Source of the DNA: an uncultured delta proteobacterium
GTDB lineage: Bacteria > Myxococcota_A > Polyangia > Palsa-1104
DNA length: 64,000 bases
Reading direction: 5' to 3'
Assembly: GCA_963785725.1 (NCBI GenBank)
Contig: CAWAWS010000039.1
Coordinates: 576,001-640,000 of the forward strand
In this document: positions 1-64,000 of the stretch, in pieces
Layout: every line of letters begins with the position of its first letter
How positions within the stretch are numbered: position 1 is the first letter of the stretch
Notes under the pieces: model-generated
Database searches by the model: none
Told to the model about the DNA's origin: nothing
The model's input: only the letters and a program-made list of their open reading frames with translations
Position numbers and translations under genes: made by a program

Positions 1-935
1 CCAAAGTCGTCTGCAATACCGTCGGTCCCTTCGCCACCTTCGGCAGCGAGGTCGTCGAGGCCTGTTTGAAAGCGGGCGTGCATTATCTCGACACCACCGG
101 CGAGCAGAACTGGATCAAGGTCTGCGACGAGGAATATGGCCATAAGTTCGCCGATAAGCGGCTCGTGCTCGCGCCCTGCGTGGCGCAGATGTTCACGACG
201 GGCGAGATCGCGGCGCAGATCTGTCTCGAGACGCCGGGCGTCGACACGCTCGACACGCTGGTCTTGTGGAAAGGGTTTCCCACTTACGCGTCGACGCAAT
301 CGATCTTTACCATCTTGATGGCGGACCATCTTTATCTCGAGCACAAGCAGTACGTGAAGTGGCCGACGGCGACCGCTTATGAAGTGACGGTGCCGGGACA
401 ACATCAGACGGCGCTGGCGCTCAGCTGGGGCGGGACGTCGCACCCGATTACGTTCAAGCGCGATCCGCGCGTCGCCACCGTCAAGTCGCTGGGCGGCGTG
501 TTCGACCGGACGCTGATGACGGGCGTGGTGCAGATCGCGCAGATGGTGGAAGAGAAGATCAAGCCGTTGCCGCCGCAGCAGCAGGTCAAGGCGCTGTCGG
601 ACGCGGCGGCGAGCGTGCAAGCGGGAATGCCGCCGCGCGAGAGCCACCGCGTCAATACGTCGCTCGATTCGGTGTGGGCGTCGGGGCCGCTCGGCAAAGT
701 GCACTGCGCGATTTATGGCGCGTGCAACTATAAGCAGACCGGCCTCTTGCAGGCGCACGCCGCCTATCACCTCATTCACGGACAGCCGAAGACGGTTGGG
801 TTCGCGTCGGGCTGTCAGGCGTTCGGACATCGCGAGCTGCTCGGCGCCTTGCAGAGCTTCGGGCTCGTCGGACAGCCGGTCGTCACCAGCAATTTACCGT
901 CGGCGCACAATCGGGGGATGAGCCATGGCCGCTGA
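1..935 (+). CDS. saccharopine dehydrogenase-like NAD(P)-dependent oxidoreductase (5'-truncated by window)
   Basis: Open frame from window start; NTVGPF...GVHYLDTTGE motif of the saccharopine dehydrogenase-like family; overlaps start of next SDR. Confidence 0.75.
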   Translation, partial: KVVCNTVGPFATFGSEVVEACLKAGVHYLDTTGEQNWIKVCDEEYGHKFADKRLVLAPCVAQMFTTGEIAAQICLETPGVDTLDTLVLWKGFPTYASTQSIFTILMADHLYLEHKQYVKWPTATAYEVTVPGQHQTALALSWGGTSHPITFKRDPRVATVKSLGGVFDRTLMTGVVQIAQMVEEKIKPLPPQQQVKALSDAAASVQAGMPPRESHRVNTSLDSVWASGPLGKVHCAIYGACNYKQTGLLQAHAAYHLIHGQPKTVGFASGCQAFGHRELLGALQSFGLVGQPVVTSNLPSAHNRGMSHGR

Positions 936-1689
936 TCTGAAAGGTCGCCGCGCGCTCGTCACCGGCGGCGCGCAAGGGATTGGACGGGCGATCACCAAGC
1001 TGTTCGTCGAGCGCGGCGCGCGCGTCATGATCGCCGACGTCGACGAGCGCGGCGCGATGCGCAGCGCCAACGAGATCGGCGACGCCGTGCGCGCCGTGCG
1101 CTGCGACGTCAGCAGCAGCGACGACTGGAAACGCGCGGTGCAAGCGACGTTGGATGCCTTTGGCGGGCTCGATCTGCTGGTCAATAACGCCGGTGTCGAG
1201 GTCGTCAAGCCGCTCTTCGAGCAGACCGAAGAGGAGTTTACGAGGCTGATGGCGATCAACGTCAATGGCGTGTTTCTCGGTATGAAACATTCATTGGCGC
1301 CTTTGGCGGCGTCGGGAAAAGGCGTCGTCGTCAATATGTCGTCACTGGCCGGAATTGGCGGCGCGCCGCTGTTCGGCTCTTATGCGGCCTCGAAAGCGGC
1401 GGTCATTCAATTGACGCGCGTCGCGGCCGTCGAGCTACGGCAGGCGGGTATTCGCGTCAATGCCGTTTGCCCGGGATTCGTGGGCACGGCGATGGTCGAT
1501 CGGCTGATTCCGGCCGTGGAAGCGGCCGTCGGCGTTCCCTTTAGCGCGCTCGTGGCACTCAAGCAGTCGCGCCTCGGTACGCCGGTAGAGGTCGCCGAAA
1601 TGGTGGCGTTCTTGGCGTCGGACGATGCCTCGTGGACCACCGGCTCTCACTATCTTCTCGACGGCGGTTTGTCAGGAGGCCTTTTATGA
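925..1689 (+). CDS. short-chain dehydrogenase/reductase
   Basis: TGGAQGIG, NNAG and YAASK motifs. Confidence 0.93.
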   Translation: MAADLKGRRALVTGGAQGIGRAITKLFVERGARVMIADVDERGAMRSANEIGDAVRAVRCDVSSSDDWKRAVQATLDAFGGLDLLVNNAGVEVVKPLFEQTEEEFTRLMAINVNGVFLGMKHSLAPLAASGKGVVVNMSSLAGIGGAPLFGSYAASKAAVIQLTRVAAVELRQAGIRVNAVCPGFVGTAMVDRLIPAVEAAVGVPFSALVALKQSRLGTPVEVAEMVAFLASDDASWTTGSHYLLDGGLSGGLL

Positions 1690-2453
1690 GCTCGCCCTTG
1701 TTGCAGAACAAAGTCGCCATCATCACCGGCGCTGGGCGCGGCTTGGGCGCGGCGGTCGCGGCGGCATATGGCGCGGAAGGCGCGAAGGTCGTCGTCTCCG
1801 ACATCGACGCGGCGGCGGCGACGCGCATCGCCAAGACCATCCCCAACGCCATCGCCAACGCCTGCGACGTGCGCAAGCCGGAAGACGTCGAAGCGCTCGT
1901 CAAGCAGACGATCGACAAGCACGGGCGGCTCGACATCATGGTGCCGAACGCCGGCATCGCCAAGGTCGTCCCGATCGCAGAGATGAGCTACGCCGAGTGG
2001 CGCGAGGTCACGTCGGTCAATCTCGACGGCGTCTTTCTCTGCGTGCGTTACGCGGCGCCGGCGCTCATTGCGGGCGGCGGCGGCGTCATCCTCAACATGT
2101 GCTCGATTACGGCGCAGGCGACGGTGCCGCTCATCGCCAGCTACGCGGCGGCCAAAGCGGGCGTGATGTCACTGACGCAGACCGCGGCCCTCGAATTGCG
2201 CGCGCACAACATTCGCGTCAACGCGATCTTGCCGGGATTCATCGATACGACGCTCGTCAAAGAGCACAAGAAGGCGTTCGAGAAGCTGCTCAATCTGCCC
2301 GACTTCGATGCCGTCATCGCGCAGAAGCAGGGGCGTTACGGCACGGTCGAGGAGGTGGCGAAATTAGCCGTGTTCTTGGCTTCCGATCGCTCGCGCTTCT
2401 CGACCGGCGGCGGCTATGTGCTCGACGGCGGCGCGCGCGCCTCACTGCTGTAG
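1686..2453 (+). CDS. short-chain dehydrogenase/reductase
   Basis: TGAGRGLG, NAG and YAAAK motifs; ATGA overlap with upstream stop. Confidence 0.93.
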   Translation: MSSPLLQNKVAIITGAGRGLGAAVAAAYGAEGAKVVVSDIDAAAATRIAKTIPNAIANACDVRKPEDVEALVKQTIDKHGRLDIMVPNAGIAKVVPIAEMSYAEWREVTSVNLDGVFLCVRYAAPALIAGGGGVILNMCSITAQATVPLIASYAAAKAGVMSLTQTAALELRAHNIRVNAILPGFIDTTLVKEHKKAFEKLLNLPDFDAVIAQKQGRYGTVEEVAKLAVFLASDRSRFSTGGGYVLDGGARASLL

Positions 2454-2590
2454 TCGCAAATCTCGGAGCGATCGCAATCAGTAGTAGTCGATAACTAAGT
2501 AACCATTAGTAACTAATACGGCCGAGCGCTCAGCGGTCGCTCGGTCAATTTCTGGTCTCGAAAGGTAAACGGGGAGGGCGCGGACCTGTC

Positions 2591-4186
2591 ATGAATCTCA
2601 TCGACTTCTTCGATCGCGGCGCGTTGCACCATCCCGATCGCGACTGTTTCGTGGCGGGCGAGCGGCGCTATCGATATCGGCAGGTCCGCGCGTTGACGCT
2701 GCGACTGGCCAACGGCCTACGTAGTCTCGACTTCGGCGAAGGCAAGAAGGGCGCGGTCCTCAGCTTCAATGATCCGATCGCGTTCTCCTGCGCGCTGGCG
2801 ATCTTGCGCACCGGCGGCGCGTGGGTGCCGCTCAATCCGAAGAGCGGCATTGACGAGCACGCGCATGTACTGACGCAGTTCGACTGCGACCTCGTCTTCT
2901 ATCAGCATCAGCTGGCGCCGGTCGTGGATGCCTTGCGTGCGCGCGTGCCGAACGTGCGCCATTGGCGCTGCATCGACGCGGCCGTCGCCGATGAGCCGGC
3001 GGTCCTCGAATGGGCGGCGCAGCTGAGCGACGACGAGGTGGATCTGCCGCCGAATCCCGAGCGGCTGGCGATGCTCGTCGGCACCGGCGGCACGACCGGG
3101 CGGCCCAAAGGCGTCATGTTGTCCAATCGCAGCGTCGAGACGTTCTGCGCGACGACGCTGGCGGTGATGCCGCACGACGCGCCGCCGGTCTATTTGGCGG
3201 CGGCGCCGCTGACGCACGCGGCGGGGATTCTCTGCTTCCCGTTCTTCGCCGAAGGCGCGACGATCATCGTACACACCAAGGTCGATCCGCAGGCGATCTT
3301 GGCCGCGATCGCGCGCGATCGCGTGACGACATTGTTCCTGCCGCCGACCGCGATCTATATGTTGTTGGCGCAGCCCAATGTGCGCGACTTCGATTATCAG
3401 TCACTGCGCTATTTCATTTATGGCGCCGCGCCGATGTCGACCGACAAGCTCAAAGAGGCGCTGTCCGTGTTCGGGCCGGTGATGGCGCAGCTGTATGGGC
3501 AGAGCGAATCGCCGATGCTGGTGACGTTCTTGACGCCGCGCGAGCACTTCGAGCCTCTGCGGCCTTCGCCCGCGCCTGGCGGCGCGATGAAGGCCGAGCG
3601 CGGCGCCGTGGCCAGCGATGCGCGGCTGCGCAGCTGCGGGCGTGTGACGCCATTTACGCGCGCGTCGATCATGGACGAAGAAGGGCGCCATTTGCCGGTG
3701 GGCGAAGTGGGCGAGATCGTCGTGCGCGGCGACCTGGTCATGAGCGGCTATTATCGCGACGTGGCGGAGACGGTGGCGGCGAGCGAGCACGGCTGGCATC
3801 ACACCGGCGACTTGGGCTATCGCGACGGCGACGGCTATTACACGATCGTCGATCGCAAGAAGGACCTCATCATTTCCGGCGGGTTCAATATTTATCCCGG
3901 CGAAATCGAGCAGGTCTTGTGGTCGCATCCGGCGGTGCAGGACTGCGCGGTCATCGGCGTTCCCGACGATAAATGGGGCGAGGCGGTCAAGGCGTTGGTG
4001 GAGCTGAAGCCGGGACAGACGGCGACGGCGCAGGCGCTCATCGCGTTCTGCAAGATGCGGCTGAGCAGCGTCAAGGCGCCGAAGACGGTGGAGATCCTCG
4101 AGTCACTGCCGCGCAGCACCGTCGGCAAAGTGCTGAAGAAAGAGCTGCGCGCGAAGTATTGGGTCGGTCAGGTGCGTAAGATCTGA
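2591..4186 (+). CDS. acyl-CoA synthetase (AMP-forming ligase)
   Basis: TGGTTGRPKG, YGQSE, HTGDLG, DRKKDLIISGGFNIYP and GKVLK motifs. Confidence 0.93.
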   Translation: MNLIDFFDRGALHHPDRDCFVAGERRYRYRQVRALTLRLANGLRSLDFGEGKKGAVLSFNDPIAFSCALAILRTGGAWVPLNPKSGIDEHAHVLTQFDCDLVFYQHQLAPVVDALRARVPNVRHWRCIDAAVADEPAVLEWAAQLSDDEVDLPPNPERLAMLVGTGGTTGRPKGVMLSNRSVETFCATTLAVMPHDAPPVYLAAAPLTHAAGILCFPFFAEGATIIVHTKVDPQAILAAIARDRVTTLFLPPTAIYMLLAQPNVRDFDYQSLRYFIYGAAPMSTDKLKEALSVFGPVMAQLYGQSESPMLVTFLTPREHFEPLRPSPAPGGAMKAERGAVASDARLRSCGRVTPFTRASIMDEEGRHLPVGEVGEIVVRGDLVMSGYYRDVAETVAASEHGWHHTGDLGYRDGDGYYTIVDRKKDLIISGGFNIYPGEIEQVLWSHPAVQDCAVIGVPDDKWGEAVKALVELKPGQTATAQALIAFCKMRLSSVKAPKTVEILESLPRSTVGKVLKKELRAKYWVGQVRKI

Positions 4187-4393
4187 GCGCGCGCGATCGC
4201 GAGGTTGAAGTAAACGATCGTTTACTTGCGAGCCTATTGTTCGCCACGCGCGCATCGAATTGCACGCAATCCGCACGCGCTGACGAACGTACCGGCGCCG
4301 ACCAATGCCGCGAGCGGCACCGACGAACGCACGCCGCGCCTGCGCAGATTCTGCGCGGCGCGGCGTCCTATTTAACGATTGTCGCGGACGCGA

Positions 4394-4804
4394 TTAAGCG
4401 GCGGCGTACGTCATGGCGCGCTTCTCGCCAGTCGTCTTGACGCGCTTGGCGGCGCGCAGCTTGGCGAGCGCGGCCTTGACGACCTTCGGCGCCAGCGGCA
4501 GCTGCTTCTGGATCTGCTCGCTGCGCAGCCCCGGCGTGCCTTTGACGATATCGAGCACGCGCGCCAGCATCGGCTCGTTCAGCGCGCCACGACGGCCGCG
4601 CTTGCCGCCCGTCGCCGGAGCGGCGGCGGCGCTGGTCGACGTCGTCGACGCAGCCGCCAGCTGGCGGCCGGCGCCCGAACCCATCACGTGCATGAGCTGG
4701 TTGGCGATGTCGGCGCGCACGGCCTCGGCGATCTGGCGGGCGGCGACAGTAAGGATCGTTCCGATACGCACTTCGAGTGCATTCTGCTTACGGGGACGCG
4801 GCAT
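4394..4804 (-). CDS. small basic putative DNA-binding protein (C-terminal winged-helix-like)
   Basis: Lys/Arg/Ala-rich; C-terminal PGLRSEQIQKQL...VKTTGEKRAMTY resembles a wHTH; AT-rich upstream region. Confidence 0.6.
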   Translation of the reverse strand: MPRPRKQNALEVRIGTILTVAARQIAEAVRADIANQLMHVMGSGAGRQLAAASTTSTSAAAAPATGGKRGRRGALNEPMLARVLDIVKGTPGLRSEQIQKQLPLAPKVVKAALAKLRAAKRVKTTGEKRAMTYAAA

Positions 4805-5206
4805 GTCGGGATTGCTATACCATACGCAAATAAAAATCCAGTGAATCGCAACACAGATAAACATGAGCGCACACGAGCCAATCGACTCGGCGGCGGACAA
4901 TAGCTGCAATCGAATGATAAATATCTAAAATTGAAGTGATTTCCTCAATTGTAAAGGAATCGTTAAGAGTCAGTGGATCAATGTCACATTCGGACTGATC
5001 CCTTTGCGAGGCAGTTTCCGGGTATTCCGGGTTTCGGCCCAATGACAGCAATTGGTCGATTGAAGGCCCGGCCGGCCTTGTCTTCAATAGCGCGCCAACA
5101 GCGACGCCCCTTGTTCGCGCTCACGGGCACTGATCGCGATCGAGCGCGGCTTGGCGACGCGCGCGGCGCCGGCGAACTTTTACGGCGCAGGCGGTGTTTC
5201 GACGGT

Positions 5207-6319
5207 ATGGCGCTCGGCCGTCGCTCATTCTTGCAGCTGCTGGCGGCCGGCGCCGCTGGCTGTGCGGCGCGTCCGTCGTCGCCCATCGCGCGGGTCGCCG
5301 GCGCCACGGCTGCGACGGCCACGCCCGCGGCCAAGCCGCTGCGCATTCTGATCCTCGGCGGCACCGGCTTCATCGGCCCGGTGCTGGTGCGGCTGGCCCG
5401 CGCCCGCGGCCACACGATCACGCTCTTCAACCGCGGTAAGACCAATCCGCATCTCTTCCCCGACGTCGAGACGATCCTCGGCGATCGCCGCACCGATATC
5501 GATCGCCTAAAGGGTCGCGACTGGGATGCGGTCATCGACACGTGGGTCATGCTGCCGGCGAGCGTGCGGGCCGCGGCCGAGCGCTTGCGCGATCGCATCG
5601 GCCATTATCTGTTCATTTCGACCATCTCGGTCTATCGCCTGGGCCGCGCGCCGATCGACGAGGATTCGCCGCTGCTCACGGTCGCACCCGAGCGGCTGGC
5701 GAAGCCATCGGCCGACGACTACGGCGGCTTGAAGGCGTTGGCCGAGCGCGCCGCCGAGGAGGCGATGCCGGGCCGCGCGACGTCGCTGCGCGCCGGCGTC
5801 ATCGTCGGCGCCGGCGATCCATCGGGGCGCTTCGTCTATTGGCCGCGCCGGCTCGAGCGCGGCGGCGACGTGCTGGTCCCGACCGGCGCCGACGGGCGCA
5901 TGCAATTCATCGACGTGCGCGACCTGGCGCAGTTTACCGTGCGCGCGCTCGAGGATCGCGCGTTCGGCATCTTCAACGTCGTCGGACCGGCCGATCCGGC
6001 GCTCGGCAGCGTGCTCGGCGCCATCGACGGCGCCGTCGGCCATTCGGCCCACCTCGTCTACGCCGATCGCGCCTGGATGAACGCGCGGGACGCCGGCGGC
6101 TGGGACGACTTCCCGCTCGTGGTCGCCAACGACGACGACCAGGCGGGCTTCGGCCACGTGTCGGCGGCGCGCGCGCTCGCCCGCGGCCTCACGTTTCATC
6201 CCGTCGCCGACACGGCGACGAGCGCGCTCGCGTGGTGGAAAGAGAACGGCCGGCCGCCCGGACCCGGCATCAGCCCCGAGCGCGAAGCCGAATTGCTGTC
6301 GCGCTGGCGCTCGCGATAA
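5207..6319 (+). CDS. NAD-dependent epimerase/dehydratase-family protein with Tat signal
   Basis: GRRSFL Tat motif; LILGGTGFIG Rossmann motif; YGGLK. Confidence 0.85.
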   Translation: MALGRRSFLQLLAAGAAGCAARPSSPIARVAGATAATATPAAKPLRILILGGTGFIGPVLVRLARARGHTITLFNRGKTNPHLFPDVETILGDRRTDIDRLKGRDWDAVIDTWVMLPASVRAAAERLRDRIGHYLFISTISVYRLGRAPIDEDSPLLTVAPERLAKPSADDYGGLKALAERAAEEAMPGRATSLRAGVIVGAGDPSGRFVYWPRRLERGGDVLVPTGADGRMQFIDVRDLAQFTVRALEDRAFGIFNVVGPADPALGSVLGAIDGAVGHSAHLVYADRAWMNARDAGGWDDFPLVVANDDDQAGFGHVSAARALARGLTFHPVADTATSALAWWKENGRPPGPGISPEREAELLSRWRSR

Positions 6320-6322
6320 ATT

Positions 6323-7012
6323 CTATTTGGCGGACGGGAGAATCTTGAAGTTGCGGAAGGCGGCGTCGTGGCCGTCGATCCACAGCCCGACGCGACCCTT
6401 GCCGTGCGCCAATCGATCGACCACCAGGCTCGGCTGTTTGGCGCCGTCGACGAACACGCGCACCGTCTGCTGGCCGACCTCGACGCGCGCGTGAAACCAG
6501 CCGTGCGCATCGGGGATCGGCGCCACGGTCGCTTCGTACTTCAGCGGCGAGCCGGCGCGCAGCTGCTCCCACGTATGCGCGGGCCAGGCGACGTATTGCA
6601 CGGCGTGGCTGCGGAACGCTTGCCCGTCTTGCGTGCCCGCGCGCGTGAAATTGAACGGCCGAAAATAGACGGCCTCGAAGTGCTGGCCGTCGCGGGCGTT
6701 GAACGCGAGGCCGAGGAAGACGCGCTCGTCGCCTTGGCCTTGCAGGTCGACCTCGAGCGCGCCTTCGCCGAAGTCGACGCCTTCGACCAGCGCCATGCCG
6801 ACGTTGCTGGGCGTGCTCGCGTCCGCCTTCGGCTGCAGGCGCACGACGGTTTGCCCCTTGTCGGTGGCGACGGCGGCGGCGCCGTTGACGAGGCGCCAGC
6901 TCTTGCCGTCGTTGATCGTGGCGAGCTCGGGCTCGGCGGCGAATACGGCTGGGACCGACGAGAAAACGAGCGCGAAGAGGCCCATCGATAGTCCACGCCG
7001 GCCGCTGGTCAT
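6323..7012 (-). CDS. secreted beta-sandwich (ConA/DUF1080-like) hypothetical protein
   Basis: Signal peptide; FEAVYFRPFN and WFHARVEV...VRVFVDG...GRVGLW pattern. Confidence 0.6.
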   Translation of the reverse strand: MTSGRRGLSMGLFALVFSSVPAVFAAEPELATINDGKSWRLVNGAAAVATDKGQTVVRLQPKADASTPSNVGMALVEGVDFGEGALEVDLQGQGDERVFLGLAFNARDGQHFEAVYFRPFNFTRAGTQDGQAFRSHAVQYVAWPAHTWEQLRAGSPLKYEATVAPIPDAHGWFHARVEVGQQTVRVFVDGAKQPSLVVDRLAHGKGRVGLWIDGHDAAFRNFKILPSAK

Positions 7013-7147
7013 GGCGGTGGAAACCCGCAGCCGCGTGTGGGTTCGCGCGCCCGTCGCGCGTGGCGACGGGCGGCGAATGAGTGGGGGATTACGAGTGCAG
7101 AAGCGGATCGGCCGCGCGCCAGGCGCGCCGAGTGAAGCGGGCGACGA

Positions 7148-10100
7148 TCAGCCGATCGACTTCTGGCACGTCGCGCTGCAGCCGGGCGTGTTCGGCGGCT
7201 CGCACTGCTCGCCGTACGCCGGCTCGACGATGCCGTCGCCGCAATAGGGCGCCGTCATGCACGTCGTCGAGCACAAGCCGGGACCATAAGGCTGCGACTG
7301 GTTGGCGCTGCCGTTGTCGCACTGCTCGTTGCCGTTCTTCATGCCGTCGCCGCAGTAATCGGCGAGCGTGCAGTTGGCGTTGCAGGTGCCGTAGCTGCCG
7401 TCGTTGACGCCGTTGTCGCACTGCTCCGTGCCGTTCTTGATGCCGTCGCCGCAGTAGCCGGCCAGCGTGCAGTTGGGCTGGCACTTGCCGTAACCGCCGG
7501 TGTTGTTGGCGGCGCCGTTGTCGCACTGCTCGCCCGGATCGAGGACGCCGTTGCCGCACAAGAGCGTGCAGGTCGCGGTGCAGGGATCGGCCGAGGCGCC
7601 GTTCGAGACGCCGTCGTCGCACTGCTCGCCGCCGTTGATGATGCCGTCGCCGCAGTGCGGACCGACGGTGCACGACGTCGTGCATTTGCCGTAGCCGTTG
7701 CTGTTGGCGGCGCCGTTGTCGCACGCTTCGCCGTTGGAGACGATGCCGTCGCCGCAATAGGGCGCGTAGACGCAGCCGGGGCCGCACTGCTTCGACGTGC
7801 CGCCGTAGGTGGCGAGGTTGCTGCCGTCGTCGCAGGTTTCGGGCGGGTTGGTGACGATGGCGTCGCCGCAATAGGGCGCGCGGCCCACGCAGCCGGGCAA
7901 GCAGTCGCCGTATTTGCCGTCGTTCTTGCCGTCGTCGCAGACCTCGTTGCCTTCGACCTTGCCGTCGCCGCAGATGGGCGCGCACACCGAGATCGTGTGC
8001 GTGAAGCCGCTCAACGTCAGCGTGTAGTTGGAGCCGCAGGTGTGGCGCTCGGCCTGGAACATGTCGATCGTGTACATGCCCTGGTCGGCGAGGCCATAGG
8101 TGGTGGCGTGGGCGGCGTCGAGCGTGACCGAGCCGCTCGTCGGGCCGTGCACGCCGCCGATGTCGACGGCGAGGTGGCCGTTGATGAACACCCAGACGTC
8201 GTCGTCGCCGGTGAACGAGAAGGTCGGCGACGTGCTGGCCGAATAGGTGAACGGATAGTGCAGCTCGCTCGTGAACGAGAAGTTGGCGTTGGCCAGGCCC
8301 GAGCACGTCGACAGCTGCGGCGTCGAGCTCGCGTTCCAGCCCAAGCCGTCGAGGGGGAAGAAGGCCGACGTCGAGAACTGGTACACGTTCGTCTGACCGC
8401 TGACGGCGGGGAGCGTGAGCGTCGTCGGGTTGCCGCTCGCGTCGGTGTAGACGTCCTTGGCGTACGGGTTGGGCGAGCCGGCGACGCCGTCGCAGCCGGT
8501 GTCGTGGTACCACCAGCAGAAGTTTTCGGCCGTGGTCAGCGACGGCTTGGAGACGTTGCCGACCGACGCGAACACGGGCTGGCTGTCGCGCACGCCGGTC
8601 GTCGGATTGACCGTGCCCAGCGTCGAATTGACGAGGCCAGTCTGCACGCCGTTGTTGTAGTGCTCGAAGTCGGGGTGGCCGTTGATCGTCTTGCCATTGA
8701 CGGTCATCGTCGTGCCGTTCCACAGCATGTCGCGATAGAGGATCGGGATGACGAGCTGCGCCGGCGGCGCCTGATCGGTCGCGGTGCAGGTGAAGCCGGC
8801 CTCCTTGGTGCACGTCGAGGAGCAGCCGTCGCCGTTGATGAGGTTGCCGTCGTCGCACTCTTCGCTCGGGAACTTGAGGCCGTCGCCGCAGACCGCGGTG
8901 CAGGTGCCGCCTGAACAAGTGGGCTCGATGGTGCAAGTCGCCGAGCAGCCGTCATAAGGCTGCGTATTGCCGTCGTCGCACTGCTCGAAGCCTTCGACTT
9001 TGCCGTCGCCGCACTTGGTCGCGTGGCAGACCGACTGCGGCGTCGTCGTCTGTGTCGTGCAAGCGAAGCCGGTCTCCAGCGTGCACGTGGCCGAGCAGCC
9101 GTCGCCGGAGACGGTATTGCCGTCGTCGCACTGCTCGTTGCCGGCGATGATGCCGTCGCCGCAGGTCTTGGCCGTGCAGGCGGCGCCCGGCGTCGTGCAC
9201 TGCCAGCCGCTCTCGACGGTGCAGGTCGACGAGCAGCCGTCGCCCGACTTCGTGTTGCCGTCGTCGCAGGTCTCCGAGCCGGTGACTTTGCCGTCGCCGC
9301 ACTTGACCGTCGAGACGCAGGGCTTGCCGATGTCGGGGCAGGTGAAGTTGGGCTCGACGGTGCAGGTGGCCGAGCAGCCGTCGCCGGAGACTTTATTGCC
9401 GTCGTCGCACTGCTCGCCGAGGTCGAGGTTCAGCTTGCCGTCGCCGCAGTAGGCGATGAGCGTGCAGGCCATGCCGGCCGTCGGGCAGGTGTAGCCGGGC
9501 TCGACCACGCACGTCGACGAGCAGCCGTCGCCGGAGACGGTGTTGCCGTCATCGCACTGCTCGCCCGGATCGCGATGCGCGTCGCCGCACTTGGGGACTG
9601 GAACGGCCGTGCAGGCGCCGCCTTTGGGGCAGGTGAAGCCGGACTCGACCTGCGAGCAGTCGGCCGAGCAGCCGTCGCCGGAGACGGTGTTGCCGTCGTC
9701 GCAGGCTTCGTTGCCCTCGATGATGCCGTCGCCGCAGATGATCGTCGACGTGCACACTTCGTGCGTCGGGCTCGGCGGCGGCGTGGGCGTGGCGCAGACG
9801 TAGTTGGGCTCGATGTGGCACGTGCCCGAGCAGCCGTCGCCGGGCGTGGCGTTGCCGTCGTCGCACTCTTCGGGCGGCTGCACGATGCCGTCGCCGCAGT
9901 AAGGATTTTTGGTGCACGGCATGCCCGGCGTCGCGCAGGTGTAGCCGGGCTCGGGCGTGCACGTCGACGAGCAGCCGTCGCCGGAGACGGTGTTGCCGTC
10001 GTCGCAGCCTTCGTCGAGATCGAGGACGCCGTTGCCGCACGCCGGCGACGCGGCGACGTTGCACGGCTTGCCCGCCGTCGGACAGATGTAGCCGGGCTCG

Positions 10101-10336
10101 ACGCTGCAGGTCGAGGAGCAGCCGTCGCCGGAGACGGTGTTGCCGTCATCGCACGACTCGCCGGCGTTGAGCACGCCGTTGCCGCACACCGCGGTCGTCG
10201 CTTGCGCGAGATCGTCGCCGCCGCCGCCACCGACGGAGCCGTCGCTGCCGTCTTTTCCGCCGCTGCCGGCGCAGCCGGCGAGCCCCAAGAAAACCGTACA
10301 GGCGACAGCCCACACGCCGTTCCGATAGCGATTCAT
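7148..10336 (-). CDS. myxococcal Cys-rich repeat (DUF4215) lipoprotein with fibro-slime/PA14-like domain
   Basis: LAGC lipobox; many CG(D/N)G...E.CDDGN..SGDGCS repeats; HPDFE, FFPLD and FTGDDDVWVFING fibro-slime motifs. Confidence 0.9.
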   Translation of the reverse strand: MNRYRNGVWAVACTVFLGLAGCAGSGGKDGSDGSVGGGGGDDLAQATTAVCGNGVLNAGESCDDGNTVSGDGCSSTCSVEPGYICPTAGKPCNVAASPACGNGVLDLDEGCDDGNTVSGDGCSSTCTPEPGYTCATPGMPCTKNPYCGDGIVQPPEECDDGNATPGDGCSGTCHIEPNYVCATPTPPPSPTHEVCTSTIICGDGIIEGNEACDDGNTVSGDGCSADCSQVESGFTCPKGGACTAVPVPKCGDAHRDPGEQCDDGNTVSGDGCSSTCVVEPGYTCPTAGMACTLIAYCGDGKLNLDLGEQCDDGNKVSGDGCSATCTVEPNFTCPDIGKPCVSTVKCGDGKVTGSETCDDGNTKSGDGCSSTCTVESGWQCTTPGAACTAKTCGDGIIAGNEQCDDGNTVSGDGCSATCTLETGFACTTQTTTPQSVCHATKCGDGKVEGFEQCDDGNTQPYDGCSATCTIEPTCSGGTCTAVCGDGLKFPSEECDDGNLINGDGCSSTCTKEAGFTCTATDQAPPAQLVIPILYRDMLWNGTTMTVNGKTINGHPDFEHYNNGVQTGLVNSTLGTVNPTTGVRDSQPVFASVGNVSKPSLTTAENFCWWYHDTGCDGVAGSPNPYAKDVYTDASGNPTTLTLPAVSGQTNVYQFSTSAFFPLDGLGWNASSTPQLSTCSGLANANFSFTSELHYPFTYSASTSPTFSFTGDDDVWVFINGHLAVDIGGVHGPTSGSVTLDAAHATTYGLADQGMYTIDMFQAERHTCGSNYTLTLSGFTHTISVCAPICGDGKVEGNEVCDDGKNDGKYGDCLPGCVGRAPYCGDAIVTNPPETCDDGSNLATYGGTSKQCGPGCVYAPYCGDGIVSNGEACDNGAANSNGYGKCTTSCTVGPHCGDGIINGGEQCDDGVSNGASADPCTATCTLLCGNGVLDPGEQCDNGAANNTGGYGKCQPNCTLAGYCGDGIKNGTEQCDNGVNDGSYGTCNANCTLADYCGDGMKNGNEQCDNGSANQSQPYGPGLCSTTCMTAPYCGDGIVEPAYGEQCEPPNTPGCSATCQKSIG

Positions 10337-10652
10337 GCTTTTCCTTGTTTGAAAATGAAAGGAGAACAACTGTTGGTTTTTTACAGAATTTCCTCTCGGA
10401 GATCGATGGCGTTTTATGCCGTACATCAGCGGCTTTCCCGTCGGTGGCAGCAGCTCATGTGGGTAAGCGGACGATCGTAGGCGGCGAGGTGCGACAACCG
10501 TGTCGATTAGCCTCGCGTTAGATGCGACTGCGCTTTCGATGTAACAAAGTGTCGCGCAATCGACGACTGCGCGCGCAGCGATCGACGACGGCGCCGGCCT
10601 TGGCGCCGCCGTCCGGCGCTTGCCGCTCGCGAGACTCGGTTATAGTCCGGCG

Positions 10653-12542
10653 ATGGAGCCGCTCGCGGTCTGGACGCTCGTCGCGGCGGCGGTCGCGGCG
10701 CTGCTGCGCCGATCGCGCTCGCCGGCCAGCCTGCTCGTCGCCGCCGCCCTCGTCGCCGCGACCGCCGCCGGCCAGGCGCGGGTCGCCGCCCGTCGCGCCG
10801 TCGCCGCCGAGCGCAACGCGCAGCTCACCGCCACGGTCCCGCAAGCGCGCGCCGACGCCGCGCGCGGCTACGTCACGTCCGACGCCTGCGCCGCCTGCCA
10901 CCCGAGCGAATACGCCAGCTGGCACCGCAGCTACCACCGCACGATGACCCAGCCCGCCAGCGCGCACGCGACCTTGGCGCCCTTCGCCGGCGAGACGCTC
11001 ACCGCCGACGACGGCCGCCGTTACCGACTGCAGCGCCGCGGCGACGACTTGTGGGCCGACATCGCGGCCGGCAGCGGCGTCGTCAGTCGCCGGCTCGGCC
11101 TCATGACCGGCTCGCACCACATGCAGGCCTATTGGCTACCCGGCGACGAAGGCAACGAACAGATCGAATTTCCCTTCACCTACCTATTGGACGATCGGCG
11201 TTGGGTCTCGCGCCGCGACGTCTTCTTGGTCGGCCAGGACTATTCGAAGGCGCCCTCGCAGTGGAATCGCATCTGCATCGAATGCCACGTCACCGGCGGT
11301 CAGCCGCGCATCGATCGCGTCAGCGACGTGCCGGCCAGCCGCGCCGTCGAGCTCGGCATCGCCTGCGAAGCCTGCCACGGTCCCGCGTCCGCGCACGTGA
11401 GCGCCAATCGCAATCCCTGGCGCCGCTTGCGCTTGCATACGAGCGGCGCCGCCGACGACACGATCGTCAATCCGGCGCGCCTGCCGCCGGCGCGCCTGTC
11501 GGAAGTGTGCGGTCAATGTCACGGCATCGGCTGCCCGCCGCAAGAATGGACGCAAGACGGGATCGCTTATCGTCCCGGGCAAACGCTGAAGGACACGAAG
11601 CCCATTCTACAGCTGGCGACCCTGGCGCAGAGCAACTGCCGGCGACAAATTGCCGCAGACGCCACGTTCGGCAGCAGTCGCTATTGGAGTGACGGCATGG
11701 TCCGCGTCTCTGGCCGCGAGTACAACGGCTTGATCGGCTCGCCCTGTTATCAGCGCGGCAAGTTGTCCTGCATCTCCTGCCATTCGATGCACGATAGCGA
11801 TCCCGATAAGCAGCTCATTGCCGAGCTCGACGGCAATCTGGCGTGCACGCAATGTCACCGCGATAAGGCGGCCAACGTCTCCGCGCATACGCACCATCGC
11901 GCCGATTCGTCGGGATCGTCGTGTTACAACTGCCATATGCCGCACACGACGTATGGCCTCCTGCGCGCCATGCGGAGCCATCAGATCAGCGTGCCGCGCG
12001 TGCAGGCGACGCTGGCGACGGGACGGCCGAACGCCTGCAACGGCTGCCATCTCGACCGCTCGCTCGGCTGGACCGCCAACGCGCTGCAGCGCTGGTACGG
12101 CGCGCCGTTACCGTCGCTGACGGCCGAGCAGCAGACATTGTCGCAGACGCTGCTCGACGTCGCGCGCGGCGAGCCGGGCGTGCGCGCGCTGGCGGCGTGG
12201 AGCCTCGGCTGGGACGCGGCGCGCGCGGCCTCGCCCGGCGATTGGATGGCGCCGCTGTTGATCGAGCTGCTCGACGACGAGTATTCCGCCGTCCGTTATA
12301 ACGCTTATCGTTCGCTGCGAAAAATAACCGGTTTCGCCGACTTCGAATATGACTACGTCGCGCCCGAGGAGGCGCGTTGGCAGGCGCAAGCGTCGGCGCG
12401 CCAACGCCTGTCGCGCCCGGCGAATCCGCCGGCCAATCGCCCGGAGCTGCTCTTCTCCGTCGACGGCCACTTTCAGCGCGGCGAGCTCGAGCGCCTCATG
12501 TCCGAACGCCCCGAAGACGACGAAATGTTCCTCGCCGAATGA
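10653..12542 (+). CDS. multiheme c-type cytochrome (8 CxxCH) with C-terminal HEAT-like region
   Basis: CAACH, CIECH, CEACH, CGQCH, CISCH, CTQCH, CYNCH, CNGCH; N-terminal hydrophobic anchor. Confidence 0.88.
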   Translation: MEPLAVWTLVAAAVAALLRRSRSPASLLVAAALVAATAAGQARVAARRAVAAERNAQLTATVPQARADAARGYVTSDACAACHPSEYASWHRSYHRTMTQPASAHATLAPFAGETLTADDGRRYRLQRRGDDLWADIAAGSGVVSRRLGLMTGSHHMQAYWLPGDEGNEQIEFPFTYLLDDRRWVSRRDVFLVGQDYSKAPSQWNRICIECHVTGGQPRIDRVSDVPASRAVELGIACEACHGPASAHVSANRNPWRRLRLHTSGAADDTIVNPARLPPARLSEVCGQCHGIGCPPQEWTQDGIAYRPGQTLKDTKPILQLATLAQSNCRRQIAADATFGSSRYWSDGMVRVSGREYNGLIGSPCYQRGKLSCISCHSMHDSDPDKQLIAELDGNLACTQCHRDKAANVSAHTHHRADSSGSSCYNCHMPHTTYGLLRAMRSHQISVPRVQATLATGRPNACNGCHLDRSLGWTANALQRWYGAPLPSLTAEQQTLSQTLLDVARGEPGVRALAAWSLGWDAARAASPGDWMAPLLIELLDDEYSAVRYNAYRSLRKITGFADFEYDYVAPEEARWQAQASARQRLSRPANPPANRPELLFSVDGHFQRGELERLMSERPEDDEMFLAE

Positions 12543-12563
12543 CCCGCGCCCCGAAATACCGCG

Positions 12564-13034
12564 ATGAATAGCGTGCCGGCCGCGAACGATCGGAGCGCGT
12601 CCGATCGGCGTCTGCAGCTGCGTCATCTGCGCGCCGGCTGCTTGACGCTCTTCTTCTTCGCGACCTTGGGCACGCTGCTCGAGCTGCTGCATGCGCTCAA
12701 GCTGCCGTGGTATCTCGGCGTCGCCAGCGAGACCCGCCGCTTCATGTGGACGCTGGCGCACGCGCATGGCGCCGGCCTCGGCCTCTTGAACCTGGCACTG
12801 GCGGCGGTCTGTCCGCTGTTGCCGCGCCCGCTGCCGGCCTCGGCATCGACGGCGCTGGTGGCCGGCACGATCTTGGTGCCGGGCGGCTTTCTCGTCGGCG
12901 GCTGCTTCGTCCACGGCGGCGACCCGGGCTTGGGCGCCAGCTTGATTCCGCCGGGCGCGCTGCTCGTCATTTACGCGCTGGCGCAGGCCACGCGCGCGGC
13001 GCTCGCTCGCCGCCCGCCGGACGCGACGAAGTAA
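12564..13034 (+). CDS. 4-TM membrane protein
   Basis: Hydrophobic segments, LAHAHG motif; directly follows the cytochrome gene. Confidence 0.7.
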   Translation: MNSVPAANDRSASDRRLQLRHLRAGCLTLFFFATLGTLLELLHALKLPWYLGVASETRRFMWTLAHAHGAGLGLLNLALAAVCPLLPRPLPASASTALVAGTILVPGGFLVGGCFVHGGDPGLGASLIPPGALLVIYALAQATRAALARRPPDATK

Positions 13035-13123
13035 ACAGTGTCGTCTAGCTGCAGCCGATAATGATCCGTCGCTGGTGCGATCGGTTACAGGGCGGCGCGC
13101 AGGATCGTGATATCCGTCAGAGA

Positions 13124-15691
13124 ATGCGTCGCGCGTCGGCTCTCGTGTCGTTGGCCGTGATGGCCGCGTGGTCGGCGCCGGCGGTCGCTTCCGATCGGCC
13201 GCGTCCGGGCCAGCCCGGCAGCTACGCGACCTATGCGCAGGTCATCGACGACGCCCGCGACCGCGCGCTAAAACAGGTGCTCGCCGTCTACGACGCGGCC
13301 GTGGCGCGCAATCCCAGCGACGACATCGCCGCCGTCGAGCGCTGCCGCCTGCTCGAGGCCGTGCTCGGCCGCGACGAAGAGGACGCGCCGCCGAACGACC
13401 CGCGGCAGGCTTGCCGCGACGGGCTCATCGCGCGCTATCCGCGTTCGCCGAGCGCGCTCTTTTTTCGGCTGGAGCGCGCCTACGGCAAAGAGAGGGTCGA
13501 CCTCCTGACCGACGCGTTGCAGCGGCGCGACATCGACTGGTCCGACAGCGAGCGCGCCGAGCTGCACCGCGAGCTGGCGGTCGCCTACGAGGCGCAGAAG
13601 AACGCCAAAGGCGCCGTCGCCGAGGCGCACTTGGCGTTGGCGATCGATCCCACGATCGATCTGTCGCTCATCATCGGCCGCGAGCTGCTGGCGCAAGGTC
13701 GCACGACGGAGGCGATCGTGCAGCTGTCGCGGCCCGCGTCGTCGCCGAACGCCGGCCATCTCCGCGGCGAGCGCGCGCGGCTGCTTGGTGAGGCGGGCGC
13801 GCCGCTGCGTGGCCTCGCGCTCCTCGAGCCCAGCCACATCGCGTGGCCGCAGTTGGGCCTGCTCTACGAACAGGCGGGCAAGCTCGACCAAGCCGACGCC
13901 GCCTATGCGCAGCTGCCCGAGTCGCCGCGGCACACGGCGTTGGCGCGCGTCGTCCAAAAGGCGCTCGCCGGCAGCGACCCCGGCGCCGCCGATCGCGCCT
14001 ACCAAACGCTGCGCGACATGGGCTGGCGCGCCGATCCTTACGGCGGCTATCGCTTGGCGCTGGCGCGGCGTTTCCCGTCGCTGCCTTGGCGCCGGCGCGA
14101 CGCCGCCGGAGTCGCCGTCTTCCTGTTGGCGATCGTCGCGTTCTTCCTCGCGCCGGCGCTGTGGGTGGTGCCGCTGCACCATTGGTCGCTGTGGCGGCGC
14201 TTGCGGCACACGATGCGCTTGCCGCCGCCGACGCTGGTCACGCGCTGGCGCCTCACGCAGCTGTGGCTCGGCTGCGCGGCGCTGCTGGTCGCGCAGCTCG
14301 TCAGCTACGTCGTCTTCAACTACGCCGATGCCACCGCGCAATGGTGGCGCAGCGCCAACGAGAAGCTGCCGCACGTCACGCAAGAGGTCGCCCGCCTCGG
14401 CCTCAGCGTCGTCTTGGGCGAGGTGGCGCTGCTCGTCTTGCTCGTCGTGCGCCGTCGCGATCTGCGGCTCTTCGGCCCCGGTCGCTGGACGGTGCGCAAG
14501 AGCGTGTCGCGCGCGGCGCTGACCGTCCTCGCCTTCTTCACGATCGCGCTCTTGTGGCTGCTGCTCGTGCGCTGGCGCGGCGCCGCCAGCCCGGCGACGC
14601 TGACGATCGAAGAGCTGGTGCTGGCCCTACGCCAAACCTACGGCCTCGCAGTCGTCGTCCTCCTCATCGTCGTCTTGGGCCCGATCGCCGAGGAGCTCGT
14701 CTTCCGCTCGCTGCTCCTCGACGTGCTGGCGCGCTCGATGCCGTTTTGGGTGGCCAATGCGCTGCAAGCGCTGGTGTTCGCCGCGGCCCACGGCGAGCCG
14801 AAGAAGATGATCTATCTCTTCGGCGTCGGCCTCTTGTGTGGCCTTCTGCGCGCGCGTTCGGGCGGCCTTTTGGCGAGCATCACGTTCCATATGCTCAACA
14901 ACTTGTTCGCCACGATCGCGGCGCTCAACAGCGTCGCCGCGCCCGCGGTCGCGCCGGTGGCGGCGTCGCCGTCTCCGCTCATGACGATGAGCGCCGAGCT
15001 GCAGGCCTGCGTCGACGGCGCGCCCGAGGTCAAGGACGCCAAGCCGCAGACCGCGTTTCCGCCGCCGGTCGTGCTCAACAACGCCGCCTGGCGCATCGCG
15101 CTCGATCCGCAGGCGTCACCGACCTGCTTGCGCGACGCGCTCGACGCCATCGACCGCGCGCTCACCGAGCTGCCCGAACGCGCCGGGCTGCTCGACACCG
15201 AAGCGACCGTGCTCTATCGCCAAGATCGCCTCGATGAAGCGATCGACTTGGAGCGCCTGACGATCGAGCGTTTCAAGGGCAGCGCCGTCCATTACGCGCA
15301 GCTCGGCCGCTTCTTGAGCGCGCGCCGCGAACGCTCGGGCCCGCTCGCGTTCGGCGCCGGCGCGGCCAAAGACGTGCACATCGGCATCGTCGACGTCAGC
15401 GGCGGCCAAGCCTTGCAAGTCGACCTCGGCGCCGGCTTTCCCGACGGCGTCACGCTCTATTATCGCGTCATCGGCGACCACGACCAGCCGAGCCTCTTGC
15501 GCGTGCAGATCGGCCCGCCCACGCAGCGCTCGTTCCGCCTCGAGCCCGATCACGCCGCGCTGCAGCTCGACGCCAAGAAGGTCCGCTTCGAGCTCTTGCT
15601 CATCGACAGCCGCGGCTGCGAAGGCTGCGGGCCTGGTTATTGGTACTGGACGCTGCAATTCCCCAACAAAACCGTCGCCGGCTATCCGTAA
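13124..15691 (+). CDS. CPBP (CAAX/Abi) intramembrane metalloprotease fused to TPR-like regions
   Basis: EELVFR, FAAAH and FHMLNN motifs in a TM block; signal peptide; helical repeats on both sides. Confidence 0.8.
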   Translation: MRRASALVSLAVMAAWSAPAVASDRPRPGQPGSYATYAQVIDDARDRALKQVLAVYDAAVARNPSDDIAAVERCRLLEAVLGRDEEDAPPNDPRQACRDGLIARYPRSPSALFFRLERAYGKERVDLLTDALQRRDIDWSDSERAELHRELAVAYEAQKNAKGAVAEAHLALAIDPTIDLSLIIGRELLAQGRTTEAIVQLSRPASSPNAGHLRGERARLLGEAGAPLRGLALLEPSHIAWPQLGLLYEQAGKLDQADAAYAQLPESPRHTALARVVQKALAGSDPGAADRAYQTLRDMGWRADPYGGYRLALARRFPSLPWRRRDAAGVAVFLLAIVAFFLAPALWVVPLHHWSLWRRLRHTMRLPPPTLVTRWRLTQLWLGCAALLVAQLVSYVVFNYADATAQWWRSANEKLPHVTQEVARLGLSVVLGEVALLVLLVVRRRDLRLFGPGRWTVRKSVSRAALTVLAFFTIALLWLLLVRWRGAASPATLTIEELVLALRQTYGLAVVVLLIVVLGPIAEELVFRSLLLDVLARSMPFWVANALQALVFAAAHGEPKKMIYLFGVGLLCGLLRARSGGLLASITFHMLNNLFATIAALNSVAAPAVAPVAASPSPLMTMSAELQACVDGAPEVKDAKPQTAFPPPVVLNNAAWRIALDPQASPTCLRDALDAIDRALTELPERAGLLDTEATVLYRQDRLDEAIDLERLTIERFKGSAVHYAQLGRFLSARRERSGPLAFGAGAAKDVHIGIVDVSGGQALQVDLGAGFPDGVTLYYRVIGDHDQPSLLRVQIGPPTQRSFRLEPDHAALQLDAKKVRFELLLIDSRGCEGCGPGYWYWTLQFPNKTVAGYP

Positions 15692-15800
15692 CAAACTAAT
15701 TTCATACAGACTTCATTCGACAAGCGGAACGGGGATTGGGTATCGTCGGCGAACTTGGCCTTCGATCGTCAACGCTACCCATCCTGAACGGAGCATTTCA

Positions 15801-16859
15801 GTGCGTATCAGCTCCCGCATCTATCCGCTCGTGTTGTCCGCCGTCTTCGCCAGCGCCTGCGCTGACGACGGCAAGAAGACGCCCATCACCGACGCCAACT
15901 ACATCACCTGTCCGGCGCCGGGCGAGCTGCCGTTTCGCATGCAATCGACCGGCTTTCAGGTGCCCGCCAACGCCGTCACCGTGATGCTGAACCCGCGCGA
16001 CAAAGACTCGTCCTCGGACACGCTCGGCAATCCCGGCGGCGGCGCCATCGCCAACGTCTTCATCAACGACAAGACCGCGCCGGCGCCGGGCAACCTCGAG
16101 TTCACCGGCTTCAAGCAGCGCACCTTGCCCAACCAAGGCTTCTTCGACAACGCGCTGCCCAACGAGTGGGTCAGCATGTGGACCTACGACGGCACGGCGT
16201 GGGAGCAGATCGGCCGCGTCCAGACCATCGACACCGGCGCCTTCGACGTCACCACCAACGGCTACGCGGGCAACAACTTCCAGCCCATCTACAACATGCT
16301 CGAGGCCGACGGCAGCTGTACCATCAGCTGGAACTACCTCTACGCCGCCGGCACCCAGTTCGTCGTCTTCGACATCGACGGCACCTTGACCTTGAGCGAC
16401 GAGGAGTTCCTCGATCAGCTCGCCGACGAGACCTACGTTCCGAAGCTGATGGGCGGCGCCGTCCAGCTGGTGCAAGCGTGGGTCAAGAAGGGATACCACC
16501 CGATCTACCTGACCGCGCGCGCGCACGACTTCCGCTTCGACACGCGCGCCTGGCTCGACCTCGAGGGCTTCCCGCGCGGCGCCATCATCACGTCGGTCCC
16601 CGGCGACAGCGCGCAGCCGTTCAAGACGTTGTGGATGAAGCGCATGACCGCCACGTTCGGCTGGGACTTCGTGGCCGCCTACGGCAACATGGACACCGAC
16701 ATCGGCGCCTACCAAGCCGTCAACATCCCGAACTCGGAGTTGTTCATCGTCGGTCCTTACGGCGGCGACTTGGGCAGCACGCCCATCCTCAACATGGATT
16801 ACACCGATCACATCAACACGTACGTCGCCGCGCAGCCCAACGCGCCCGCCAAGAACTAA
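15801..16859 (+). CDS. lipoprotein with LNS2 (lipin/PITP-type) HAD phosphatase domain
   Basis: ASAC lipobox; VVFDIDGTLT, YLTAR and AYGN.DTDI.AY motifs. Confidence 0.8.
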   Translation: MRISSRIYPLVLSAVFASACADDGKKTPITDANYITCPAPGELPFRMQSTGFQVPANAVTVMLNPRDKDSSSDTLGNPGGGAIANVFINDKTAPAPGNLEFTGFKQRTLPNQGFFDNALPNEWVSMWTYDGTAWEQIGRVQTIDTGAFDVTTNGYAGNNFQPIYNMLEADGSCTISWNYLYAAGTQFVVFDIDGTLTLSDEEFLDQLADETYVPKLMGGAVQLVQAWVKKGYHPIYLTARAHDFRFDTRAWLDLEGFPRGAIITSVPGDSAQPFKTLWMKRMTATFGWDFVAAYGNMDTDIGAYQAVNIPNSELFIVGPYGGDLGSTPILNMDYTDHINTYVAAQPNAPAKN

Positions 16860-16888
16860 TCTAAGCATATTTAGATCAACATATTTAA

Positions 16889-18352
16889 TCAGTAGAGCCA
16901 GTCGGTGAGGCGGGCGTCGACCTCGAAGCCGGCCAGGAATCGCGCGCCGGCGCCGTCGCCGGGCAGCCGGCCGACGCCGACGAAGCCGCGCAGCCACGGC
17001 ACGACCGACGCCGTGTAGCCGAGCGCGCCGTAGCCGCCGACGTGGCCGTCGCGCGGATCGACGAGCAGCGTGCCGTCGACGTGGTAGCCGCCGACCCAAC
17101 GCCACACGAGCTCGAGCCGCGCCGTCGCGCGCAAGTAGGCGAAGGACGCGCCGCGCGGGCCGTCGCGCAGCGCGGCGCCGGCGGTCAAGACAACGCGCCC
17201 GGCTTCGACGGGATAGCGCGGGTCGACGCCGCCGCGCGCGATGCCGGCGTTGAGCGAGAGATCGCGGCGGCCGTCGAGCGTAAACAGCGTGTTGAAGCCG
17301 GCGATGGGAAACAGCTCGCGGCTCGGCTGCCACACGCGGTCGCCGGGCTGCCGCGCGGCGCCGGCGGCGACGACGGTGACGGCCTGCGGGCGCGTCGGCT
17401 CGGCGGCGGCGTCGGCGGGCAGCGCGCGCAAGTGGGCGTCGATGGCCGCGGCGACGACGGCGAGCGCGGTCAGCGGCACGAGATGGCCGGTGCCGTGCAC
17501 GACGCGCGTCGTGACGGCGACGACGCGGGCGAGCCGCGCCGCCGCCAGCGCGTCGACGCTGGGTGGCACGATGTCGTCGGCGTCGCCCCACACGAGCAGC
17601 GTCGGCGCGCGCACGTGGTCGAGCGCGGCGCTGTTGACGCGCAGCTGCGCCGGCGCCAGAAATGCGCGGTAGTAGCCGACGATGGCGTCGCGGCGGCGGC
17701 AATCGCTCCAATCGGCGGCGATGAGCGCGAGGTCGAGCGGGTCGATCGCCTGACCGCCGTGGGCGACGCGGCGCAGGCCGAGGCCGATGCCGGAGTAGGG
17801 GCCGGCCAGCAGCAGGAACGGCGGCCACAGCGCGTCGAACAGCAGCAAGCGCTCGCCGCGGTTGAGGTCGAGTTCGGCGAGCGGCGCGGCCACGAGCACG
17901 AGGGCTTCCACGCGCGTCCCCAGCTGCGCCGCGAGCCGCGCGGCCATGGCGCCGCCGAGCGAGTGGCCGGCGAGGACGACGCGACCGCCGGGCGCGACGG
18001 CGTCGATGACGTCGACAATCGCCGCCAGCGCCGCCGCGGCGTCGAAGTCGCCGGCAAACGGCGCCTCGCCCAATCCCGGCGCGTCGACGAGCACGCGCGC
18101 GCGACAGGCGGCGAGCGCCGCGTTCACGCCCGCCCAGCTATGCTGCGTCAGGCCGAGCGCGGGCAGGAAGACGATCGGCGCGCGCGTGCTGCCGCAGCCC
18201 GCCGGCGGCGGCAGCACGCGGAAACGCGCGGCGATCGGCGCGTGGGGCGCGGCGGCGCGCGCGAGCGGCACGGCGTAGTAGTCGCCTGCGCGCACCGTCG
18301 GCGCGCAGCCGGCGAGCGCCAACAGCGCCAGAGCAGAGCAAGAATGCCTCAT
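16889..18352 (-). CDS. alpha/beta hydrolase lipoprotein with beta-rich C-terminal domain
   Basis: LAGC lipobox; GHSLGG nucleophile elbow; WGDADD and GH catalytic motifs. Confidence 0.8.
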   Translation of the reverse strand: MRHSCSALALLALAGCAPTVRAGDYYAVPLARAAAPHAPIAARFRVLPPPAGCGSTRAPIVFLPALGLTQHSWAGVNAALAACRARVLVDAPGLGEAPFAGDFDAAAALAAIVDVIDAVAPGGRVVLAGHSLGGAMAARLAAQLGTRVEALVLVAAPLAELDLNRGERLLLFDALWPPFLLLAGPYSGIGLGLRRVAHGGQAIDPLDLALIAADWSDCRRRDAIVGYYRAFLAPAQLRVNSAALDHVRAPTLLVWGDADDIVPPSVDALAAARLARVVAVTTRVVHGTGHLVPLTALAVVAAAIDAHLRALPADAAAEPTRPQAVTVVAAGAARQPGDRVWQPSRELFPIAGFNTLFTLDGRRDLSLNAGIARGGVDPRYPVEAGRVVLTAGAALRDGPRGASFAYLRATARLELVWRWVGGYHVDGTLLVDPRDGHVGGYGALGYTASVVPWLRGFVGVGRLPGDGAGARFLAGFEVDARLTDWLY

Positions 18353-18392
18353 GAATTCGCAGACGAGGATATAAGCCGCGGCGGCGCTGGCT

Positions 18393-18555
18393 CTAGGGGC
18401 TGTTCTCAATTGGCGGACCGAGCCAAGCGCCGCGAGGAGCCGCGGCTGCGAGGCGCGAAGAGCGAAGCTACTGGGGGTAACTGAGCGATGAGCAACGAAG
18501 CAGACGCGGCCCGCAGCAAGCTTGGCGACGGGAGCTGATTGAGAACAGCCCCTAG
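18393..18555. mobile_element. MITE/REP-like element, 163 bp
   Basis: Terminal inverted repeat CTAGGGGCTGTTCTCAAT...ATTGAGAACAGCCCCTAG; non-coding; core shared with the elements at 48226 and 52043. Confidence 0.8.
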
Positions 18556-18629
18556 TCGAGCGGACCTCGAGCGCGCGAAGGAGGACGAGCGCGCGAGCTG
18601 CGATTCAGCGGGAAATGGCGAGCGAACGC

Positions 18630-19451
18630 TCAGCCTTTGATGAAGCCGAACAGATCTTCGTTGACCTGATCTTTGAGCGTCGTACACATGCCGTGCGGCG
18701 CGCCTTTGTAGACCTTGAGCGTCGCGTGCTTCACCAGCTTCGCCGACAACAAGGCCGAGTCGGCGATGGGCACGATCTGGTCGTCGTCGCCGTGCAAGAT
18801 CAGCGTCGGCACGGCGATCTTCTTCAGATCCTCGGTCATGTCGGTCTCCGAGAACGCCTTGATGCAGAAGTACGACGCCGGAAAGCCGGCCATCATGCCC
18901 TGCAGCCAGAACGACTCGCGTACGCCTTCGGAGATCTTGGCGTTCGGCCGGTTGTAGCCGTAGAAGGGCAGCGTCAGCTCTTTGAAGAACTGCGCGCGAT
19001 CGGCCTGCACGCTCTTGCGCAGCCCGTCGAAGACCTCCAGCGGCAGGCCGCCCGGATTGGACGCCGTCTTGAGCATGACCGGCGGCACGGCGCCGATGAG
19101 CACGGCCTTGGCGACGCGCTCGTTGCCGTGGCGACCGATGTAGCGCGCGACCTCGCCGCCGCCCGTCGAGTGGCCGACGTGGACGGCCTTCTCGAGACCG
19201 AGGTGCGCGACCAGCTCGGCCAGATCGTCGGCGTAGGTGTCCATGTCGTTGCCGTGCCACGGCTGCGCCGAGCGGCCGTGGCCGCGCCGATCGTGCGCGA
19301 TGCAGCGGAAGCCGCGCGACGCCAAATAGAACATCTGATCTTCGAAGGCGTCGGCGCTGAGCGGCCAGCCGTGGCTGAAGACGACGGGCTGACCTTTGCC
19401 CCAATCGTTGTAATAGAGCTCGGTTCCATCTTTGGTCTTGAACACGCTCAT
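18630..19451 (-). CDS. cpo: non-heme chloroperoxidase/arylesterase
   Basis: [28 protein letters not shown] and GAPHG motifs. Confidence 0.9.
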
Positions 19452-19614
19452 GTTGTTCTCCTGGTTGGAACACGCGGTGCGGACGCGGTCACTGTGGCCG
19501 ATCGCACGCCTCGGCACCAGCTTGCAGATCTGCGGCAACGGGCGGCCGACTCCGTCGCAAATTGGACGTGCGTGCGGCCATTGCGTAGGGCGACGCTGCG
19601 CCGACATTGAGCGG

Positions 19615-19680
19615 ATGCATGATGTCGTGATCGTCGGCGCCGCCGTGGCCGGGCTGAGCGCGGCGGCGCGCGGGCGATAG
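19615..19680 (+). pseudogene. N-terminal remnant of an FAD-dependent oxidoreductase
   Basis: [17 protein letters not shown] (FAD-binding Rossmann start) followed by a stop after 21 codons. Confidence 0.45.
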
Positions 19681-19998
19681 TGGCGTAAAAGCGTCAGGTG
19701 GTGATGTCGGTGCGCCTATGTTCGATCGCGCGCAACCAAGCTCGAATGCTCCCCGATTGTTTCCAATCTCTCGTGAGACCCATTCATGAAATGGCGTTCA
19801 TGCGCTCGCGGCATCGCGCAGTCGAACGACGCCGAATCCACGGGCTTCCGTCGCTGAGCCGCCTTTCGGTTGCAGTGATGCCGATTGTCCGCGCTCCTTT
19901 TGTGCATATCGAAGGTACGTTTACCGTCGAGAAACATGGGCGATTTGCGGTCGATTCTGGTTTACAAGCGATATCGGCTGCGGCTTAAGATTCGCGCC

Positions 19999-20208
19999 AT
20001 GACGCGCCTCATGCTCGTGCTCTGCGTTTCGTCGTTCGGCCTCTCCAGCTTCGCGTACGCGAATGGAAAGCAGCCTTCGAAGTCCTCTCATCGACGTCAT
20101 CGCGACGACACGGCCGACAACGCCAAGGACGAGCCGCCCAAGTCGGAGCAGGCGCAGCTCGCCGACAAGATCGCCAACTGCAAGGACGATCCGATCTGCG
20201 GCATGTGA
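19999..20208 (+). CDS. small secreted hypothetical protein
   Basis: Signal peptide ending AYA; charged body; C-terminal CKDDPICGM. Confidence 0.55.
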   Translation: MTRLMLVLCVSSFGLSSFAYANGKQPSKSSHRRHRDDTADNAKDEPPKSEQAQLADKIANCKDDPICGM

Positions 20209-20332
20209 TCTCGGGCGCGCCGCAAGTGCGCGGCATCACTTTGTAAGTTAGCGAAAGTAGTCGGTAAAATTAAATAATTCGATCAGCTGCGGAAGAATCG
20301 CGCTTGCGGTCGTTACATGGCCAAGGCGCAAA

Positions 20333-20923
20333 ATGTACAAGCTGATCGCGATCACGTTCTTATTGGGCGGCTGTGTTTCGCAGCCGCTGTCCAGCACTGA
20401 CCCCGTCGTCGACTTGGCTCCGCCGCTCGTGCCGCCGCAGCCGGGCGTGTACGACGTCAGCGTCGCCGCGGCGACGGGCGACTGCGAGCCGGCGACGGTG
20501 AGCGGCCCGCTCGCGCCGCTGCAGCAGCTCATCGACGTCGACGCCGATCACGGGCTGCGCGTGCAGATGCCCGACGTCGTCGTCGGCAAAGACGCGCTCT
20601 TCGCGACGCGCGCGCTCGATGGCTATCATTGGCAAGAGGCGACCACGCGCTGCGGCGCGCAGGTCACGTACGACGTCACGGCCATCGCGGTCGCGGCCGA
20701 CGCGCTGACGCTCGTGCGCAGCGAGCTGTGGAGCGACACGGCGGCGGCCAGCGCCGGCGCCGACGGCACGTGCGACTACGTGCCGGCGCACGACTGCGGC
20801 AGCAGCGTCACCATTCGCTACCAGCTCGCCGAGCCGTGCGCGCCGCCGTGCGCGCTCACGGTCGCCGACGCGCCGGGGGCCAACGGCTATCCGGCCGTCA
20901 GCTGCGTCTGCGGCGCGCAGTGA
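20333..20923 (+). CDS. Cys-containing lipoprotein, hypothetical
   Basis: LLGGC lipobox; high-GC3 codon pattern. Confidence 0.7.
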   Translation: MYKLIAITFLLGGCVSQPLSSTDPVVDLAPPLVPPQPGVYDVSVAAATGDCEPATVSGPLAPLQQLIDVDADHGLRVQMPDVVVGKDALFATRALDGYHWQEATTRCGAQVTYDVTAIAVAADALTLVRSELWSDTAAASAGADGTCDYVPAHDCGSSVTIRYQLAEPCAPPCALTVADAPGANGYPAVSCVCGAQ

Positions 20924-21180
20924 GCCGCGCCATTTGATCGCGGCGTGCCGGCGATTACAATCGCCGCATATCCAACACTGATAAGCATCACGGCAGCTGT
21001 CATTGCGGCAAAGTCCGCGACGCAGACGCTCGCGGTCCAACAGACGACGCCAAGCTGTAGCCAAGCTCGGCGTTGCCCAGCGCGATTGCGGTCAAGGCTT
21101 TTAGTTTTCGCGCGACATGAATCGATATCGGTAGCGACCGCGGCTCGTCGTCGGCCGGGCATCTGCTACGATGACGGACG

Positions 21181-21867
21181 ATGCGCTCGTCGATTGCGTG
21201 GGTTTTCGTCGTCGCGATGAGCGGCTGCGCGTCGCGTCCGTTGAGCGCTGGCGACGGCGGGAATGTCGCGGTGACCGACTTGGCCGCGAGCTCCGACTTG
21301 CCGCGTCTTCCGTTCGATTCGTCGCCGCTGCCGGGTCCCGCCGATTTCGCGCCGCCCGTGGACACCGGCCTCGCCGTTTGTCCGTGCACGCGGCGGCCGA
21401 GCGGCGTGGCCGAGTCGACCTGCCCGCGCGGCGCCGGCCAGATGACGACGACCGTCATCGGGCTCGCCGGCGGCACCGCGTCGCTCACGGGACAACAAGG
21501 TCAATTCAGCGGCGTCGCCCTCGCGATCGCCATTCCGCCGATGTCGCTGACGGCAAATAGCGCGATCAAATTGACCGAGACGGGAATGGCGCCGCCGGCC
21601 GCTTACATCGATTGGTCGCCGGTCTGGCAGCTGGCGCCGATTGGTGTCAACTTTCATGTTCCCGCGAAAGTGACGGCGCCGTACTCGAACTCGAATGGCA
21701 AGGTCGATCCGGCGCTGGCGATCTACACGTCGATGGATGGAATGACGTGGACGCGCCTCAGCGATAGTCAGATCAACGCTGGTTTTACCACCGGCACCTT
21801 GTCGGAGCTGCCGCAGCTCATGTTCAACGGCGCGCCGCGATCGGCGGCGAACGCGAGCTGCCCCTAA
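21181..21867 (+). CDS. lipoprotein, hypothetical (ZU5-like motif)
   Basis: MSGC lipobox; IAIPP.SL...SPVWQLAPIGVNF.VP pattern. Confidence 0.65.
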   Translation: MRSSIAWVFVVAMSGCASRPLSAGDGGNVAVTDLAASSDLPRLPFDSSPLPGPADFAPPVDTGLAVCPCTRRPSGVAESTCPRGAGQMTTTVIGLAGGTASLTGQQGQFSGVALAIAIPPMSLTANSAIKLTETGMAPPAAYIDWSPVWQLAPIGVNFHVPAKVTAPYSNSNGKVDPALAIYTSMDGMTWTRLSDSQINAGFTTGTLSELPQLMFNGAPRSAANASCP

Positions 21868-21914
21868 GCGGTCGATATTCGCATTCGGCACAATATGTGA
21901 ATTCATTCTCGGGA

Positions 21915-22328
21915 ATGCTGAAACAAAGCCTGACCGCGTTCGGCCTCGGTTTATTGTTGTGTGCGTCGGCGTTCGCCGATTCGACCGAGCCCGGTCGTAA
22001 ATCCGAAGGCGTAGACGTGGAAAAGGCGGCCGCGACCGATAAGAGCGGCGCCGATCAGCGCTCGGCCAAACAGAAAAAAGAGCAGGGCGAAAAGAAGGGC
22101 GCGCTCAAAGAGCGCGTCGACCCCGCTAAAGACGCCGCGGCGCAGCGTGCGAATATTGCGCAGCTGAGAGAGGACGCCGAAATCGATAAGCGACAGGGCA
22201 ATCGCGTGGGTGCGTGGGCGGCCGAGCGCGACGAGAAGCATGCCCAAAAGCTGCTGCAGAAAGACGAAAAGCTGTTGCAGGAAGGAAAGGCGAAAACGCA
22301 GGTCGATGGGCAGGCCGTGAAGAGGTAG
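21915..22328 (+). CDS. secreted charged/coiled-coil hypothetical protein
   Basis: Signal peptide ending AFA; K/E/Q-rich. Confidence 0.65.
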   Translation: MLKQSLTAFGLGLLLCASAFADSTEPGRKSEGVDVEKAAATDKSGADQRSAKQKKEQGEKKGALKERVDPAKDAAAQRANIAQLREDAEIDKRQGNRVGAWAAERDEKHAQKLLQKDEKLLQEGKAKTQVDGQAVKR

Positions 22329-22356
22329 CGGCCCACTAATTGCTCCTCAAGCGAGC

Positions 22357-23490
22357 ATGGCGACTCATCGCACGCGTTGGTTATGGCTGATTCCCGGGAC
22401 GATCGTCGCCATCATCGTTCTCGTCTTCGTATTCCTCAATCCAATCGTCACGTATGCGACGCAGAAGGGGCTCGACCGCCTCAAAGGCGCGAGCGGCACG
22501 TTCAAGGCATTGAGCGTCACGCTCATTCATCCCGGCTACAACGTCTATGGATTGAAGATCGTCGAGATGCCGGTGACGGCGCACAAAGAGCCGCTCTTTT
22601 ATGCCGACCGCGTCGAGATGCGCTGGTCGTGGCGCGAGATTCTGCACGGTCATTTGGTGCGTCGCGTAAAGATTTGGAAGGCGCGCGTGCAAGTGCCGAT
22701 GCGGCCCGGCGACGAGTCGAAGCCGTCGCAGCCGCCGCTGGAGATCGCCAAGACGCTGGAGTCGGTGCCGTCGGCGGGGGTGGAGCGCTTGGAGCTCGTC
22801 GACAGCCAAGTGATCCTCGTCGATGAAGTGCACGATAATCAGCGCTTATGGGTGCACGATCTGCAATTGACGCTGGAGAATATGGCGTCGCGTAAGAAGC
22901 TGATGAAGGGCTTACCGCTGTTGGTGACGGTGCGAACGAAAGTGCAGAACAGCGGTCAGCTGAGCGCGTTCTTGACGATGGATCCATTCGATGAGGGGCT
23001 GACCTTCGCCGGGTCGGTCGAGCTCCATCATCTGGAGCTGTCCGACCTGCATCAATTCACGAGCATTGGCGGACTGACGCTGCCCAAGGGGACGATTGAC
23101 GTGTTTGCGTCGATCACCTGTAAACGGAACGAGCTGACCGGCGGCATCAAGCCGATCTTGAAGAACGTCAAAGTGCGAGCGGCGGACGACAAGCTCGGCG
23201 ACAAGGTCAAAGCATTGTTGGCCGATGTCGCGGTCAAGATCTTCTCCGATCGCGTGCCGGGGCGAAATGCGGTGAGCACGATCATTCCCATTCACGGCGA
23301 CTTGAAGAAGCCGCAAGTGCAACTGGTGCCGACGGTGTTGGCGGTCATTCGCAACGCGTTCGTCGAGGGCTTGTCGGCGAGCTTGACCAATGTGCCGCCG
23401 CCGCAAGGAACGGGCGGAATTCTGCATCAGGCGCGGCGGGCGCTGAGCAAGAAGTCGAAGCAGCCGGTCGAAGCCAAAGTGAAGAAATGA
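22357..23490 (+). CDS. DUF748/AsmA-like protein
   Basis: N-terminal TM; GGIKPILKNV and IPIHGDL..P...VLAVIRNAF motifs. Confidence 0.75.
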   Translation: MATHRTRWLWLIPGTIVAIIVLVFVFLNPIVTYATQKGLDRLKGASGTFKALSVTLIHPGYNVYGLKIVEMPVTAHKEPLFYADRVEMRWSWREILHGHLVRRVKIWKARVQVPMRPGDESKPSQPPLEIAKTLESVPSAGVERLELVDSQVILVDEVHDNQRLWVHDLQLTLENMASRKKLMKGLPLLVTVRTKVQNSGQLSAFLTMDPFDEGLTFAGSVELHHLELSDLHQFTSIGGLTLPKGTIDVFASITCKRNELTGGIKPILKNVKVRAADDKLGDKVKALLADVAVKIFSDRVPGRNAVSTIIPIHGDLKKPQVQLVPTVLAVIRNAFVEGLSASLTNVPPPQGTGGILHQARRALSKKSKQPVEAKVKK

Positions 23491-23501
23491 GGGAGCTGCC
23501 A

Positions 23502-23942
23502 ATGAATGGAATGGCGAGACGAATATGGTTATTGCCGTTATTCGTATTGGCGGCGTGTCACGCGCATACGGTGCAAGGCAGGCAGACGACGTTGGAGACG
23601 CCGCCGAAAGAGCCGCAGGTGGCGTCGGAGCGGCCGGTGCGCACGACGCCGGGCGGAATGTTGGATGCGAAGGCGATGCGGCAGCTGCAGTCGGCGCTGA
23701 CTCGTCACGGCGTCGAGACGCCCAATAGCGGGCAGCTCGATGACGAGACGCAAGCGTCGCTGCGTAAGTTTCAAGAGCGCGAGCAAATGGCAGCGACCGG
23801 CATGCCCGACTTCGACACCCTGCGTAAGCTGGGGCTCGACCCGAAGGCGATCTATTTGGGCGGCACGAAGCGCGCCGATTCCAAGGTCGACCGGCAAAGG
23901 AACGCGACCCGCAGCGACGCGAATCAGTCGTCAGCGAAGTAA
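23502..23942 (+). CDS. peptidoglycan-binding domain lipoprotein
   Basis: LAAC lipobox; LQSAL...SGQLDDETQASLRKFQ...TG..D..TL..LG (PG_binding_1 pattern). Confidence 0.8.
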   Translation: MNGMARRIWLLPLFVLAACHAHTVQGRQTTLETPPKEPQVASERPVRTTPGGMLDAKAMRQLQSALTRHGVETPNSGQLDDETQASLRKFQEREQMAATGMPDFDTLRKLGLDPKAIYLGGTKRADSKVDRQRNATRSDANQSSAK

Positions 23943-24041
23943 GCCTGGTCGCGGCGGAATCATTGGTGCGCAGGCGCTCGGCGGCGGCGGCGATTGACTG
24001 TCGATGTCGGCTGCCTAGGTTTCGTCATTACGGAGGCGCGG

Positions 24042-25307
24042 GTGTCGGACGATCACGACGACGACCAGACGCAGCGGCCGGCCGATGCGGCGGCGGAATC
24101 GCCGGCGCCGCGCGCGCCCAATCGGCGCATGCTGTTTCGCGCCGCGCTGGGCGCGGTGGGCGCGCTCGCCGGCATTCGCCGCGCGGCCGCGCAATCGAAG
24201 GCGACGCCGCTGCCGCCGCCGGACGTGATTGGCCAACCGCCGGACGCGCCGACGCACAACGCGTCGTCGGCGGCGCCGCAGCCGGGACAAAAGCGGCCGG
24301 CGCCGCCGACTGAAATGCCGTCGGCGGAGGTGCCGCGGCGCGCGCTCGGAAAGACCGGCGCGCTGGTGTCGGCGATCGGCGTCGGTGGCCACCACTTAGG
24401 CGACGCAGCGACGTTGGAAGAGGCGCTCGATATCGTCTCGATGGCGCTCGATTATGGGATCAATTTCTTCGACAACTGCTGGGAATACCATAATGGCAAG
24501 TCGGAGAATTGGCTCGGGCGCGGGCTGAAAGGCAGGCGCGACAAAGCCTTCGTCATGACCAAAGTCTGCACGCACGGCCGCGACGCCAGGCTCGGCCTGC
24601 GCATGCTCGAAGAATCGCTGCGCCGGCTCGATACCGATCACCTCGATCTATGGCAGATCCATGCGGTCAGCTTCGACAACGATCCGGCGCTGGCGTATGC
24701 CAAAGGCGGAATCATCGAGGCGATGGAGCGCGCGAAGAAGCAGGGCAAAGTGCGGTTCACGGGATTTACCGGCCATAAAGATCCGGCGTTTCATTTGGAG
24801 ATGTTGCGCCGTGGATATCCCTTCGACGCCATTCAAATGCCGCTCAATCCGATGGACGCGCAGTTCTTCAGCTTCGAGAAACAGGTCGTTCCGGTGGCGA
24901 ATCAAAAGGGAATCGGCGTCATCGGAATGAAGTCGATGGGCGGGACGGCCGATGTCGTCAAGCAGGGCGTGCTTTCGGCGACCGATTGCCTGCGTTATGC
25001 GATGAGCTTGCCCGTCGCGACGACGGTGACCGGCATCGATTCATTGGCGGTCTTGCAGCAGAACGCGGCGGTGGCGCGCGGATTCAAGCCGCTCTCGCCC
25101 GAGCACATGCAGGCGCTGCGCGACAAATGCGCGCGCTTCGCCGGCGACGGGCGCTTCGAGCTCTATAAGGTTTCGCTCAAATACGACAACCCCGAGACGC
25201 GCACGCCGCACGGCTTTCCCTTCGATCCGAAGCTCAAAGAGACGCAGGAGATCTTGGAAGGCGGCAGCGCTTTGCCGGCGGTCGATACCGCGCGCGCGCC
25301 GTTATAG
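24042..25307 (+). CDS. aldo/keto reductase with Tat-like signal
   Basis: GGAGG RBS plus GTG; NRRMLF; FFDNCWEY, SLRRL.TDHLDLWQIH and RFTGFTGHK motifs. Confidence 0.88.
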   Translation: MSDDHDDDQTQRPADAAAESPAPRAPNRRMLFRAALGAVGALAGIRRAAAQSKATPLPPPDVIGQPPDAPTHNASSAAPQPGQKRPAPPTEMPSAEVPRRALGKTGALVSAIGVGGHHLGDAATLEEALDIVSMALDYGINFFDNCWEYHNGKSENWLGRGLKGRRDKAFVMTKVCTHGRDARLGLRMLEESLRRLDTDHLDLWQIHAVSFDNDPALAYAKGGIIEAMERAKKQGKVRFTGFTGHKDPAFHLEMLRRGYPFDAIQMPLNPMDAQFFSFEKQVVPVANQKGIGVIGMKSMGGTADVVKQGVLSATDCLRYAMSLPVATTVTGIDSLAVLQQNAAVARGFKPLSPEHMQALRDKCARFAGDGRFELYKVSLKYDNPETRTPHGFPFDPKLKETQEILEGGSALPAVDTARAPL

Positions 25308-25315
25308 GAGAATCG

Positions 25316-26467
25316 ATGAGCGATCAGCCTAACGACCGAGCGCGGGATTCGCAGCGCGAAAGCGAGGATTCACGCGCCGAGATCGCCGGCGAATCGCTTG
25401 GCCATTCGCGACGCGAATTCCTGCAGCAGGCCGCGGTCGCTGCCGGAAGCGTCGCCGTCGCTGGTGCGCTGTGGGAGCGCGTCGCGCGAGCGGAGCTCAC
25501 CGTCGAATCATTGCCGTTGACGAATGTCGGTTCCGACAAGATCCCGCATAAGCCGTTGGGTGCGACCGGTCTGACGGTGTCGATTATTGGTATTGGTGGA
25601 TCGTCGCTGGCCGATGCGCCTTCTTACGATGAAGCCGAGCGCATCGTGCACGAAGCGGTCGAGGCCGGCGTCAATTTCTTCGACAATGCGTGGGAATATC
25701 ACGGCGGGCGCAGCGAAGAGTGGATGGGCAATGCGCTCAAAGGGCGGCGCGACAAAGTCGTGCTCATGACCAAAGTCTGCACGCATGGTCGCAGCGCGAA
25801 GATCGCGATGCAGATGCTCGACGATTCGCTGCGGCGATTGCGGACCGATCATCTCGACGTCTGGCAAGTGCACGAGTGCGTCTATTGGAACGACCCGGAG
25901 CTGCACTTTCGTGAAGGCGGTGTCATCGACGCGCTAAAGCAGGCCAAGCAGCAAGGTAAAGTACGTTTCATAGGATTTACCGGACATAAACATCCCGACA
26001 TTCATTTGGCGATGCTGAAGAAGGCGGACGAGCACGGCTTGCACTTCGATACGGCGCAGATGCCGCTCAATCCGTTCGACGCGACGTTTCGCAGCTTCGA
26101 GCAGCACGTCTTGCCCGAAGTGCGCCGGCGGAAGATGGGCGCGTTCGGGATGAAGTCGCTCGGTGGTGGCGGCGCGCCGATTCAGCAGGGCGCGATTACG
26201 GTACGTGAGGCGCTGCGTTATGCGATGAGCTTGCCGGTGGCGACGACGATCAGTGGCATCGATTCGCTGGCCGTGTTGCATCAGAACTTGGCGATCGCGC
26301 GCGGGTTCGAGCCGATGACGGCGGGCGAGCAGCAGCTGCTGCGCCGGCGCTGCGCCGATTTGGCGTCGGATGGACACCTCGAGCTTTATAAGACGACGAA
26401 GAGGTTCGACGCCGCGGTTGGGCGCGAGCAGCACGGCTTTCCCGATCCGAAAGCGTTACCGATGTAA
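25316..26467 (+). CDS. aldo/keto reductase with Tat signal (paralog of upstream gene)
   Basis: SRREFL; FFDNAWEY, SLRRLRTDHLDVWQVH and RFIGFTGHK motifs. Confidence 0.9.
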   Translation: MSDQPNDRARDSQRESEDSRAEIAGESLGHSRREFLQQAAVAAGSVAVAGALWERVARAELTVESLPLTNVGSDKIPHKPLGATGLTVSIIGIGGSSLADAPSYDEAERIVHEAVEAGVNFFDNAWEYHGGRSEEWMGNALKGRRDKVVLMTKVCTHGRSAKIAMQMLDDSLRRLRTDHLDVWQVHECVYWNDPELHFREGGVIDALKQAKQQGKVRFIGFTGHKHPDIHLAMLKKADEHGLHFDTAQMPLNPFDATFRSFEQHVLPEVRRRKMGAFGMKSLGGGGAPIQQGAITVREALRYAMSLPVATTISGIDSLAVLHQNLAIARGFEPMTAGEQQLLRRRCADLASDGHLELYKTTKRFDAAVGREQHGFPDPKALPM

Positions 26468-26590
26468 GCCTTGGTGGCGCGCTGTCGGCGGTGACATGGG
26501 CCTACATCGCGGCCGCATTCGCGCTCGATTTGACGCCGCTATCGACGCACAATCGAAGCTCCCGCGTTCGCTCGCGATAGGAGGACGACG

Positions 26591-28810
26591 GTGCGCCAGA
26601 GCCCGATTGTGCAGTGTCGAAGCCGCGCGTCTACGGTCACGCTCGTCGTCGCTGCGCTCTTGTGCAACGCGGGCGTCGCGCGGGCGCTGACGGCCACGAT
26701 GGTGGCGTTTTCCGGCGGGGACGGAACATTCAATACGGTCAATGACAACGGCAAGATCCTCTATCAATCGACGAGCAGCGGCAGTGGCACGTATTCGGCA
26801 TTCATGTATTTTCAGCGGCCGGCCGGCGTCACGTTTGCGGTCGGCGCCCCGCTCTATGTCGAGGTCGATTACAAAGACGTCGGCGGGCCGGCGCGCTTCG
26901 GCATTCAATATGACGCCGAAGGGAATGATTACGCGGACGGCGGATTCGGCATCGACGCCGGCGTGCAGAATTCGGGCGCATATCGAACCGCGGTATTCCA
27001 GCTGACCGATAATGCGTTTCATCTGGGCGAGAACGGCGGCAACGATATGCGGCTGACGCAGCCGGGGCCGCTGCAGCTGAATATCGCGGCCGTGCGCGTC
27101 AGCGATCAGCCGACGGCGCTATATACGAGCTTGACGCAGTTCCTCGGGCCTTATACCGGGCCCACTTATACCGGCGGTACGCCGGTCGATGCGTCGACGA
27201 TGGCGGGGAAGCTGCTGTGCGGATATCAGGCTTGGTTTCGCACGCCCGGCGACGAAGACGTGACCGGCTGGGTTCATTACGTGCCCAATGGCGTCATGGC
27301 GCCGGCCAATATCGCGGTCGACTATTGGCCCGAAATGGCCGAGCTCGGACCGGGCGAGCAATATCCGGCCAACGGCTTCACGAACGCCGACGGCACGCCG
27401 GCGACGTTATTCAGCGACGACGATTCGCGCACCGTATTGCGGCATTTTCAATGGATGGAAGCCTATGGAATCGACGGCGTGGCGTTACAGCGCTTCTTTC
27501 CCGGTCCGGGCGTCGATATCCAGGGAATGATCGTCATGAACAAGGTGCGCGCCGCGGCGAATCAGACCGGACGCACGTTCTTCGTCGAATACGATATGAC
27601 CGGCGCCGCCGAGGCCGATTTGGTCCCGACGATTACCCGCGATTGGCATTATCTCGTCGATACGATGAAGATGCAGTCCGATTCGCGTTATCTGCACGAA
27701 GGTGGGCTGCCGGTCATCGGTGTCTACGGCTTCTTCGAAGAGCGTTTCAGCGCGACGACGGCCAATGCCATTCTCGATATCTTCGCGACGCCTGGGCCTT
27801 ATCAAGCGTTCGTGGCCGCTGCCGGCGCTTGGTATTGGAGTCAGCAACCGTATTCGGCGGCGTGGCAAACGATGATGTTTCGCATGGGCTCTTATCAGCC
27901 GTGGAATACCGGAAATAGCGGCGGGGTGGCCGGCGACGTGCCGAGCACGGCCTATTGGGCCGGCGATCAAGCGACGCTGGCGGCGCACGGTGTCAAATAC
28001 GTGCCGCAGATCTATCCCGGCAGCAGCTCCTTCAATCGCGACGGAACGCCGTGGGGACCGACGACGGAAGATCGTTTGCAGGGCGATTTCTTGTGGAGTC
28101 AGGTGACGGCGGCCGTGTCGCTCAAGGCGTATTCGGTGTTCTTGGGCATGTTCGATGAAATGGACGAGGGCACGCAGATCTTCAAGGTCTCGCAGACGCC
28201 GCCGACGCAGGCCAATTTTCGCGACTATCAAGGGCTGCCGTCCGATTACTATTTGTGCTTAGCGGGTAAGGCGACGGAGGCGCTGCGCGCGAACAGTCAG
28301 CAGTCGCCGGCGAAGCCGGATTGCGCGGCATTGACGCAGCCGACGATTCCCGATCCGATCGCGCCGTTGAATGGCGATTCCGTCGGCGTGGGCGCGGTCG
28401 AATACAGTTGGACAGCGGCGTTGGCGCTCGCGCAAGGCGGGACGATTGACCATTATGAAGTATCGGTCGATGGCGCGATGAGCGCGGCGCCCAATGGCAC
28501 GGCCACGATCGCGACCGGTGCTGGGGAGCATGTCTGGCGCGTGCGCGCGGTCAATTCGTTGGGAAATGCCGGCGGCTGGAGCATCGCGCAGACGTTCACG
28601 GTCGGGGATTGCAGCGGCAGCGGCTGCGGCGGCACCGACGGCGGCCGCGGCTCCGACGTCGACGGCGGCACGTCGGGGACCGGCGCCGGCGGCAAGTCGG
28701 CGCGCGGTGGCTGCGAGGTCGGCGGCGCGGCCGGCAGTCCGGCGGCGATCTCCTGCCTATTGGTGTTCGCGCTATTGGCGCTGCGACGCCGCGGCCGCCG
28801 TCATTCTTAG
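26591..28810 (+). CDS. GH71/99-like glycoside hydrolase with Fn3-like domain and MYXO-CTERM-like tail
   Basis: CGYQAWF, YGIDGVALQRF and GMFDEMDEGT motifs; C-terminal GGC...hydrophobic...RRRGRR. Confidence 0.78.
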   Translation: MRQSPIVQCRSRASTVTLVVAALLCNAGVARALTATMVAFSGGDGTFNTVNDNGKILYQSTSSGSGTYSAFMYFQRPAGVTFAVGAPLYVEVDYKDVGGPARFGIQYDAEGNDYADGGFGIDAGVQNSGAYRTAVFQLTDNAFHLGENGGNDMRLTQPGPLQLNIAAVRVSDQPTALYTSLTQFLGPYTGPTYTGGTPVDASTMAGKLLCGYQAWFRTPGDEDVTGWVHYVPNGVMAPANIAVDYWPEMAELGPGEQYPANGFTNADGTPATLFSDDDSRTVLRHFQWMEAYGIDGVALQRFFPGPGVDIQGMIVMNKVRAAANQTGRTFFVEYDMTGAAEADLVPTITRDWHYLVDTMKMQSDSRYLHEGGLPVIGVYGFFEERFSATTANAILDIFATPGPYQAFVAAAGAWYWSQQPYSAAWQTMMFRMGSYQPWNTGNSGGVAGDVPSTAYWAGDQATLAAHGVKYVPQIYPGSSSFNRDGTPWGPTTEDRLQGDFLWSQVTAAVSLKAYSVFLGMFDEMDEGTQIFKVSQTPPTQANFRDYQGLPSDYYLCLAGKATEALRANSQQSPAKPDCAALTQPTIPDPIAPLNGDSVGVGAVEYSWTAALALAQGGTIDHYEVSVDGAMSAAPNGTATIATGAGEHVWRVRAVNSLGNAGGWSIAQTFTVGDCSGSGCGGTDGGRGSDVDGGTSGTGAGGKSARGGCEVGGAAGSPAAISCLLVFALLALRRRGRRHS

Positions 28811-28861
28811 CTGCATTCGCAGCGCGAAAACCGCGTATTCCCCGTAAACGCGTTCGCTTGC

Positions 28862-29350
28862 TTAGCGGACTCGCGCCATCAAGATCGCGTCGGCGTAGCG
28901 GCCGGCCGAGAAATACGCCTTCGCCTGTCGTCCTTCGACGACGAATCCCAAAGATTCGTACAGCTTCCGGGCGCGTTCGTTCGTGGCGTCGACGTCGAGC
29001 TCGACGCGCACGAGGTCGAGCCAATCGTCGGCCAAGCTCAGCAGCGACTGCATGAGCGCGCGCCCGACGCCGCGGCCGGCGAACGCGTCGTGCACGGCGA
29101 TGCCGATTCGCGCCAAATGCCGCCGCTTGACCCCGCCGACGTGCAGCCCGGCGAGCCCGACGACGCGCCCATCGAGCTGCGCGACCATGACGTGATCATT
29201 CGGCGTCAGCGCCTCGATGAAGGCGCGCCCCGGTCGCTCCGACGGCATCGCGGTCGTAAATTCCATCACGTGGGGCTGATGCCGAATCTCGCCCACTGCT
29301 TCCCAGTCGTCGACTCGAATGGGTCGAATGACGACGTCTTGATTGGACAT
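28862..29350 (-). CDS. GNAT acetyltransferase
   Basis: AGRGVG acetyl-CoA motif; NERARKLYESLGF. Confidence 0.88.
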   Translation of the reverse strand: MSNQDVVIRPIRVDDWEAVGEIRHQPHVMEFTTAMPSERPGRAFIEALTPNDHVMVAQLDGRVVGLAGLHVGGVKRRHLARIGIAVHDAFAGRGVGRALMQSLLSLADDWLDLVRVELDVDATNERARKLYESLGFVVEGRQAKAYFSAGRYADAILMARVR

Positions 29351-29488
29351 TGGCCGATTATACGAGGCGGCGCTACGACCGGGTGTGATCTCGGTCGCCC
29401 CGTCGCTGCTGCCGACGTTCGCGCGCCGCGTGCGCCGCATCTCGGCGGGTGCTGATGGAGCGTGATAGCCTCGTTGCAGGGGACTCAT

Positions 29489-29953
29489 ATGATTATCGCG
29501 GGGCGTTCGAGCGTCTTTGGAATCCTCGTTATCGCGACTTCATTGACGATCGGTTGCTCCTCGCCGCATCAAACGACGATCCTGCCGCTGCCGGACGCGT
29601 CGGCCGCCGCCGATATGTCCAGCAGCGATCCCTGCGCGCCGGGGCAGGTCGTCATGCTGCGCTATTTCGTCGCGTCGCTTGGCGTGTGCAGCAGCACGTA
29701 TCAAGAGGCGCTCGCCAAAGGGCTCGCCTGTCCCGAACAAACGGGCGAATGCACCGGTTATCATGTCGTCGGCGCGCCCGGACCTTTTATCGCTTGGGAT
29801 TGCTTTTACGACGTGAATACCGGTCAATTGGCCGGCGCCGATTACTCCAATGACGAACGGCCGTTCTGTGCGGCGGGCATTCAATCGGCCACGTGCGGAT
29901 TCACCGGCTATACGAGCGGCGATCATTGCGAGGCCGACGGCGGGACTTCGTGA
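29489..29953 (+). CDS. Cys-rich lipoprotein, hypothetical
   Basis: TIGC lipobox; multiple Cys. Confidence 0.6.
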   Translation: MIIAGRSSVFGILVIATSLTIGCSSPHQTTILPLPDASAAADMSSSDPCAPGQVVMLRYFVASLGVCSSTYQEALAKGLACPEQTGECTGYHVVGAPGPFIAWDCFYDVNTGQLAGADYSNDERPFCAAGIQSATCGFTGYTSGDHCEADGGTS

Positions 29954-30020
29954 TCCGAGCGGCGAGAGCATCGGGCTAAGGACGATGGGCCCAGCGTTTG
30001 GTACGTTGTATAGTCTGGCC

Positions 30021-30380
30021 ATGCCGACTGTCGAATCGATTGCGCCGCAGTTCTTCGTCAAGGAGCTGGCCCGATCCGTCGACTGGTATGTTCGCGTGCT
30101 CGGTTTCCGGGTGGCTTTTCAAGGCGCCGACTATGCGGGCGTCAGACTCGGGCCGGCGCTGATTGTGCTCATGCAAGTCGGGCCAGCTCCAGTCGGCCTC
30201 AGTTACAAAGGCGCTTGCCATTTGCGTATCGGCGCGGGCGTCGATGACTACGTCGCGCAGATTGAGGCGACGGGTCAGACGCTGACGGCGACGTTGAAGG
30301 ACCATCCCGAATACGGAATGCGAGAAGCGACGGTGCGCGATCCCGATGACAACGATATCTATATTGGGCAGGAGCTGTGA
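30021..30380 (+). CDS. VOC/glyoxalase family protein
   Basis: SVDWYVRVLGF and YGMREATVRDPD.N motifs. Confidence 0.85.
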   Translation: MPTVESIAPQFFVKELARSVDWYVRVLGFRVAFQGADYAGVRLGPALIVLMQVGPAPVGLSYKGACHLRIGAGVDDYVAQIEATGQTLTATLKDHPEYGMREATVRDPDDNDIYIGQEL

Positions 30381-30450
30381 TCGTCTGCGCGGCGCGCTGC
30401 CGTCAGCGCCCGCCGACGGAGAACGTGAGCGCGCTAAGCAGTCGGCGTCG

Positions 30451-31014
30451 TTAAATCATACGGCAAAGCGGGATGACCTTGACGCCGCCGTGCGTCGCCA
30501 ACGGTTGCGGCGCGGTCGTCGGAAAGGTCGGGAATTCGAGCGTGCAGTCGCTGATCTGAAAGAGGTATTGCGCGCAATATTGATCCGAATTGCCGGTGAG
30601 GTTGTCGGTGCAGCCGCCATCGTAAGAGTGCGTGAACGTCGCCGAGCGGTACACGGGGATCGGCGGCGTGGGCGAGGTGTCCAAGAAGAGGTAATAGTTG
30701 CCCTCCGGGATAGCCTGGTGGACGTTCTTCACGCCGGGGAATTGGCTGGAGGTGGCGCCGTCGGGCGCGAGGCTGTCGAACGACACGTACGACTCACCTT
30801 GGAGCCAGTACGTAAAGCTCTGGCCGCTAGGCTGGAGGTCACTGCCGATCCCGATGAACGTCAACGGGACGTCGCGCGTGAGCTCGGGATGCGTATCGGT
30901 GATGAGGTTGAAGTTGCTGTCGACGATGGCTCCGCTGGTGCAGCCGGCGCCGAGCGTGGCGAACCCGATTAGCGCGATGAATGCCGGTCGTTTGGTGAGT
31001 GAGTGAATCGTCAT
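30451..31014 (-). CDS. lipoprotein, hypothetical
   Basis: GAGC lipobox; AGGGAG RBS. Confidence 0.6.
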   Translation of the reverse strand: MTIHSLTKRPAFIALIGFATLGAGCTSGAIVDSNFNLITDTHPELTRDVPLTFIGIGSDLQPSGQSFTYWLQGESYVSFDSLAPDGATSSQFPGVKNVHQAIPEGNYYLFLDTSPTPPIPVYRSATFTHSYDGGCTDNLTGNSDQYCAQYLFQISDCTLEFPTFPTTAPQPLATHGGVKVIPLCRMI

Positions 31015-31271
31015 AGTCGAGGTCTCCCTTTAGAAGGCCACGATAGCGAAACGCTCACGAATGGGCGCTGACCTGCATCACGGAGTGCTCGACTTCGAAT
31101 GGCTGCCGCGGCGACGCGCCAAGGACGAGGGCGCGTCGTCGGGCGCGCGAGCCGACAAAAGAGGCCGCCGCGTGACGGCGCGCACGAGGACGCGCATCTT
31201 CGCGCGAGGCCGCGGGGATCGACCGCTGACAGGCGAGCCAGCTGAGTGATCGGTGCGCCACTTAGTCGCCC

Positions 31272-31515
31272 TTAGTCGAGTGTCACCTCCGACCAGAGAT
31301 GGCCATGCTGCTCCTGTCGCAGCTCGGCGTTTGCCCTCAGATCAGCCGCGCGCTGCTTCAGGCGAGCGGCGTTGTAGCCGTCGCCGAGCTGGGCGCGCAC
31401 GTCGGCCTGGGCCTCGGCTCGAATCCGCCGCCCGCGCCATCGCGGTCGAGGTGCAGCCGGCCAGCGCGAGCGCCGCCAGGGCGCCGAGCAAGCACTTTGT
31501 CGTCGTTGGTTTCAT
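31272..31515 (-). pseudogene. small lipoprotein ORF with an apparent +1 frameshift
   Basis: MKPTTTKCLLGALAALALAGC start; a plausible helical continuation (AQADVRAQLGDGY...EVTLD*) lies in another frame. Confidence 0.35.
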
Positions 31516-31645
31516 GATCGACCACAGCGTGGAAGATGCGGCGCGCGGCCGGCGATGCAACGTTTGCATAGGACAGGCGGTTCAGCCGACTCGACTGGCC
31601 GGCGGCGAAGTCGTGCGCGTCAGTCACGTCCGCGCGACAGCGGCC

Positions 31646-32164
31646 TCACGGCGTGCCGTATGCAGGCCTGCACAGCGTTCGCGTCTCGCTGCTGTCGAGG
31701 ACGCAGGCCTGGGGCCCGACGAAGACCGTCGGTCCGCCGAGGCACACAGCCTTCTCGCTGCCATCCCCGGTGAGCATGGCCACGAGCTCCTGCGTGGTCG
31801 AGCTGTAGACGGCCGTGATCGGCAGCTTCACGAAGGTCGTGCCGCCGTCGCCGTCGTCGTAGTAGTCGACGAGGATGTACTGCACGCAGAAGTTGATCAC
31901 GCCGGTCTGCTCGATGCAGCCGCCGTCGGACAGGCCCAGCGCCGCGAAGCTGCGAATGCAGAAGCCCGCGTGCTCGGCGCAGTAGTCGTCGAGCGTCGCT
32001 TGGCAGTCGAGGCGACCGTAGTCGCTCGCGGCGGCCAAGTCGATCGGGCCGCCGCCCGCGACGGAGAGGTCGAGCCCGCCGTCTTGCTTGTCGCCACCTC
32101 GGTTGTCGCCGCAGCCGGTGAGCATCACGAACGAGAGCGCGACGAACGGCAGCGCGAGCTTCAT
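31646..32164 (-). CDS. Cys-rich lipoprotein, hypothetical
   Basis: LTGC lipobox. Confidence 0.65.
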   Translation of the reverse strand: MKLALPFVALSFVMLTGCGDNRGGDKQDGGLDLSVAGGGPIDLAAASDYGRLDCQATLDDYCAEHAGFCIRSFAALGLSDGGCIEQTGVINFCVQYILVDYYDDGDGGTTFVKLPITAVYSSTTQELVAMLTGDGSEKAVCLGGPTVFVGPQACVLDSSETRTLCRPAYGTP

Positions 32165-32487
32165 CGCCCGACTCTACTGCTCAGGGCGAAACGGTGCTGC
32201 GCGGCGGATCACGCATCGTCATACGGCCGTTCCAATGTGGCTCGGCGGCGCCAGCTCGGTCGCTCGAAGCATCAGCCGCGAGGTCGCCCGACTGAGCGTT
32301 CCGGCGCCGGACACGGCCCTGACGCATCCGACGAAGCCATCGCGACCCAAGCCGACGACAAATGCGCGAGTGTCCGCTTGTGGGACGCGCGATTCTCGAA
32401 AGCGGGCAGCGCGCTCGACACCTGCCGTGTAATTCCGCCCACTTGACCTACCGTGCCCCTGGCACGGCGCTCGCTGTAGGGGACGGC

Positions 32488-34023
32488 GTGCATTCGTCCC
32501 TTCCGCCGGCGCTCGCCTGCGCCACCGCCGCGCTCGCCGTGGCATTTGCCGTCGCGCCCGCCGCCGTCGCCGCCGCCGAGCCGTCGCGCCCGCTGCCGCT
32601 CGGCGCCGCCATCGGCGAAGCCGTGCGCAACAGCCCGGCGCTCGGCATGTCCATCGCCGACTACCGCTCGGCCGAAGGCGCCGTGCTCGCCGCCAAAGGG
32701 CTCGACGATCCCATCCTCGACGGCACCGGCCTCTTCACCGAGACGCACCAAGTCGCGTCCAGCCCGGTGCAGCCCGGCACCGTCGACGACCTGCAGCTCG
32801 CGGTCGCGCTCACGCAGCCGCTGCCGACGGGCGGCCGCATCGGCCTCAAGCTCGGCAACGAGTACACGCGCGAGGCGCTCACCGGCACGCCGACGGTCGG
32901 CCTCGGCAGCACGCTGACGGCGGCCTCGGCGGTGGGTACGCCGCTGACGCTGTGGCAGCCGACACTGCAGCTGACGTTCACCCATTCGCTCCTGCGCGGC
33001 TTCGGCGTCGACGTCGCGCGCGCGCCGCAGCACAAGGCGCGCGTCCTGCTCGAGGCCGCCGGCAGCGTGCGCGGGGCGACGGCGGCGGCGCTCCTGCGCG
33101 ACGTCATCGCCGGCTATTGGGAGCTCTATTTCGCGCAGCATCAGCTGGTCGTGCGCCGCGTGCTGGCCGACGCCGCGCGCGAGCAGCTGCGCGTCGTGCT
33201 CGCCAACATCGACGTCGGGAAGCAGCAGCCGAGCGCCAGCGCCGAAGTCGAAGTGGCCATCGCCGCGCGTGACACCGATGCGCTCGCCGCCGAGCAGGAA
33301 TTGCTCGAGCGCGCCGTGGAGTTGGCGCGCCTCATGGGTCACGAGATCGACGCCGCCGCCGCTCAGTTGCGGGCCGCGGATGAGCCGCCGCGCGCCGCGC
33401 GCGTGCCACGGCTCGACGGCGTGCTGCAGGTCGCGCTCACCGGCAACCTCGACCTCCTGACCGCGCGCGCCAACTTGCGGGCGACGCGCGTCGACGCCGA
33501 GGTCGCGTCCAACGCGCGGCTGCCGCTGCTCGACGTCGGCGCCGGCGGCGGACCGGCCGGCATCTCCAGCAACTTGGGGCGCGCCTGGTCGATGCTCGGC
33601 CACTTCGGCGGCTACAGCGTGCAAGGCTCGCTCACGTTCCAACAGCCGACGCTCAATCGCGCCGCCCGCGGCAACTACGTCTCGGCGCGCGCCGCCGTGG
33701 GCAAGGCCGATCTCGACGAGACGTTGGTGCGCCAGCAGGTTCAGGCCAACGCCGTGCGGCTCGTCGCGGCCGCCGACAATGCGGCCCGTCGCCTGACGAT
33801 CCTGGCGCCGTCGATCGACTCGGCCAACCGCGATTTGGAGGCCGAGCGCGCGCGCTTCGCCGTCGGCCGTTCGACCAACTTCGACGTGCTGCGCCGCCAA
33901 GACGAAGTGGCCGACGTGCAGCTGCGCCAGCTGCGCGCCCGCGTCGACTACGAGCAGGCCATCGCCGCCGTTGACGCGCTGACGGGCGAAATTTTGCCGC
34001 GCATGGGAGTGAAGCTGCGATGA
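32488..34023 (+). CDS. TolC-family outer membrane efflux protein
   Basis: Two OEP-like repeats; ERARFAVGRSTNFDVL; first gene of the exporter operon. Confidence 0.85.
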   Translation: MHSSLPPALACATAALAVAFAVAPAAVAAAEPSRPLPLGAAIGEAVRNSPALGMSIADYRSAEGAVLAAKGLDDPILDGTGLFTETHQVASSPVQPGTVDDLQLAVALTQPLPTGGRIGLKLGNEYTREALTGTPTVGLGSTLTAASAVGTPLTLWQPTLQLTFTHSLLRGFGVDVARAPQHKARVLLEAAGSVRGATAAALLRDVIAGYWELYFAQHQLVVRRVLADAAREQLRVVLANIDVGKQQPSASAEVEVAIAARDTDALAAEQELLERAVELARLMGHEIDAAAAQLRAADEPPRAARVPRLDGVLQVALTGNLDLLTARANLRATRVDAEVASNARLPLLDVGAGGGPAGISSNLGRAWSMLGHFGGYSVQGSLTFQQPTLNRAARGNYVSARAAVGKADLDETLVRQQVQANAVRLVAAADNAARRLTILAPSIDSANRDLEAERARFAVGRSTNFDVLRRQDEVADVQLRQLRARVDYEQAIAAVDALTGEILPRMGVKLR

Positions 34024-35294
34024 GGGCCGCATTCGATCGACCGAGCAACATGGATCTGCCGCGCAAGCCTCGCCGGACGGGGCGGCGCATCGGCGTCGGC
34101 GCGGCGCTCGGTGTCGTCGCCGTCGTCGGTGTGACGTTGGCGCTGCATCAGCTGCGGGCGGCGGCGCCGATCGTCGAGCGCGCCGCCGTGCTCGTCGATC
34201 GCGTCGAGCGCGGCCCGATGCTGCGCGCCGTGCAAGGCGCCGGCTCGCTCGTGCCCGAGGACATTCGCTGGCTGTCGGCGACGTCGGGCGGTCGCGTCGA
34301 GCGCATTCGCGTGCGGCCCGGCGTCTCGGTCACCGCCGATACCATCCTCGTCGACATCGCCAATCCCGACGTCGAGCTGGCGGCGCTCGAGGCCGAGCGG
34401 CAAGTGGCCGGCGCCGGCGCCGAGCTGGCCAACCTGCGCGCCAAGAGCGACAACGATCGGCTCGGCCAGCAAGCCGTCGTCGCCGGCACGCGCTCCGATC
34501 TCGACGAGGCCACGCGTCGCGCCGACGCCGACGGCGCCTTGGCCAAGCGCGGCTTTCTGTCGGAGCTGGAGATGGCCAAGTCGCGCGATCAGGCGCAGAC
34601 GCTGGGCGGCAAGCTCGACATCGAGCGGCAGCGCTTGTCGGCGCAAGCGCGCGGCATTCGGGCGCAGATCGACGCGCAGGACGCGCAGCTCGGCCGGCTG
34701 CGCGCCATCGCCGATTTCCGCCGCCGCGCCGTCGAGCAGCTGCACGTGCGCGCCGGCGTCGACGGCGTCTTGCAGGAGCTGCCGCTGCAGGTCGGGCAGG
34801 TCGTGGCGCCGGGCGCGCTGCTCGCCAAAGTGGCCGATCCGACGCGCCTCAAAGCCGAAGTGCGCATCGCCGAGACGCAGGCCAAGGAGATTCGCGTCGG
34901 GCAGGCGGCGGTCATCGACACGCGCAACGGCACCGTCGCCGGTCGGGTGTCGCGCGTCGAGCCCGCGGTTACGGCCGGCACGGTCAAGGTCGAAGTGACC
35001 CCGACGGCGGCGTGGCCCGACGGCGCGCGGCCCGACTTGACGATCGAAGGCACCATCGAGCTCGAGCGCATCGCCGACACGCTGTTCGTCGGTCGCCCGG
35101 CCGTCGCCGACACGAACGCCACCGTGCAGCTGTGGAAGCTCGTCGGCGACGACGCGGCCGTCCGCGTGCCGGTGACGCTCGGCCGCATGTCGGTGCGCAC
35201 GATCGAGGTTCAAAAAGGGCTCGCGGCCGGCGATCGCATCATCATTTCCGATATGTCGCAGTGGGATAACCAGACGCGCGTGCAGCTGCGTTGA
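34020..35294 (+). CDS. efflux periplasmic adaptor (MFP/HlyD family)
   Basis: N-terminal TM; GRVERIRVRPG, VRAGVDGVL and GLAAGDRII motifs. Confidence 0.88.
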   Translation: MRAAFDRPSNMDLPRKPRRTGRRIGVGAALGVVAVVGVTLALHQLRAAAPIVERAAVLVDRVERGPMLRAVQGAGSLVPEDIRWLSATSGGRVERIRVRPGVSVTADTILVDIANPDVELAALEAERQVAGAGAELANLRAKSDNDRLGQQAVVAGTRSDLDEATRRADADGALAKRGFLSELEMAKSRDQAQTLGGKLDIERQRLSAQARGIRAQIDAQDAQLGRLRAIADFRRRAVEQLHVRAGVDGVLQELPLQVGQVVAPGALLAKVADPTRLKAEVRIAETQAKEIRVGQAAVIDTRNGTVAGRVSRVEPAVTAGTVKVEVTPTAAWPDGARPDLTIEGTIELERIADTLFVGRPAVADTNATVQLWKLVGDDAAVRVPVTLGRMSVRTIEVQKGLAAGDRIIISDMSQWDNQTRVQLR

Positions 35295-35323
35295 TTACGG
35301 GCCGATCACTAGTTGGAGAGAAC

Positions 35324-36016
<693 letters not shown>

Positions 36017-36030
36017 CGAAGGAGCCGACG

Positions 36031-38472
36031 ATGGGCACGCTCTTGCAAGACTTGCGTTATGGCGCGCGGGCGCTGTGGAACAACCCGGGCTTCACGCTCG
36101 TGGCGCTCTTGGCGCTGGCGCTCGGCATCGGCGCGACGACCGCGATTTATACGGTCGTCGACGGCGTGCTGTTGCGGCCGCTGCCGTTTCCCGAGCCCGA
36201 CCAGCTCGTCGACGTCAACTCGGTGCTGCGTGACGAGACGTCGCCGGGCTCGTCGTCGTCGTTCCTCGACGCGCAAGACTACGCGACGCGCAATCGCACG
36301 CTGAGCGGCCTGGCCATCTGGACGCGCGGGCAGATCGTCCTCACCGGCGGCGCCATGCCACAGCAAGTGCAGGCGGTCGAGTCGTCGCCCAACCTGTTCA
36401 GCGTCTTGGGCATCAATCCGGCGCTCGGGCGCAGCTTCGCCGCCGACGAGGCCAAGGCCGGCAGCCACGTCGTCATCTTGTCGTACAACGTCTGGCAGCG
36501 GCGCTTCAACGGCGCGCCCGACATCGTCGGCAAGAGCATCGGCCTCGACGGCGAGCCCCACGTCGTCGTCGGCGTGGCGCCGCGCGGCTTTGCCTTCCCG
36601 CTCGACTCGACGACCGACGAGCCCGAGGTCTACCTGCCGTTTCCGCGCACGCAGCCCGAGGTCGACAGCGCCAAGTCGCGCGGCTCGCACTTTCTGACGA
36701 TCGTCGCGCGCATGAAGCCGGGCGTCAGCGTCGCGCAGTGCGCCGCCGACCTGCGCACCGTCGTCGCCGGCATGCACCGCGACCATCCCGGCGAAGACGA
36801 GGACAAGTACCTGTCGGTCAAGCTGCAGTCGCTGCACGGCTCGCTGGTGGAGACGACGCGGGCGCCGCTCATCATGCTGCTGTTGGCCGTCGCCTGCGTG
36901 CTGCTCATCGCCTGCGCCAACGTCGCCGGCCTGCTCTTGGCGCGCGCGACGGTGCGGCAGCGCGAGATCGCCATTCGCACGGCGCTCGGCGCCGGCCGCG
37001 CGCGCATCGTCCGCCAGATGCTCACCGAGAGCGCGCTGCTCGGCCTCATCGGCGGCGGCGCCGGCGTTCTCTTGGCGATGTGGCTCGTCGATCTGCTGGT
37101 GGCGATGGTGGCGACCGGCCTGCCCGCCGTGCACGACCTCGCCATCGACGGGCGCGTGCTCGGCGTGACCTTCGCGCTCTCGATCGCGACCGGCCTGGCG
37201 TTCGGGCTCGTGCCGGCGCTGCACGCGTCGCGCTCCGACTTGAACGACGCACTCAAAGAGACGGCGCGCTCGAGCGCGCACACGCGCAGCCGCCGCGCGC
37301 GCAACGCGCTGCTCATGGGCGAGATCGCGGTGGCGCTGGTGCTGCTCGTCGGCGCCGGCATGACGCTGCGCAGCTTCGCCAAGCTGCAGCAGGTCGATCC
37401 CGGCTTTCGCATCGAGGACGAAGTGGTGGCGCAGCTGCATCTGCCCGACGGTCGCTACGGCAAGGACGAAGAGGCCGACGCCTACTATCGCAAGCTCACG
37501 CAAGCGGTCAAAGGGCTGCCGGGCACGGAGTCGGTGGCCATCGGCGCGCCCATTCCCTTTACGCACACCAACTGGTCGACGACGGTCAACGTCACCGGGC
37601 AGCCGGTCTCGCCCAAGCTGACGGACTCGATCATGTCGTCGGTGAGCCCGGAGTACTTCACGGCGCTGGGAATTCCGCTGCACTCGGGCCGCTTCTTCGA
37701 CGCCAACGACGACCATCCGAAGTCGGCGCCGGTGATCATCATCTCGCAGCTGTTCGCCGACAAGCTGTTCGGCAGCGCCGAGGGCGCCATCGGCAAGCAC
37801 GTCAACATCGGGCTCGGCGACGGGCCGCAAGGCACGTCGCTCGAGATCGTCGGCGTCGTCGGCGACGTGCGCACGCGCTCGCTGGAGAAGCCGGTGGCGG
37901 CGACGATGTACGTCGCGCTCGGGCGCTGGCCCATCGGCTTCATCGGCGTGGTGGCGCATACGAAGACGCCCAAAGTGGTGATGCCGCTCTTGCGTCAGGC
38001 GATGTTGACGGTCGACAAGGACCTGCCGCCGCCGCAGCTGACGACGATGGCGGAGCTGACGGCGACCTCCTTGCAGCGTCAGAAGATGCTCATGGTGCTG
38101 CTCGGCCTCTTCGCGGCGCTGGCGCTGGCGTTGGCGTCGATCGGCATCTACGGCGTCATGTCGTACACGGTGACGCAGCGAACGCGCGAGATCGGCATTC
38201 GCGTCGCGCTCGGCGCCGGCACCAACGACGTGATGCGCATGGTGCTCGGCGAGAGCTTGCGGCTGTCGCTGGTCGCCATCGCCATCGGGCTCGGCGTGGC
38301 GCTGGCGCTCGGTCGCGTCGTGCGTAGCCTCTTGTACGGCGTCTCGAGCAGCGATCCGTTGACGCTGATTCCGGTGACGCTGGTGATCCTCGGCGTGTGC
38401 CTCGTGGCCAGCTTCCTGCCGGCGCGGCGTGCGACGAAGGTCGATCCGATGGTCGCCTTGCGCTACGAATAG
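36031..38472 (+). CDS. ABC transporter permease (duplicated MacB/FtsX, ADOP type)
   Basis: QDLRYG.R.L, LLIACANVA, REIGIRVALGA and PARRA.KVDP.VALRYE motifs. Confidence 0.92.
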   Translation: MGTLLQDLRYGARALWNNPGFTLVALLALALGIGATTAIYTVVDGVLLRPLPFPEPDQLVDVNSVLRDETSPGSSSSFLDAQDYATRNRTLSGLAIWTRGQIVLTGGAMPQQVQAVESSPNLFSVLGINPALGRSFAADEAKAGSHVVILSYNVWQRRFNGAPDIVGKSIGLDGEPHVVVGVAPRGFAFPLDSTTDEPEVYLPFPRTQPEVDSAKSRGSHFLTIVARMKPGVSVAQCAADLRTVVAGMHRDHPGEDEDKYLSVKLQSLHGSLVETTRAPLIMLLLAVACVLLIACANVAGLLLARATVRQREIAIRTALGAGRARIVRQMLTESALLGLIGGGAGVLLAMWLVDLLVAMVATGLPAVHDLAIDGRVLGVTFALSIATGLAFGLVPALHASRSDLNDALKETARSSAHTRSRRARNALLMGEIAVALVLLVGAGMTLRSFAKLQQVDPGFRIEDEVVAQLHLPDGRYGKDEEADAYYRKLTQAVKGLPGTESVAIGAPIPFTHTNWSTTVNVTGQPVSPKLTDSIMSSVSPEYFTALGIPLHSGRFFDANDDHPKSAPVIIISQLFADKLFGSAEGAIGKHVNIGLGDGPQGTSLEIVGVVGDVRTRSLEKPVAATMYVALGRWPIGFIGVVAHTKTPKVVMPLLRQAMLTVDKDLPPPQLTTMAELTATSLQRQKMLMVLLGLFAALALALASIGIYGVMSYTVTQRTREIGIRVALGAGTNDVMRMVLGESLRLSLVAIAIGLGVALALGRVVRSLLYGVSSSDPLTLIPVTLVILGVCLVASFLPARRATKVDPMVALRYE

Positions 38473-38478
38473 AGGGTC

Positions 38479-39861
38479 ATGTCGCCAGCCCGCCGCCCGC
38501 GCCTGCTCATCGCCGACGATCAGCCCGACGTCATCGAAGCGCTGCGCCTGCTGCTCAAAGGAGCCGGCTACGACGTCGTCAGCGCCGGCTCGCCCGCCGG
38601 CGTCTTGCGCGCGGTCGCCGAGGAGGAGAACCTCGACGCCGCCTTGATCGATCTCAACTACACGCGCGACACGACGTCGGGCAAAGAGGGGCTCGATCTC
38701 CTCGACGAGCTCAAGCGCGCCGACGCGACCTTGCCCATCGTCGTCATGACGGCGTGGGGATCGGTCGAAGGCGCCGTCGACGCCATGCGCCGCGGCGCGC
38801 GCGATTATCTGGCCAAGCCGTGGGACAATCCGCGTCTGTTGGCGACGGTGCGCACGCAGGTCGAGCTCGGTCAGGCCTTGCGCGCGCGGGGTCGGCTCGA
38901 GGACGAGAACGCGCGCCTGAAGCGCCAGCAGCTGCCGTCGCTGATCGCCGAGTCGCGGGCGATGCAGCCGGTGCTGCGCATCTTGGAGCGCGTGGCCGCG
39001 TCCGACGCCAACGTGCTCATCACCGGCGAGCACGGCACCGGCAAAGAGGTGGCCGCGCGCTGGCTGCACGCAGCCTCCAAGCGCGCCGAGCAGCCCTTCG
39101 TCGCCATCAACTGCGGCGGCGTGTCCGAAGGCGTCTTCGAGTCCGAGCTGTTCGGCCACGTGCGCGGCGCCTTCACCGACGCGCGCTCGGATCGCCTGGG
39201 CAGCTTCGAAGCCGCCGACGGCGGCACGCTCTTCCTCGACGAGATCGGCAACATGCCGATGGCGCAGCAAGCGCGCCTCCTGCGCGTCCTGCAAACCGGC
39301 GAGTTCACGCCCGTCGGCTCGTCCAAGCTGCGCCGCGCCGACGTGCGCGTCGTGTCGGCGACCAACGTCGACATCGGCACCGAGATCGCCGCCGGCCGCT
39401 TCCGCGAGGACCTGCTCTATCGGCTCAACACCGTCGAAGTGCAGCTGCCGCCGTTGCGCGAGCGGCGCGAAGACGTGCCGCGGCTGGCGCTGCATATTCT
39501 GGCGCGCCAGGCGACGCGTTACCGCAAGCCCGTCGTCGAGCTGGCGCCCGATGCGATGGAGGCGCTCATCAACCACGGCTGGCCCGGCAACGTGCGCGAG
39601 CTCGAGCACGTCGTCGAGCGCGCGGTGCTGCTGGCGGCGGGAACGCGCGTCGAGCTGGACGATCTGGCGCTGAAGCCGCCCTCGCCGTCGCGGACGCCGC
39701 AGCTCGAGGACATGAAGCTCGACGAAGTGGAGCGCTATCTCATCACGAAGGCACTCAAGCGCGCCGGCGACAACGTCAGCGTGGCCGCGGCCGAGCTCGG
39801 CCTGTCGCGCTCGGCGCTCTATCGCCGGCTGGCGGCTTACGGCATTCGGGGCCACGAGTGA
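38479..39861 (+). CDS. sigma54-dependent response regulator (NtrC family)
   Basis: REC domain, GEHGTGKE, GAFTDA, WPGNVREL, Fis-type HTH. Confidence 0.93.
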   Translation: MSPARRPRLLIADDQPDVIEALRLLLKGAGYDVVSAGSPAGVLRAVAEEENLDAALIDLNYTRDTTSGKEGLDLLDELKRADATLPIVVMTAWGSVEGAVDAMRRGARDYLAKPWDNPRLLATVRTQVELGQALRARGRLEDENARLKRQQLPSLIAESRAMQPVLRILERVAASDANVLITGEHGTGKEVAARWLHAASKRAEQPFVAINCGGVSEGVFESELFGHVRGAFTDARSDRLGSFEAADGGTLFLDEIGNMPMAQQARLLRVLQTGEFTPVGSSKLRRADVRVVSATNVDIGTEIAAGRFREDLLYRLNTVEVQLPPLRERREDVPRLALHILARQATRYRKPVVELAPDAMEALINHGWPGNVRELEHVVERAVLLAAGTRVELDDLALKPPSPSRTPQLEDMKLDEVERYLITKALKRAGDNVSVAAAELGLSRSALYRRLAAYGIRGHE

Positions 39862-39888
39862 GCTCGCCCGGGCGAGCGCGGTCGCCCG

Positions 39889-41217
39889 GTGAGTAGGCGG
39901 CCGCGCGCGCGACTGACTTACGAGGCGCGGCTGGCGCTCTTGGCGTTGGCGGCGGGCCTGCCGGCGGTCGTGGTCGCGCTCTGGCTGTTGTGGCTGGAGC
40001 CGCACTCGGCGAAGGTGCAGATCACGCTGACGGTCATCATCGTGGGCGCGTGGGCGACGGCCGGGCTGCGCCTGCACGAAGCCGTCACCCAGCCGCTGCA
40101 GACGATCGCCAACCTCTTGGCCGCGCTGCGCGAAGGCGATTATTCGATCCGCGGTCGTCTCGGTCGCCCCGATGACGCGCTCGGTGAGGCGATGGCCGAG
40201 GTCAACGCGCTCGGCGATCGGCTGCGCGCGCTGAAGGTGGGCGCGCTCGAGGCGGCGGCGCTGCTCGATCGCGTGCTCGCCGAGGTCGACGTCGCCATCT
40301 TTGCCGTCGACGAAAGCGGAAAAGTGGCGCTGGCCAATCGCGCGGCCGAGCGGCTCGTCGGCGGCACGGCGTCACGCGGCGCGCGCGTCGTCGACCTCGG
40401 CTTGGGCGCGCTCGTCGAAGGCGCGACGCCGCGCATCGTCGAAGGCCCGCTCGCCGGCGTGCGCGGCCAGTGGGAGTTGCGCCGCACGACCTTTCGCCTC
40501 GACGGCAAGAGCCACGAGCTCGTCGTCGTCACCGACATGCAGCGGGCGCTGCGTGAAGAGGAGCGGCAGGCCTGGCAGCGCCTCGTGCGCGTGCTCGGTC
40601 ACGAGATCAACAACTCGCTGGCGCCGATTCAGTCGATCGCAAACTCGCTGCGGACGGCCGTGTCGTCGCCGCAGCGTCAGCCGGACGTCGACGAAGATCT
40701 GCGGCGTGGCCTCGAGATCATCGAGCGGCGCGCCGAGTCGCTCGGTCGCTTCATGCGCTCGTACGCGCAGCTGACTCGCCTGCCGCCGCCGCAGCTGGCA
40801 CCGGTCGAGATCGAGCCCTGGGTGCGGCGGGTGGCCGAGCTCGAGAAGCGGCTGCCGGTGCGCGTGGCCGGCGGCGAGGCGCTGACGATTCACGCCGACG
40901 CCGATCAGCTCGATCAGCTGCTCATCAACCTCGTGAAGAACAGCGCCGACGCGGTGTTGGAGGCCGGCGGTCAGCTCGTCGAGATCTCCTGGCAGCGCCG
41001 CGCCGATCGCCTCGAATTGCAAGTGCGCGACGACGGCTCCGGCCTGGCGGCGACCGCGAACCTGTTCGTGCCCTTCTTCACGACGAAGCCGGGCGGCCTC
41101 GGCATCGGCCTCGCGCTCAGCCGGCAAATCGCCGAGGCGCACGGCGGCACGCTGCACCTGTACAACCGCGTCGAGACGCGCGGCTGCGAGGCGCTGTTGA
41201 CGCTGTCGGCGCTCTGA
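39889..41217 (+). CDS. sensor histidine kinase
   Basis: 2 TM; HEINNSL H-box; N, D, F and G boxes. Confidence 0.92.
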   Translation: MSRRPRARLTYEARLALLALAAGLPAVVVALWLLWLEPHSAKVQITLTVIIVGAWATAGLRLHEAVTQPLQTIANLLAALREGDYSIRGRLGRPDDALGEAMAEVNALGDRLRALKVGALEAAALLDRVLAEVDVAIFAVDESGKVALANRAAERLVGGTASRGARVVDLGLGALVEGATPRIVEGPLAGVRGQWELRRTTFRLDGKSHELVVVTDMQRALREEERQAWQRLVRVLGHEINNSLAPIQSIANSLRTAVSSPQRQPDVDEDLRRGLEIIERRAESLGRFMRSYAQLTRLPPPQLAPVEIEPWVRRVAELEKRLPVRVAGGEALTIHADADQLDQLLINLVKNSADAVLEAGGQLVEISWQRRADRLELQVRDDGSGLAATANLFVPFFTTKPGGLGIGLALSRQIAEAHGGTLHLYNRVETRGCEALLTLSAL

Positions 41218-41406
41218 GGCGCGCATGACCGCCCGGCGGCGGCGGCTTCCGCCGCGTCTTTGACGCCGCCACCGCCCGCTCGTCGCTGCGACCGGTCGGA
41301 CACCGACGCCGATCGCGCGCCGCCGGTTGCCTGCGCGGCCGCGAAAGTTACGGCTTTGTAAAGCTCGCACGCAGACGCTGACCAGATCCGCAATCTCAGG
41401 CATGAT

Positions 41407-44052
41407 GTGCCCGTCAACGTGCGTCTCCTCCTACTGTGCGCGCTCTTATCGTCGTTGCCGTCGGCCATCGCCCGCGCGGAGGAGGCGCCGCCCGCGCCTG
41501 CGCCGCCACCCCCGGCGACGCTCGACAAAATGCCCAAGCTGCTGCACTTCGTCGAGGCCGAGCCGCCGGCATCGCTGGCCGAGCGCGGTCGGGTCGACGT
41601 CCTGCTCACCATCGACGTCGATGAAGCGGGGCACATCGCCGCCGTCGCCGTCGCGCAATCGGGCGGCGCCGAGTACGACGCGGCCGCGCTGGCCGCCGTC
41701 CGCCAATTCCAGTTCGCGCCCGGCGAAGCGGGCGGTAAGCCGGTCCCGGTGCGCATCACCTACCAATATCGCTTCGCCTTCAAGGCGCCGCCGCCGCCCG
41801 AGCCGGTCGCGCCTGCCGAGGGCACGGCCGCGCCGCCGACAGCGGCCGCGCTCGTCGTCGACAGCGTGCCGCTCGACGGCGTCGTGCGGCAAAAGGCCGA
41901 GCGCCAGCCGCTGCCCGGCGTCAGCGTCGCCATCGGCGACCAGGTCGTCATGACCGACGAGAACGGCGCCTTCCACTTCGACGCGCTGCCCGTCGGTGAG
42001 CACGCCGTCAAGCTGCGCGGCTCCGACATCGTCGCCAGCGACTTCAAGCTGACCCTCAAGCACAAGGTTCGGCTCGAGGTCACCTGGTTCGTCGCCCATC
42101 GCGACCGCTTCTCGTCGGTGGTGCGCGCGCAGCGCGTCGTGCAGGAGACCGTCGAGCACACGCTCTCCGGCGACGAGTTGCGCCACATCCCCGGCACCCA
42201 AGGCGACACCTTGAAGGCGGTGCAGACGCTGCCCGGCGTCGCGCGCGCGCCTTTCGGCGGCGGCCAGATCGTCGTCTGGGGCACGGCGCCGGCGTCGACG
42301 CGCAGCTATGTGGACGGCGTCTACATTCCGACGCTGTACCACTTCGGCGGCCTGCGCTCGACGGTCAACGGCGAGATGGTGCAGGACCTGACGTTCATTC
42401 CCGGCGGCTTCGGCGTCGAATACGGCCGCGGCTACGGCGGCGTCATCGAGATCGACACGCGCAAACCCAAAGACGAAGGCTTCCACGGCTTCGTGCAGCT
42501 CGATCTCATCGACGTATCGCTCATGCTCGACGCCAAATTGACCAAGAAGCTGTCGCTGACGGTGGCCGCGCGCCGCTCGACCATCGACGCCTGGCTGCCG
42601 CACGTCACGCCCAACAGCTTTCAATTGACGCCGACCTATTACGATTATCAATTCAAGCTGCACTGGAAGCCGACGTCGGTCGACGAGCTCGAGCTGTTCA
42701 TCTTCGGCTCCGACGACGCGCTCAATGTCAGCTTGCGCGAGCCCGATCCGTCGGCGTCGGCGTCGCTCGACTCGCACACGTTCTATCACCGCTTATTGGC
42801 GAAGTATCAGCACCGCTTCGGCGCCACGACGCTGACGTTGACGCCGTGGATCGGCTACGACCAGCCCATCAGCGCCAACGGCGACTTCGGCAACACCAAT
42901 ATCGTCTTCAATGTCACCAATATCGCTTATGGCTTACGCGGAATCGCCCGCGTCCCCATTACCAGCTATTTGCGGCTCGATGGCGGCGTCGACTTCGAAG
43001 GCGGCCGCTGGCGCTTGGCCGGCTCGGCGCCGTTCGCCGGCGCCACGCGCGGCGGCGGTGGCGGCGGCGGCGGTGGCGCCGGCGGCAGCGCCGGCCTCAT
43101 CAGCGACAACTTATTGCTCTACGAGAACAACACGGCCGTTTATGCCGACCTCGTATTCGCGTTGTTGAACAAGCGACTGACGATCACGGCCGGATTCCGC
43201 CTCGACGTCTATGACTTTACCGGATATCGCGGGACGCCCGATCAGTTCGACAACGTGCACGCCAATCCCGAGCCGCGTCTGTCGATTCGCTATCAGCTGA
43301 ATAAATATGTCGCGTTGAAAGCGGCGACCGGCGTGTATTACGAGCCGCCGCAGCCGTTCCAGCTGGTGAAGGCCGTCGGCAATCCCAAGCTGTTGCCCGA
43401 GGTCGGCTGGCATTACGTGCTCGGCGCCGACTTCGATATCACGCGCTCGCTGCACGTCGAGTTCGAAGGTTTCTACAAAGACCTGCGTAACGAGGTCGTG
43501 AGCGCCGAGAGCGGCACGGCCGTGCTCGTCAATGAGGGCATCGGCCGCGTCTACGGCGCCGAGCTCTTACTGCGCCAAGAGCTATGGCACAACTTCTACG
43601 GCTGGGTCGCTTATACGCTGTCGCGCTCCGAGCAAAAGGATCACGACGACCAGCCGTGGCGCTCTTTCGAGTTCGATCAAACGCATATCCTGACGATCAT
43701 CGCCAGCTACAAGCTGCCGCGCGGCTATCAAGTGGGCTTGCGCTTCCGCTATGTCACGGGCGATCCGGTGACGCCGATTCAGCAGTCCTATTTCAACGCC
43801 AATAGCGGCTCTTATTCGTCGATTCCGGGGACGCTCTTTTCGTCACGCTTACCGGCGTTCAATCAGCTCGATATTCGCTTCGACAAGACGTGGACCTTCG
43901 ATAAATGGAAGTTCACGCTCTATCTCGACATTCAAAACCTCTACAACTATCGCTCGGTCGAGTCGGTGCAATACAACTACAACTTCACGCAATCGGCGCC
44001 GGTGACGGGACTGCCGTTCCTGCCCGATCTCGGCATTCGAGGCGACTTCTAG
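41407..44052 (+). CDS. TonB-dependent receptor with N-terminal TonB_C domain
   Basis: TonB C-terminal domain, plug (LPGVAR...YVDG), barrel ending GIRGDF. Confidence 0.9.
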   Translation: MPVNVRLLLLCALLSSLPSAIARAEEAPPAPAPPPPATLDKMPKLLHFVEAEPPASLAERGRVDVLLTIDVDEAGHIAAVAVAQSGGAEYDAAALAAVRQFQFAPGEAGGKPVPVRITYQYRFAFKAPPPPEPVAPAEGTAAPPTAAALVVDSVPLDGVVRQKAERQPLPGVSVAIGDQVVMTDENGAFHFDALPVGEHAVKLRGSDIVASDFKLTLKHKVRLEVTWFVAHRDRFSSVVRAQRVVQETVEHTLSGDELRHIPGTQGDTLKAVQTLPGVARAPFGGGQIVVWGTAPASTRSYVDGVYIPTLYHFGGLRSTVNGEMVQDLTFIPGGFGVEYGRGYGGVIEIDTRKPKDEGFHGFVQLDLIDVSLMLDAKLTKKLSLTVAARRSTIDAWLPHVTPNSFQLTPTYYDYQFKLHWKPTSVDELELFIFGSDDALNVSLREPDPSASASLDSHTFYHRLLAKYQHRFGATTLTLTPWIGYDQPISANGDFGNTNIVFNVTNIAYGLRGIARVPITSYLRLDGGVDFEGGRWRLAGSAPFAGATRGGGGGGGGGAGGSAGLISDNLLLYENNTAVYADLVFALLNKRLTITAGFRLDVYDFTGYRGTPDQFDNVHANPEPRLSIRYQLNKYVALKAATGVYYEPPQPFQLVKAVGNPKLLPEVGWHYVLGADFDITRSLHVEFEGFYKDLRNEVVSAESGTAVLVNEGIGRVYGAELLLRQELWHNFYGWVAYTLSRSEQKDHDDQPWRSFEFDQTHILTIIASYKLPRGYQVGLRFRYVTGDPVTPIQQSYFNANSGSYSSIPGTLFSSRLPAFNQLDIRFDKTWTFDKWKFTLYLDIQNLYNYRSVESVQYNYNFTQSAPVTGLPFLPDLGIRGDF

Positions 44053-44996
44053 TGCGCCGCTTGTTCGTCTTGTGCGCGCTGGTCAGTGGCTGCTCGGCCG
44101 GCTTCGATCCGTCGTCCTATTTGAAGCCGGGCGTCTTGCGCGTGCTCGGCGTCGTGGCGCAGCCGGTCGATCCGAGCAATCCATTCCAGACGGTAAAGCC
44201 CGACGACGGCCACGGCGAAGTGTCGGAGATCGCCAGCGGCGGCCAAGTGCAATTGTCGGTCATCGCGCCCGAGCTGTCAGACGGCACGCCGATCACGTAC
44301 CAATGGGCCATTTGCACCGATCCGCCGCCGCCCGGCACCGCCGACGTCAATGACGACTGCTTGAAGGACGATACCGCCAGCTTTCTCATTCCCGTTACGG
44401 ATCTCAGCAGCGACACGAGCAAAGCGATCATCGACTGGCCCGCAGGCGAGTCGATGGCGACGCTGGGCGTGCCCGACGTTTCGGGCGGCTTTTACCTGCC
44501 GGTGCGCATTCGGGCGACCGCCGGTACGCAGCGCGTCGACACCGTCTACGGCGTGCGGCTGACCTTGCCGCAGCTGCCGCCCAATCACAACCCGACCATC
44601 GCCAACCTCGAGCATGTCGACGCGCCGCTCGATGCGTCACCCGTCGACGTGACCGAGCTGTCGACCGACAAGACGAATCCGACGCCGGTTCAGGCGGGCA
44701 CCGAGCCGGTGCTGCGCCTCTTGCTCACCGCCGACTCCTACGAGACGTTCCCCGAGCTGACCGGCACGCCGCCGAACACGATGATCACGACGGTGACCGA
44801 GGAGCCGCGCTTCTTGTGGTACGCGTCGGCGGGCGAGCTCACGCAAGACACGACGGGCATGGCGGAGCCGGACACCAAGCTGCGGCTCGATCACGATCGC
44901 ATGCCGTCCGTGGGCCAGCTGATCGACCTGTGGGTCGTCGTGCACGACGACCGCAGCGGCACGGCATTCACGGAGCGCTGGCTCGTCGTACAGTGA
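44052..44996 (+). CDS. lipoprotein partner of the TonB-dependent receptor
   Basis: VSGC lipobox; overlaps receptor stop; LRVLGV...P, NHNP and WVVVHDDRSG motifs. Confidence 0.8.
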   Translation: MRRLFVLCALVSGCSAGFDPSSYLKPGVLRVLGVVAQPVDPSNPFQTVKPDDGHGEVSEIASGGQVQLSVIAPELSDGTPITYQWAICTDPPPPGTADVNDDCLKDDTASFLIPVTDLSSDTSKAIIDWPAGESMATLGVPDVSGGFYLPVRIRATAGTQRVDTVYGVRLTLPQLPPNHNPTIANLEHVDAPLDASPVDVTELSTDKTNPTPVQAGTEPVLRLLLTADSYETFPELTGTPPNTMITTVTEEPRFLWYASAGELTQDTTGMAEPDTKLRLDHDRMPSVGQLIDLWVVVHDDRSGTAFTERWLVVQ

Positions 44997-45052
44997 CCCA
45001 CCCGGCGATGTCCGCGGGGTGACTTTCGCGAAAGTTGCGTCACAATCGGCTC

Positions 45053-45508
45053 ATGAACAGCATGACATCCGAGACGGAGCTGCTGAGCTGCTTTCGCGAG
45101 ATCGATCGCGATGACGTCGAGCTGGCAGCCGACCTACGGTTTCCGCTGGCCATCGACGACGTGGTCGCTTGGTCGAGCGGGCCGCGCGCGTTCCTCGTGT
45201 TTCGCGAGCGACCGGGCAGCCGCGCGCGCGGCATCGTCTTCCATCGCAACGCCGGCGCGTCGCCCGACATGGCCGCGATGTGCGAGTGGTGCCACGTCGT
45301 GCGCGCGCACGGCGGCGTCAAGCTGATGAGCGTGCGCGTCGACGAGCGCAAGCGCGTCGGGCTCTACTTGTGCAGCGACGTCAGCTGCATCTCGCGCGCG
45401 CACGAGACGCCGGGGCCGGACGACGTGCCCGACCGCGCCGACGGCGGCGAGCGCGCGCGCCGCACGCTCAAGCGCATCGCCGAGTTCGCGTCGCGCCGCC
45501 TGTTTTAG
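45053..45508 (+). CDS. FBP/FusB-like EF-G-binding zinc-finger domain protein
   Basis: CEWC...GLYLCSDVSC treble-clef pattern of the FBP C-terminal domain. Confidence 0.75.
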   Translation: MNSMTSETELLSCFREIDRDDVELAADLRFPLAIDDVVAWSSGPRAFLVFRERPGSRARGIVFHRNAGASPDMAAMCEWCHVVRAHGGVKLMSVRVDERKRVGLYLCSDVSCISRAHETPGPDDVPDRADGGERARRTLKRIAEFASRRLF

Positions 45509-45589
45509 CGCGCGCGTCGCTGTTTTTCCCGCATTTCGCGCCCGCGCCACGTCTTGAGCTGCCGGCGACGCTGACGTAGTCTCGCCGCC

Positions 45590-47284
45590 GTGAAGACGCT
45601 GAAGAGGCTGCTCCCGTTCCTGCTCGCGCTGCACGCCTGCGCTCGGCCGCTGCCCGGCTGGGACGCGCAGCACCCGACGCCGCAAGGTCCGCCACCGCCC
45701 GAGCTGCGCGCGCCCGACGACAAAGAGCGGCTGACGACGCCGCGCCCGCACTTCAGCTGGCGCCTGCCGCCCGGCGAAACCGCCGGCGTCTTCGAGCTCT
45801 GCCGCGACCGCGAGTGCAAACGCGTGCTCGTCCAGCACGAAGCGCGCGACGGCTGGACGCCCGACGTCGACTTGCCGTCGGGGCCGGCGTTCTGGCGCGT
45901 CTTCGGCAAGAGCGGCGACCTCGTCGGCAAAGAGGCGACGCCGGCGCGGCCCATCGCCATCGACACGACGATCACGTGGACCGGCAAGCACGTCGAGGGC
46001 GTGTTTCCGCGCAGCAACAGCGAGTACGGCAAGCGCCTCGTCCCCAAGCTCGACGCCGCCGTCGAGCTCTACGCCAAGATCCTGAAGGTGCCGCTGCCGT
46101 TGGGGACGACGCTCGTGCTCTTCTACGGCTCAGACGAGGCCTATCTCTACAGCCACGGCCGCGGCGCGCCCATCGACCACGAGGCCGGCTTCGCCAGCGA
46201 GCAGCGGCGCGACTCGTCGGGCCAGTACATCGTTGGCGCGCCACCGACGGCGGTGCACGTCAAGTTCGGCGTCCACGACGGCTTCGACGACGATCCCGAG
46301 GCCAACGGCTTCGTCGAGGAGGTGGCGCTGCACGAGCTGGCGCACGCCGTGCAATTCACCGGCGTCTTCCACTATCACGACCTGCCGGCGTGGTGGGTCG
46401 AAGGGCTGTCCGATCTGCTGGCCAGCCGCGCCCTGCGCGACATCTTCGGCGTGCCCTACGCGCGTCAGTTTTCGCTCGCCCTGCGCTCGCGCAATGTCAT
46501 GTACCTGCACGAGACGCACAAGTTGGTGCCGCTCGACGAGCTGCTCACCTTCGAGAGCACGCGCCCGCACTCGGCCGATCCGGTGACGGTGGCCGCGCTC
46601 TACGCCGAGTCCTACTGCTTGCTCCATTTCCTCGACGTCGAGCAGCCCGAAGCGTTCGGTCGGCTCATGCAGAGCGTGGCCAACATGCAGTCGCTGCATG
46701 GCTCGACGACGCAGCTGCGCCAGCTCACCGGCGACTTGGGCGCGTTCGAGCAGCGCTGGCTGGCGGCGCTGGCGCAAGAGCCGCTCTTGCCGTGGGCCGC
46801 GACCTCCGAGCGCGTCGAGCTGCGTGTCGCCGGCAACGAGCTGGTGGTCACGGCGTCGCCGCAGCAGTTCAACACCGTGCGCTACGTCGGTCCGACCGTC
46901 GCGCCGCCGGTGCCGCCGGCCGTCGGCGACCAGCTCGAGGCCACGCTCGACGTGCACGCCGGCGACGAGCCCGCCAGCTGCCTCTTCGTCCACGGCAGCA
47001 ACGGCAGCTACGTCGCCTGCGTCGGCAACAGCGGCAACGCGCGGCTCTACCGCCTCATGCGCCACTCGGAGGTCGTGGCGCAGGCCAAGATGCAGAAGGG
47101 GTTGATCGTCCCGGGCGCGGCGCACCGGCTGTCGCTCGCGCTCGGCGCCGACCACTGGAGCTTGCGGCTCGACGACGTCGACGTCCTCGACGCGCGGCCG
47201 CCGACGAGCGGCATCGACGCCTGGGGCGTCTCGGCGTTCGACGGTCGCAGTCACTATCGCGACGTTCAGCTGAGGTCGCCCTGA
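45590..47284 (+). CDS. secreted/lipoprotein zinc metallopeptidase (MA-like)
   Basis: LHAC lipobox; HELAH...PAWWVEGLS; YAES. Confidence 0.75.
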   Translation: MKTLKRLLPFLLALHACARPLPGWDAQHPTPQGPPPPELRAPDDKERLTTPRPHFSWRLPPGETAGVFELCRDRECKRVLVQHEARDGWTPDVDLPSGPAFWRVFGKSGDLVGKEATPARPIAIDTTITWTGKHVEGVFPRSNSEYGKRLVPKLDAAVELYAKILKVPLPLGTTLVLFYGSDEAYLYSHGRGAPIDHEAGFASEQRRDSSGQYIVGAPPTAVHVKFGVHDGFDDDPEANGFVEEVALHELAHAVQFTGVFHYHDLPAWWVEGLSDLLASRALRDIFGVPYARQFSLALRSRNVMYLHETHKLVPLDELLTFESTRPHSADPVTVAALYAESYCLLHFLDVEQPEAFGRLMQSVANMQSLHGSTTQLRQLTGDLGAFEQRWLAALAQEPLLPWAATSERVELRVAGNELVVTASPQQFNTVRYVGPTVAPPVPPAVGDQLEATLDVHAGDEPASCLFVHGSNGSYVACVGNSGNARLYRLMRHSEVVAQAKMQKGLIVPGAAHRLSLALGADHWSLRLDDVDVLDARPPTSGIDAWGVSAFDGRSHYRDVQLRSP

Positions 47285-47462
47285 AGCCCGCGACGCGCCC
47301 GTAAGGCGCTTGCGCGCCTGCAAGGCACGACGTCGGAATCCGATCTCGTTTGCGAAAACGCAAGACGCCATGAAACGGCGAAGCCCCGGGCGGCCGATTC
47401 CGCCCGGGGCAGCCGACCGCGCGCGGCCTATTCCGTGCGCGGCGCATCGACGTGATCTTGGG

Positions 47463-48005
47463 TCAGCTGTCGCTGTCGAGCTCGCCGTCCCAGTAGACGG
47501 CGTTGCGCAGCCAATTGCGCCACGACTCCGGCATCTCGCGCGAGAACTGCAGCCCGGGCACGACGTTGGGCAGGCTCGTCGGCCGCGCCGGCGTCGAGCG
47601 CAGCTGCAGGCCCGCCTGACGCGGCGTGCGCCCGGCCTTGCGCTGATTGCACGGCACGCAGGCGACGACGATGTTGTCCCACGCCGTCCGTCCGCCGTGC
47701 ACGCGCGGAATGACGTGATCGTAGGTGAACTCGTCGCGCCGCACGTGCGCGCCGCAGTATTGGCAGCGCCCGCGGTCGCGCGCATAGACGTTCTGCCGCG
47801 AGAACTTGATGCCCCGCGGCCGCGGCGTCGCCTTCAACAGCCGCACGATCGACGGCATGCGCACGCGCCAATTGGGCGTGTGAATATACCGGTCGGGGTA
47901 CTCGTCGATGACCTCCACCGCGCGCCCGAGAATCCACAAAATGGCGCGCTCCCACGGCACGCGCCCGATCGGTTGATATCCCACGTTCAACACCAACGTC
48001 TGCAC
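47463..48005 (-). CDS. HNH endonuclease (McrA-like)
   Basis: RDRGRCQYCG, DHVIP..HGG and WDNIV.AC..CN.RK motifs; strong RBS (AAAGGAG) plus GTG. Confidence 0.92.
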   Translation of the reverse strand: MQTLVLNVGYQPIGRVPWERAILWILGRAVEVIDEYPDRYIHTPNWRVRMPSIVRLLKATPRPRGIKFSRQNVYARDRGRCQYCGAHVRRDEFTYDHVIPRVHGGRTAWDNIVVACVPCNQRKAGRTPRQAGLQLRSTPARPTSLPNVVPGLQFSREMPESWRNWLRNAVYWDGELDSDS

Positions 48006-48044
48006 GACAGCTCCTTTCTCCTTTGTCTAAAGGGATATTCGTAG

Positions 48045-48180
48045 TGGTGCCTCGAGCCGGGGTTCGAACCCGGCGACACCCTGAGTGTGATAACGAGCGA
48101 TCTCAACGGCCCACGCGCGGTGGACAAGGAAGGCGAATGCTCGAGCTCGATCAGGCGCTCTACCGCTGAGCTATCGAGGC
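48045..48180 (-). ncRNA. yrlA: circularly permuted YrlA-type Y RNA/tRNA hybrid ending in CCA
   Basis: Acceptor GCCUCGA/UCGAGGC-ACCA; D arm GCUC-AGCGGUA-GAGC; T arm GCCGGG-UUCGAAC-CCCGGC; stem CCUGA/UCAGG encloses ~66 nt carrying Ro-binding halves UUGUCCAC and GUGGGCCG plus UUAUC; near Ro60. Confidence 0.8.
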
Positions 48181-48189
48181 GAAAATAAT

Positions 48190-48414
48190 GCGGACGAGTG
48201 AATGAATTGGATAAGGGTTAAAGGCCTAGTACCTCACCACAGTGATTTCGACCGGTCCGCGCCGGTCTTCGACGTCCATGGCTTCGTTGCTCCTCCTCGA
48301 AATACAGACAGTATTCCTTCGTCGTCGCGCCTCGCCCTGAACGCCGAATCCTCGCCGGGGACCCATCAAAATCACTGTGGCGAGGTACTAGATGAGCCAA
48401 CGCGATCGGCCCGC
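48190..48414 (-). ncRNA. small Y RNA-like gene (copy 3), interrupted by a MITE
   Basis: After removing the MITE: GCGGGCCGAU-CGCGUUGG-CUCAUC...CCAAUUC-AUUCAC-UCGUCCGC, homologous to copies 1 and 2. Confidence 0.65.
48226..48391. mobile_element. MITE/REP-like element, 166 bp
   Basis: TIR CTAGTACCTC(A)CCACAGTGATTT...AAATCACTGTGG(C)GAGGTACTAG; near-identical inverted copy at 52043-52208. Confidence 0.88.
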
Positions 48415-48435
48415 CGTCGCAACGGAGCACAAAAT

Positions 48436-48518
48436 GCCGCGGACAAGTAATTGAGTTGGAAGCGCGAGTTTCCTCGCATCTTTTCTCGGAAGATAATCCA
48501 ACTCGGTCGGCCCGCGGC
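48436..48518 (-). ncRNA. small Y RNA-like gene (copy 2)
   Basis: GCCGCGGGCCGA...UUGUCCGCGGC lower stem with bulged C; upper stem GAGUUGGA/UCCAACUC; UUAUC; GCGAG-GAAA-CUCGC hairpin. Confidence 0.8.
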
Positions 48519-48541
48519 GGAGCTATCGAGACCCAATGAAG

Positions 48542-48618
48542 TGCGGACAAGTGAGTGAGCTGGAAAGCGAGTTTCCTCGCCATCTTTCCTAAAGATAATC
48601 CAGCTCGATCGGCCCGCA
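48542..48618 (-). ncRNA. small Y RNA-like gene (copy 1)
   Basis: UGCGGGCCGA...UUGUCCGCA; upper stem GAGCUGGA/UCCAGCUC (compensatory change versus copy 2); UUAUC; GAAA hairpin. Confidence 0.8.
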
Positions 48619-48621
48619 TCG

Positions 48622-48707
48622 AGCCTCTCGTCGGAGTCGAACCGACTTAGGGCAGGTCGCCCTCGCCGATACGAAACGGCTGCCTTCACCGGAAGGCTGC
48701 GAGAGGC
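48622..48707 (-). tRNA. atypical tRNA-like RNA (Thr-like acceptor, long variable arm, irregular anticodon loop containing CGU)
   Basis: Acceptor GCCUCUC/GAGAGGC; D arm GCCUUC/GAAGGC; variable hairpin AGGGC/GCCCU; T arm GUCGG-UUCGACU-CCGAC. Confidence 0.6.
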
Positions 48708-48733
48708 AGACCGGCCATTGCGGCCGGCGTTCG

Positions 48734-50374
48734 TTACTGCAGCCCGGAATCGAGCTGCGTCTGGGAGAAGTCGTTGATGACCGCGGGCGTGGCCGTGTCG
48801 AACCCGACCACGTCGAGCATTCCACCGTCGGACGGATCGGCGATGGTGAAGCCGTTCGACACCATGGCCACGACGACGAGCTTGGCGGCGATGCCCATGC
48901 GCTGCCGATAATCGCGCAACGCCTGCACCGGATGGACCGCGCCGCACCACGTCTCGGAGTCGGTGTAGATGACGAACGTGTCGACGGCGATCTTGCGATC
49001 GCGCGCCCACACCATCGGCAACGCGCAGTCGGTCGCGCCGAACGGCAAGCCGCTGACGCGCTTCAGCGCGTGGTCGAGTCGCCAGCGCGGCGAGATGTCG
49101 AGCTCGCTCACCGCCGGCGATGACGGCCGAAACAGCCCGTGATCGCCGGTGAAGGCCACGAACGCGTGCTGCGGCTCCGTCGCCGCCGTGACCAGCGCCA
49201 TCGCCGCCGAGGCCAGGCGCGGCGACAGACCGGGCACGCCGGCGACACTCCCCATGGCCATCGACGCCGACACGTCGAGCGCCAACAGCGTCCGCTTGCC
49301 CGTCGGCTCGACCTGCGCGAACGCCGCATGAAACGCGTCGTTCAGCGCGTCGACGATCGCCGGCACCGGCTGCCACACGTGCTGCCCGCGCACGCCGTGA
49401 CCGCTCGCGTACGTCTGCAGCGCCGACAAGATCGCGATCGGATGCACGCGCGCCGCCCGCAGCTGCCCGCCGTAGCGCAGCCGCGTCACCACCATCCGCG
49501 TCGTCGCGCCCAGCGGCGCCAGCAGCCCGACGCGCGTCATCGTCGCCAAGTTGCGCAGCATCGCCGTCAGCGGCATGTGCTCCATGAGCGCCTCCCACAC
49601 GCGCGCATCCGTCAGCCATTGCGTCGGAATGCACTCGCGCGGCAGGTTGTGGGTGCGCACCAGCCGCACGACCTCGCGCACGTCCGTCGCCCGCTTGGCC
49701 GCTTCCACGGCCGCGACGAGCGCCAAATCCTCCGGCACCTTGTCCGGCAGCTCGCCGCGCACGACCCAGCGGTACAGCATGTCGTGCTCGGCCGTCGCCG
49801 CCTTCGGATGCGCCAGCCGCAGCAGATCGCGCGTCGCCCAACCATCGCGCGACGGGTACTTCACGAGCTGATAGGCCAACGCCGATGCCGGCTTGTCGTT
49901 GAACCAGCGCTGCATCGCCGAGCGCGTGCCGCGACCCCAACCGCCGAGCGCGTCGACGTACGACGCGAAGTGCATGAGCTGCGTGCCGGTGCGGCAGATC
50001 GCCGGCATCGCCGCCAACGCGCGCCGCCGCGTGTCGAAGTCGCCGAGCTTGGCCGCCATCGCCAGCGCGAAGATCGCCGGGTCGTTCTTGGGCGCGCGGC
50101 CCGCCTCCGACACGGCGCGCACGCGGGCGATGACCCGCGCGCCGTCGAGCGTCAAGCAACGCTCGACGGCCTCGGCGTTCTCGCGCGTCAGCACGCGCTC
50201 GCGAACGTAGAAGCTGCCGCCTTCGGAGCCGAGGATCAGAAAGCGCTCGAGGCGCGCCCAATCGTCGACCGCCCACCCGTAACCGCCCGCCGAATTCGGC
50301 GTCTGCGTCGCGGAGATGGCCTGGTTCTGCGGCGTCTCCTTACGCGAGAATAGCTTTCCATAATCAATCGTCAC
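48734..50374 (-). CDS. rsr: Ro60/TROVE domain RNA-binding protein (Rsr)
   Basis: NSAGGY, RFLILGSEGG.FY, GGWGR, YQLVKY..RDGW..RDLLRL.HP, MP.TAMLRNL, ALDVSASM (vWA), YTDSETW and DVVGFD motifs; AGGAGG RBS plus GTG. Confidence 0.96.
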   Translation of the reverse strand: MTIDYGKLFSRKETPQNQAISATQTPNSAGGYGWAVDDWARLERFLILGSEGGSFYVRERVLTRENAEAVERCLTLDGARVIARVRAVSEAGRAPKNDPAIFALAMAAKLGDFDTRRRALAAMPAICRTGTQLMHFASYVDALGGWGRGTRSAMQRWFNDKPASALAYQLVKYPSRDGWATRDLLRLAHPKAATAEHDMLYRWVVRGELPDKVPEDLALVAAVEAAKRATDVREVVRLVRTHNLPRECIPTQWLTDARVWEALMEHMPLTAMLRNLATMTRVGLLAPLGATTRMVVTRLRYGGQLRAARVHPIAILSALQTYASGHGVRGQHVWQPVPAIVDALNDAFHAAFAQVEPTGKRTLLALDVSASMAMGSVAGVPGLSPRLASAAMALVTAATEPQHAFVAFTGDHGLFRPSSPAVSELDISPRWRLDHALKRVSGLPFGATDCALPMVWARDRKIAVDTFVIYTDSETWCGAVHPVQALRDYRQRMGIAAKLVVVAMVSNGFTIADPSDGGMLDVVGFDTATPAVINDFSQTQLDSGLQ

Positions 50375-50425
50375 GGCTCACCTCCTTCTCGATTCGTTGG
50401 TTTCGAATATTCGTTGTTTGCGACA

Positions 50426-50498
50426 GCGCCCCGGCAGGCGTCGAGCCAGCACTGCATCCTTCGCAGGGATGTGACCTATCCGTTAGTCGGACGGGAGC
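50426..50498 (-). tRNA. degenerate tRNA-Arg(GCG)
   Basis: Anticodon arm CAUCC-CUGCGAA-GGAUG; D arm GACU..GGUC; imperfect acceptor; T loop CUCGACG. Confidence 0.55.
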
Positions 50499-50698
50499 TT
50501 CACGATGACGGGCGTGCCCGGCTTCACCGCCGAGGTCGCGGCGTGCTCGTAAAAGCGCAGGCCGCCCCAGCGACGGCTCAGGTTGCCTTTGAGCCAGCGC
50601 AGCCACTGACGCGCGCAGGCGCCGCACAATCGCGTTCGTTCCGAATGTCGATGACCGCTGGCTTCGTGATACGGCGTTCCGCAGGCTGAGCAGCGCAT
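50483..50698 (-). CDS. 71-aa putative zinc-binding protein (CSAC...CGAC)
   Basis: AAGGAGG RBS plus ATG; two CxxC motifs; basic/aromatic C-terminal half. Confidence 0.7.
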   Translation of the reverse strand: MRCSACGTPYHEASGHRHSERTRLCGACARQWLRWLKGNLSRRWGGLRFYEHAATSAVKPGTPVIVKLPSD

Positions 50699-50783
50699 CT
50701 GCGCCTCCTTTCGTGAGCGTTGATTTCAATTGCGAATCAATCGGCTGAATATCGAATCGAATAGCGGTGATTCGATTCGGCGG

Positions 50784-50856
50784 TGCCCCAGCGAGGAGTC
50801 GAACCTCGTTCTCCGGTGCTTCAGACCGGCGCGCGGACCGCATACGCTACCGGGGC
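50784..50856 (-). tRNA. tRNA-Phe(GAA), divergent
   Basis: Acceptor GCCCCGG/CUGGGGC-A; anticodon arm CCGGU-CUGAAGC-ACCGG; T loop UUCGACU. Confidence 0.82.
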
Positions 50857-50858
50857 AT

Positions 50859-50931
50859 TGGCGCCTGCGACGGGCGTCGAACCGGTTCACTCGATCGACA
50901 ATCGAGCCGCCGGCCGTTGGCGTCCGCAAGC
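50859..50931 (-). tRNA. tRNA-Asp(GTC), divergent, CCA encoded
   Basis: Acceptor GCUUGCG/CGCAGGC-G-CCA; anticodon arm CUCGA-UUGUCGA-UCGAG. Confidence 0.75.
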
Positions 50932-50933
50932 AA

Positions 50934-51009
50934 TGGGGTGAATAGGGGGATTCGAACCCACCGTCTCGCGGTCCACGGCCGCGCGCTCTGCCATTGAGCG
51001 ATATTCACC
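50934..51009 (-). tRNA. tRNA-His(GTG), CCA encoded
   Basis: G-1:C73 pair (GGUGAAUA/UAUUCACC-CCA); anticodon arm CGCGG-CCGUGGA-CCGCG. Confidence 0.85.
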
Positions 51010-51022
51010 ATGAAATCATTCG

Positions 51023-51096
51023 TCGGCATGGCGGGCTTCGATCCCGCGACCTCTCGCTCCCGAAACGAGCGCTCTACCAGGCTGAGCTACACGCCG
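51023..51096 (-). tRNA. tRNA-Pro(CGG)
   Basis: Acceptor CGGCGUG/CAUGCCG-A; canonical D arm AGCUCAGCCUGGUAGAGC; loop UUCGGGA; T loop AUCGAAG. Confidence 0.88.
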
Positions 51097-51140
51097 AACA
51101 TTCCCGAAATACGATTCAAAACCTCGGTTAATAAAGCGAT

Positions 51141-51217
51141 TGGCGTACCCCCAAAGGAATCGAGCTTGCTTCGTCCGCTTAACAAGCGGTCGCCATCACC
51201 AGGCCGGCGCGGGGTAC
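51141..51217 (-). tRNA. tRNA-Asn(GTT), degenerate T arm (possible pseudo-tRNA), CCA encoded
   Basis: Acceptor GUACCCC/GGGGUAC-G-CCA; loop UUGUUAA; poorly paired T stem. Confidence 0.6.
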
Positions 51218-51238
51218 GAAGCGCGTGGTTACGCGCGG

Positions 51239-51311
51239 TGCGCGCCGTGGGAATCGAACCCACCTAAAGACGGATTAAGAATCCGCTGCCTCTCCAGTCG
51301 GCTTGGCGCGC
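51239..51311 (-). tRNA. tRNA-Lys(CTT), divergent
   Basis: Acceptor GCGCGCC/GGCGCGC-A; anticodon arm GCGGA-UUCUUAA-UCCGU; T arm GUGGG-UUCGAUU-CCCAC. Confidence 0.82.
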
Positions 51312-51384
51312 AGGTGCTCTCGTCGAAACGAGAGCGTTTTCATCACGTCGACTATTCGGTTTTCAATCGTTCCCGACATCAGCG

Positions 51385-51456
51385 AGCGGTCGGCGGGAAT
51401 CGAACCCGCCACTCCGGCCTGGCGAGCCGGCATGTCTCCGACAACACTTCGACCGC
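51385..51456 (-). tRNA. tRNA-Gly(GCC), divergent
   Basis: Acceptor GCGGUCG/CGACCGC-U73; anticodon arm CCGGC-UCGCCAG-GCCGG; T arm GCGGG-UUCGAUU-CCCGC. Confidence 0.82.
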
Positions 51457-51534
51457 GAGACGCACGACCGCCTTCGCCGTTTCGGATATCGAATCCGAAA
51501 GACGTGAATGAATAACGGTCCAGCGTGGTGAAAC

Positions 51535-51579
51535 CCCGAAACGGCGAAGGGCCGGAAACCTCTCGGTTTGCCGGCCCTT
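51535..51579 (-). terminator. attenuator terminator hairpin upstream of the tRNA array
   Basis: AAGGGCCGG(C)AAACC-GAGA-GGUUUCCGGCCCUU followed by a weak U-containing tail. Confidence 0.65.
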
Positions 51580-51609
51580 TAGTCGATCCCGAAACTACCC
51601 GGATTCGGA

Positions 51610-51759
51610 CTAGGGGCCGTTGGCCTTACCCTCGCGGCGCGCCGGATTGGTGGCGCAATGACCACCAAACTCGAGCACATACAGATCGCCGCCGAGGCGG
51701 GCGCTCGTCGAGCGCGGCGTCAGTCGGTCGTTCCGTAATGGTTTGATTTCGCGCGACAT
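51610..51759 (-). CDS. putative 49-aa leader peptide (MSREIKPLRN...GKANGP)
   Basis: AGGA RBS; lies between the promoter and the terminator; its last codons can pair with the terminator 5' arm. Confidence 0.6.
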   Translation of the reverse strand: MSREIKPLRNDRLTPRSTSARLGGDLYVLEFGGHCATNPARREGKANGP

Positions 51760-51778
51760 GAGAGTTCCTGTGTCCTTG

Positions 51779-51820
51779 GTGCTAAAGGCTTCGCGATTCG
51801 AAGTCAAGGAAAAATAAAAA
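51779..51820 (-). promoter_or_regulatory. sigma70-like promoter of the RNA island
   Basis: TTGACT-17 bp-TAGCAC with an upstream T-rich UP-like tract (TTTTTATTTTT) in otherwise GC-rich DNA. Confidence 0.65.
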
Positions 51821-51995
51821 ACAACTCATTTCGTTTCGCCGTCTACGTATATCCAAACCATTTTCGTCATTGGTGAATACTCGATTCAATCGCGCGCTAT
51901 ATTTTCTATTTTGCGGGCGATTGAAGGCGGCGCGCGCCGCAGTCGAGCGCCAATGCGCGGGTGATGTTCGGCATACGAGGCGGGGGATGGCCATG

Positions 51996-52030
51996 AAAAA
52001 GCCGCCGGGCCGACGTGGCCGGGCGGCTTT
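51996..52030. terminator. intrinsic terminator (possibly bidirectional)
   Basis: AAAAAGCCGCC.GGCC-loop-GGCC.GGCGGCTTT; T5 tail on the minus strand, downstream of the AKR gene. Confidence 0.75.
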
Positions 52031-52042
52031 CGCGATCGGGAA

Positions 52043-52208
52043 AAAGTACCTCGCCCCCGTGATTTTGATGGGTCCCCGGCGAGGATTCGGCGTTCAGGGC
52101 AAGGCGCGACGACGAAGGAATACTGTCTGTATTTCGAGAAGGAGCAACGAAGCCATGGACGTCGAAGACCGGCGCGGACCCGTCGAAATCACTGTGGCGA
52201 GGTACTAG
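52043..52208. mobile_element. MITE/REP-like element (inverted copy of 48226-48391)
   Basis: About 8 mismatches over 166 bp versus the reverse complement of 48226-48391; left CTAG eroded. Confidence 0.88.
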
Positions 52209-52217
52209 AGGCGACGG

Positions 52218-53256
52218 TTACTTCGTGATGACGCGCGGCTCGCGGTTCTGCCAGTCGACCATCCAGCCCGGGTACTCGGCCGGCAGCGCGCTGGCGTCGT
52301 CGAGCTGCTTGAGCTGCTCGGGCGACAGCTTCACTTCCGTCGCGGCGAGGTTGTCTGCAGCTGCTCCTTGTTCTTCGCGCCGATGATGACGCTGGTGACG
52401 AACGGCCGCGTCAGCTGCCACGCCAGCGCGACGCGCGCGACCGAGATGTTCGTCGCCTTGGCCACCGCGCGCAGCGCCGCCAGCACCTTCGGCAGGCGCT
52501 CGCGATTGACCGGCGGGAAATCGAACGACGCGCGGCGCGCGCCCGTCGGACCGTCGGCGGCCGGCTTGTCGGGGTCGAACTTGCCCGACAAGAGGCCGCC
52601 GGCGAGCGGGCTCCACGGCAGGATCGCGATCGCCTGGTCCTTGGCGAGCGGCACGATCTCGCGCTCGATGTCGCGGCCGGCGATCGAGTAGTACATCTGC
52701 GCGCTCTGGAAGCGGCGCGAGGCCGTGCGCGTCGGCGTAGGCGAGCGCCTTCATCGCCAGCCACGCCGCGCAGGTTGGAGAAGCCGACGTAGCGGGCCTT
52801 GCCGCGCCGCACGACGTCGTCGAGCGCGCGCACCGTCTCCTCGATCGGCGTCTCCGGGTCGAAGCCGTGGATCTGGTAGAGGTCGACGTGATCGAGCCCG
52901 AGCCGGCGCAGGCTGCCGTCGATGCTCGCCAGGATGTGCGCGCGCGAGAGGCCGACCTGGTTCGGTCCCGGGCCCGAGCGACCGCGGACCTTGGTGGCGA
53001 CGACGACCTGCTCGCGCGGGCGCTTGAGCGACGCGAGCGCGCCGCCGAGCAGCGTCTCGGACTCGCCCTCGGAGTAGACGTCGGCGGTGTCGATGAAGTT
53101 GACGCCGGCGTCGAAGGCGCCGCCGACGATGGTCTCGACCTCCTTCTCGCCGAGCTTGCCGACGACCTCCCAGAAGCCTTTGCCGCCGAACGTCATCGTG
53201 CCGAGGCACAGCTCCGAGACGTAGAGGCCGGTCTTGCCGAGAACATGAAATTTCAT
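52218..53256 (-). pseudogene. aldo/keto reductase with three frameshifts
   Basis: [17 protein letters not shown] and HVDLYQIH motifs; homology switches frame near 52770, 52716 and 52358. Confidence 0.8.
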
Positions 53257-53389
53257 CGCTCGCTCCTTGTGGCTGCCGAGGATGCGCCGGACAAACGCGC
53301 TGCATCGGACGTAAATCGCGATCGCCGGCCGCGCCAGCTAATTCTGCGGCGTGAAATCCTTGCGCGATCAGCGCCGTCCCGACTGTCGG

Positions 53390-56300
53390 TTACGGGTCGG
53401 ATTCGCGCGCGGTCGCGTCTTGCAGCGCCGCTTGCAGCGTCGCCGACTCGACGGGCTTGACCAGATGCGCCGCGAAGCCGGCGGCGCGCGAGCGCTCGCG
53501 ATCTTCGGGCTGGCCGTAGCCGGTGAGCGCGATGAGCCGCGTACGGCGCAGCTGCGGGTGCACGCCGAACTGCGTCGCCAGCTCGAAGCCGTCCATGACC
53601 GGCAGGCCGATGTCGAGGATGGCGATGTCGGGCTCGAACTCGGCGCCGACGCTGAGCGCGGTCGGGCCGTCGAAGGCCGTGCGCACCTGATGCTGGTCGG
53701 CCGCCAACATCTCGGCCAGCAGGTCGGCGGCGTCTTCGTTGTCGTCGACGATGAGGATCTTCTTGGCGCCCGCCCCGCGCTTGAGCGCGCTCGTGGCCTC
53801 CACGGGCGTCGTCGCCGTCGCCCGCGACAGCGGCAGCGTCACCGTCAGCTGCGAGCCTTGGTCGCGGCCGGCGCTCGCCGCCGCCACGGTTCCGCCGTGC
53901 AGCGACACCAAGCTGCGCACGATCGCCAAGCCGAGGCCGAGGCCGCCTTGCGAACGATCGAGCGCTTGCCGCTCTTGCGCGAAGGGCTCGAAGATCTCCG
54001 CCAACATTTGCGGCTCGATGCCGATGCCCGAGTCGCGCACGACCAGCTCCACCGACTCGCCCAGCCGCCGCGCGCTCACGACGATGCGCCCGCCGTTGGG
54101 CGTGTATTTCGCGGCGTTCGTCAGCAGGTTGGCGATGACTTGCGCCAGCCGCGCCGCGTCGGCGTCGACGACGAGCCCGTGCGCCGCGACGTCGACCAGC
54201 AGCTGATGGCGCTGCTGCTCGTACAGCGGGCTGGCCGTCTCGATCGCCTGCGCGACGACCGTGGCCAGCTCGATGGGCGCGCGCCGCAGCTCGATCTTGC
54301 CGCGCGTCACGCGCGAGACGTCGAGCAGGTCATCGACCATCGACACCAGATGCTTGACCTGCCGCTCGATGACCGCGCGCTCGCGCTCGCCGCCGACGTC
54401 GCCGCGCAGCCGCATCAGCTGCAGCGCCGTCAAGATGGGCGCCAACGGGTTGCGCAGCTCGTGGCTCAACATCGCCAAGAACTCGTCTTTGGCGCGATTG
54501 GCCAGCTCGGCCAGCTGGCGCGCGCGCGCCAGCTCGGTCACCTCGAAGGCGACGACGGCGATGCTGCGCACCTCGCTGCCCTGCATCATCGGCTGATAGA
54601 CGATGTCGAAGAAGCGCTCCTGGAGCACGCCGTTGGTCTCGAGCATCGTCCGCAGCGTCCGCGCGCGAAACATCTCGCCCGTCTCACGCACGCGATCGAG
54701 GATCGCCGGGATCTCTTGGCCGTGCAGCTCGGGGATGGCCTGCAAGAGCGTCTTGCCGACGAGCGCACGATTGCCGAGCAGCTCGATATAGGGGGGATTG
54801 GCGAGCTCGAACAGATGATCGGGCCCGCTCAAGATGGCGATGGCCACCGGCGCTTGCGCGAACACCTCGTCGAGCCGGCGCGCCTGCGCCTCTTCGATGG
54901 CGCGAATGCGGCTGCGCATCAGCAGCGAGTCGACGCGCGCCATGAGCTCGCGCGCCGCGAACGGCTTGACCAAGTAGTCGTTCGCGCCCGCGAGCAGCGC
55001 CTCCATGCGCGACTCTTCGCCGGCGCGCGCCGAGAGCATGAGCACCGGGATCGTGCGCGTCGTCTCGTCGCCGGCGAGCGCGCGCAAGAGGCCGAAGCCG
55101 TCCAGCTCCGGCATCATGACGTCGGTGATGACGAGATCGGGGCGGCGATAGGCGATCGCCTCCAGCGCCTGCCGGCCGTTGGCGACGGCGTCGACGTCCC
55201 AGCGCGCACCGAGCAGCCGCTGAATGTATTGGCGCATGTCGGCGTTGTCGTCGGCCAAGAGCACGCGCGGGCGCGCCTCGGGATCGCTGAAGAGCGGCGC
55301 TTCGACGGCGCCCTCTTGCGCTTCGTCGGGCAGCCAGCGCAGCGCCTCTTCGACGTAGGCGTTGCCGTGGCGCGACGTCGTCGGCGTCATCGGCGCGCGA
55401 ATGCGGCCCGCCGGCAAGTGGGCGCGGCCGCGCGGGATGGTCACCGTGAACGTGCTGCCGGCGTCGACTTGGCTCGTGACGGTGATGCTGCCGCCGTGCA
55501 GCTTGACCAGCTCCTGCACCAGCGCGAGGCCGATGCCGGTGCCTTCGTGCGTGCGGCCGGGCGTGCCTTCGACGCGATGGAAGCGCTCGAACAGATGCGG
55601 CAGCTCGCCGGCGGGGATGCCGCTGCCGGTGTCGCGCACGACGAGCCGGACGTCGTCGCCGTCGGCGCGCAGCGTGACCGCGATCTCGCCCTCGAGCGTG
55701 AACTTGAAGGCGTTGGAGAGGAGGTTGAGGACGATCTTCTCCCACATGTCGCGATCGACGAAGACCGGCTCGTCGAGCGGCGGACAATCGACGACGAGCT
55801 GCAGGCCCGCCTTGTCCGTCGCCGAGCGGAAGACGCTCGCCAGATCGGCGGTCAGCTGCGGCAAGTTCGTCGGCTCGTAGGTGGCTTCGACGCGGCCCGC
55901 TTCGATGCGCGAGAAATCCAGCAGCGTATTGACGAGCTTCAACAGCCGCAGGCCGTTGCGATGGACGAGCGCCAGCTGTTCGTGCTGCGACGAGCCCGGC
56001 GCCACCTCCGCCAGCAGCTCGGCGAGCGGCCCCAGCATCAGCGTCAGCGGCGTGCGGAACTCGTGGCTGACGTTGGAGAAGAACGCGGTCTTGGCGCGAT
56101 CGATTTCGGCCAGCGCCTCGGCGCGGCGGCGCTCGTCTTCGTAGGCGCGCGCGTTGGCCAGGCCGGCCGCGATCTGCCCGACGAACAGCTGCATGAAGTC
56201 GCGATAGGCGTCGTCGAAGACGCGATGGGGATTGAGCGCGGCGATGAACGCGCCCGCCGGTCGACTCTGGCCTTGCTGCGCGATCGGCAAGAGGAGCGCG

Positions 56301-57130
56301 CGCGTCGGTGGCACGTCCCACGGCCCGCGCGGCCAGGCGCCGGGCGGCAGATCGATCATCACCGGCGTCGTCGTCGCGGCGAGCAGCGACGCCAACGGCC
56401 AGGGCGCGGCGTCGTCGAGCGGGATGCGCTCGGGCGCGGCGGGATGGGCGCCGTCGAAGCCGCTGCACGACAGGCGCTGCGCCGCGCGGCCGTCCTCGTC
56501 GAACAAGTAGGCGAGGGCGAAGGGCAGGTCGCGGTTGCCACCGCCGAGGCAGCGGGCGACGGCGGCGAACACCTGCGCGTCGGTCTTGGTGCCCGCCAGC
56601 TCGGCGGCGACGTCGCGCACGAGACCGACGCGCCGCTCGCCGATGACGCGATCGGTCTCCTCGGTGACGACGCACAACATGCCGCCGATGTTGCCGTCGT
56701 CGTCGGGCAGCGGGCTATACGAGAACGTGTGATAGGTCTCCTCGGGATAGCCGTTGCGCTCGAGGAAGAGCAGGAGCCCTTCGTCCCACGTCGCCTCGCC
56801 GCGCAAGGCCGCGTCGATGCGCGGGCTCAGCTGCGGGCCGATCTCCTTCCACGCTTCGAAGAAGGGCATGCCGATCGTCGCCGGATGCTTGCCGCCCAGC
56901 GTCGGACGATAGGCGTCGTTGTAGAACATGTGCAGCTCGGGACCCCAGCCCATCCAGATGCTGAAGCGCGTCGTCAGGAGGGTGCGGACGATGGTGCGCA
57001 GGCTGCGCGGCCACTGTCGCGACGGACCGAGCGCGGTCGCCGACCAGTCTTTGGCGCGCATGAGGCGGGCCATCTCACCGTCGCCGGCGAAGAGCGGATC
57101 GCCCGAATCGTCTGCTCGCTCGTCGTTCAA
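53390..57130 (-). CDS. hybrid sensor kinase (PAS/GAF-HK-REC-PAS-HK-REC)
   Basis: SHEFRTPL and SHELRNPL H-boxes, two ATPase domains, two receivers; start codon uncertain. Confidence 0.92.
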   Translation of the reverse strand: MNDERADDSGDPLFAGDGEMARLMRAKDWSATALGPSRQWPRSLRTIVRTLLTTRFSIWMGWGPELHMFYNDAYRPTLGGKHPATIGMPFFEAWKEIGPQLSPRIDAALRGEATWDEGLLLFLERNGYPEETYHTFSYSPLPDDDGNIGGMLCVVTEETDRVIGERRVGLVRDVAAELAGTKTDAQVFAAVARCLGGGNRDLPFALAYLFDEDGRAAQRLSCSGFDGAHPAAPERIPLDDAAPWPLASLLAATTTPVMIDLPPGAWPRGPWDVPPTRALLLPIAQQGQSRPAGAFIAALNPHRVFDDAYRDFMQLFVGQIAAGLANARAYEDERRRAEALAEIDRAKTAFFSNVSHEFRTPLTLMLGPLAELLAEVAPGSSQHEQLALVHRNGLRLLKLVNTLLDFSRIEAGRVEATYEPTNLPQLTADLASVFRSATDKAGLQLVVDCPPLDEPVFVDRDMWEKIVLNLLSNAFKFTLEGEIAVTLRADGDDVRLVVRDTGSGIPAGELPHLFERFHRVEGTPGRTHEGTGIGLALVQELVKLHGGSITVTSQVDAGSTFTVTIPRGRAHLPAGRIRAPMTPTTSRHGNAYVEEALRWLPDEAQEGAVEAPLFSDPEARPRVLLADDNADMRQYIQRLLGARWDVDAVANGRQALEAIAYRRPDLVITDVMMPELDGFGLLRALAGDETTRTIPVLMLSARAGEESRMEALLAGANDYLVKPFAARELMARVDSLLMRSRIRAIEEAQARRLDEVFAQAPVAIAILSGPDHLFELANPPYIELLGNRALVGKTLLQAIPELHGQEIPAILDRVRETGEMFRARTLRTMLETNGVLQERFFDIVYQPMMQGSEVRSIAVVAFEVTELARARQLAELANRAKDEFLAMLSHELRNPLAPILTALQLMRLRGDVGGERERAVIERQVKHLVSMVDDLLDVSRVTRGKIELRRAPIELATVVAQAIETASPLYEQQRHQLLVDVAAHGLVVDADAARLAQVIANLLTNAAKYTPNGGRIVVSARRLGESVELVVRDSGIGIEPQMLAEIFEPFAQERQALDRSQGGLGLGLAIVRSLVSLHGGTVAAASAGRDQGSQLTVTLPLSRATATTPVEATSALKRGAGAKKILIVDDNEDAADLLAEMLAADQHQVRTAFDGPTALSVGAEFEPDIAILDIGLPVMDGFELATQFGVHPQLRRTRLIALTGYGQPEDRERSRAAGFAAHLVKPVESATLQAALQDATARESDP

Positions 57131-57245
57131 CGGCGAGATTGTAAACACATTTCGAGCCGCTGCGACGCTGGGCCGGCGCAAATATAATAGAGACGCGAGA
57201 TCAGCTGCGGAGCCGCCGCGAGTCGAGCTGCGCTATCTTGTCGGC

Positions 57246-57986
57246 ATGCTCGAGCTTCGCGGTGACGTGGCGTTCCTACGCTTCGACGATGGCAAGGCCA
57301 ACGCCATCGACGAGGCGTTCCTCGACCGGTTGGCCGCGGCCATCGCCGAAGCGGGCGCGGCGCGGGCGCTGGTGTTGACCGGCCGCGCGCGCATCTTCTC
57401 GGCCGGCTTCGCGCTGCCGGCGCTGGTCGGGCGCGATCGGGCGGCCATGCGCGTCTTCATGAACCGCTTTACCGACGTGATGTTGGCCCTCTATGCGGCG
57501 CCGCTGCCGGTCGTCGCCGCCGTGGCCGGGCACGCGCTCGCCGGCGGCTGCGTGCTGGCGCTGTCGGCCGATCGCCGCGTCATGTCCAACCGCGACGCCA
57601 CCATCGGCCTCAACGAAGTGCGCATCGGCATCGGCTTGCCCATCGGCGTCTTGGAGCCGCTGCGCGCGCTGTTGCCGGGGCAGGCGCTGGCGGGGGTCGC
57701 GCTCGAAGGGCGCAGCTTCAGCGGGCCGGACGCGCTCGCCATCGGGCTCGTCGACGAAGCGGTCGAGCCGGCGGACGTCGAGGCCGCGGCCTTGGCGCGC
57801 GCGACGGAGCTGGCGCAGCTCGGCCGCGTCGCCTACGCGCAGGTGAAGCAGGCGCTGCGACAGCCGGTGTTGACGGCGGTGGCGCACGCGCGCGACGCCG
57901 ACATGGAGCGCTGGCTCGACAGCTGGTTCAGCGACGACGGCCAGCGCCAAGTCGGCGCGCTCGTGGCCAAGCTCGCCAAGCGCTGA
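57246..57986 (+). CDS. enoyl-CoA hydratase/isomerase family protein
   Basis: KANAID, FSAGF, GHALAGG and GLNEVRIG motifs. Confidence 0.88.
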   Translation: MLELRGDVAFLRFDDGKANAIDEAFLDRLAAAIAEAGAARALVLTGRARIFSAGFALPALVGRDRAAMRVFMNRFTDVMLALYAAPLPVVAAVAGHALAGGCVLALSADRRVMSNRDATIGLNEVRIGIGLPIGVLEPLRALLPGQALAGVALEGRSFSGPDALAIGLVDEAVEPADVEAAALARATELAQLGRVAYAQVKQALRQPVLTAVAHARDADMERWLDSWFSDDGQRQVGALVAKLAKR

Positions 57987-58025
57987 GCTTGACGGCCCGC
58001 CGGCGGGAGGGGCTACAATTCGAAG

Positions 58026-59072
58026 ATGCCTATCCCAACCGAGTCTATCGGCAGCATCCCGCGACCGGCTACGCTCATCGAAGGCATGACGACGGGGGCC
58101 GCCGACTTGGAGGCGCGCTTCGATGCCGCCGTCGCCGACACGATCGCGCGCTTGGAGGCGCTGGGCGCGCCCGTCATCAGCGACGGCGAGCAGCGCAAGC
58201 CCAGCTTCGCCACCTATCCGCTGCAAGGCGCCACCAACCTGCGCGGCGATGGCGTCGTCATCCCGTTCGCCGACGGTCACACGCGGCAGCTGCCGGTGCT
58301 GACGGCGGGGCCGTTTCGCTATCGCACCTACGCGGCCGAGTATTTACAGCAGGCGCTCAAGCACGCGCATCGGCCGATCAAACAGGCGGTGATCGCGGCC
58401 TCGGCCATGAGCTTGCTCTATCCGCAGGAGCCGCTGAACGGCTACTCACGCGAGGCGTTCCTCGACGATCTCGTGGCCGAGGCCGAGCTCGATATTCGCC
58501 GCTGCCTGAACGCCGGCGCCGACAGCGTGCAGCTCGACTTCACCGAAGGTCGCTTGGCGGTGAAGCTCGACCCGTCGAAGGGGCTGCTCAATGCCTTCGT
58601 CGATCTCAACAATCGCGTGCTCGCGCGCTTTTCGGCCGATGAGCGGCGCAAGATCGGCGTGCACACCTGCCCGGGCGGCGATCGCGACTCCACGCACAGC
58701 GCCGACGTCGATTATGCCGAGCTCTTGCCGAGCCTGTTTCGGCTGAACGTCGGACGCTTCTACGTGCAGCTGGCGAGCGAAGCCAATCCCACGCGCGTGC
58801 TCGACATCTTGAAGACCTACGCGCAGCCGGGGCGGATCATCTTCGTCGGCGTCATCGATCCCATCAACCCCGCGATCGAGACGGCGGAGCTGGTGCGCGA
58901 TCGGATTCTGGCGGCGGCCAAGGCGATCGATCCCAGCCTGCTCGGCAGCACCGACGACTGCGGCTTCGCGCCCTTCGGCGACGACGTGTCGACTTCGCGC
59001 GAGACGGCGTTCGCCAAGATTCGCGCGCGCATCGAAGGCAACGCGCTGGCGTCGCAGGCGCTCGGCGTCTAA
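58026..59072 (+). CDS. cobalamin-independent methionine synthase II (MetE C-terminal domain) family protein
   Basis: IGSIPRP, SDGEQRK, HTC and DDCGF Zn-ligand motifs. Confidence 0.88.
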   Translation: MPIPTESIGSIPRPATLIEGMTTGAADLEARFDAAVADTIARLEALGAPVISDGEQRKPSFATYPLQGATNLRGDGVVIPFADGHTRQLPVLTAGPFRYRTYAAEYLQQALKHAHRPIKQAVIAASAMSLLYPQEPLNGYSREAFLDDLVAEAELDIRRCLNAGADSVQLDFTEGRLAVKLDPSKGLLNAFVDLNNRVLARFSADERRKIGVHTCPGGDRDSTHSADVDYAELLPSLFRLNVGRFYVQLASEANPTRVLDILKTYAQPGRIIFVGVIDPINPAIETAELVRDRILAAAKAIDPSLLGSTDDCGFAPFGDDVSTSRETAFAKIRARIEGNALASQALGV

Positions 59073-59089
59073 GCGATCCGCGACGGCGG

Positions 59090-59593
59090 CTACGTCGGTT
59101 CCGGCTCGAAGGGCGTGAACTGGCCGTAGCCGCCGCGGAAGAAGAGCAGCGGCGCGACCGGCCGCGTGACCGCCATCGAATGCACGTGGCCGAGCACGAT
59201 GAGGTGGTCGCCCGCTTCGTGCGTCGCGTGCAAGTCGCAGTCGATCCAGGCGACGACGTCGTCGATGATCGGCATGCCGGCGGCCGACAGCGAGTGGGCG
59301 AGGCCGGCGAACTTATCTGGCACTTTGGACGCGAACGTGCGGCAGACGGCCTCTTGGTCGTGAGCCAGCACGTTGACGCAGAAGCGGCGCACGGCGGCGA
59401 TCTTGGACCACGTCGTCGACGCGCGATCGGGCAGAAACGACACCAGCGGCGGCGACAGCGACGCCGAGCTGAACGAGCCGACGGTCATGCCCAGCGGCGC
59501 GCCATCGAGGCCGACGGCGCTGACGACGCAGACGCCGGTCGGATAGTGGCCGAGCACGGTGCGAAACCACTTGGGATCGGACGGCGTGCTCAT
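59090..59593 (-). CDS. flavin reductase (HpaC/DIM6-NTAB family)
   Basis: FR.VLG.YPTGV, SLSPPLV, AGDH and PLLFFRG motifs. Confidence 0.92.
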   Translation of the reverse strand: MSTPSDPKWFRTVLGHYPTGVCVVSAVGLDGAPLGMTVGSFSSASLSPPLVSFLPDRASTTWSKIAAVRRFCVNVLAHDQEAVCRTFASKVPDKFAGLAHSLSAAGMPIIDDVVAWIDCDLHATHEAGDHLIVLGHVHSMAVTRPVAPLLFFRGGYGQFTPFEPEPT

Positions 59594-59842
59594 CGGCTCG
59601 ACCCTCGCGCCACAGCGACGCCATTCGCAGCGGTTGCCAGTCGGCCGCCGCTGCGTCGCGACCGGTTCCGGCTCTTCGTTTTCGGCGATTCGGCCAAGAC
59701 GTCTTCGACGCTAACCGAAGTCGTCGAGCCTCGCCAGCCGTCACGCGTGCGCATCGCTCGGCGCTTGACCGTTTCCGAAAGTGGGTCCAAGCTCGTTAAA
59801 CGCGCATTTAACTGACGGTAAACCGCAGCGTGGAGGTGGCCC

Positions 59843-60826
59843 ATGTCCTTTCGCTCCAACCTCGATCCCGAGCTCGCGCCGGCGCTCGCCTTCTTCGAGC
59901 AGCTGGGTCTGCCGGAGCTGACGCTCGCGAGCATTCCCGCGCGGCGCCAGCAGTTCCGCGACATGATCGCCCTCATGCACGCGACGATTCCGCCCAATCC
60001 CAACGTCGCGCAGGAAGATCGGCGCGTGCCCGGGCCGGCCGGCGCGCCCGACGTGCTCGTGCGCATCTATCGTCCTATGGCGACGGCGGCCGCGTCCGCA
60101 CCGCGGCCGGCCATCTATTGGATCCACGGCGGCGGCATGATCGTCGGCGACATCGGCATGGACGACACCACCTGCGCCGCCTTGGTCGAGAAGCTCGGCT
60201 GCGTCGTCGTCTCGGTCGAATATCGGCTGGCGCCCGAGCATCCGCATCCCGCGCCGGTCGAAGACTGTTACGCCGGCCTCGCCTGGACCGCCGAGCACGC
60301 CCAAGCGCTGGGCATCGATCGGGCGCGGCTGGCCATCGCCGGCGCCTCGGCCGGCGGCGGCTTGGCGGCGGCGACGGCGCTGCTGGCGCGCGATCGCGGC
60401 GGCCCGCGGCTCGCCTATCAATGTCTCATCTACCCGATGCTCGACGACCGCAACATCACGGCCTCGAGCCGCGAATTCAGCGCCATTCCGTCGTGGAGCC
60501 GCGAGTCGAACCTGGTCGGCTGGACGGCGCTGCTCGGCGAGCACATGGGCAAGCCCGGCGTGTCGCCGTTCGCCGCTCCGTCGCGCGCCACCGATCTGTC
60601 GGGCCTGCCGCCGGCGCTCGTTCAAGTCGGCGAATTGGAGGTCTTTCGCGACGAGGACATCGAGTACGCGACGCGCCTCATGCAAGCCGGCGTCGCGACC
60701 GAGCTGCACGTCTATCCCGGCGCATTTCACGGCTGGGACATGTCGGCGCCGACGTCCGGCTCCGCCAAGCGCATGATCGCCGACCGCATGAGCGCGCTGG
60801 CGCGCGCGCTCGGCGTCGCCGGATGA
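59843..60826 (+). CDS. HSL-family esterase/lipase
   Basis: HGGG, YRLAPEH, GASAG and HGW motifs; GGAGG RBS. Confidence 0.92.
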   Translation: MSFRSNLDPELAPALAFFEQLGLPELTLASIPARRQQFRDMIALMHATIPPNPNVAQEDRRVPGPAGAPDVLVRIYRPMATAAASAPRPAIYWIHGGGMIVGDIGMDDTTCAALVEKLGCVVVSVEYRLAPEHPHPAPVEDCYAGLAWTAEHAQALGIDRARLAIAGASAGGGLAAATALLARDRGGPRLAYQCLIYPMLDDRNITASSREFSAIPSWSRESNLVGWTALLGEHMGKPGVSPFAAPSRATDLSGLPPALVQVGELEVFRDEDIEYATRLMQAGVATELHVYPGAFHGWDMSAPTSGSAKRMIADRMSALARALGVAG

Positions 60827-60851
60827 ATCACGGGCCGAGGAGCCGTCGTTA

Positions 60852-61502
60852 GTGGGAATTCTCTTCCACTTCGCGGGCGCCGCGACGCCGACCGGCACGC
60901 CCGAAGAACAGCGTCTGCTCGCGAGCGCGCTGGCGACGTTCGCGGCGCGCGGCTACGACCGCGCCAGCTTGAAGCAGATTGCCGCCGCCGCGCAGGTGAC
61001 GGCGGCGATGGTGAACTATTACTTCGACAGCAAGGAGAAGCTGTTTCGCCGCGTCGTCGAGGACTGCTTCGTCACGCTGCACGCGCTCGTCGAGCAGCGC
61101 ACGGGCGCGCACTTGCCGTTCATGGCGCGCATCACCGGCTTCGTCGTCGGGCACGCCGAGCTGGCGCTGTCGTTTCCCGAAGCCGCCGAGCTGCTCGTGC
61201 GCACCGCCTTTCGTCCCAGCGACGCCGGCGACAGCCTCGTGCCCGAGCTCATGCGCCGCTATGCGCCGCTGCGCGACAAAGCGCACGAGATCCTCGCCGC
61301 AGCCTGCCGGCCGAAGCAGCTGCTCTTGCGTGCGCCGATCGATCTCGCGCGCGCCGCCGATCATCTGCTCGGCCAAGTGGAGTTGATGCTGATTCGGCAG
61401 GTGCAGCGCCGTCGTTTCCCCAAAGCCGACGTGCCGCAGCTGTCGACCGAAGCGATCGTCGACCTCTTCTTGCACGGCATCAGCCATACGCATGGCGATT
61501 AG
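60852..61502 (+). CDS. TetR-family transcriptional regulator
   Basis: F..RGY..ASLKQIA...VNYYFDSKEKL HTH. Confidence 0.85.
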   Translation: MGILFHFAGAATPTGTPEEQRLLASALATFAARGYDRASLKQIAAAAQVTAAMVNYYFDSKEKLFRRVVEDCFVTLHALVEQRTGAHLPFMARITGFVVGHAELALSFPEAAELLVRTAFRPSDAGDSLVPELMRRYAPLRDKAHEILAAACRPKQLLLRAPIDLARAADHLLGQVELMLIRQVQRRRFPKADVPQLSTEAIVDLFLHGISHTHGD

Positions 61503-63046
61503 CGCCAGGTGAACGTGCCGACGGCGCCGGCGGGCAAGGTCGCGACGAAGCAGCGGTCGCCGTCATTGACGTTGAAGTCCTGCGAATTACCGCCCGAGTT
61601 GATGGCGACGAGCACTTTGCCGCCGTCGGGATTGACGAACGCCACGTCTTCGATCGAGCCGGCGCCGAACGTATTCGAGTCGATGCGGGCCGCGCCGCGC
61701 AACACGAACGAGCTCACGTGCGCCATCGCGTAATAATCGACGTTGAAGTCGTAAGTGCCGTCGTCGTGAATCGTCGCCAAGCCTTGGCAGTCGTTGCAGC
61801 CGCCGGGGCCGATCGGTCCATATTGATCGTCGAGCACCAAATTCCATTTGACGATCATCTTGGCCCAATGACGAATCGAACCGATATAGAGCGATTGGAA
61901 TTGGCTGATCAAGCTGGTCGCGAAATCGCCCGTCCACGTGCCGCCCGAGCATTCGGTCAAATAGATCGGCTTATCGGGATAAGCGTCATGCACTAGATCC
62001 ATTTGCGACGGATCGCCGCCATAACAATGGAACGCCACGCCATAGGTGTCGTCGCGTAAGTCGGCGTTGTCGTCGAGCATCGCCTTCGGATAAGCGGCGG
62101 CTTGATCCCAATTGTGATCGTAAATGAGGATATGCGCGCCGATATTGGCCGCTTTGAGCGCCGGCGCCAAGTGATAGCGAACCAAATTCGATTCCTGATA
62201 CCACTGCAGATTCATCGTCGGATAGCCGCCGTGATCGATGAGCGGCTCGTTGGCCGGCGTCACCGCCCAGATGGGAATTCCGGCGGCTTGATACTGCTGA
62301 ATGAACTTCACCAAGTAATTGGCAAATGGATCGTACATATCGGGATCGATCAATGTGCCTTGGCCGGTGAACGATCCCGAATCCTTCATCCACGCCGGCG
62401 CGCTCCACGGCGTGGCGATGATGTCGATGGCCTGATTGACCGCCAGCGCCGCTTTGATGGCGGGAATGATGTAGTCGTCATCGCGCGCGATCGAAAACGA
62501 GGCCAACGTCGGATCGGTCTGGCCGGCCGGTAAGTCGTCGTAAGAGTAAAACTGCGGCGCCAGATCGCTCGAGCCCACCGGCTGCCGCAGCACGCTCACG
62601 CCGATGCCGTGTCGCGCGTCGAACAGCTGCGTCAACAGCGTCGAACGCTGGCTCTGCGACATCGTGTTCATGAGCAGCGTCGCCGAGGAGTCGGTGATCG
62701 ACGCGCCGAAGCCTTCGATCGTTTGGTACTGCGTGGTACCATCGAGCGTCACCGTCAGTGGCGCCGAGCAGGGCGAGCTGGCGATGGGCGCCGCCGTCTG
62801 CTCGGCGAACAGCGTCGCCTGATCGCCCGTCGTCAGCCAGAAGCGCGCCGCGGTCGACGGCGGCAACGGTGGCGCGGCGGCGTCGTTCGCGCCGGCGTCG
62901 GTCGCCGTGCCGCTACCGCCGCCGACTCCACCGCCGCCGCCTGCGCCGGCGTCGTGCACGCCGTTCTGCAGGATCGGGCCCGACGACGCGTGGCAGCCGC
63001 AGACGGTCGCCGTCAACGCCAGCATGATCGACCGCGCGTTGCGCAT
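61499..63046 (-). CDS. GH30 glycoside hydrolase (glucosylceramidase/beta-1,6-glucanase-like) lipoprotein
   Basis: GFGASITD, PWSAPAWMK, NEP, DHNWD, FHCY and TECSGG motifs. Confidence 0.92.
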   Translation of the reverse strand: MRNARSIMLALTATVCGCHASSGPILQNGVHDAGAGGGGGVGGGSGTATDAGANDAAAPPLPPSTAARFWLTTGDQATLFAEQTAAPIASSPCSAPLTVTLDGTTQYQTIEGFGASITDSSATLLMNTMSQSQRSTLLTQLFDARHGIGVSVLRQPVGSSDLAPQFYSYDDLPAGQTDPTLASFSIARDDDYIIPAIKAALAVNQAIDIIATPWSAPAWMKDSGSFTGQGTLIDPDMYDPFANYLVKFIQQYQAAGIPIWAVTPANEPLIDHGGYPTMNLQWYQESNLVRYHLAPALKAANIGAHILIYDHNWDQAAAYPKAMLDDNADLRDDTYGVAFHCYGGDPSQMDLVHDAYPDKPIYLTECSGGTWTGDFATSLISQFQSLYIGSIRHWAKMIVKWNLVLDDQYGPIGPGGCNDCQGLATIHDDGTYDFNVDYYAMAHVSSFVLRGAARIDSNTFGAGSIEDVAFVNPDGGKVLVAINSGGNSQDFNVNDGDRCFVATLPAGAVGTFTWR

Positions 63047-63249
63047 GCGGACGAACGGTTGCAGTCGACATGCCGCCGCCGTCGCCCATCAAGTGCGTGA
63101 AATGCCGTCGGTGCGCTGCGGAAATGGCGCGCCCGCTGTCCATCCACCGTTTACGGCTACATCAGCGGTGGTAGAGCACCCACAAGGCCGACGAAATCGA
63201 GCGGTCGCGCCGCGCAGCCGCCCAGCGCCAACGCGACGAGGAGAGCGAT

Positions 63250-63591
63250 TCAGGTCGCGAGCGGATCGCGCGCCAACAGCTCGGCGACGGTCAGCGACAA
63301 GCACTCGTTCGGATGGAGCTCGACGAGCCGCCAGTCGGCGATGGCCACGTCGTCGAGCAACAGGCGCGGCTTCGGCAGGAACGCCGTGAAGCAGTCGTGC
63401 AAACCGAGCTCGCGCGCCGCGCGCTCGGCATAGTCCGCGCCGCCGCTGCTCCAGCAGTACAGAATGGCGCCGGCCTGCTTCAACGCGGCGACCCGCTCGA
63501 CCATCGGCGACATGGGAATGCGCTTGCCGCCGAAGCTGCGAACGAGGGTGTCGTCGACGTCGACGTAGATGACGGCGGGCGGCGGGGACAT
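63250..63591 (-). CDS. small HAD-like hydrolase
   Basis: YVDVDDTLV, WSSGGADYA and KP..LLDD motifs. Confidence 0.75.
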   Translation of the reverse strand: MSPPPAVIYVDVDDTLVRSFGGKRIPMSPMVERVAALKQAGAILYCWSSGGADYAERAARELGLHDCFTAFLPKPRLLLDDVAIADWRLVELHPNECLSLTVAELLARDPLAT

Positions 63592-63755
63592 GAGCGCTCC
63601 TGGCTGATCGAAGGTCTCGGCTCGGCGAGACGCGTCACGACGCTCGACGGAGTCTGCAGTGCCATGCGACGACGCGTCTGTCCGTCGCGCTATCGCGTGG
63701 ATCCGCGAATCGCGTTACTGCGACGGGCGATTCGCGCTCGGCGTGGCGGCGGGGA

Positions 63756-64000
63756 TTAGGCGGCGCGTCGGAGCAGCGCCGGCGCCAACGTCAGCTGCGC
63801 GCCGCGCGAGATGAGCAGGCCGCGCCGAGTCAGCGACGTCAGCATGCGCGTGATCGTCTCGCGACAGGTGCCGACGAGGCTGGCCAGCTCCTGGTGCGTC
63901 GGCCGGCTCTGCAGGACGAGGCCGGCCGCCGTCATCCCGCCTTGCGCGCGCGCCAGCCGTTCGAGCGTGCGCACCAGCCGCGACTCGACGTTCTCCAGCG
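63756..64000 (-). CDS. Crp/Fnr-family regulator (C-terminal part; 5' end outside the window)
   Basis: PTHQELASLVGTCRETITR Crp HTH. Confidence 0.85.
   Translation of the reverse strand, partial: LENVESRLVRTLERLARAQGGMTAAGLVLQSRPTHQELASLVGTCRETITRMLTSLTRRGLLISRGAQLTLAPALLRRAA

Follow-up and report, generated by a model that had tools for sequence, protein, structure and literature searches.

The locus and its duplicate

The window, a stretch of 64,000 nucleotides from an uncultured delta proteobacterium, carries on its minus strand what reads as a single co-oriented operon: a promoter, a leader peptide, an attenuator hairpin, tRNA genes, a small protein with two CxxC motifs, Ro60, an irregular tRNA, a group of Y RNAs and an HNH nuclease. 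Every part named in a preliminary description of this DNA was found, on that strand and in its place. The interpretation offered there survives in part. The kept gene order and a ribosome-coupled attenuator suited to general stalling stand; spare tRNAs as the core of the system and a permuted YrlA do not.

The promoter is of the sigma-70 type (51779..51807), with TTGACT at 51807-51802, a 17-nt spacer and TAGCAC at 51784-51779. A consensus promoter scanner makes no call at 51779..51807 because the -10 element lacks its final T; the same layout is seen again in a paralogous operon and in relatives. At the other end, a GC hairpin (47375..47409) whose tail matches that of the attenuator hairpin is the putative terminator. 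RNA repair operons controlled by RtcR are laid out rsr-yrlBA-rtcBA. They have a sigma-54 promoter, in contrast to the sigma-70 type here, and the rtcB gene found in them is missing from the window unit. The preliminary description was right that the window holds no RtcB, but the genome does: one copy lies at C39:447268-448323 and another is the last gene of the paralogous operon.

That paralogue, on contig C3, has 20 called tRNAs, and compared with it the window unit is a reduced, partly decayed, lineage-specific duplicate. At 71% divergence from C3 the window's Ro60 and HNH frames are intact and their catalytic motifs conserved, and this copy has the single tRNA-shaped Y RNA and the single array-type HNH of the genome. 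An aldo-keto reductase gene upstream of the unit is frameshifted. The CxxC protein (50483..50698; 71 aa, strong Shine-Dalgarno sequence) is an accessory of no known family, with seven homologues at 64-94% identity; its gene is absent from every other Ro60 locus and is not a conserved neighbour. Nor is the FBP_C gene conserved as a neighbour across the loci compared.

The tRNA array

Eight tRNAs had been described. Five of them pass both ARAGORN and Rfam: Gly(GCC) at 51384..51456, Lys(CTT) at 51237..51311, Pro(CGG) at 51022..51096, His(GTG) at 50934..51008 and Phe(GAA) at 50782..50856. The other three are decayed and sub-threshold, with scores as low as noise in this genome, and we accept them on their 84-88% identity to C3 tRNAs that score well: Asn(GTT) at 51141..51217 (84%), Asp(GTC) at 50859..50931 (88%) and Arg(GCG) at 50426..50498 (88%). 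High-scoring copies of the Gly, Lys, Pro, His, Phe and Asn tRNAs exist elsewhere in the genome. For tRNA-Asp none was found elsewhere in this 88% complete assembly; the one housekeeping candidate scored at noise level and was discarded. With eight tRNAs here and 20 called on C3, the array has the co-oriented, supernumerary tRNAs and patchy distribution that define L-arrays and the trn operon. Spare tRNAs are not the stable core that had been proposed, since relatives keep leader, Ro60 and HNH with as few as one to four called tRNAs; the leaders of these relatives retain 19-20 amino acids.

Leader peptide and attenuator

The leader uORF (51610..51759), read from the sequence and from nascent-RNA folds, encodes 49 residues and uses 18 of the 20 amino acids, Gln and Trp being left out. 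Beyond it folds a terminator-like hairpin with a weak U tail (51547..51580), and the 3' end of the uORF together with its stop codon forms the antiterminator strand. An overlap of this kind, between the end of a uORF and an antiterminator that competes with a terminator, is what marks the whiB7-type uORF attenuator. Comparison across loci identifies the structure as an attenuator, and it would be expected to switch as one.

A pattern built for the hairpin finds it in 40 of 87 array loci and not in the remaining 47, which include many phage or distant loci and short contigs. Wherever hairpin, promoter and uORF occur together, the stop codon lies 20-33 nt before the hairpin (27 of 27 loci). In nascent-RNA folds the 5' arm of the terminator pairs with the end of the uORF in 26 of 26 cases, and the folding energy is below the shuffled mean in all 26 (mean z -4.4). 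The window copy keeps the promoter, the stop-to-hairpin spacing and the antiterminator pairing. At equilibrium the terminator has a mean probability of 0.82 when the RNA is free and 0.98 when it is masked (0.97 and 1.00 for the window); it wins with no ribosome present, and therefore the switch must be kinetic. The tail of the leader terminator was also tried as a terminator signature for the whole genome and set aside, there being no clear enrichment behind hairpins (30 versus 23 of 208).

What the peptides share is composition. They are 39-71 aa long and unconserved in sequence (median pairwise identity 22% among 26), yet 21 of the 26 contain all 20 amino acids, where 0.47 would be expected from the proteome, 0.39 from shuffled bases and 1.48 from the pooled composition. 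The other reading frames of the same leaders give counts of 1, 0 and 1. In a held-out set, which yielded a leader for nine of 20 loci, the stop codon lies 23-30 nt before the hairpin in all nine, and five contain the full set. The peptide thus appears to have been selected for containing every amino acid, presumably so that it can report on all of them. Leader geometry and composition, held-out loci included, and the folds support the earlier view of the attenuator as a sensor suited to general stalling. Among 41 hairpin-plus-uORF sites across the genome only the C3 leader has an all-20 peptide, and a wider regulon of such leaders was not found among them. If it works as proposed, the leader is a small, transferable device on bacterial chromosomes that detects disturbed decoding of any kind, one that would link Ro60 to translation stress without RtcR.

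Ro60, Y RNAs and an irregular tRNA

Ro60/Rsr (48734..50374; 546 aa) has the TROVE ring and the vWA_Ro60 domain (PF05731, 145 bits; PF25045, 207 bits). It matches Deinococcus radiodurans Rsr over its full length (2nvo, E 1.7e-123), and likewise Xenopus laevis Ro60. Its score of 563 bits against the NCBIfam Rsr equivalog NF041674 lies below the cut-off of 900, which by sequence would make it a member of the family and not that equivalog.

Of the three small Y RNAs reported after Ro60, two fold well: Y1 (48541..48618; z = -3.3) and Y2 (48437..48518; z = -4.0). The paired 5' and 3' ends of both form the bulged helix of Y RNAs, which in Y1 is a bulged-C Ro-type helix with UUAUC after the stem. Y3 (48188..48416) forms it weakly and solely when a 164-nt insertion is removed. 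The insertion (48226..48389, no strand assigned) is a miniature inverted-repeat element, a transposon remnant with a CTAG target duplication; 12 copies with both ends are present in the genome, one of them at 52045-52208. Freed of the element, Y3 folds at -13.9 kcal/mol, against -34 for Y1 and -33 for Y2, and it has probably been weakened by the insertion. All three lie on the strand of Ro60 and less than 4 kb from it, as the definition in PMC4201824 has it. At Ro60 loci generally, ordinary Y RNAs give 249 matches on the same strand versus two on the opposite one. The GNCGAAN0-1G motif of YrlA and YrlB is absent from the window Y RNAs, which read GCCGAU or GCCGAC; GGGCCGA differs by one base from the vertebrate GGUCCGA, and in relatives the commonest form is GGGCCGAA (84 of 230). 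The Rfam models for YrlA and Deinococcus Y RNA, suggested earlier as a check, recognise none of the window RNAs; the latter (RF01053) gives nothing at E <= 1 among the 150 of 1014 genomic candidates scored, and nothing in a scan of the region.

The tRNA-like RNA noted after Ro60 is indeed there, and its identity can be refined to a conserved irregular tRNA (48622..48708) with a 6-bp D stem, a Thr-type anticodon and a long variable arm, supported by Rfam, folding and matches elsewhere. It scores 44.6 bits against the Rfam tRNA-Sec model (cut-off 47); the Rfam alignment gives it an 8/4 form and the minimum-energy fold 7/5. Its eight matches all lie 29-120 nt after a Ro60 match, with none on the other strand.

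Ro60 may also act on its own messenger. A Ro-type hairpin abuts the ribosome-binding site in 57 of 177 Ro60 genes (2.6 in shuffled sequence) and in 16 of 58 HNH genes (shuffled, 1.4); it precedes none of eight RtcB start codons, and it is absent from the window's own Ro60 and HNH genes. Such hairpins predict a Ro60 feedback loop, and they connect an uncharacterised, very common HNH family with RNA quality control.

A tRNA-shaped Y RNA with a predicted Ro arm

The RNA at 48045..48180 had been taken for a permuted YrlA. It does have the D and T arms of tRNA type expected of YrlA. In the rest it departs from the definition of YrlA: a loop closes the Ro stem, the RNA ends at its acceptor stem, and the order is reversed relative to YrlA, with a perfect 7-bp acceptor helix followed by ACCA and no second half after it. 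The Rfam YrlA model (RF02553, cut-off 69 bits) finds no match at 48045-48180. Judging from other copies, the RNA is more plausibly a tRNA into which a Ro arm, predicted to bind Ro60, has been inserted; it would have an open acceptor stem, a D arm, a closed-loop Ro-type arm and a T arm. Folded alone, the window copy is weak (z -1.8, with neither D arm nor Ro stem in the minimum-energy fold), so that its structure rests on the comparison.

This class has 110 copies in 66 loci, including the genetically tractable Picosynechococcus PCC 7002. A YrlA predicted in the literature for that strain lies across two tRNA-shaped units (pAQ7, record 163167-163424). A pattern for it gives 69 same-strand matches in 45 of 212 loci and none on the opposite strand. 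The pattern missed the window copy, which was added by hand to an alignment of 66 rows, made up of 65 of the 68 distinct matches plus the window; three odd matches were omitted. Covariation is seen in the D, T and middle stems. Helices 1 and 4 of the alignment are not independent evidence, because acceptor pairing and both Ro strands served as selection criteria. The window copy scores 70.6 bits, the weakest among matches of at least 70 bits even though it was in the training set.

At first the extra arm seemed to stand in for the anticodon arm, a view since abandoned for the majority of copies: an anticodon-type hairpin is kept in 40 of 99 (3.9 +/- 1.9 after shuffling), and the window copy is ambiguous. 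Decoding as normal tRNAs is weakened too, since anticodons do not track acceptor stems; copies that share one acceptor stem carry GTT, TGT or CTT.

Two questions left open in PMC4201824 and 10.1101/312249 are the role of the tRNA-like module of bacterial Y RNAs and the origin of YrlA. An RNA that has both an acceptor end and a Ro arm, and in many copies an anticodon loop too, would be a direct evolutionary intermediate, and it makes both questions testable. We would go further only tentatively, with the odds somewhat against us. The tRNA-oriented Y RNAs could be widespread, overlooked five-armed tRNAs, matured by RNase P, bearing CCA and perhaps charged, that bring Ro60 together with a PLMP-HNH ribonuclease to ribosomes that have stalled or tRNAs that are damaged. 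YrlA could be a permuted descendant of theirs, and some of the predicted YrlAs mis-parsed tandem pairs, in a system with a leader that gauges the decoding of every amino acid and a Ro60 that represses its own translation and the nuclease's through Y-RNA mimicry.

The HNH nuclease

The last gene (47463..48005) encodes an HNH nuclease of 180 aa (PF01844/PF14279). Its core best matches the HNH domains of Cas9 and IscB (VIA-align Z 10.2, rmsd 2.3 over 79 residues), and the structural neighbours returned by a fold search are DNases. The modelled N-terminal part, four strands and one helix, resembles the PLMP domain of IscB/IsrB (Z 6.8, rmsd 2.0, 49 residues; Z 6.4, rmsd 2.1); across three entries the values are Z 6.4-6.8 with rmsd of about 2 over 49-50 residues, under the Z of 8 that the tool takes as clear. 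On the predicted structure we call this N-domain PLMP-like; Pfam has no match for it in 54 members. IshB likewise has a four-strand, one-helix N-terminus followed by HNH in about 180 aa. The architecture would parallel that of IscB/IsrB, where a PLMP domain precedes HNH, and in IsrB this domain grips an RNA hairpin at its own Shine-Dalgarno sequence (PMC9581776). Unlike those proteins, the window nuclease has no split RuvC domain (the IscB match is limited to the HNH part); neither IS200/605 context nor omega RNA was seen, and it sits in a putative stress operon.

Conservation and related systems

A synteny check bears out the gene order, with array and HNH each present in 23 of 26 close class relatives. 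HNH accompanies 30 of 39 array loci versus seven of 63 non-array loci, and RtcB is near three of the 39. Ro60 itself is patchy, found in none of four same-genus genomes and five of 41 relatives. In one family, 42 of the 67 genomes carry the system. The loci are related, many belonging to a single family, and these counts overstate their independence.

Among the closest known systems is the cyanobacterial trn operon of Anabaena PCC 7120, with the L-arrays (PMC8421152, PMC10272220), with long, patchy, supernumerary tRNA arrays, linked HNH and rtcB, and a tie to translational stress; in Anabaena, chloramphenicol induces the array along with HNH and rtcB (PMC8421152). The trn operon is governed by a DNA-binding repressor, TrcR, whereas in the window unit a uORF attenuator would gate the array, and Ro60 and Y RNAs lie inside. 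Neither TROVE nor Ro60 appears as a word in PMC8421152 or PMC10272220, nor do 'Y RNA' and 'attenuat' in PMC8421152. The leader is comparable to the whiB7/wblC attenuator, with its uORF, terminator, antiterminator and read-through on stalling; the uORF of Mycobacterium smegmatis whiB7 is alanine-rich and has every amino acid except cysteine (10.1101/2023.06.02.543512). There the output is a transcription factor; here it is tRNAs and a Ro60 kit, and the conserved trait is the full amino-acid set. By its sequence the window leader would work like a whiB7-type attenuator and is not whiB7, since tRNAs and Ro60 lie downstream.

Rsr with YrlA/YrlB or Yrn1/Yrn2 offers the parallel for the RNAs: next to the Ro60 orthologue, on its strand, lie several small RNAs that bear a Ro-type helix, one of which also has D and T arms, and in D. 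radiodurans Yrn2 is co-transcribed with a tRNA (PMC4201824; 10.1101/312249). YrlA ends in its Ro stem and has a closed acceptor loop, with no free CCA or anticodon loop, and in M. smegmatis its acceptor is opened solely by RNase P cleavage (same sources); RNAs of the window type end at the acceptor stem, have a looped Ro stem and often keep an anticodon-type arm. Archaeal tRNA gene clusters have a TROVE gene in 20 of 29 cases and HNH genes nearby, and the passage on them in PMC6333295 is descriptive, with no leader, Y RNA or mechanism in it. Irregular 8/4 tRNAs (Mukai et al., PMC5389517) are likewise polycistronic, with a Thr-type anticodon and U73, but the window RNA is unlike their G-1 and E-loop forms, and the text and one supplement of that paper make no link to TROVE.

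Proposed mechanism and alternatives

We put at roughly two in three the chance that ribosomes at the leader stop codon keep the operon off and that stalling at any codon turns it on, supplying a Ro60-centred RNA quality-control kit and spare tRNAs. A ribosome at the stop codon would cover the antiterminator strand and let the terminator form; one stalled earlier would free the strand and allow read-through. With every amino acid in the peptide, the leader could sense that any tRNA has become scarce or been cut, or that a drug has bound the ribosome. RNase P and 3' trimming would then free the tRNAs and Y RNAs along with the tRNA-shaped Y RNA, whose extra arm would bind Ro60 and present the tRNA body (elbow, open acceptor end and often an anticodon-like loop) to partners that bind tRNA, such as nucleases, a ligase or ribosomes. 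In relatives that have the start-site hairpins, free Ro60 would shut off both Ro60 and HNH until Y RNAs absorb it. Least certain is the last step, in which damaged RNA may be cut, degraded or rejoined by HNH, PNPase and RtcB, the last acting in trans from the C3 copy. The copy in the window is a partly decaying duplicate that has kept HNH and the tRNA-shaped Y RNA and has neither RtcB nor the start-site hairpins.

The same parts could be turned to defence, with tRNA-shaped Y RNAs and irregular tRNAs as Ro60-held baits or sponges for anticodon nucleases and HNH as an effector released when tRNAs are attacked. Anticodon-type loops kept in 40 of 99 copies, diverse and unmatched to their acceptor stems, would suit such decoys; the leader could sense tRNA loss, and copies of the tRNA-shaped Y RNA occur in phages too. 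We nevertheless think this unlikely, as no toxin or defence gene is found among the recurrent array genes or in the flanks and the cyanobacterial counterpart responds to antibiotics. More improbable to us is a selfish or mobile cassette spread by HNH as a homing or IscB-like DNA nuclease, Ro60 and the RNAs being passengers or scaffold. The patchy spread of Ro60 (0 of 4, 5 of 41), the likeness of the HNH core to Cas9/IscB and of the N-domain to PLMP, and the homing proposed for the cyanobacterial HNH (PMC8421152) are all in keeping with it. Against it, the 25 flanking ORFs include no integrase, transposase or phage gene, the RuvC domain is absent, a leader gated by stress would be of no use to a homing enzyme, and 42 of 67 genomes of one family carry the system.

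A stress-gated Ro60 operon may be the right reading of the family and still not describe this copy. With three decayed tRNAs, a disrupted Y3, a leader at 18 of 20 amino acids and the weak class score of its tRNA-shaped RNA, the window copy may be dying. That it is already dead, leaving the C3 operon alone functional in this genome, strikes us as improbable, even with the Ro-type hairpins lost, Y3 holding a transposon remnant and the upstream aldo-keto reductase frameshifted. The Ro60 and HNH frames have stayed open and their catalytic motifs conserved through 71% divergence, the promoter, stop-to-hairpin spacing and antiterminator pairing have been kept, and the genome has no second tRNA-shaped Y RNA or array-type HNH.

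A Single Unit and Its Paralogue

The preliminary description had placed all the parts of this operon on one strand, and the unit is real: from promoter to HNH gene, it occupies positions 51807 to 47463 of the window's minus strand, in a GC-rich source genome of 8.9 Mb that is 88% complete. A leader, made up of a sigma-70-type promoter, a 49-codon uORF and a hairpin, is followed by seven tRNA genes, a gene for a 71-aa CxxC protein, a decayed tRNA-Arg and then Ro60. Beyond Ro60, in the 3' direction, lie an irregular tRNA, three Y-like RNAs, an RNA we call the tRNA-shaped Y RNA (48045–48180) and the HNH gene. Five of the eight tRNAs originally claimed pass both ARAGORN and Rfam; those for Asn, Asp and Arg fall below threshold, and we accept them because the same genome has intact genes that are 84 to 88% identical to them. 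Overlooked at the time was a 164-nt miniature element within the third Y RNA. This inverted-repeat element, with its CTAG target duplication, occupies 48226–48389 and again 52045–52208, and 12 genomic copies have both ends; no autonomous partner was found at spacings of up to 4 kb.

Just 5' of the promoter region, at 52218–53256, is an aldo-keto reductase gene broken across several frames, through frameshifts or assembly errors. An FBP_C zinc-finger protein is encoded 2 kb off the operon (45035–45508); this domain forms part of FusB-type ribosome-rescue proteins, and no such gene was found next to other Ro60 loci. An undetermined tRNA called by ARAGORN within a long ORF (37224–37307) is probably spurious, being without Rfam support.

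The same genome carries a paralogous operon on contig C3 (minus strand, G000:C3:123655–129900, equivalent to L001:7656–13900 in our numbering of Ro60 neighborhoods). Its promoter, leader and hairpin are the same; it has 20 called tRNAs plus pseudo-tRNAs, a Ro60 71% identical to that of the window, an irregular tRNA-Thr, two Y RNAs and RtcB. HNH and the tRNA-shaped RNA, both present in the window, are missing from C3; the window's unit in turn lacks RtcB. Six window tRNAs are 84 to 93% identical to C3 genes, and the two Ro60 proteins group as sisters with a support of 0.99. The tree behind this holds 139 sequences, comprising all full-length non-phage ones and 25 from phages. The miniature element of the window's third Y RNA recurs in the C3 operon, lodged in the D loop of a gene resembling tRNA-Glu. 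Divergent from this operon is a ferritin-like gene (L001:14333–14887); cyanobacterial arrays have been linked to a Dps gene (PMC8421152). A second RtcB gene (G000:C39:447268–448419) lies on the window's own contig, of which the window covers 576001–640000, and the small ORF overlapping it on the 5' side resembles ribosome-binding factor A by eye.

Conservation Across Relatives

Among named records, those closest by Ro60 are assemblies from Polyangia and Haliangiales, which points to a myxobacterial host. Ro60 occurs in 5 of 41 relatives and in none of four same-genus genomes. Within the class, 64 of 401 genomes have it, and in one family 42 of 67 do; these tallies include two genomes marked unpublished, which contributed nothing further to the analysis. 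The preliminary description had let its case hang in part on whether the tRNA–Ro60–HNH layout is kept in relatives, and it is. Ro60 is at least 55% identical in 26 of the 40 class loci fetched. Of these 26, 23 have at least four co-oriented tRNAs, and the same HNH family is likewise present in 23; for the remaining 14, the figures are three and two. Taking loci with 5 kb on either side, HNH accompanies 30 of 39 array loci (those with a co-oriented tRNA array) versus 7 of 63 others, and RtcB 3 of 39 versus 0 of 63, although such locus counts are descriptive, kin not being independent. Arrays range from 1 to 45 tRNAs. HNH is kept in six loci with only one to four called tRNAs, as are near-complete leaders in those that were scored; leader, Ro60, Y-type RNAs and HNH are the stable core. 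A protein of ~280 aa and unknown family recurs within six arrays (L019, L062, L103, L104, L120 and L137).

What the Operon May Do

The operon is real and conserved. What the analysis shows is anatomy, conservation, composition and covariation, and every activity proposed for the parts is our inference. The reading we favor, with a probability of roughly two in three, is a unit that would be off in normal growth and on when ribosomes stall. Ro60 particles would assemble on Y RNAs and tRNA-shaped RNAs, damaged RNA would be handled with HNH, PNPase or RtcB, and the spare tRNAs would replenish the tRNA pool. That the operon is instead a decoy or defence unit strikes us as unlikely. We give still less credence to a selfish cassette; a scan of 25 flanking ORFs turned up neither mobility nor phage genes. 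Just as improbable, in our estimation, is that the window copy is a dead duplicate.

Several ingredients of the stress-response reading are already in print: the association of tRNA arrays with HNH, RtcB and translational stress (PMC8421152), TROVE genes within tRNA clusters (PMC6333295) and uORF attenuation (10.1101/2023.06.02.543512). Our literature search, of incomplete coverage, found no published account of tRNA-oriented Y RNAs, of an all-amino-acid leader 5' of tRNA genes or of Ro60 autoregulation. The control circuit would be new.

A Leader That Often Contains Every Amino Acid

Our leader pattern picked out a hairpin at 40 of 87 array loci, 13 of which were dropped because the promoter match was missing or the wrong hairpin had been chosen; the window, one of the 13, was added by hand. 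In the remaining 27, the uORF stops 20 to 33 nt 5' of the hairpin, the search having allowed 0 to 60. In nascent-RNA folds of 26 non-duplicate leaders, the end of the uORF pairs with the 5' arm of the terminator, and every one of the 26 is more stable than its shuffles (mean z −4.4). The terminator usually prevails at equilibrium (0.82 without a ribosome vs 0.98 with one), and since it is already favored without a ribosome, the switch has to be co-transcriptional.

Although the leader peptides have a median identity of just 22%, the full set of 20 amino acids is present in 21 of 26, where 0.4 to 1.5 are expected and other frames give 0 to 1. Distinct codons exceed the prediction from the leaders' own pooled usage by 2.3 (21 of 26 above). 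The C3 peptide is complete; that of the window is without Gln and Trp. The prediction was fixed beforehand and then tried on 20 new loci, yielding nine leaders, with the spacing in all nine, all 20 amino acids in five and at least 19 in seven. A looser pattern applied to earlier misses gave 10 more, with the spacing in nine and four complete (two of the four being duplicates). Among 41 hairpin-plus-uORF sites genome-wide, the C3 leader alone is complete. The leader would be a gauge of trouble at any codon, working much as the whiB7 attenuator does (10.1101/2023.06.02.543512). A perfect 15-bp complement of the terminator 3' tail (51536–51550) lies 50 nt downstream, at 51471–51485, and a comparable one is visible in C3; it might lock the read-through form.

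Start-Site Hairpins and the HNH Nuclease

At 113 of 232 loci there are Y RNAs in the standard orientation, 249 of them on the same strand as Ro60 and two on the other. Most copies have UUAUC after the stem (138 plus 19 of 230), a pentamer found likewise in the Y RNAs of animals and the stem-bulge RNAs of nematodes. A loop-closed Ro-type helix also precedes the start codon of 57 of 177 Ro60 genes (41 of 53 close ones; 2.6 when shuffled) and 16 of 58 HNH genes (1.4 when shuffled), and of none of eight RtcB genes. It mostly ends 8 to 22 nt from the start codon and is present in C3, absent in the window. Free Ro60 would repress translation of Ro60 and the nuclease until titrated by Y RNAs.

Catalytic and zinc residues of HNH are conserved in 58 array homologues, and 1060 relatives are found at E 1e-30. 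IshB is a family combining PLMP and HNH. In the predicted structure (mean pLDDT 82), the N-domain has four strands and one helix and matches the PLMP domains of IscB and IsrB with Z 6.4 to 6.8 and rmsd about 2 over 49 to 50 residues, a likeness that is suggestive, not clear-cut. Because the PLMP domain of IsrB grips the RNA hairpin located at IsrB's own ribosome-binding site (PMC9581776), HNH itself may bind the start-site hairpin or adjacent RNA.

A tRNA-Shaped Y RNA

What had been called a permuted YrlA is a candidate for a new RNA class. Its acceptor 5' strand leads into a D arm, the Ro 3' strand, a short loop and the Ro 5' strand, then UUAUC, a small hairpin, a T arm, the acceptor 3' strand and ACCA. 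The window's version is one of the weakest copies, with the small hairpin reduced to 3 bp. A search pattern for this order finds 69 copies, spread over 45 of 212 Ro60 loci; the opposite strand has none. Across 66 aligned copies, the D stem is 98.9% paired, the T stem 100% and the middle stem 85%, all with compensatory changes; these three were not selection criteria of the alignment, whereas the acceptor and Ro helices were. A covariance model scores the class at at least 70 bits versus under 60 for plain tRNAs. It gave 112 matches of at least 65 bits, of which the 110 analysed are spread over 66 loci, with a full 7-bp acceptor in 102 and encoded CCA in 20. A 7-nt anticodon-type hairpin occurs in 40 of 99 distinct segments versus 3.9 ± 1.9 in shuffles, and the Ro module is therefore, in most copies, an extra arm inserted 3' of the D arm. 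The anticodons are diverse and independent of the acceptor stem, and this speaks against ordinary decoding. Among further genomes, the covariance model has matches in 8 of 21 that are Ro60-positive and in none of 39 lacking a close Ro60, a family-confounded comparison with only 58 candidates scored per genome.

Phages also carry copies, as do Desulfonema magnum and PCC 7002. In D. magnum (L016:6424–7292), five tandem units precede Ro60, every one with a terminal CCA, and a ~31-nt tandem repeat follows them. In the last unit, the Ro module apparently sits in the D loop, a placement that suggests a portable cassette. Two units on pAQ7 of PCC 7002 (L219:4548–4805; NC_010474.1), outside the training set, score 80.7 and 69.2 bits, the first having a GUU anticodon arm, encoded CCA and a G discriminator. 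A YrlA prediction for this region, at 163223–163366 (PMC4201824 supplement), corresponds to L219:4606–4749, that is, to the 3' half of the first unit plus the 5' half of the second; under the Rfam YrlA model, whose cut-off is 69 bits, this site scores 31 and needs an insert of 27 nt. Over 40 tandem neighbors, acceptor Watson–Crick pairs number 6.55 within a unit versus 4.85 across. YrlA would arise from tandem copies via loss of the outer halves, a route that resembles the dimeric origin proposed earlier (10.1101/312249). A third PCC 7002 unit, at about 4828–4950, was not scored above the cut-off.

Follow-up and report, generated by a model that had tools for sequence, protein, structure and literature searches.

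A cluster of tRNA genes on the minus strand of the window (the whole analysed stretch of 64,000 nucleotides) is preceded by a short open reading frame and a strong hairpin. This raises the question whether translation of a leader peptide decides over transcription of the genes behind it. As a rule, long tRNA arrays stay silent, and a cyanobacterial repressor is the control found for them in print. We find that the leader ORF together with two mutually exclusive helices probably forms a ribosome-controlled transcription attenuator, which would keep an operon of spare tRNAs, Ro60 and an HNH endonuclease off while translation is healthy. From anatomy, folding and comparison with relatives we give this reading a probability of roughly three in four.

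Anatomy of the leader and its operon

The promoter, the 49-codon ORF and the GNRA-capped hairpin before the first tRNA gene, which the initial annotation had named, were all located (Table 1), and a recount of the peptide agreed with its 18 of 20 residue kinds. We infer a transcription start at about position 51772. Promoter and terminator are both present, but the promoter matches 8 of 12 consensus bases and fails the consensus scan, as does the terminator with its strong stem and only 3 U in 8 tail bases. TTGAC-N17-TA lies upstream of 20 of the 34 distinct leaders of the family described below. The weak tail type recurs in a paralogue on C3 of the same genome and in several metagenomic leaders; the tails of most relatives hold 5-7 U. 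The middle hairpin was seen in 14 of 14 folded leaders, the sequences being unrelated.

Table 1. Features of the leader and its operon in window coordinates.
Feature	Position	Strand	Details and basis
Terminator-like hairpin with U run, closes the upstream transcript and insulates the leader	51996..52030	-	terminator scan
Promoter-like TTGACT-N17-TAGCAC	51779..51807	-	-35 at 51807-51802, -10 at 51784-51779
Shine-Dalgarno-like AGGA	51766..51769	-	6 nt 5' of ATG; sequence
Leader ORF, 49 codons	51610..51759	-	ATG 51759, TAG 51612-51610; 18 residue kinds, without Gln and Trp
Antiterminator 5' strand	51608..51625	-	overlaps final codons and stop; folding, alignment
Middle hairpin	51580..51612	-	closes the antiterminator helix; folding
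Terminator hairpin, GAGA loop	51547..51579	-	-24.1 kcal/mol, z -4.9; 5' arm is the antiterminator 3' strand
Weak U tail	51539..51548	-	3 U in first 8 bases, UUU at +8 to +10; sequence
15-nt perfect complement of 51550-51536 (stem base and tail)	51471..51485	-	sequence
tRNA cluster Gly(GCC), Lys(CUU), Asn(GUU), Pro(CGG), His(GUG), Asp(GUC), Phe(GAA)	50782..51456	-	tRNA search
Ro60/Rsr (TROVE and vWA)	48734..50374	-	Pfam domains
tRNA-Sec-like cloverleaf, long variable arm, UCG in anticodon loop	48622..48708	-	44.6 bits, gathering score 47
Two tandem Y-RNA-like units of ~100 nt, 3' of Ro60	48435..48640	-	repeats, folds
HNH endonuclease gene	47463..48005	-	domain match

Between the end of the terminator hairpin and the start of tRNA-Gly (51456) lie 90 nt. 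The 15-nt complement in this interval may hold the transcript in its read-through form or be a signal for processing, and a long-range helix is predicted just 5' of tRNA-Gly. Against Pfam the leader ORF gave no match; against Rfam the leader gave nothing at gathering score, with chance matches only at E<=10, and no cis-regulatory model that would indicate a riboswitch or T-box matched at gathering score. An AT-rich stretch with repeated GAAT/ATTC words lies 5' of the -35 box (51810-51900, minus strand) and likewise in L021, L022, L023 and L120; it is possibly an operator adding control of initiation.

The cluster comprises 7-9 tRNA-like genes in total. The Asn and Asp tRNAs were detected at relaxed score only, and for Gly, Lys, Asn, Pro, His and Phe, six of the seven, the genome has further copies outside arrays. 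The tRNA-Sec-like cloverleaf presumably resembles allo-tRNAs. No Rfam model matched the Y-RNA-like units. Their 5' motif is GNCGA-like and may be compared with the Y RNA features in the consulted part of PMC4201824. The HNH gene is the probable end of the operon. A tRNA-shaped gene at 48045-48180 (minus strand) carries an insert of ~60 nt in the anticodon arm with both halves of the Y-RNA-like stem motif and may be a tRNA-ordered Y RNA. Between tRNA-Phe and Ro60 there is a 71-codon ORF with two CxxC pairs (50483-50698, minus strand), for which zinc-ribbon matches were weak only. Upstream, an aldo/keto reductase gene (52218-53256, minus strand) is split over frames, as is the second EF-Tu gene of the genome (L337:1880-2671); these are either assembly indels or pseudogenes.

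Inverted repeats of 164 nt flanking the locus were considered as the ends of an element and rejected: they belong to a dispersed MITE-like element with terminal inverted repeats of ~39 nt and CTAG ends, found at 48226-48389 and 52045-52208 among 13 places in the genome, one of them within the C3 tRNA array. Besides the leader in the window the genome holds two further ones. The C3 paralogue precedes an array of 20 tRNAs that comes with Ro60 and RtcB and has dps as a neighbour; together with its relatives (20-27 tRNAs) it shows the long supernumerary tRNA array and the HNH/RtcB/Dps neighbours that define L-arrays, whereas the cluster in the window has only its 7-9 tRNA-like genes. The third leader, with 14 residue kinds, precedes the second EF-Tu gene.

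Folding of the proposed switch

The ORF end had been proposed to be complementary to GACUA and the 5' arm of the terminator, such that the two structures exclude each other. Folding of both states agrees. In a transcript ending in the terminator loop the ORF end folds onto the 5' arm (-29.8 kcal/mol) and the terminator is excluded; the ORF end pairs with GACUA and GGGCCG, with a small internal loop in the helix. At full length the terminator state reaches -42.1 kcal/mol compared to -29.8 kcal/mol for the antiterminator, and it is the more stable one in 12 of 14 leaders in equilibrium folding. Since the terminator wins at equilibrium, the choice of the switch must be kinetic. The choice between the states of the trp attenuator is likewise kinetic.

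We then folded the leader of the window under constraint, assuming a ribosome footprint of 15 nt behind and 9 nt ahead of the A-site codon. Without a ribosome the antiterminator held 7.1 of 8 core arm bases, and with a ribosome stalled at least 8 codons 5' of the stop 6.4-7.8 bases were held. This number dropped to 2.9 for a ribosome at -5 codons and to 0 at the stop. The proposed masking of the antiterminator by a ribosome at the stop codon is thus reproduced. Read-through upon stalling anywhere upstream, as initially claimed, is predicted for stalls at least 8 codons before the stop but not within the last ~5 codons, and constrained folding predicts it for an untranslated leader as well. A conserved pause hairpin in the middle of the ORF was unsupported (mean z -0.95 over 24 leaders, -0.8 in the window).

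Taken by itself, the copy in the window is not clearly beyond chance in its ORF, composition and antiterminator fold. An ATG-led open frame reaching its stop occurred in 7.8% of shuffles (P 0.08), 18 of 20 residue kinds have a P of 0.15-0.26, and the antiterminator (z -2.05) was equalled by 10 of 200 shuffles. It is the homologues that carry the case beyond chance.

A family of leaders before tRNA arrays

The arrays of four relatives, found via tRNA likeness, all showed the leader layout, one of them with two leaders in tandem. A search pattern built from the leaders of these relatives was blind to downstream content. In genomes it gave 21 matches; among the matches listed, 5 were followed by tRNA arrays, 2 of these being repeats of leaders from which it had been built. 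The metagenomic search returned 88 loci; a same-strand tRNA lies within 400 nt in 32 of them, and at least two tRNAs in 28. The metagenomic arrays behind the leaders mostly begin with Trp-Thr-Gly-Tyr-Lys.

In total 46 leaders were gathered: 14 genomic ones, 26 of the 32 metagenomic ones (five cut by contig ends were left out, as was L200, a tRNA-followed locus without ATG-led frame), L163, L178 and L185 as additions, and 3 from model or tRNA-likeness searches. Deduplication at 80% left 34 distinct leaders, 33 before tRNA clusters and 1 before the second EF-Tu gene. As start codon we took the ATG that follows the promoter match most closely or the earliest ATG of the open frame; five starts were set by hand. 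Shorter leaders without tRNAs behind them (L121, L136, L139, L147, L150, L183, L203) also matched the pattern and were not counted. Most leaders were found by patterns or models that require a paired core and TAG, and relatives are not independent of each other. Genome records with members of the family bear the names Polyangia, Myxococcota, Myxococcales or Deltaproteobacteria.

Other searches were less productive. In viral contigs the strict pattern gave a single match, found after the composition result below; its 51 codons encode all 20 residues, and the array behind it begins in the same way. A loose viral pattern gave mostly chance matches. Whole-array BLAST against 401 genomes of the phylum (best 2 candidates per genome) mostly returned single tRNAs. 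Model R2 matched in 5 of 151 genomes of the class (best 25 candidates each), one match being an ordinary tRNA terminator, and these numbers give no frequency.

In the main subfamily the ORF length is kept at about 46-54 codons. For the 24 leaders of at most 55 codons the frame is stop-free in all 24, compared to 4-13 of 24 in the other frames. Several side observations concern the wider set. Leaders of 69-76 codons (L024:6490-6560, L138, L134 and the G038 loci) are without TTGAC, and some share an AAACTT..CCGAA motif that is perhaps an ECF-sigma promoter. Two attenuators in tandem before one operon are seen in L025 (G015), L195, L150 and L183. RtcA is divergent from a leader in L332:885-1925 (G445), an intact EF-Tu gene lies within the tRNA array of L329:417-1682 (G453), and L027 (G150:C34) holds a run of tRNA-like genes with a common inserted sequence in the anticodon arm.

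Conservation of the proposed switch pairing

Covariation in homologous leaders, which had been named as a check, was found as compensatory changes. In an alignment of 14 leaders 85% of the antiterminator cells are paired, with 10 double changes, a number reached by 1 of 500 shuffles; controls with a slid register paired in at most 54% of the cells. The number of pairs showing a double change was not significant (102 of 500 shuffles), and tests of this kind are inflated by relatedness. For the terminator, 100% of the cells are paired.

In nascent folds the ORF end paired with 7 or more bases of the terminator arm in 32 of 34 leaders compared to 3 of 88 ordinary gene-end terminators of the genome, a result that is partly circular as the searches demanded a paired core. 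This count replaced an earlier duplex-energy control, in which the hairpin was missed in 4 of 14 leaders (including that of the window) and 3 of 10 lay within the control range. Non-circular cases are G645 and G453, which were found via tRNA likeness. They have a promoter, a frame of 60 or 65 codons, a middle hairpin and a U-tailed terminator, and they build the switch from different complementary sequences, with 8 and 11 arm bases held. Two of the four clusters found independently (G580 = L330, G670 = L331) have a frame of 34 or 36 codons and no such terminator. Among the 36 codons of the G670 leader 9 are for Ser and 1 for Trp, and the tRNAs behind it are Ser-Ser-Trp; a C-rich repeat follows the leader, and control is perhaps Rho-dependent.

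In a soil metatranscriptome one 242-nt contig (depth 2.3) covers 51529-51764 with 9 differences and no gaps, i.e. 96% identity. Its 8 listed substitutions all lie in codons 9-36 and none in the switch; 6 change the residue and 2 give Gln. The contig extends at least 12 nt beyond the predicted 3' end, and contigs cannot reveal ends. The contig demonstrates that a close relative has kept the frame intact and the switch unaltered; it is not proof of transcription, as library DNA is possible. RNA run X1 gave no cover of the tRNAs of this strain, which proves nothing on transcription.

Amino-acid composition of the leaders

The initial annotation had read the 18 residue kinds in the window as the mark of a broad sensor. 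This composition by itself lies within chance (see above), and the support comes strongly from the family. All 20 amino acids are encoded by 14 of the 24 leaders of at most 55 codons and at least 19 by 19 of the 24. By comparison, each of the five other frames gave 0 of 24, protein windows of the genome 0.84% of 16,705 and position-preserving shuffles 0.69 of 24, such that 0.2-0.7 leaders are expected overall. An all-20 leader is present in 9 of 13 clusters at 40% identity and in 3 of 6 at 35%. Among the longer leaders (>55 codons) only 1 of 10 has all 20, three of the ten belonging to G038. Since more than half of the relatives of similar size encode all 20, the family leader is likely a general test of translation. 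With 18 kinds against 20 in the C3 paralogue the leader of the window is a reduced member of this family.

The composition is kept rather than the sequence: the all-20 leaders are mostly only 14-38% identical to each other, and their rare residues are scattered. Each has exactly one Trp, 6 to 49 codons 5' of the stop. Close pairs relocate a sole residue instead of losing it (His in L148/L204, Trp in L153/L202). Ala makes up 12.0% of the leaders and 13.5% of host proteins. A run of control codons for one or few amino acids was found in none of the leaders.

In G038 the tRNAs are split over three small clusters, and in each the leader is enriched for the amino acids that the cluster's own tRNAs carry. 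The Tyr/Lys/His/Arg leader has 24 such codons where 13.4 are expected (p 0.002), the Gly/Gln/Ala/Leu leader 37 where 22 are expected (p 0.0001) and the Asn/Glu leader 8 where 4.5 are expected (p 0.08). These leaders are multivalent without runs, and their match with the tRNAs suggests that what they sense is tRNA supply. We also tried to match the residues missing from the leader in the window with missing tRNAs. Trp and Gln tRNAs are indeed absent from the cluster, but so are many others, and the comparison was uninformative.

Proposed mechanism and alternative explanations

From the observed anatomy, conservation, covariation and composition bias we infer the following course of translation, termination and induction, with a choice set by kinetics. 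A ribosome that keeps pace would, once in the last ~5 codons, mask the antiterminator strand, such that the terminator forms and transcription stops near 51540. Upon an earlier stall, a lag or no loading, pairing of the ORF end with the terminator 5' arm would come first, and RNA polymerase would continue into the tRNAs. In leaders with all amino acids, the switch would be tripped when almost any tRNA is scarce, damaged or cut, and likewise by ribosome-targeting antibiotics. The array behind the copy in the window is a shortened one, and this leader would be expected not to respond to Trp or Gln.

The main rival accepts the family as attenuators but takes the copy in the window as partly decayed, such that it leaks or switches poorly, and the cluster as a degenerating duplicate of the larger C3 array. 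Its 18 residue kinds against 20 in the paralogue, the weak tail, the bulged antiterminator with its z of -2.05 and the seven tRNAs, two of them low-scoring and with a MITE within the cluster, fit such decay. Yet the identical tail type occurs in the intact paralogue and in other arrays, folding still switches cleanly (7.1 versus 0.0 of 8 arm bases), and the 96% identical relative retains the frame with its listed substitutions outside the switch. We regard decay as unlikely. Far less probable is that the hairpins act as a fixed terminator or direct the processing of the tRNA precursor, perhaps together with the 15-nt complement 51485-51471, and that the ORF is incidental. While the greater stability of the terminator state, a window ORF within chance and the long-range helix just 5' of tRNA-Gly would suit it, this leaves the stop-free frames, the all-20 bias and the conserved pairing of the ORF end unexplained.

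Two further explanations place the function in the peptide. It could be an arrest peptide for one ligand or drug, or the sensed event could be slow termination at the frequent Gly-Pro-stop end; the loose motifs AAYL, DW and GP-stop do recur in the peptide alignment. We consider this improbable, given that the all-20 leaders share so little identity with a sole Trp anywhere from -6 to -49, that the peptide ends vary (GP, GS, FS, PG) along with the RNA pairing, and that 6 of the 8 substitutions in the close relative alter the residue. That the ORF encodes a small protein with a function in trans, the RNA layout being a by-product, is hardly credible: the constant length in the main subfamily would be in agreement with it, but there is no Pfam match, and composition is conserved where sequence is not. 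We therefore retain the attenuator as the preferred reading.

Comparison with known systems

In the trpL, hisL, leuL and pheL leaders, stalling of the ribosome favours an antiterminator over an intrinsic terminator. The present leaders are predicted to behave alike, but they differ from them in having no single-codon run, in an antiterminator strand that overlaps the stop codon itself and in tRNA as the output. They also differ in that no protector hairpin is predicted, and for this reason read-through is expected when there is no translation.

The contrast initially drawn with the single-amino-acid his, trp and leu attenuators stands with regard to the one-codon run, but a broad uORF sensor is already known. 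According to the consulted part of PMC10274678, efficient translation of the whiB7/wblC uORF of Actinobacteria leads to the terminator, and stalling or loss of the start codon to the antiterminator; the composition of the uORF decides which starvation is sensed, and the M. smegmatis uORF contains all residues but Cys. The WblC regulon includes, as the part of PMC7157823 consulted states, six tRNA genes and tuf3 (a second EF-Tu). In the leader family, too, the ORF end would form an antiterminator that excludes a downstream terminator, read-through is predicted when it is untranslated, and tRNAs and a second EF-Tu lie behind it. Whereas the whiB7 uORF gates a transcription factor, the present family would gate tRNA arrays directly, with no whiB7 downstream. 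The whiB7 uORFs are Ala-rich with varying coverage, unlike the leaders here, which show no Ala bias, are biased to all 20 and come from another phylum. The family is not a member of the whiB7-type attenuators; the likeness is one of layout and logic.

tRNA L-arrays are induced when translation is impaired (translational stress), according to the main text of PMC8421152. The supernumerary arrays of the leader family resemble them, with HNH, rtcB and dpsA as neighbours. The Anabaena trn operon is controlled through promoter repeats and the repressor TrcR (PMC8421152; see also PMC10272220), in contrast to the leader ORF and RNA switch proposed for the present family. In the main text of PMC8421152 the terms attenuat-, leader, uORF and terminator do not occur. 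A search of titles and abstract openings, with few subscription papers among them, found no literature on tRNA arrays attenuated by a leader, nor any on leaders that hold all 20 amino acids.

The cargo of Ro60, Y-RNA-like units and RtcB/RtcA is shared with the Salmonella rsr-yrlBA-rtcBA operon. The latter is under RtcR, a sigma-54 activator, and responds to tRNA damage; there the activator does the sensing, here it would be the leader ORF.

Implications

The leader family is real and conserved. Its uORF-mediated attenuation logic is already known from whiB7, and the gating of tRNA arrays would be a new variation. If the attenuator reading is true, it would constitute a protein-free feedback in which decoding capacity directly sets the supply of tRNAs and tRNA repair.

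The bias to all 20 amino acids is a selection signature on composition, not on sequence. It may reflect a checksum: selection would keep one codon per amino acid in a frame of ~50 codons and thereby tie a backup tRNA set and repair enzymes to the decoding of each amino acid, and when an array splits, each piece would retune its leader to its own tRNAs. We see this proposal as evenly poised between right and wrong. It makes a sharp prediction, namely that removal of a sole codon loses one input. If true, the leader would be a direct alarm for attack by an anticodon nuclease or toxin on any tRNA, and a cassette of ~270 nt could report, in laboratory strains, on translation inhibitors and tRNA-cutting toxins.
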